Source of the DNA: a virus
Length of the DNA stretch: 5,109 nt
Direction: 5' to 3' (one strand)
IMG/VR virus record: IMGVR_UViG_3300029794_000105
Coordinates: 1-5,109 of that record
Shown: positions 1 through 5,109 of the stretch, one piece after another
Layout of the letters: each line of letters starts with the position of its first letter
Position numbering within the stretch: position 1 is the stretch's first letter
Notes under the pieces: generated by a model
The model's input: the letters and a program-made list of their open reading frames with translations, nothing else
Database searches by the model: none
What the model was told of the DNA's origin: nothing
Made by a program: the position numbers and the translations under genes

Positions 1-123
1 AGTAGCAGTAACAGTAGGGATGACATAATCAGTACTATCGTCAGGGTCTTCCTGTTCGAAACAGAAATTCTGCCAATGGTCCCAAACTAGACGATTCGGG
101 ACGAAGAAGAAGAACCAGTCGAG
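1..123. repeat. Terminal redundancy of the window: 1..123 is base-for-base identical to 4987..5109, so the genome is a 4986-nt circle and the window is longer than the replicon
   Basis: Direct comparison of the first 123 nt (agtagcagtaacagtaggga...ccagtcgag) with 4987..5109 shows an identical string. The minus-strand VP1 reading frame is continuous across this junction; 4986 is divisible by 3, so frame is preserved. Confidence 0.9.
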
Positions 124-351
124 ATAGATATTATCCATGATGGGCTTAACAGGAGTAGCCAAACGAGCGAAGTAATTGACAGACATCCTAGTGGTGTCGC
201 CAGGCAATACTTCGTCGACGAATACAGGTATGAGCTTGCCTGAGTCGAAAGTCGTCTTATAGACATGTGAGCGGTCGAATTTAGTGCGACGCATATACAT
301 TGCAGGAGCATCGCTGAAGCGATGACCTCTAACTCTAATTTTTCGAGCCAA
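1..351 (-). CDS. VP1: Major capsid protein VP1, N-terminal part. It is continuous with 3619..4986 around the circle, for a total of about 556 codons if it starts at TTG 351-349, or 539 if at ATG 300-298
   Basis: The minus frame with codon tops at n=0 mod 3 reads HFEEGEI-L(ttg 351)-ARKIRVRGHRFSDAPA-M(300)-Y-M(294)-RRTKFDRSHVYKTTFDSGKLIPVFVDEVLPGDTTRMSVNYFARLATPVKPIMDNIYLDWFFFFVPNR... The in-frame TAA at 375-373 bounds it. FDRSH...LPGDT is the gokushovirus VP1 N-terminal motif. The TTG at 351 is preceded by GAAGGTGA (356-363) at ideal spacing, whereas the ATG at 300 has no SD. Confidence 0.85.
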   Translation of the reverse strand, partial: MARKIRVRGHRFSDAPAMYMRRTKFDRSHVYKTTFDSGKLIPVFVDEVLPGDTTRMSVNYFARLATPVKPIMDNIYLDWFFFFVPNRLVWDHWQNFCFEQEDPDDSTDYVIPTVTAT

Positions 352-355
352 TATT

Positions 356-363
356 TCACCTTC
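356..363 (-). promoter_or_regulatory. Shine-Dalgarno GAAGGTGA, 4 nt upstream of the in-frame TTG at 351-349 (candidate VP1 initiation site)
   Basis: The minus-strand sequence is gaaGAAGGTGAaataTTGgct. It is complementary to the anti-SD core, with a 4-nt spacer between the SD and the TTG. Confidence 0.5.
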
Positions 364-372
364 TTCGAAGTG

Positions 373-412
373 TTAACCTAATAATTAACCTAAAGAAAAT
401 TATTATTAGGTT
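373..412. repeat. Direct repeat TTAACCTAA x2 (373-381 and 385-393, 12-bp period) plus an 11-bp inverted repeat AACCTAATAAT (375-385) / ATTATTAGGTT (402-412). Sits in the AT-rich non-coding region upstream of VP1
   Basis: Read directly: ttaacctaa taa ttaacctaa agaaaattattattaggtt. The reverse complement of 402-412 equals 375-385 exactly. Confidence 0.7.
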
Positions 413-427
413 TCAGATTAATATTGC

Positions 428-470
428 GTCACCTACGCCAGTTACATCAAGTAAGTAACTGGCTCGGTGA
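428..470. other. GC-rich imperfect hairpin (outer stem GTCACC/GGTGAC, inner 8-bp stem CCAGTTAC/GTAACTGG, 9-nt loop) immediately 3' of the VP3 stop, flanked at 415-426 by the palindrome AATATTAAT. Candidate rolling-circle origin or packaging structure
   Basis: Plus strand GTCACC tacg CCAGTTAC atcaagtaa GTAACTGG ctc GGTGAC. Both stem pairs are exact reverse complements. This is the only GC-rich structured element in the sole sizeable non-coding region of the genome. Confidence 0.5.
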
Positions 471-473
471 CGC

Positions 474-956
474 CTATTCTTGTATTTTTTTATTATTTTG
501 TTCTAAAGTGTTACTTTTTTCTTGTGTTTGTTCACTATTTACGGACTGTTGTGGTTTATCAAAGGTAGAATTGCTACCATACAGACCTTGTTGCTGGAGA
601 TATTCGAGCGTTTCAGGGTTATTTAATTGGCTGATGAAATTCATGGGATCGTGACCGTATTTAGCTCGAACGTAAGCGGGCAGACTGTAGAATTCTTCAC
701 GAACTCCGGAAACAAGCTCGAGAGCGGTACTATAGTCACCGGGAAGCGTTGCATCTCCGAACTGCAGATAAGCATACTGCGAACTATCGCCGAGATCGAG
801 AGTAGCTATGCCTTTCTGACCATCTGCATATTTATTAACAATGTAATTGATATCAGTTTCATCTTTTTCGTCCTGAACCGTGAGGGAGGGCATTGTGAAT
901 TCAATGCCGCAATGATCATGTTCTTCTACTGAGTCGTAAGCTGTCTTAAATTTCAT
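474..956 (-). CDS. VP3: Internal scaffolding protein VP3-like (160 aa, strongly acidic)
   Basis: ATG at 956-954 is preceded by a near-perfect SD AAGGAGGTGA (961-970) with a 4-nt spacer (aac before the ATG). The protein MKFKTAYDSVEEHDHCGIEFTMPSLTVQDEKDETDINYIVNKYADG... is acidic, of typical gokushovirus VP3 size, and sits directly upstream of VP1 after the intergenic region. Assigned from composition, size, synteny and a remembered resemblance to gokushovirus VP3 N-termini; not confirmed by search. Confidence 0.7.
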   Translation of the reverse strand: MKFKTAYDSVEEHDHCGIEFTMPSLTVQDEKDETDINYIVNKYADGQKGIATLDLGDSSQYAYLQFGDATLPGDYSTALELVSGVREEFYSLPAYVRAKYGHDPMNFISQLNNPETLEYLQQQGLYGSNSTFDKPQQSVNSEQTQEKSNTLEQNNKKIQE

Positions 957-960
957 AGTT

Positions 961-970
961 TCACCTCCTT
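961..970 (-). promoter_or_regulatory. Strong ribosome binding site AAGGAGGTGA for VP3
   Basis: Plus strand tcacctcctt is the reverse complement of AAGGAGGTGA, then aac, then the ATG. Confidence 0.7.
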
Positions 971-1004
971 TCGAATGCGCCTAGACGCGGCGGGCGTAGC
1001 GCAC

Positions 1005-1039
1005 AAAAAAAGGGCGATCTCCGTGAGATCGTCCTTTTT
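1005..1039. terminator. Bidirectional rho-independent terminator: A7, then a 10-bp stem (GGGCGATCTC / GAGATCGTCC, one G-T position), 3-nt loop, then T5. On the sense (minus) strand the hairpin is followed by U7
   Basis: aaaaaaaGGGCGATCTCcgtGAGATCGTCCttttt read directly. Located in the 109-nt gap between the ORF95 stop (1066) and the VP3 start (956). Confidence 0.6.
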
Positions 1040-1056
1040 CTGATACGCTCTATATT

Positions 1057-1085
1057 AGATTATCATTAGATAGAGTCATTGTCAA
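1057..1085 (-). promoter_or_regulatory. Sigma70-like promoter candidate on the sense strand: consensus -35 TTGACA (1085-1080), 17-nt spacer, -10 TAATCT (1062-1057)
   Basis: Minus strand TTGACAatgactctatctaatgaTAATCT. The -35 is perfect; the -10 retains A2 and T6 only. It is odd because the terminator hairpin lies about 20 nt downstream of the predicted start. Confidence 0.3.
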
Positions 1086-1353
1086 TATCCTGCACGTAAT
1101 CTACGGCGCGACCAACCAATACAGGAACGCGGGATTCGTCAGAACTTTCAATATAATAACGGCCATCAGAATCGCCAAGGTTACCGATGTAATAAAGACT
1201 AAAATCTTCAGGATAGCTATTAATAAGCGTCTTATCATCATTGCATAAACCCTCGAAAGCTCGCAGAGCGAGCATGTCATTATGGTAGACCTGTGGGGGG
1301 CTGAATTGTTCAGCCTTGGAGTCATAAATGGAATAGAGTCTCAGTGTCAACAT
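1066..1353 (-). CDS. Hypothetical protein, 95 aa, strongly acidic (about 17 D/E vs 7 K/R), unknown function. Occupies the VP4-VP3 accessory interval
   Basis: ATG at 1353-1351 is directly abutted by AAGGAG (cgaaAAGGAGatg; spacing is suboptimal, and a TTG second codon is an alternative). It overlaps the end of ORF94 by 32 nt in another frame and fills otherwise non-coding space in a compact genome. No recognisable motif. Confidence 0.5.
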   Translation of the reverse strand: MLTLRLYSIYDSKAEQFSPPQVYHNDMLALRAFEGLCNDDKTLINSYPEDFSLYYIGNLGDSDGRYYIESSDESRVPVLVGRAVDYVQDIDNDSI

Positions 1354-1606
1354 CTCCTTTTCGTAAGTGGATTATAAACCGACGAATCATAAGGTGCGTA
1401 GAATTAGGTATAACGAAATAATCAGAATCAAGTCGAATAACATTATAACCGTCAGGTTTGAGTCGATAGGCAGCGTATTTAGAACCTCTGAAAACGAACT
1501 TAAAGGGTATACCTTTATGTTTGCAAAAGGATTTGACGGCAGCAAATTCGCTAGAAAATCGTTCGATATAATCACCTTCTTTCTGACCTAATAATAACAC
1601 AATCAT
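1322..1606 (-). CDS. Hypothetical protein, 94 aa, in the position occupied by VP5 in chlamydiaphage-type gokushoviruses (immediately 3' of Rep). Translationally coupled to VP4 by an ATGA overlap
   Basis: Start ATG 1606-1604 overlaps the VP4 stop TGA 1605-1603. Upstream AAGGT is 6 nt from the ATG. Protein MIVLLLGQKEGDYIERFSSEFAAVKSFCKHKGIPFKF... is mildly basic with no TM segment. Confidence 0.55.
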   Translation of the reverse strand: MIVLLLGQKEGDYIERFSSEFAAVKSFCKHKGIPFKFVFRGSKYAAYRLKPDGYNVIRLDSDYFVIPNSTHLMIRRFIIHLRKGDVDTETLFHL

Positions 1607-2514
1607 AATACCTTGTCAAGCTTTCTGCCGAGAAAATGCTTATACTTACCTTCCTGAACGCGACAACGATCAATCAATCGCTCGAAAGTATTATTCTCCA
1701 AGTTATGAAGCATCTTCTCAATGCGATTATTACGAATGTATTCCATCCAGTGAGGATGTGTTTCATTGAATTTATTGTCGTAATAATGAGGAGGACGCAT
1801 CTTCTTACCGTTGATAACAACGAAATCATTAGCATAACACTCTTCACCATGCTCTTCAAGCCATTTTCCGCCTATGCCAGGACGATTGGATGCAAGCATA
1901 AACTCAGGCGTACGGCCATTATAGTGAGCAGCAGCTTTACTGCCAGTCTGCTTCTTCACTATGTAACGCGCGACATAGGCAGCAGCATCGAAACTAAAGT
2001 CGCCAATAAGATGCATACCGTATTTCCATATCTTGGAGAAGCGAGCAGAAGTATAAGTGCTATAACCGTCTGTACGGAACCGAAAAACTTTGTCATCAAA
2101 ATTAATATTAAACAATATATAATGATAATGGGGACGACCATGAAGTTCACCATATTCACCACAGCCGAGGAAGCGAATGCCATTGCCATACTCACGACGA
2201 AGATTTTTCATGAACGTCTGATGAAATTTCTTGCTCAAACTTCTATCGCTCGGCAGATGATAATCGTCGAAAGTACAAGTAACGAAAAAAGCAGAGGACG
2301 AAGTACGGGCTTCGTGAACAGCTCTGACAGCCCATTGACGAGAGTTTTCAAGTCGACAACCGATGCACTGCTTGCAAGAACAACGAATGAACCGACTATC
2401 GTTAGCAAGTTCAGGGTGAGAAGCCAAGCTGCCGTAGAAACTATAATGTTGTTTTCCGTTTTTCGTAAATGCTCCTTCGACCGGGTACATGAGAATAGGA
2501 TTGTAGCATACCAT
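1603..2514 (-). CDS. VP4: Replication initiation protein VP4 (rolling-circle Rep, phiX174 gpA-like), 303 aa from ATG 2514. The ORF track's start at 2523 is an upstream GTG
   Basis: RCR motif I is FFVTCTFDD. Motif II is GRPHYHYILF. Motif III has two tyrosines, AAYVARYIVKK (compare phiX174 A YVAKYVNKK). The N-terminal Cys cluster CSCKQCIGCR is typical of microvirus Rep. N-terminus MVCYNP fits the microvirus MxCxxP start. SD AGGTGA lies 5 nt upstream of ATG 2514. Confidence 0.95.
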   Translation of the reverse strand: MVCYNPILMYPVEGAFTKNGKQHYSFYGSLASHPELANDSRFIRCSCKQCIGCRLENSRQWAVRAVHEARTSSSAFFVTCTFDDYHLPSDRSLSKKFHQTFMKNLRREYGNGIRFLGCGEYGELHGRPHYHYILFNINFDDKVFRFRTDGYSTYTSARFSKIWKYGMHLIGDFSFDAAAYVARYIVKKQTGSKAAAHYNGRTPEFMLASNRPGIGGKWLEEHGEECYANDFVVINGKKMRPPHYYDNKFNETHPHWMEYIRNNRIEKMLHNLENNTFERLIDRCRVQEGKYKHFLGRKLDKVL

Positions 2515-2556
2515 ATTAATCACCTGTACCGATTGTATCAGGATTAAGTCAGAATG

Positions 2557-2667
2557 TCAAATCCTAAATCCACCTCGTCCTACTCTCTTGAAATTCCTAC
2601 GACGAGATCTAGAGGTGCGCTGAAAGAGACGGCGAGAACCTCGCTTAGACACGCGGCGTCTTTTCAT
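2557..2667 (-). CDS. 36-aa arginine-rich micro-protein (MKRRRVSKRGSRRLFQRTSRSRRRNFKRVGRGGFRI; 14 R + 3 K). Candidate DNA-binding/condensing protein analogous to phiX174 J / chlamydiaphage ORF8. Absent from the ORF track because of its length
   Basis: Hand translation of the minus strand: ggagggatactaaATGAaaagacgccgcgtgtctaagcga...aggattTGA. The ATG (2667-2665) overlaps the TGA stop of the 79-aa ORF (ATGA). GGAGGG sits 7 nt upstream. An in-frame TAA immediately precedes the ATG, so the start is unambiguous. Stop TGA at 2559-2557. Its position directly upstream of Rep matches ORF8 of chlamydiaphages. Confidence 0.6.
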   Translation of the reverse strand: MKRRRVSKRGSRRLFQRTSRSRRRNFKRVGRGGFRI

Positions 2668-2903
2668 TTAGTATCCCTCCAAGAACCGAAAAAACGGCTA
2701 GTTTTTTTAGAATCATTCTTATTAGAAATTGGCTCAACAAGTTTGTCAACATCGTGCGAAAAGTCGGATGCGACTTTACTGGCAAGCTGAGTAGATGAAG
2801 TAGGACGACCTTTAAGTGCTTCGATCAGATCACAAACTTCCTGAATAAATGGAACAACAACGGTGACAATGAAAGTTAGAATCATAGTAGTTTTGTTAGA
2901 CAT
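2664..2903 (-). CDS. 79-aa small membrane protein: N-terminal single transmembrane helix (MILTFIVTVVVPFIQEV) and a hydrophilic C-terminal tail. Function unknown; candidate lysis or entry-associated protein
   Basis: ATG 2903-2901. The VP2 stop TAA (2920-2918) sits inside its SD (TAAGGAGtgcaaaatacATG). Downstream it is coupled by ATGA to the Arg-rich ORF. Same strand as all real genes, and it fills the VP2-VP4 interval. Confidence 0.6.
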   Translation of the reverse strand: MSNKTTMILTFIVTVVVPFIQEVCDLIEALKGRPTSSTQLASKVASDFSHDVDKLVEPISNKNDSKKTSRFFGSWRDTK

Positions 2904-2917
2904 GTATTTTGCACTCC

Positions 2918-3604
2918 TTACTTGAAAAGATAACCAATACCACGAAGAATATGGCCAAGACCTGAATTGCCAACACCTAACGAGTCATAGAAGTCAGCTT
3001 CCTGCTTCGAAAGACGGGCATTTTGGGCCGCGAAGCCCGCGGCAGAATTGGACTGATTAGCTGAAGCAATGTTGGAAAGTATGCCTGAAGAGAGATAGGA
3101 TCCTTGAAGCCTTAGGTTCTGCAGCTCCTGATCCATTCGCTGAAGCTCATAGCCAAGGCGTTTTTCGTAAGTCTGCTCGGCGAGATTAAGATTATTAGCC
3201 TTAATACCATTATCTAGAACTATTCCATGGGTCGCCTGACGCGTAGAATCAGCTTCTGCGACGTTTTTCTCAATTTGAGACACGGCAAGATGCTCGGCAT
3301 TCTTAGCCTGCCGTTCAGCGGCACTAGCAGCTCTAGCAGAGTTCATGGTAGAACCGATATCACTCATTCCGACAGAAGCAGCTGAAGCTCCAGCTATAGA
3401 ACCGCCTATACCATTAGTCGCAGCAAGAATAGGGTTAAGACCAGCTTTGCGCATATCTTCAACAGCCCATTGATAACGTTGTTTATAATTTTCAACGTTC
3501 CAAGCGTTAGCCTGTGCGGCGTTGGAAGAATTATAATGATTCTGAACTGCGGATCCAAAGATGGAACCAGCAACGCTGCCTAACGTATTAGAAAGCCATG
3601 ACAT
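2918..3604 (-). CDS. VP2: Minor capsid / DNA pilot protein VP2, 228 aa, Gly/Ala/Ser-rich
   Basis: Contains the hallmark gokushovirus VP2 block NAWNVENYKQRYQWAVEDMRKAGLNPILAA (N.W..E....Y...V.DM.KAGLNP.LA). ATG 3604-3602 is preceded by AAGGAG with a 10-nt spacer. Starts 14 nt after the VP1 stop. Confidence 0.88.
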   Translation of the reverse strand: MSWLSNTLGSVAGSIFGSAVQNHYNSSNAAQANAWNVENYKQRYQWAVEDMRKAGLNPILAATNGIGGSIAGASAASVGMSDIGSTMNSARAASAAERQAKNAEHLAVSQIEKNVAEADSTRQATHGIVLDNGIKANNLNLAEQTYEKRLGYELQRMDQELQNLRLQGSYLSSGILSNIASANQSNSAAGFAAQNARLSKQEADFYDSLGVGNSGLGHILRGIGYLFK

Positions 3605-3618
3605 ATAACCAACTCCTT

Positions 3619-5109
3619 CTAGAAGTGATCGACAAGACCAGGTGTGCCGAACATAGGCATAGGACGCACGGTAGTATAACGGAAGCCTATGTCGAGCAAA
3701 AACTCAGGCTCATCCTGAACAGCGACAATGCGCTTAATAGGTGGATTCTCGGTAATGAATTCCTCATTCAGAGTAGGCGCATTGCTGAAATACTGGGACA
3801 GGTGCCAAACGTCAAGGTTACCATCAACTACAGAACTACGGAATTTCCCGGTAATCTGCGAAGGTTTGTAACGATATTCAGCATAACGCTCCTGGTAACC
3901 GAAAACAGTAGTATCATCTTTAGTACCCTGAGCGTAAATCTCGCGAAGCTCAATAGCCTGTTCACCAAGGTGTGCGAATGTCGGCCAATAGAAATCATAG
4001 ACAGTAGAACGAAGCCACATCTTATTAATGCCTTGTTGATAGGTAAGGTCGGCGCGGGCACAGACGAAGCCTATAATATAGCCGTGTTCGACGAAAGATT
4101 TCGTAAATCCATGGAATCTAGACGCAGTAACACCGTAAGCTGAGAGATTGCCTTGAGGAGAAGTGTTGTCGGTCGCAGAAGTCTGAGCTATTGGGTTGAC
4201 GTTGACCATCTTAGTGAAAGAACCGAGAAACTCAGGGCGCTGAAGACGAGCGTCCGGAGAAACTACACCGAAGAAAGAGCGAAGCACTTCAGTGTACCGA
4301 CTGCCACCGCGAGCAAGGCGCTCGTAGAACTTCTGCATCTGAAAAGCAGTACGAAGACTATTGATAGTGAAAATGCTAGAAGAATCCAAGTCGGCATAAG
4401 CAGATTTAGAAAGCCATGAAGAACCGGGTTGAGCAGTAATAGTAGACACACTAGAATTGTTGATAGAGTGACCAGCTATAGAAACACTATAACCACCTTG
4501 ATACTGTAATGTACCGCTTCCAGTATATACATCATGAACACCGCCATCTTTCGAAAGCTGAGCAGCGCCTAAGCTATTATTAGACTGTTGAACGAAATAG
4601 CCCGAAACAGGCGAAGGGTCAACTAGAGTAGCGGTGCCGGCAAGGCCTATAGATACACCGGGTCCTTTCTGTGTCCAAGGAAGGGCCGAAGTAAAGTAAT
4701 CATGACGCTTGCCGCGAGGTGGGCAAGCAAGACCAGCTACTAAAGTAGTGTCGGAACTGAATACCCATGAAGGCTGATCGGAAGAACGAGAGGAATCCAA
4801 TGCTTCATTGGTATCGCCTTTCTGGATTTTGACAGACTTCTGGAGATTTTCATCTCTGAACCATTCGTTCCAAATGAGGTATACAGCGCGGAATGGAAGA
4901 GCACTAACGGTTAGATTACCAGGCGTATTCACGGGCAAGCCGAAATAGTCCCATAGAGAACCTACGTAATTATTATCGCTGTTAGCAGTAGCAGTAACAG
5001 TAGGGATGACATAATCAGTACTATCGTCAGGGTCTTCCTGTTCGAAACAGAAATTCTGCCAATGGTCCCAAACTAGACGATTCGGGACGAAGAAGAAGAA
5101 CCAGTCGAG
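3619..5109 (-). CDS. VP1: Major capsid protein VP1 (Microviridae F/VP1 family), C-terminal ~496 codons. The ORF runs off the window end and continues at window position 123 downward because the genome is circular
   Basis: Hand translation upstream of the reported TTG at 4938 shows the frame stays open to 5109: ...LDWFFFFVPNRLVWDHWQNFCFEQEDPDDSTDYVIPTVTATANSDNNYVGSLWDYFGLPVNTPGNLTVSALPFRAVYLIWNEWFRDENL... This matches the conserved gokushovirus VP1 block (FFVPNRLxW, DYxGLP, ALPFRAY..NE.FRD). The C-terminus ends ...RYTTVRPMPMFGTPGLVDHF with a TAG stop at 3619-3621. The 4938 start in the ORF track is an artifact of the window edge. Confidence 0.93.
   Translation of the reverse strand, partial: LDWFFFFVPNRLVWDHWQNFCFEQEDPDDSTDYVIPTVTATANSDNNYVGSLWDYFGLPVNTPGNLTVSALPFRAVYLIWNEWFRDENLQKSVKIQKGDTNEALDSSRSSDQPSWVFSSDTTLVAGLACPPRGKRHDYFTSALPWTQKGPGVSIGLAGTATLVDPSPVSGYFVQQSNNSLGAAQLSKDGGVHDVYTGSGTLQYQGGYSVSIAGHSINNSSVSTITAQPGSSWLSKSAYADLDSSSIFTINSLRTAFQMQKFYERLARGGSRYTEVLRSFFGVVSPDARLQRPEFLGSFTKMVNVNPIAQTSATDNTSPQGNLSAYGVTASRFHGFTKSFVEHGYIIGFVCARADLTYQQGINKMWLRSTVYDFYWPTFAHLGEQAIELREIYAQGTKDDTTVFGYQERYAEYRYKPSQITGKFRSSVVDGNLDVWHLSQYFSNAPTLNEEFITENPPIKRIVAVQDEPEFLLDIGFRYTTVRPMPMFGTPGLVDHF
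4987..5109. repeat. Second copy of the terminal redundancy (equals 1..123)
   Basis: Same observation as feature 1..123. Confidence 0.9.

Follow-up and report, generated by a model that had tools for sequence, protein, structure and literature searches.

The intergenic hairpin that directly follows the scaffolding gene VP3 in the gokushovirus genome described here is one instance of an element common to the Gokushovirinae, and comparison with related and distant genomes indicates that it is probably the plus-strand origin of rolling-circle replication, nicked in its loop at TTACTTG^AT (window 448|447). This reading is drawn from three properties of the element, which are those expected of a nick site recognised by the Rep of the phage itself: a loop on the packaged strand that is invariant, stems that covary freely, and conservation in phages whose hosts range from Chlamydia, Spiroplasma, Bdellovibrio and E. 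coli to gut anaerobes. The window, by which we mean the whole 5109-nt stretch of DNA that was analysed, consists of a circular genome of 4986 nt plus a 123-nt terminal overlap. The genome is that of a gokushovirus presented as its reverse complement; every gene lies on the minus strand of the window, which is the coding strand, and features are described for that strand throughout. In the Microviridae the coding strand is also the packaged strand, the one that Rep must nick. Megablast returned approximately 10 gut gokushoviruses with 82-86% identity to the window, hundreds of relatives of the genome are present in IMG/VR, and the VP1 proteins of relatives are 76-94% identical. The genes and their signals are as follows.

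351 to 1 and then 4986 to 3619, minus strand: VP1, the major capsid protein, 572 aa from the start at 351
351 to 349, minus strand: TTG start codon of VP1, the downstream limit of the VP3-VP1 intergenic region
363 to 356, minus strand: ribosome-binding site of VP1, GAAGGTGA, conserved in the intergenic alignment
474 to 956, minus strand: VP3, internal scaffolding gene (Pfam Chlamy_scaf, a Chp2-type scaffold, E = 5e-23)
476 to 474, minus strand: TAG stop codon of VP3, which abuts hairpin 1
1005 to 1031, minus strand: canonical intrinsic terminator, CGATCTC-ACG-GAGATCG followed by CCCTTTTTTT (T7)
1353 to 1066, minus strand: VP5 (Pfam Phage_ORF5)
1606 to 1322, minus strand: ORF of 94 aa
1603 to 2523, minus strand: VP4/Rep, an HUH endonuclease (Pfam REP_ORF2-G2P, E = 3e-17)
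1951 to 1977, minus strand: two-tyrosine motif of VP4, YVARYIVKK
2110 to 2130, minus strand: HUH motif of VP4, HYHYILF
2532 to 2560, minus strand: best sigma-70-like promoter match, TTGACA-17-TACAAT with TG, upstream of VP4 (a consensus match only)
2903 to 2664, minus strand: ORF of 79 aa
3604 to 2918, minus strand: VP2

A preliminary description of this DNA had taken the region between VP3 and VP1 (352-473, 122 nt) to be the only extended non-coding region, but the genome has three, of 109-140 nt, the other two being 957-1065 (109 nt), which lies between VP5 and VP3 and holds the terminator, and 2524-2663 (140 nt), in which the promoter match is located. The terminator and the promoter match both fall outside the candidate origin. 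The sole match in an Rfam 15 scan of the window was malK-II at 4973-5007, which is at chance level (E = 0.95). Within the VP3-VP1 region the following elements were recognized.

426 to 473, minus strand: hairpin 1, the candidate plus-strand origin stem-loop, 48 nt with 17 base pairs and a 9-nt loop
473 to 455, minus strand: 5' arm of hairpin 1
454 to 446, minus strand: loop of hairpin 1, TTACTTGAT, with predicted Rep cleavage at G448^A447 (ACTTG^AT)
445 to 426, minus strand: 3' arm of hairpin 1
417 to 424 (read 424 to 417), minus strand: ATATTAAT, in the A/T-rich tract 3' of hairpin 1
375 to 412, minus strand: hairpin 2, AT-rich, an 11-bp perfect stem (AACCTAATAAT / ATTATTAGGTT) with a 16-nt loop

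Read on the coding strand from 473 to 426, hairpin 1 is GCGTCACC-GA-GCCAGTTAC-(TTACTTGAT)-GTAACTGGC-GTA-GGTGACGC, in which GA opposite GTA forms a small internal loop in the stem; the corresponding coding-strand oligonucleotide is GCCAGTTACTTACTTGATGTAACTGGC. An imperfect, GC-rich hairpin after the VP3 stop had been noticed in the preliminary description, and this holds up well. The DNA minimum free energy is -18.8 kcal/mol, against -4.8 +/- 1.7 kcal/mol for shuffled sequences (z = -8.2, with 0 of 200 shuffles as good), the opposite strand gives z = -7.2, and the GC content is 54% as compared with 44% genome-wide and 23% in the remainder of the intergenic region. Hairpin 1 also has the longest perfect stem of the genome. 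Its limits had to be revised: it spans 48 nt rather than 43, an end at 470 drops the three outer pairs, and it does not begin 3 nt past the VP3 stop but abuts the TAG, with GTCACC starting 2 nt after it. Within the loop, ACTTGAT occupies window 452 to 446 on the coding strand. This heptamer, which spans the phiX174 cut, had been overlooked in the preliminary description. There are two copies of ACTTGAT in the window where 0.93 would be expected; the shared core is short (7 nt) and ACTTGAT is not rare by itself, the signal being its position and its invariance.

To follow the element among close relatives, the VP3-VP1 intergenic region was compared in a clade of 81 genomes, made up of the window, seven INPHARED records and 73 IMG/VR contigs. 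Hairpin 1 was found in all 81, a positive outcome for the hairpin of the alignment of homologous intergenic regions that the preliminary description had proposed, and the loop core ACTTGAT is retained in 80, the one exception (L040) carrying ACTCGAT. The stem, by contrast, drifts while its pairing is kept. Over 25 distinct variants, seven of 20 pairs have changed on both sides, a level reached by none of 500 column shuffles, and when the pairing partner was slid by 1-3 columns the proportion paired fell from 89% to 24-49%. One compensatory series leads from GCCAG/CTGGC to ACCAG/CTGGT in several lineages and to GACAG/CTGTC in others. The internal loop has been closed into perfect pairing in four genomes (L010, L048, L052 and L071), and in another, L063, the entire lower stem has been rewritten (CAGTCGTG.../...CACGACTG). 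Because of the folding score (z = -8), the doubly changed pairs, the collapse of the slid control and the rewritten or closed stems of these five genomes, we conclude that the structure of hairpin 1 is real and under selection, although the covariation somewhat overstates this selection, since the arms of a DNA palindrome can also acquire symmetric changes from each other by templated repair or gene conversion.

No other Rep in the phage collection exceeds 42% identity to that of this clade, and sampling was therefore made broad. The first four distant genomes (Chp2, SpV4, MG945816 and PQ006272) each had this loop core, on a stem of unrelated sequence, in their strongest or joint-strongest perfect hairpin, and the element was found in every cultured or host-linked lineage tested (Chp2, SpV4, phiMH2K, Chp1 and the E. 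coli gokushoviruses). The hosts of these lineages are too different from one another for a host-specific recognition factor to be likely. Individual elements are given below.

Chp2, 2904-2941: loop TCTACTTGAT
SpV4, 512-544: loop ATTACTTGTTATA
MG945816, 2058-2093: loop CTACTTGA
PQ006272, 4603-4639: loop ATACTTGAC
phiMH2K, 3296-3335: loop ending in CTACTTGTTGTAA
Chp1, 2750-2777: loop CCTCTTGGCT, 4 nt after VP3
E. coli gokushovirus prophage and E. coli episome (recorded as a plasmid): loop GCCCTACTTGATGTA, in the strongest hairpin of each; the prophage element lies 20 nt after VP3

A larger distant set was collected with three distant VP1 seeds, giving 199 contigs of which 189 were usable, with VP1 approximately 55-65% identical to the seed phages. 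When 5-mers were counted in the loops of perfect-stem hairpins with a stem of at least 7 bp, a count that is blind to the motif, the most widespread were CTTGA (128 of the 189 genomes), TTGAT (125), ACTTG (117) and TACTT (96), while the best unrelated 5-mer occurred in 26. In hairpin loops of up to 20 nt, CTTGA was present on the coding strand of 135 of the 189 genomes and on the opposite strand of 19. One-base variants of the loop (ACTAGAT, CTCGAT, CTTGTT) account for 38 further genomes, but the loose variant class (CTTG[TG], CT[AC]GA) has an opposite-strand background of approximately 23%, so the strict CTTGA counts were relied upon. The consensus of the element is yTACTTGATGTAAC. As in the clade, the stems differ widely, with 104 distinct 5' arms among 132 elements; the median stem is 10 bp, and in 128 of 173 genomes the element has the longest perfect stem. 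The loop is inverted in three of the 189 genomes, and no element was detected in 13, six of which are incomplete contigs. The hairpin of the window is an ordinary member of a subfamily-wide element. Its distribution does not extend to all Microviridae, as a strong hairpin with an ACTTGA loop was found in none of five larger (5.8-6.5 kb) microvirus genomes with divergent Reps; in a Stokavirinae-like genome, the top hairpin carries AACTTGAC in its loop. A search of a plasmid collection for capsid-less Rep plasmids, which would separate linkage to Rep from linkage to VP3, returned gokushovirus episomes and prophages alone.

The element lies directly 3' of VP3 in 168 of 173 genomes. The gene order is VP1-VP2-VP3-[hairpin]-VP4-VP5 in 129 genomes and VP4-VP5-VP3-[hairpin]-VP1-VP2, the order of the window itself, in 39, and because the linkage to VP3 holds in both, VP3 and the hairpin behave as a module. 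The element is adjacent to rep in the Chp2-type gene order but not in the window genome.

The Rep proteins of gokushoviruses and of phiX-type phages (bullaviruses) are monophyletic (PMC6668415). The preliminary description had pointed to YVARYIVKK as a phiX-like two-tyrosine motif, and it is indeed found in VP4: phiX174 protein A has HFHAVHF and YVAKYVNKK where VP4 has HYHYILF and YVARYIVKK, and the motif common to the gokushovirus and phiX-type Reps can be written YVA[KR]Y[VI]xKK. VP4 is presumed to be the enzyme that acts on the loop of hairpin 1. Protein A cuts and rejoins phiX174 DNA between G4305 and A4306 by means of Tyr343 and Tyr347 (bioRxiv 10.64898/2026.07.25.740675). Positions 4299-4316 of phiX174 read CAACTTGATATTAATAAC, and the record annotates the viral-strand origin at 4306. 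The cleavage heptamer ACTTG^AT (4301-4307) is identical to the heptamer in the loop here, and in both phages it is on the packaged strand. The longer phiX174 context is CAACTTG^ATATT, which some gokushovirus loops, ACTTGATAT(T), match over 9-10 nt, and an A/T-rich tract follows the site in both phiX174 and the window genome. The two differ in architecture: the phiX174 origin falls within gene A and lacks a hairpin (positions 4299-4328 contain no stem of at least 6 bp), whereas the predicted site here is intergenic and in a hairpin loop. The remainder of the 30-nt phiX174 origin, a spacer and the 'key' sequence ACTATAGACCAC, has no counterpart here, and only 7 nt are shared. That protein A needs no hairpin and acts at an origin within the rep gene is a counterpoint to be kept in mind.

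Two other groups of replicons resemble the element in different respects. Plasmid Reps of the pC194/pUB110 family have a different catalytic arrangement, yet these plasmids, nicked at CTTG^ATA, share CTTGAT at the nick with the gokushovirus loop. The pC194 origin contains CTTGATA (PMC7072734). A TAAC lies downstream in all three systems (pC194, CTTGATAATAAGGGTAAC; phiX174, CTTGATATTAATAAC; gokushovirus consensus, CTTGATGTAAC). The stem-loop origins of CRESS-DNA viruses (the nonanucleotide of geminiviruses and circoviruses) and of plasmids such as pT181 and pMV158 resemble the element in architecture, with an intergenic, GC-rich, covarying stem, an invariant loop, which in the element holds a presumed nick site, and an HUH Rep. 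They differ from it in loop sequence, which is TACTTGAT here and not TAATATTAC or NAGTATTAC, and in Rep family, as the Rep here has two tyrosines and no SF3 helicase domain.

If hairpin 1 is the plus-strand origin, replication could proceed as follows. The inverted repeat would extrude as a cruciform in the supercoiled double-stranded replicative form, or would be melted by Rep, and the 9-nt loop would then be exposed as single-stranded DNA on the coding (packaged) strand, where Rep could bind. One tyrosine of the VP4 motif would cleave between G448 and A447 and become linked to the 5' phosphate of the A, leaving the 3'-OH of G448 to prime the host polymerase. One round later, the stem-loop regenerated on the displaced strand would be cleaved by the second tyrosine and joined, so that termination would take place at the same site, and the joining would release a circular single strand for packaging.

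The main alternative is that hairpin 1 is a minus-strand origin, at which the hairpin on the incoming single-stranded genome would recruit host primase, RNA polymerase or PriA. Initiation of minus strands by way of hairpins is familiar from the PriA hairpin of phiX174, the primase site of G4 and the single-strand origins of plasmids, and an intergenic hairpin that is on the packaged strand and is the strongest of its genome would suit such a role. The known minus-strand origins are, however, specific for host factors and differ even between phiX174 and G4, while the loop described here is identical whether the host is Chlamydia, Spiroplasma, Bdellovibrio, E. coli or a gut anaerobe; moreover, the conserved loop matches the plus-strand cleavage site of phiX174 and not its minus-strand origin. 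We therefore regard a minus-strand origin as unlikely, even though that of phiX174 sits in an intergenic hairpin overlapping a terminator (bioRxiv 10.64898/2026.07.25.740675). Conserved intergenic hairpins, identical in the loop and with compensatory changes in the stem, have also been described in small microviruses of other clades, the reekeekee- and roodoodoo-microviruses; their description names neither a loop motif nor a connection with the phiX174 cut site, and a role in minus-strand initiation was proposed tentatively (PMC9865509). The strand specificity of the element does not separate these readings, because a minus-strand origin or an mRNA element would also be confined to the coding strand. 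A dual function of hairpin 1 is possible, as phiX174 overlaps a terminator with its minus-strand origin.

Hairpin 2 is another candidate for the minus-strand origin. It is formed by the 7-mer TTAGGTT/AACCTAA, of which there are three copies at 375-412, the middle one being variable in the clade; these copies are the candidates for iterons (iterated Rep-binding sites) next to hairpin 1, but they make up hairpin 2. The latter contains one covarying pair (T-A in 50 genomes, G-C in 17, unpaired in 7). Its role could be that of a minus-strand origin, a binding site for Rep or a host factor, or a regulator of VP1.

A second alternative places the function of hairpin 1 in RNA, as an element at the 3' end of the VP3 mRNA that would tune the ratio of VP3 to downstream transcripts by stabilising the message, by being a site of processing or by acting as a non-canonical terminator. 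The position directly 3' of VP3, whichever gene comes next, is what such an element would be expected to have, and the persistence of this linkage despite the change in gene order could suggest a role at the RNA level or one otherwise linked to VP3. The RNA fold of hairpin 1 is also strong (-30.8 kcal/mol), and the intergenic hairpins of phiX174 are leaky terminators (bioRxiv 10.64898/2026.07.25.740675). Like hairpin 1, the phiX174 hairpins (the terminators TJ, TF, TG and TH and the PriA-bound minus-strand origin) are on the coding strand between structural genes. They have U-tracts or host-factor specificity, however, whereas the element has neither a T-run nor a loop that varies between unrelated hosts. 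The 3' tail of hairpin 1 is GCAATATTAATC, with no T/U-run, and a T-rich tail follows the element in 0 of 173 genomes, which bears out the preliminary description in that this is not a canonical terminator; a terminator scan finds the stem at 1031 to 1015 with its T7 instead, so that the genome has a canonical hairpin terminator elsewhere. In addition, a stabiliser or terminator needs no invariant loop, yet conservation is highest in the loop and the stems are free to drift, G-T wobble shows no sign of being favoured over other mismatches (although these counts are very small), and there is no match to an Rfam family. An RNA-level function consequently appears improbable to us.

It is also conceivable that the element is the binding site of some other phage protein, serving as a packaging or condensation signal (for VP5 or a J-like DNA-binding protein) or as a regulatory operator. 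An invariant loop on variable stems would fit any conserved phage-encoded protein, and the TTAGGTT/AACCTAA repeats nearby suggest protein binding, but this explanation leaves the match of the loop to the phiX174 and pC194 cleavage sequence unaccounted for. phiX174 has no separate packaging signal, its packaging being coupled to the origin and protein A. We judge a site of this kind to be quite improbable.

The general idea of a phiX-related rolling-circle origin came from the preliminary description and is the reading that the evidence supports best, but the nick motif named there was ATATTAAT and not the ACTTGAT of the loop. That Rep would nick the AATATTAAT tract beside the hairpin, with the hairpin as a flanking structure only, is hardly credible: ATATTAAT is indeed present at 424 to 417, is shared with the phiX174 origin and occurs three times in the window against 0.39 expected, but among the 74 clade genomes counted it is found at the 3' side of hairpin 1 in the window only, and phiX174 is cut 5' of ATATTAAT, which does not lie across the cut, within the ACTTG^AT that is here in the loop. 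Relatives have AAAAATAAT or AAAAATAAA at this position, and all seven INPHARED records have AAAAATAAT; since it is unique to this genome, AATATTAAT cannot be a conserved nick site, and the two other copies of ATATTAAT in the window are not conserved or are coding. A phiX174-like origin located within VP4 had been named as an outcome that would speak against an intergenic one. No conserved phiX-like candidate was found there, the VP4 copy of ATATTAAT being retained in only 3 of 89 clade loci, and 72 of 90 clade loci having exactly one coding-strand copy of ACTTGAT. A dif/XerCD site was likewise rejected as an explanation of the hairpin region. By eye, the region contains no good dif-like 28-mer (11-6-11, XerCD), and dif is located elsewhere in temperate relatives: the E. 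coli prophage is linearised at dif and its VP3-VP1 hairpin stays internal. The dif motif of enterogokushoviruses is between VP2 and VP5 (PMC7062461).

We found no description of the element, or of any gokushovirus origin, in the accessible literature, including Roux 2012, Krupovic and Forterre 2011, Labonte and Suttle 2013, Kirchberger 2020 and 2022 and the reekeekee/roodoodoo paper, although the original genome papers of Chp2, phiMH2K and SpV4 could mention one. The GenBank record of Chp1 annotates four 'hairpin-like structures', and the hairpin at 2750-2777 is not among them. Rolling-circle origins are themselves well known; what appears to be new is a predicted one that presents a cleavage sequence of the phiX174/pC194 type in a stem-loop. 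We tentatively put forward the broader proposal, which may or may not hold for the subfamily as a whole, that the Gokushovirinae share a previously undescribed plus-strand origin combining a phiX174/pC194-type cleavage sequence (yTACTTG^AT-GTAAC) with a stem-loop of the CRESS-DNA/pT181 type, and that this origin moves with VP3 as a module.

Gokushoviruses are the most widespread single-stranded DNA phages; they are represented by thousands of genomes and dominate many single-stranded DNA viromes of the gut and the sea. If the proposal is correct, their origin would bridge the gap between phiX174, whose origin lacks a hairpin, and the stem-loop origins found elsewhere, and phiX174 and the gokushoviruses would offer a test case of how a single Rep lineage recognises one cleavage sequence whether or not a hairpin presents it. 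It would also account for assemblies and PCR-derived 'complete genomes' that break at the hairpin, and the element would probably be a hotspot of recombination, which is relevant to the VP3-linked rearrangement of gene order. The E. coli gokushovirus system, which is tractable, could then be used to construct minimal replicons, phagemids and packaging substrates, and the hairpin would provide a universal landmark for the annotation and engineering of gokushoviruses, as well as a natural coordinate zero for their genomes.

Gokushovirus genomes beyond the clade of the window bear on the hairpin with an ACTTGAT loop that follows the scaffolding gene VP3. Two of the genomes are found in or with E. 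coli:

NZ_CP127252, 3020367-3024653: gokushovirus prophage integrated in the E. coli C41 chromosome (L301)
CP057117, 4549 bp: non-integrated circular copy, entered in the database as a 'plasmid' (L302)

Both have the gene order of the window and an ACTTGAT-loop hairpin 3' of VP3, and the 'plasmid' CP057117 is a gokushovirus episome. The Chp1 record (L304, NC_001741) annotates four 'hairpin-like structures', h1-h4, none of which corresponds to the following feature:

NC_001741, 2750-2777: hairpin of 9 bp, 4 nt past ORF3/VP3

This hairpin, whose stem is the joint longest perfect stem of that genome, has the loop CCTCTTGGCT with a CTTG core. Among 189 distant gokushoviruses, three genomes, including L291 (4127, minus strand) and L144 (506, minus strand), carry the loop motif solely on the strand opposite VP1. 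The arms in these genomes are otherwise normal and the loop alone is flipped, as in GACCAGTTG-[ACATCAAGTAGGA], which could be an artefact of amplification or assembly or a real flip.

In phiX174 (4302-4316), the pC194 origin (PMC7072734) and the gokushovirus consensus, TAAC stands a few bases 3' of CTTG^AT, the stretches bearing it being CTTGATATTAATAAC, CTTGATAATAAGGGTAAC and CTTGATGTAAC. This could reflect a further recognition element common to the three systems, or coincidence.

Between hairpin 1, the putative plus-strand origin of the window, and the ribosome-binding site of VP1 lies a second hairpin:

Window 375-412, minus strand: hairpin 2, AT-rich, with an 11-bp perfect stem (AACCTAATAAT/ATTATTAGGTT) and a 16-nt loop

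TTAGGTT/AACCTAA occurs three times within it. One of its pairs covaries across the clade (T-A in 50, G-C in 17, unpaired in 7), and in the related genome L063 the sequence differs with pairing retained. The role of hairpin 2 could be that of the minus-strand origin, of a binding site or of an element regulating VP1. An A/T-rich repeat, ATATTAAT, was also considered:

Window 417-424, minus strand: copy of ATATTAAT
Window 2101-2108, minus strand: copy of ATATTAAT
Window 2513-2520, plus strand: copy of ATATTAAT

Three copies compare with 0.39 expected, and at least three were seen in 0 of 200 shuffles. The copy at 417-424 is found in the window genome only and the copy internal to VP4 is kept in just 3 of 89 relatives; the repeat appears to be a lineage-specific oddity of A/T-rich sequence rather than a functional motif. 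Elsewhere in the window we noted three further features:

Window 1322-1606, minus strand: 94-aa ORF without a Pfam match
Window 1619 to 1591, minus strand: strong promoter-like site, TTGACA-17-TATTAT, just upstream of the 94-aa ORF
Window 2664-2903, minus strand: 79-aa ORF without a Pfam match, listed in some related records as a hypothetical protein

Three GenBank entries labelled 'complete genome' (L005, KT264819; L007, OP971938; L009, OP971933) show a deletion, truncation or N-fill exactly at hairpin 1, at the VP3-VP1 junction. These defects are probably assembly or PCR artefacts of the palindrome, so that about 100 nt including the putative origin are likely absent from the records. For many of the clade's IMG/VR contigs, the start lies 662-663 nt upstream of VP1:

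Window 1004-1042: region holding this start point; contigs L011, L023, L031, L033, L050, L071 and L088

This point falls within the terminator palindrome of the VP5-VP3 gap, which indicates that assemblies tend to break at that inverted repeat.

Gene maps of genomes within L096-L294 reveal two gokushovirus gene orders, VP1-VP2-VP3-VP4-VP5 and VP4-VP5-VP3-VP1-VP2, and VP3 and the hairpin remain adjacent under both. It is as if a VP3-hairpin cassette, or else both flanking blocks, had moved, and such a shift of gene order around VP3 and its hairpin would fit recombination at an origin.

Follow-up and report, generated by a model that had tools for sequence, protein, structure and literature searches.

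The 36-codon open reading frame on the minus strand of the analysed DNA (hereafter the window, 5,109 nt) is a real gene under purifying selection, and it very probably (probability about 0.9) encodes gokushovirus VP8 (ORF8), a 4.5-kDa DNA-packaging peptide made up to 47% of Arg and Lys. The assignment of the gene (36 codons plus TGA, 2557-2667, minus strand) combines the ORF call, its conservation among relatives, a match to PDB chain 8des_E and a profile built from four known VP8 proteins.

The window contains a gokushovirus gene set, and all genes recognisable with Pfam and PHROGs lie on the minus strand. Its two ends are identical over 122 nt (1-122 and 4988-5109), as expected from the terminal redundancy of a circular assembly; the genome is thus a circle of about 4987 nt, across whose junction VP1 is intact. 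The genes are ordered VP1, VP2, 79-aa ORF, VP8 and VP4, and correspond to the major capsid protein VP1, which reads through the circular junction (Pfam Phage_F, E = 4e-121), the pilot protein VP2 (2918-3604), a 79-aa ORF (2664-2903; phrog_23638, E = 9e-43), VP8 and the replication initiator VP4 (Rep; 1603-2514; Pfam REP_ORF2-G2P, E = 3e-17; phrog_942, E = 7e-113). The minus strand also carries a 94-aa ORF (1322-1606), VP5 (1066-1353; Phage_ORF5) and the scaffold protein VP3 (474-956; Chlamy_scaf). The same genome evidently recurs in independent metagenome assemblies, two full alignments giving 99.98% and 100% identity, and megablast retrieved from GenBank ten gut-derived gokushovirus relatives that are 82-86% identical, or about 84% at the nucleotide level, and originate from the faeces of humans, pigs and dogs.

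The VP8 frame runs from an ATG at 2667-2665 to a TGA at 2559-2557 (minus strand) and translates as MKRRRVSKRGSRRLFQRTSRSRRRNFKRVGRGGFRI, a peptide with a computed pI of 12.0 and a mass of 4.37 kDa once Met1 is removed, in which 17 of the 36 residues are basic (14 Arg and 3 Lys) and none is Asp or Glu. Its length alone is unremarkable, as 80 stop-to-stop segments of 30 aa or more occur in the window; among these 80, however, it has the most extreme basic fraction, 0.47, followed by one of 0.31. A Shine-Dalgarno sequence, GGAGGG (2680-2675, minus strand), is located within the 3' end of the 79-aa ORF and separated by a 7-nt spacer from the VP8 ATG. The latter is immediately preceded by an in-frame TAA (2670-2668), which makes an upstream extension of the frame impossible, and it overlaps the TGA stop codon of the 79-aa ORF (2666-2664) in the form ATGA. 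The resulting TAA-ATGA junction (2664-2670, minus strand) has the arrangement typical of translational coupling, and the conservation of the overlap suggests that VP8 may be coupled to the upstream gene; together with the strong Shine-Dalgarno sequence, it would fit high-level, possibly coupled, translation of VP8. The Rep ATG follows at 2514, 43 nt 3' of the VP8 stop. The position of the ORF, its GGAGGG, the ATGA overlap, the in-frame TAA and the 47% basic content had all been listed in a preliminary description of this DNA, and each can be read directly in the sequence. A fusion of the 79-aa and VP8 frames by frameshifting was also considered, on account of conserved upstream A7 and T6 runs, and was rejected because the in-frame TAA bars read-through.

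An ORF of exactly 36 codons is found at the same place in all ten GenBank relatives, one of which starts with GTG, and in all 78 usable IMG/VR relatives, where it always ends in GRGGFRI; the latter set derives from 80 contigs whose Rep proteins are 90-95% identical, 78 of which had enough upstream sequence. Neither an indel nor a stop interrupts the frame in any of these 88 genomes. The preliminary description had regarded loss of the ORF from close relatives as evidence against the gene; no such loss was found, the 36 codons being kept in 88 of the 88 genomes with the region present, with substitutions of the coding type. Conservation extends to the start signals, with GGAGGG retained in 10/10 GenBank relatives and 77/78 IMG/VR upstream contexts (the 78th locus begins too near the ATG to display it) and an RTGA overlap in 79/79 aligned sequences (76 ATG, 3 GTG). 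Variable columns are distributed over the three codon positions as 6/5/21 in an alignment of 11 genomes and as 12/12/30 in one of 79, and third positions hold about 76% of the diversity of the ORF. Mean pairwise dN/dS amounts to 0.077 and 0.11 in the two alignments, respectively, and Arg is preserved through two-base switches between CGN and AGR at codons 3, 5, 20, 22, 23 and 35.

These observations bear on a reading in which the open frame is incidental, the region being conserved as non-coding DNA on account of its cis elements (the Rep promoter with sequences upstream of it, possibly also signals for replication), and the Arg-rich translation being a by-product of CG/AG-rich sequence. Such a reading would account for the near-consensus promoter-like site that overlaps the VP8 stop, as well as for the fact that the intergenic hexamers and, synonymous sites included, the final ~24 nt of the ORF are nearly invariant. 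However, variation over the first 72 nt of the ORF still falls as 6/5/16 by codon position, Arg is kept across the CGN/AGR switches at a dN/dS of about 0.1, and the frame is free of indels and stops in 88 genomes, whereas the opposite strand gains stops. Moreover, the peptide matches the VP8 of phages with which there is no shared nucleotide similarity, and the region's DNA folds no better than shuffled sequence does (z = 0.12). Because of the codon-position pattern and of the homology to phages of unrelated nucleotide sequence, the non-coding reading is excluded, and we give it a practically negligible probability. The plus-strand ORF 2554-2790 (78 aa), which is antisense to both VP8 and the 79-aa ORF, is interrupted by one to three stops in each of the ten GenBank relatives and is, as had been supposed, a spurious antisense shadow.

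Two structural candidates were examined in the same region and discarded. The fold value given above (z = 0.12, no better than shuffles) lends no support to a DNA hairpin, or to a structure resembling an origin, between VP8 and Rep. A terminator-like hairpin inside the VP8 ORF (2644-2632; 5 bp) is weak, and hairpins of this kind are no more numerous than chance would give.

At the gene's 3' end, the last eight to nine codons (2560-2586) vary little even synonymously, with the AGA, GGA and GGT codons each found in 79/79 sequences, which points to an overlapping constraint at the DNA level, upstream of a promoter-like site. This site, of sigma-70 type, occupies 2532-2560 on the minus strand (TTGACA-17-TACAAT with an extended -10 TG; 11/12 to consensus, and a consensus match only); the VP8 stop codon falls within its -35 hexamer, and the site is positioned just upstream of the Rep Shine-Dalgarno sequence (AGGTGA) and ATG. 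In 79 relatives both hexamers of the site are almost invariant and the spacer between them is variable.

The same arrangement could be taken to mean that the ORF has a regulatory function, as an upstream ORF or leader peptide whose translation itself, rather than its product, sets the expression of Rep (VP4). The ORF is directly upstream of Rep and ends within the putative Rep promoter, and Arg-rich nascent peptides can stall ribosomes. However, a leader function leaves unexplained the family-wide SRRLF and RGG-x-R-hydrophobic-COOH motifs, together with the homology to a peptide found within virions; the 43-nt gap contains an apparent independent promoter and a separate Shine-Dalgarno sequence for Rep; and VP8 is retained in E. 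coli prophages even though integration separates it there from Rep. A leader peptide is consequently regarded as extremely improbable.

When the VP8 peptide was compared with PDB chains using phmmer, a single significant match was obtained, to the 39-aa chain 8des_E, extending from residue 2 to the C-terminus (E = 0.002); a profile built from 18 representatives of the 36-aa clade alone likewise had 8des_E as its sole PDB match (E = 1.7e-4). This chain is identified as phiEC6098 VP8 by its 39-aa length, its name 'Putative DNA binding protein' and its near-identity to the VP8 of E. coli gokushovirus prophages (PMC7062461, PMC11281519). An HMM constructed from four proteins, namely Chp2 ORF8, phiEC6098 VP8, phiMH2K VP8 and SpV4 ORF8, and excluding the clade of the window, gave the VP8 ORF 20.8 bits (E = 2.4e-6) and ranked it first among the 133 six-frame ORFs of the window, the next scoring 7.5 bits. 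None of 5000 composition-preserving shuffles of the peptide reached 20.8 bits (mean -4.8, sd 3.0, maximum 15.3).

A family profile run against 5.8 billion proteins returned 270 matches, nearly all of 36-40 aa and mostly from 4-5 kb contigs; the named ones in UniRef are 'DNA binding protein VP8' (phiMH2K) and 'DNA binding protein ORF8' (SpV4). Among the 120 family matches listed, 113 measure 34-41 aa, 111 end in RGGx[RK] plus a hydrophobic residue, the basic fraction averages 0.37 (range 0.24-0.50) and there are 0.12 acidic residues per protein; the basic content of the window VP8, 0.47, is at the top of this range. The family signature consists of a basic N-terminus, SRRLF, an asparagine that precedes the C-terminus by about 11 residues, and a terminal RGG-x-R-hydrophobic, and every one of these elements is present in the window VP8 (GSRRLF, N25 and RGGFRI). 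The first three fall within the N-terminal basic arm (codons 1-28; 2584-2667, minus strand), which contains 3 Lys and 12 Arg, and N25 aligns with the invariant asparagine of a six-sequence alignment. The family-defining C-terminal motif RGGFRI-COOH (codons 31-36; 2560-2577, minus strand) is the most conserved part of VP8 and is invariant in the 18 clade representatives; a C-terminal motif of this kind arose by chance at the C-terminus in 52 of 200000 shuffles of the peptide. Across 30 family members, R31, G32, G33 and R35 are invariant and S11 and F15 are at least 90% conserved.

Other comparisons gave little. A tblastn search of 50,697 phage records with the peptide gave no match, almost certainly owing to the low-complexity filter. 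The PHROGs match of the VP8 ORF is weak (phrog_10695, an unnamed 39-position family, E = 0.006), no model matching the peptide was found in Pfam or NCBIfam, and pairwise BLASTP with composition adjustment was not significant for either Chp2 ORF8 (E = 1.8) or phiMH2K VP8 (E = 0.12). A phmmer search of 1.84 billion representative sequences produced one match, at 86% identity, 36 aa being too short for distant relationships to reach significance in a collection of that size, in which, moreover, most copies are missing because they were not called as genes. VP8 sequences are short and compositionally biased, with HMMER bias terms of 9-19 bits, and as a result of this and of the non-significant BLASTP values, the case for homology is built on profiles and motifs, on the shuffle control and on synteny. 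By its motifs, size, charge and position upstream of Rep, the window ORF is a VP8 orthologue.

Comparison with individual family members details this relationship. The VP8 of phiEC6098 (8DES chain E), similarly small and very basic, shares the pattern RRR-SKR-SRR-F...RNFK-R-RGG-R-[IL]-COOH with the window peptide from end to end; it has 39 aa and terminates in MRGGIRL, whereas the window VP8 has 36 aa and terminates in GRGGFRI. By profile, the family of the window VP8 also includes SpV4 ORF8/VP8 (9CGM, 38 aa), Chp2 ORF8 (44 aa) and phiMH2K VP8 (38 aa), all of which share with it the RGG-x-R-hydrophobic C-terminus as well as the asparagine located about 11 residues before the end; the SRRLF-RT core is additionally held in common with Chp2 ORF8. 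The more distant of the aligned family members are 26-58% identical to the window VP8.

Gene position is shared as well. In the circular genome of phiEC6098, as in the window, VP8 comes after the VP2 block and before VP4 (PMC7062461), and the VP8 gene is directly upstream of Rep in Chp2, phiMH2K and the phiMH2K-like metagenome contig L101. The junction with the preceding gene differs: in E. coli prophages VP8 directly follows VP2 and has its own GGAGGTGA, whereas in the window a clade-specific 79-aa ORF, with its ATGA overlap, is interposed between the two. Unlike in the window, the VP8 genes of Chp2 and phiMH2K stand alone without an overlapping upstream ORF, so that the overlap is not a family-wide property. 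Contig L101 (2516-2727) does have such an upstream ORF, of 32 aa, whose overlap with the VP8 start takes the form ATGA, as in the window.

The preliminary description had presented the ORF as a packaging peptide functionally analogous to phiX174 J and overlooked by automated annotation. The homology to the VP8 family and the annotation gap support this, and the relation to J holds as a functional analogy only. There is no detectable sequence relationship between the window VP8 and the J proteins of phiX174, G4 or alpha3: neither Microvir_J nor any other Pfam family was matched up to E = 1 by the window VP8, or up to E = 10 by 30 family members. Likewise, no J chain appears up to E = 10 among the PDB matches of the single peptide, of the clade-only profile or of the family profile. 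The family profile holds identical or nearly identical copies of both of its PDB hits, which makes it circular as a test of membership, and it was used for the absence of J only, the clade-only profile serving as the independent test. The genomic context is also different from that of the Bullavirinae, where J is located between D/E and F and where D and G are present: the window instead carries VP1 of Phage_F type, VP3 of Chlamy_scaf type, VP5 of Phage_ORF5 type and VP4 of REP_ORF2-G2P type, and no homologues of D and G (external scaffold and spike) were found in it with Pfam and PHROGs.

In microviruses and gokushoviruses, J and VP8 are described as DNA-binding proteins of very small size (25-40 aa) that are rich in Arg and Lys (PMC3091885). 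J enters the procapsid with the ssDNA, and its C-terminus is lodged in the same hydrophobic region, buried in the coat protein (PMC3091885, PMC11281519, PMC11980548), structural conservation between J and VP8 being limited to the last four residues (PMC11281519). At ssDNA loading, VP8/J takes the place of the internal scaffolding protein (PMC11980548). In the SpV4 map, VP8 residues 9-38 line the inner surface of the capsid and the C-terminal residue sits in a hydrophobic VP1 pocket near the two-fold axis, whereas in phiEC6098 it is the C-terminal ten residues of VP8 that are ordered inside the capsid (PMC11281519). SpV4 VP8 is seen in empty capsids as well (PMC11281519), and the coupling between VP8 entry and DNA packaging may therefore differ from the J paradigm.

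The gene itself, its family and its expression signals are documented by the data described above, and the mechanism outlined here is modelled on SpV4, phiEC6098 and phiX174 J. As the last gene of the VP1-VP2-79aa-VP8 block, VP8 would be made late and in roughly the stoichiometry of the capsid protein, its translation being due to ribosomes recruited by its own Shine-Dalgarno sequence, to those that have just finished the 79-aa ORF, or to both. With 15 of the 17 positive charges, the N-terminal arm of the peptide (residues 1-28) would bind newly made ssDNA and accompany it into the procapsid, an activity that its charge and its homologues make plausible, while the internal scaffolding protein VP3 would leave as VP8 enters with the ssDNA. 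The C-terminal RGGFRI would fit into a hydrophobic pocket at VP1's inner face, as the SpV4 and phiEC6098 structures lead us to infer, and would thereby tether the genome to the shell. At 60 copies, a figure assumed from T = 1 structures, the +17 charge per molecule would yield about 1020 positive charges, enough to balance about 20% of the ~4987 phosphates; this estimate, like the copy number and the sequence of events, is extrapolated from phiX174, SpV4 and phiEC6098.

A different main role can be conceived for the peptide, either as an Arg-rich effector directed at the host (membrane-active, lytic or RNA-binding) or as a non-structural cofactor of replication or packaging that does not stay in virions. 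The deposited record of Chp2 ORF8 calls it a 'nonstructural protein', the window gene is joined to that of a putative 79-aa membrane protein, and the virion evidence for this clade comes from homologues. Nevertheless, the phiEC6098 and SpV4 homologues are resolved in the capsid with their conserved C-terminus on VP1 (PMC11281519), and it is precisely this VP1-bound C-terminal motif that is the most conserved part of the window VP8. Such a role is accordingly judged very unlikely, and packaging of DNA by a virion-associated VP8 is preferred.

The neighbouring 79-aa ORF has a hydrophobic N-terminal segment (residues ~5-20 by hydropathy), with Pro18 conserved in 79/79 sequences, followed by a hydrophilic tail, a layout that recalls small phage membrane or lysis proteins. 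Its substitution pattern is of the coding type, and it appears to be restricted to the clade of the window; it is represented by 489 protein clusters, the top 120 of which are all at least 84% identical. One of its homologues bears the implausible source name 'intergrase/recombinase'. A further possibility, speculative and on balance unlikely, is that VP8 translation is obligatorily coupled to that of the 79-aa protein, whose proline-containing hydrophobic segment would make it a candidate gokushovirus lysis or membrane factor, and that the last VP8 codons double as the -35 and upstream part of the Rep promoter. If true, packaging-protein dosage, a membrane function and transcription of the replication gene would be tied together within about 150 nt.

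The ATG of the 94-aa ORF (1322-1606, minus strand) overlaps the Rep stop, again as ATGA, and its end overlaps the VP5 start. Searches of Pfam, PHROGs and NCBIfam gave no family match for it; the metagenome contigs include it among their gene calls but the GenBank relatives leave it unannotated, and extraction by blastn yielded five full-length matches, the region diverging too fast for such a simple approach. A second promoter-like site (1591-1619, minus strand; TTGACA-17-TATTAT with TG, 11/12) is found at the Rep stop and the start of the 94-aa ORF, and a terminator-like hairpin with a 7-bp stem and T7 (1015-1031, minus strand) lies just past VP5. These two elements suggest separate transcription units for Rep and for 94aa-VP5.

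VP8 is uncalled in all 17 records inspected, comprising the ten GenBank relatives and seven metagenome contigs, in agreement with the earlier supposition that annotation misses this gene. The seven contigs, which carry the genome of the window at 99.98-100% identity where checked, encode an identical 79-aa protein and an identical 36-aa ORF, and a 149-nt gap is left in their annotation between the 79-aa gene and Rep. The gap extends to protein databases: the family has no Pfam or NCBIfam model, the exact VP8 sequence of the window and the commonest variant of its clade are both absent from a collection of 15 billion proteins, and the 36-aa clade contributes 17 representatives to the 120 family matches listed, as against 489 clusters for its 79-aa neighbour.

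In summary, VP8 is an established gokushovirus component (PMC3091885, PMC7062461, PMC11281519), with two examples resolved in virion structures, and VP8/J-type peptides are established in the Microviridae; its biology is already known, and only the annotation gap is new, so that the result represents a sound annotation correction rather than a discovery. The gokushoviruses concerned form an abundant clade in the human and animal gut; all of their genomes examined carry VP8, yet the annotations of all ten GenBank relatives lack it. Either a small HMM or a search upstream of Rep for the motif SRRLF...N...RGGx[RK]-hydrophobic-stop would restore a core component of the virion that is missing from 'five-gene' gokushovirus annotations.

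Follow-up and report, generated by a model that had tools for sequence, protein, structure and literature searches.

Gokushoviruses dominate the single-stranded DNA fraction of gut viromes. The lysis protein E of phiX174 is an amurin, that is, a phage protein that blocks murein synthesis, which inhibits MraY, depends on SlyD and sits in the membrane with an N-out/C-in topology; as a rule, single-gene lysis proteins and holins are fast-evolving. By what means gokushoviruses leave their hosts is a recognised gap: as a sequence-only reading of the locus described here had stated, the literature still reports no well-characterised lysis gene for this group, and a gene of the phiX174 type is lacking (PMC7062461, PMC3394797). 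In culture, EC6098 causes lysis of its host (PMC7062461). Other microvirus families carry lysis-associated accessory genes between VP1 and VP4; in families 2, 7 and 14 these lie between the VP1/VP2 block and VP4 (PMC9239249).

The stretch of viral DNA analysed in this study (5,109 nucleotides of IMG/VR record IMGVR_UViG_3300029794_000105; hereafter the window) carries an open reading frame of 79 codons, ORF79, for which a role in lysis is plausible and which is a reasonable candidate for it. The phage genome measures 4986 nt. ORF79 offers a concrete, cloneable 79-residue lysis candidate from one abundant gut clade, with P18, E22, D25 and S69-R70-F71 definable as residues for mutation. Should it prove to act in lysis, it would constitute a new protein antibiotic, possibly with a new target and perhaps active against Clostridia; if it is instead a structural or exclusion factor, it would still explain what sets its clade apart.

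ORF79 is a conserved gene at the VP2/VP8 junction

ORF79 extends from position 2664 to 2903 on the minus strand, the coding strand of the window, begins with ATG and translates as MSNKTTMILTFIVTVVVPFIQEVCDLIEALKGRPTSSTQLASKVASDFSHDVDKLVEPISNKNDSKKTSRFFGSWRDTK. The upstream gene (2918 to 3604, minus strand) is that of the DNA pilot protein VP2, assigned by a match to phrog_8693 (E 4e-78) and by synteny, and ORF79 lies directly 3′ of VP2 in every relative compared. A Shine-Dalgarno site, AAGGAG (2914 to 2919, minus strand), is located 10 nt ahead of the ATG and overlaps the VP2 stop codon TAA (2920-2918), as had been noticed earlier. AAGGAG or AGGAG precedes the ATG in 54/54 close relatives, and GAGG/GGAGG-type sites are found before ORF79 in all five distant clade members; judged by these signals the gene looks expressed, in agreement with the earlier statement that its expression is almost certain. 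The stop codon TGA of ORF79 and the start codon of the next gene share the sequence ATGA (2667-2664). The sequence-only reading had placed ORF79 between VP2 and Rep and had proposed this coupling; VP2 and the ATGA were borne out, but the next gene is not Rep. It is a translationally coupled VP8/J-like gene for a 36-aa, Arg-rich, DNA-binding protein (2557 to 2667, minus strand; weak match to phrog_10695), and Rep/VP4 follows only after it. Genes of 36-40 aa ending in RGG(F/Y/I)R(I/L/A) come after ORF79 or VP2 in all relatives examined. ORF79 thus has its own space between VP2 and VP8, overlapping its neighbours only through its Shine-Dalgarno site, at the VP2 stop, and through the 4-nt ATGA shared with VP8. 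The tryptic peptides of the predicted protein include VASDFSHDVDK, LVEPISNK and GRPTSSTQLASK.

ORF79 was intact in 54/54 whole-genome-aligned relatives and, with an ATG start, in 95/95 loci that yielded an extracted homologue. By comparison, most alternative-frame ORFs and the antisense ORF were intact in only 1-18 of the 54 relatives, the exceptions being two VP4 +1-frame ORFs (43/54 and 49/54). The ratio dN/dS was 0.15 for the whole of ORF79, 0.019 for codons 1-32, in which synonymous variation is normal (pS 0.44, pN 0.013), and 0.39 for codons 33-68. Strong purifying selection and conserved translation signals mark ORF79 as a coding gene, and the earlier view of it as a real gene is upheld. 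Identity in the N-terminal module (56-75%) is on a par with that in VP1 (52-65%) and far above that in VP4, VP2, VP3 and VP5 (32-60%), and the identity of ORF79 as a whole tracks that of VP2, at 80% versus 80-82% among close relatives and 38-56% versus 39-60% among distant ones. Two overlapping reading frames were considered as causes of this conservation and rejected, namely the antisense ORF at 2554 to 2790 (plus strand; intact in 4/54 relatives) and a +1 ORF within ORF79 (14/54).

The 3′ end of ORF79 (2664 to 2714, minus strand) forms a near-invariant nucleotide block with a per-base entropy of 0.06-0.15, the minimum for the genome. It contains the Shine-Dalgarno site of the downstream VP8/J-like gene, GGAGG(G) (2675-2680), together with the ATGA at 2664-2667. 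Synonymous entropy is 0.19-0.28 in codons 51-79 of ORF79 versus 0.7-1.0 in codons 1-30. The predicted fold of the block is not unusually stable, with RNA and DNA fold z-scores of ∼0, and RNA or DNA structure was therefore rejected as the reason for its invariance.

The family of ORF79 is already catalogued, with no function or description attached, and is unannotated in many GenBank records. ORF79 matches PHROG 23638 over its full length (residues 1-79 against 1-79 of the 79 profile positions, E 8.8e-43); this PHROG and the GenBank ‘hypothetical proteins’ ARQ16029.1, ARQ16039.1 and AYQ58156.1 are the same family, with no difference from ORF79, and KX513872, KX513874 and MG883714 carry it as an annotated gene in the same place. 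A profile search of 1.84 billion representative proteins returned ∼25 clusters, all from one monophyletic gut gokushovirus clade, with neither cellular relatives nor fusions; additional matches were rejected as frameshifted or chimeric gene calls or as low-complexity sequence. No significant match to ORF79 was found among Pfam, NCBIfam, PADLOC and PDB sequences or in a BFVD fold search. ORF79 also shows no match to the VP3 scaffold (Chlamy_scaf/phrog_1642), which is the gene at its position in Chp2; the internal scaffold VP3 of the window lies at 474 to 956 (PF09675, E 5e-23; phrog_1642, E 1e-39).

The relatives in IMG/VR number ∼260. Genomes that carry ORF79 form a single monophyletic group in the VP1 tree. 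The gene is missing from each isolated gokushovirus examined (EC6098, Chp2 and phiMH2K) and from five other gokushoviruses at similar VP1 distance. ORF79 is a clade-specific accessory gene, a lineage-specific insertion at the VP2/VP8 junction; the earlier suggestion of such an insertion was correct, and the survey of related genomes that had been proposed with it confines the gene to one gut gokushovirus clade. This junction is a variable hot spot (PMC7062461), and two of six other gokushoviruses carry non-homologous small hydrophobic ORFs there. A scan of genome contigs yielded a single match, a free contig of 5.5 kb that had been binned in a Clostridiales MAG. A 10.8-kb NCBI contig was rejected as host context, being an inverted-duplicate assembly artefact. 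In a 15.8-kb IMG/VR contig the phage is joined to ICE genes of the Clostridia type; with the junction located within ORF94, this may be either a prophage or a chimera. Oscillospiraceae or Clostridia are candidate hosts.

Protein architecture and predicted topology

The conserved N-terminal module (codons 1-32; 2808 to 2903, minus strand) comprises K4, the uncharged stretch T5-Q21 (17 residues; 2841-2891) and an acidic amphipathic segment with E22, D25 and E28, and ends at G32. T5-Q21 is Thr-rich and contains P18, which belongs to the residues invariant throughout the family (I8, L9, F11, P18, F19, D25, I27 and G32). AlphaFold2 predicted one continuous helix over residues 3-31 (pLDDT 84-94), consistent with the 17-residue, Pro-containing hydrophobic helix described previously. 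The variable linker that follows (codons 33-68; 2700 to 2807, minus strand) contains indels in alignments A1 and A3 and differs in length between clades, the whole protein ranging from 75 to 100 aa among family representatives; a second helix, at residues 38-56, was predicted at low confidence (pLDDT 45-57). The linker leads to a C-terminal motif, S-R-F-F-G in ORF79 (codons 69-73; 2685 to 2699, minus strand), with the family consensus (W/Y/F/S)-S-R-F-(L/F/I). In alignments A1 and A3, S69, R70 and F71 do not vary. Since these residues are kept with different codons in distant clades (AGC/TCT/TCC/TCA, CGT/CGA/AGA and TTT/TTC), the constraint on the motif acts on the protein. The tail is charged, as had been claimed, though near-neutral overall (10 K/R, 9 D/E).

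The transmembrane call was based on hydropathy scales and the AlphaFold2 helix. For ORF79 the Kyte-Doolittle 19-residue maximum is 1.98 and the Wimley-White octanol 19-residue minimum is -5.7 kcal/mol, and its hydropathy is above transmembrane thresholds. Across 19 family representatives the corresponding values are 1.58-1.98, with 18/19 at 1.76 or above and the lowest in P0255 (1.58), and -4.2 to -8.8 kcal/mol. The uncharged run is 16-17 residues long in these representatives, and 20 in one of them. The charge of the N-terminal flank is +1 (0 in three), and that of the C-terminal flank is -1 or -2 (+1 in two). ORF79 thus appears, from hydropathy and the predicted helix, to encode a membrane-anchored protein, and the charge bias of K4 versus E22/D25/E28 suggests an N-in/C-out topology, which would place the tail outside the cytoplasm. 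Because the segment is short (17 residues) and moderately hydrophobic, it may not span the membrane stably. A signal peptide or lipoprotein was rejected, as positions -1/-3 after the helix hold no conserved small residues (the putative -1 residue is A, S or M) and a conserved Cys is absent.

Candidate functions of ORF79

A late, envelope-directed role in lysis is rated the most likely reading of ORF79, and is put forward tentatively. ORF79 would be a small bitopic membrane protein whose N-terminal ∼30 residues form one helix. The first half of this helix (T5-Q21; short, Thr/Ser-rich, with P18) would lie in the cytoplasmic membrane and the second half would hold the conserved acidic residues just beyond it, while the variable linker would display the C-terminal S-R-F-hydrophobic motif outside the cytoplasm. 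Probably produced late, alongside VP1, VP2 and VP8, the protein may act on the host envelope to release progeny and so serve as the lysis effector of the clade. Two mechanisms are proposed. The conserved helix face might bind and block a conserved membrane step of cell-wall precursor supply, in the manner of an amurin, or oligomers of ORF79 might form a holin-like lesion, so that the membrane potential collapses and host autolysins are set free to act. The former, with a specific partner, is slightly favoured because the helix face is nearly invariant.

The remaining gene content of the window is consistent with such a role. No endolysin or peptidase domain and no recognisable lysis enzyme was found among its ORFs in searches of PHROG, Pfam and NCBIfam; the ORFs other than ORF79 are assigned to VP1-5 and VP8 or, in the case of ORF94, are devoid of a transmembrane segment, and the additional ORFs of four clade relatives gave no PHROG match. 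Further points in favour are the position of ORF79, in the region where other microvirus families carry lysis-associated genes and at a junction that is a variable hot spot, and its retention in the clade. ORF79 has, by hydropathy, the trait of the single-gene lysis class, a small protein with a membrane domain in a phage that is without a muralytic enzyme. On the other side, searches of Pfam, NCBIfam, PADLOC and PDB and hhalign comparisons revealed no homology to any characterised lysis protein. Since EC6098, Chp2 and phiMH2K have no counterpart and EC6098 is lytic, general gokushovirus lysis may lie elsewhere, leaving ORF79 free for another role. As judged from the alignments, ORF79 is also unusually conserved over its whole length, unlike the usual lysis proteins and holins. 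Finally, a structural or assembly role would be at least as good a fit for its location within the morphogenesis block VP1-VP2-x-VP8, its strong Shine-Dalgarno site and its coupling with a structural gene.

The strongest alternative to the lysis reading, unlikely as it is, takes up this last point and regards ORF79 as a morphogenesis or entry helper that works with the pilot protein VP2, either in the virion or during assembly. As a membrane-active peptide packaged along with VP2, for example, it could help to build or insert the DNA conduit; as a membrane tether, it could dock onto procapsids by its C-terminal SRF-hydrophobic motif. ORF79 always lies between VP2 and the DNA-binding VP8, inside the structural block, its overall divergence follows that of VP2, and its strong Shine-Dalgarno site and ATGA coupling to VP8 imply expression comparable to that of structural proteins. 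The conserved C-terminal motif, aromatic and basic, has an analogy in the C-termini of phiX174 B and J, which bind coat protein. However, no gokushovirus virion study is known to list such a protein, isolated gokushoviruses assemble and infect without ORF79, no similarity to VP2, VP3 or VP8 is seen, and with the N-in/C-out topology that is predicted the motif would lie outside the cytoplasm and away from procapsids.

It is less probable that lysis is encoded elsewhere, with ORF79 a non-essential modulator like phiX174 K and lysis brought about by a core protein or by a hydrophobic ORF overprinted in the +1 frame of VP4 (1959 to 2195; 78 aa, GTG start). This ORF is positionally analogous to phiMH2K orfN, for which the annotation reads ‘similar to phiX174 E and K’. 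It is intact in 49/54 relatives, and synonymous variation is suppressed at the same place, in VP4 codons 121-160. Hydrophobic +1 ORFs occur at the same place of VP4 in KX513874, KT264820, KT264821, the Clostridiales-MAG contig, EC6098 and phiMH2K, and a lysis gene there would also account for lysis by gokushoviruses without ORF79. However, shuffling of synonymous codons in VP4 gave a median of 81 codons (P = 0.57), so that the length of the ORF is that expected from composition and is not evidence of coding, and T-rich third codon positions account for the hydrophobicity of the frame. It has neither a Shine-Dalgarno site nor a family match, and it overlaps the conserved HUH region of Rep, in which non-coding ORFs are known to be conserved among phiX174 relatives (PMC9865509). 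A replication origin would be an equally good reason for the suppressed synonymous variation.

Slightly less probable again is that ORF79 is an inner-membrane factor for superinfection exclusion or host manipulation rather than a lysis effector, blocking DNA delivery by related phages or disturbing division, a defence system or some other membrane process of the host. Exclusion and host manipulation are frequent tasks of small single-pass phage membrane proteins, such as T4 Imm and Sp and HK97 gp15. ORF79 is clade-specific and accessory, and its conserved helix face suggests a specific membrane partner; a sub-threshold match to a PADLOC 4TM effector (E 0.0099) is regarded as noise. Against this, non-essential genes are rare in 5-kb lytic genomes, yet ORF79 was never lost in ∼100 sampled relatives, and late expression with the structural block is a poor fit for an early exclusion function. 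Moreover, EC6098 shows superinfection immunity (PMC7062461) and does so without ORF79. The weakest reading, an improbable one, holds that ORF79 is no membrane protein and takes its N-terminal helix for the buried core of a soluble oligomer of helices, such as a coiled-coil adaptor or a scaffold-like factor. This would be allowed by the uncharged run, which has just 17 residues, a central Pro and many Thr/Ser and beta-branched residues, by the a/d/e-like stripe of conserved positions along the whole 8-32 helix, E22 and D25 included, and by the helix-loop-helix given by AlphaFold2. Against it, hydropathy exceeds the usual transmembrane thresholds in 18/19 representatives, the N-terminal position and single flanking Lys are typical of signal anchors, and no significant fold match to soluble helical proteins was found.

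Within the preferred lysis reading, a more specific proposal, as doubtful as that of a lysis gene elsewhere, makes ORF79 the founder of a new single-gene lysis or envelope-breaching family in a clade infecting Gram-positive Clostridia. Oriented opposite to phiX174 E, with its N-terminus inside, the protein would use its conserved acidic juxtamembrane helix and C-terminal S-R-F-hydrophobic motif on the outside of the membrane; it might interfere, for example, with lipid-II flipping or polymerisation, or with the control of autolysins. To our knowledge, no microvirus has been isolated from such hosts.

Comparison with known lysis systems

ORF79 and phiX174 E are both small microvirus proteins (79 and 91 aa) with an N-terminal hydrophobic helix and a conserved Pro at similar depth (P18 in ORF79, P21 in E). 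Both genes lie immediately upstream of a gene for a J/VP8-type DNA-binding protein, and neither genome has a muralytic enzyme. The sequence-only reading had credited ORF79 with exactly the architecture of E, which is overstated. The uncharged segment is 17 residues long in ORF79, versus 24 residues for the uncharged transmembrane segment of E, with Kyte-Doolittle values of 1.98 and 2.79; the C-flank charges, -1 and +5, are of opposite sign, and the tail is near-neutral in ORF79 (+1) and strongly basic in E (+11), which predicts the opposite topology for ORF79. In addition, E is overprinted inside gene D, whereas ORF79 stands alone with a strong Shine-Dalgarno site and also has a conserved C-terminal motif. 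An hhalign comparison of family alignment A3 with E gave a probability of 0.3% over 6 columns. The PDB sequence search, in which any deposited E chain should be detectable, E being present in MraY complexes, gave no match.

The other small hydrophobic accessory proteins of Microviridae that have no assigned essential function, phiX174 K and phiMH2K orfN, gave hhalign probabilities of 0.8% and 0.1% with the ORF79 family. Both are overprinted; ORF79 is not, and it is under much stronger purifying selection.

Like holins with one transmembrane domain, including those of holin-only lysis that relies on host autolysins, ORF79 is small, has one hydrophobic helix and a C-terminal region that is charged and hydrophilic, and is probably expressed late; the Thr/Ser-rich face of its helix could line an oligomeric lesion. 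It differs in that its neighbours are VP2 and VP8, with no adjacent endolysin gene. The holin families of Pfam, PHROG and NCBIfam gave no match, and the best holin fold match, at E = 3, is meaningless. A holin-type dual start at Met1/Met7 was rejected: M7 is invariant in the close clade, but other clades have A, I, L or V at this position, the Met1/Met7 pair is confined to the sub-clade of the window, and no Shine-Dalgarno site precedes M7. The M15-peptidase lysis modules of other microvirus families differ from ORF79, a protein of 79 aa that is mostly helix and disordered tail and has no enzymatic domain; the accessory position that ORF79 occupies corresponds to theirs.

ORF79 and its genome

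The 79-codon ORF at window positions 2664..2903 on the - strand (ORF79) is a real gene. Its ATG lies 10 nt downstream of an SD site, AAGGAG (2919-2914), that overlaps the VP2 stop codon, and its TGA overlaps the ATG of the following gene (ATGA). The sequence-only reading had described these signals accurately, together with the MSNK start and the 17-residue, Pro-containing uncharged stretch; its naming of Rep as the next coupled gene is corrected here, the ATGA partner being the VP8/J-like gene. All 54 close and all 5 distant relatives have an AAGGAG-type SD site ahead of the ATG. ORF79 is intact in 54/54 circular relatives in a whole-genome alignment in which alternative-frame ORFs of the coding strand are mostly intact in just 1-18 (the exceptions being two VP4 +1-frame ORFs, intact in 43 and 49) and an antisense ORF (2554..2790) is intact in 4. 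Homologues were extracted from 95 loci, and every one begins with ATG and is uninterrupted; dN/dS was 0.15 (Nei-Gojobori, 84 distinct sequences). IMG/VR holds 261 ORF79 loci, a protein search matched 489 clusters at 90% identity, all from ~5 kb contigs, and tblastn found the gene in 20 GenBank gokushovirus records, as a 'hypothetical protein' or unannotated.

The window ends are an exact 123-nt repeat (1-123 and 4987-5109), and the window is therefore a complete circular gokushovirus genome of 4986 nt, assembled with terminal redundancy. Every gene lies on the - strand. VP1 (Phage_F, E 4e-121) wraps the window ends, spanning ~572 aa across the junction if translated from a TTG near 351 and 555 aa if translation begins at the ATG at 300. 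It is followed, in gene order, by the VP2 pilot protein gene (2918..3604), ORF79, a 36-aa, Arg-rich VP8/J-like gene (2557..2667), VP4/Rep (1603..2523), ORF94 (94 codons, 1322..1606, no family assignment), VP5 (1066..1353) and the VP3 scaffold gene (474..956). ORF94 had no Pfam, PHROG or NCBIfam match; its start varies among relatives, whose consensus has a stop at codon 10, and tblastn did not detect it in distant clades, where other unassigned ORFs occupy its position. Leaving aside the VP1 hypervariable loop, few stretches of the genome vary as much as one within ORF94 (~1493-1553). That loop (~4380-4650, - strand) has a per-base entropy of 1.1-1.7 across relatives vs ~0.3 elsewhere, and we take its variability to be that expected of the gokushovirus 'mushroom' protrusion.

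A near-consensus σ70-type promoter with an extended -10 (TTGACA-17-TACAAT, 11/12 matches; 2532-2560, - strand) is almost invariant among relatives. Its -35 overlaps the VP8 stop and its -10 ends about 9-17 nt upstream of the VP4 start, so that the VP4 mRNA from this predicted promoter would be nearly leaderless. Another promoter-like site (11/12 matches) lies at 1619..1591, and a terminator-like hairpin, CGATCTCACGGAGATCG then CCCTTTTTTT, lies at 1015-1031 (- strand) in the VP5-VP3 intergenic region. The hairpin and the two promoter-like sites suggest that VP4, ORF94 and VP5 make up an early unit, distinct from a late one that comprises VP3, VP1, VP2, ORF79 and VP8.

Anatomy and conservation of ORF79

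Conservation of ORF79 is modular, with an N-terminal module, a variable linker and a C-terminal motif. MSNK is followed by a 17-residue uncharged stretch, T5-Q21, that includes P18. Across codons 1-32 pS was 0.44, pN 0.013 and dN/dS 0.02, and since pN is low while synonymous entropy is normal, the constraint acts on the protein. The linker (codons 33-68, dN/dS 0.39) differs in length between clades. At the C-terminus, S-R-F is invariant and a hydrophobic residue comes next; distant clades encode this motif with other codons (both Ser codon families, CGN and AGA for Arg), and it is therefore constrained at the protein level too. Residues I8, L9, F11, P18, F19, D25, I27, G32 and S69-R70-F71 are invariant across the family.

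AlphaFold2, run with the family alignment, predicted a single helix at residues 3-31 (pLDDT 84-94), then a second helix of low confidence (38-56), with the tail disordered. In a hydropathy and charge survey of 19 diverse family members, the uncharged run measured 16-17 residues (20 in one), the Kyte-Doolittle 19-residue maximum was 1.58-1.98 (>=1.76 in 18/19) and the Wimley-White octanol minimum -4.2 to -8.8 kcal/mol. From hydropathy and the predicted helix it is likely that the segment spans the membrane stably; this is not certain, because the segment is short, Thr/Ser-rich and Pro-interrupted. The N flank of the run carries +1 (0 in three representatives) and the 15 residues directly after it -1 or -2 (+1 in two). 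By the positive-inside rule, these charges weakly favour an N-in/C-out orientation. Taken together, these findings establish that ORF79 is translated into a small, clade-specific protein under strong constraint, whose N-terminal helix is of membrane type and whose C-terminal motif is conserved.

Synonymous sites are frozen in ORF79 codons 51-79, and the last 50 nt are nearly invariant at the nucleotide level within the window's sub-clade. Window 2664-2714 (- strand), GATTCTAAAAAAACTAGCCGTTTTTTCGGTTCTTGGAGGGATACTAAATGA, is the most nucleotide-conserved block of the genome among 54 relatives and is missing from distant clades. It holds the VP8 SD site and start, and conservation runs ~40 nt further upstream; its predicted RNA and DNA folds were no stabler than those of shuffles. 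The block may serve translational coupling, or act in cis as a signal for replication or packaging.

Distribution and host of the ORF79 clade

ORF79 matched PHROG 23638 over its full length (E 9e-43), a family with no attributed function, and is thus already catalogued yet uncharacterised. No Pfam, NCBIfam, PADLOC or PDB match was obtained, and a fold search returned nothing significant. Searching 1.84 billion representative proteins with a profile gave just 31 matches, ~25 of them genuine clusters (75-100 aa), with no cellular homologues or domain fusions. All ORF79-carrying genomes examined have it directly after VP2 and ahead of the Arg-rich VP8 gene, and they group as a single clade in a neighbour-joining tree of VP1; the gene is absent from EC6098, Chp2, phiMH2K and five other gokushoviruses at similar VP1 distance. 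Unrelated small hydrophobic ORFs occupy the VP2/VP8 junction in two of six other gokushoviruses (36 aa, 2226-2336 of MN379642; 26 aa, 2660-2740 of KT264824), and VP8 directly follows VP2 in the remaining four. Small hydrophobic ORFs seem to have landed repeatedly at this junction, which Kirchberger and Ochman describe as a variable region (PMC7062461). This restricted distribution and the variability of the junction bear out the earlier suggestion of a lineage-specific insertion. Within the clade, identity of the N-terminal module is 56-75%, as conserved as VP1 (52-65%) and far above VP4, VP2, VP3 and VP5 (32-60%).

Most window genes are preceded by strong GGAGG-type SD sites, which together with the near-consensus TTGACA/TACAAT promoter argue against Bacteroidetes as host. 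The sole match among 185,579 species-representative genomes was a stand-alone 5535-nt microvirus contig (SFFE01000042.1) binned in a 'Clostridiales bacterium' MAG, and no prophage context for the clade was found anywhere. In one relative (IMGVR_UViG_3300008383_000153), the phage sequence (1-4384) begins 30 nt ahead of VP3, continues through VP4 and breaks off ~35 codons into ORF94, where it is joined to cellular DNA (4385-9288) encoding a sigma-70 factor, RelB, ArdA, TcpC, a response regulator and, judged by eye, a CsrA-like protein; the TcpC is 70-72% identical to C. difficile (Clostridioides), Vescimonas and C. perfringens (Clostridium) plasmid genes. The host hint is weak: the record could be a Clostridia mobile element carrying an integrated but truncated phage copy or, because the junction falls inside ORF94, an assembly chimera. 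A 10787-nt contig (GCA_019971555.1 JAHXDV010000481.1) contains a relative's genome twice, the copies being inverted with mirror-image gene order; it is an assembly artefact and not a larger element. All hints together point weakly to Clostridia.

Candidate function and comparison with phiX174 E

As the most likely of the readings we tentatively infer a role for ORF79 in late, envelope-directed lysis. This is because the genome encodes no muralytic enzyme (none was found among window genes with PHROG or Pfam), all other genes map to VP1-5 or VP8 save the non-hydrophobic ORF94, other microvirus families keep lysis-associated accessory genes in the VP1-VP4 interval (PMC9239249), and the literature names no gokushovirus lysis gene (PMC7062461, PMC3394797). 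The helix has a nearly invariant face, E22 and D25 included, which suggests a specific partner; this might be a conserved host membrane enzyme, as in the amurin model, or ORF79 itself in a holin-like oligomer. Against lysis, isolated gokushoviruses lack ORF79, among them EC6098, which lyses its host in culture (PMC7062461); moreover, conservation of ORF79 exceeds what lysis proteins usually show. It also counts against lysis that the gene is placed among the structural genes and has expression signals of the kind typical for them; an assembly or entry helper associated with VP2 is an unlikely but appreciable alternative.

Somewhat less probable is that the lysis gene lies elsewhere and ORF79 is a K-like modulator. 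A modest candidate for such a gene is a hydrophobic +1-frame ORF within VP4 (78 codons, GTG start, 1959..2195, - strand). It is very hydrophobic, remains intact in 49/54 relatives and falls where synonymous variation is reduced, at VP4 codons 121-160 (about 2043-2163); comparable +1 ORFs occupy the same place in distant relatives, EC6098 and phiMH2K, whose orfN carries the annotation 'similar to phiX174 E and K'. However, its length is expected from composition (VP4 synonymous-codon shuffles give a median of 81 codons, P = 0.57), its hydrophobicity follows from T-rich third positions, and it lies across the conserved HUH region; in phiX174 relatives, ORFs that are non-coding are known to survive there (PMC9865509). 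The site could be an overprinted gene or the replication origin, or its conservation could be an artefact that stems from the Rep motifs. A superinfection exclusion or host manipulation factor is a slighter prospect still, and a soluble helical oligomer is very improbable.

ORF79 makes the question of gokushovirus lysis testable for one abundant clade, although the functional claim is circumstantial. Of the E-like architecture proposed earlier, ORF79 has the size and the N-terminal, Pro-containing hydrophobic helix, but it differs from E in segment length, hydropathy and the charge of flank and tail. The uncharged segment has 24 residues in phiX174 E vs 17 in ORF79, the Kyte-Doolittle maximum is 2.79 vs 1.98, the C-flank charge +5 vs -1 and the tail net charge +11 vs +1; E is overprinted in D, whereas ORF79 stands alone with a strong SD site. 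With hhalign probabilities of the family against phiX174 E, phiX174 K and phiMH2K orfN all <1%, and given these differences, membership of the E family was rejected. The likeness extends to size, the helix with its Pro and a place upstream of a J-type gene, and no further; its own separate gene, its conservation, a probable N-in/C-out orientation and the C-terminal motif together probably set this small membrane protein apart among small phage membrane effectors.
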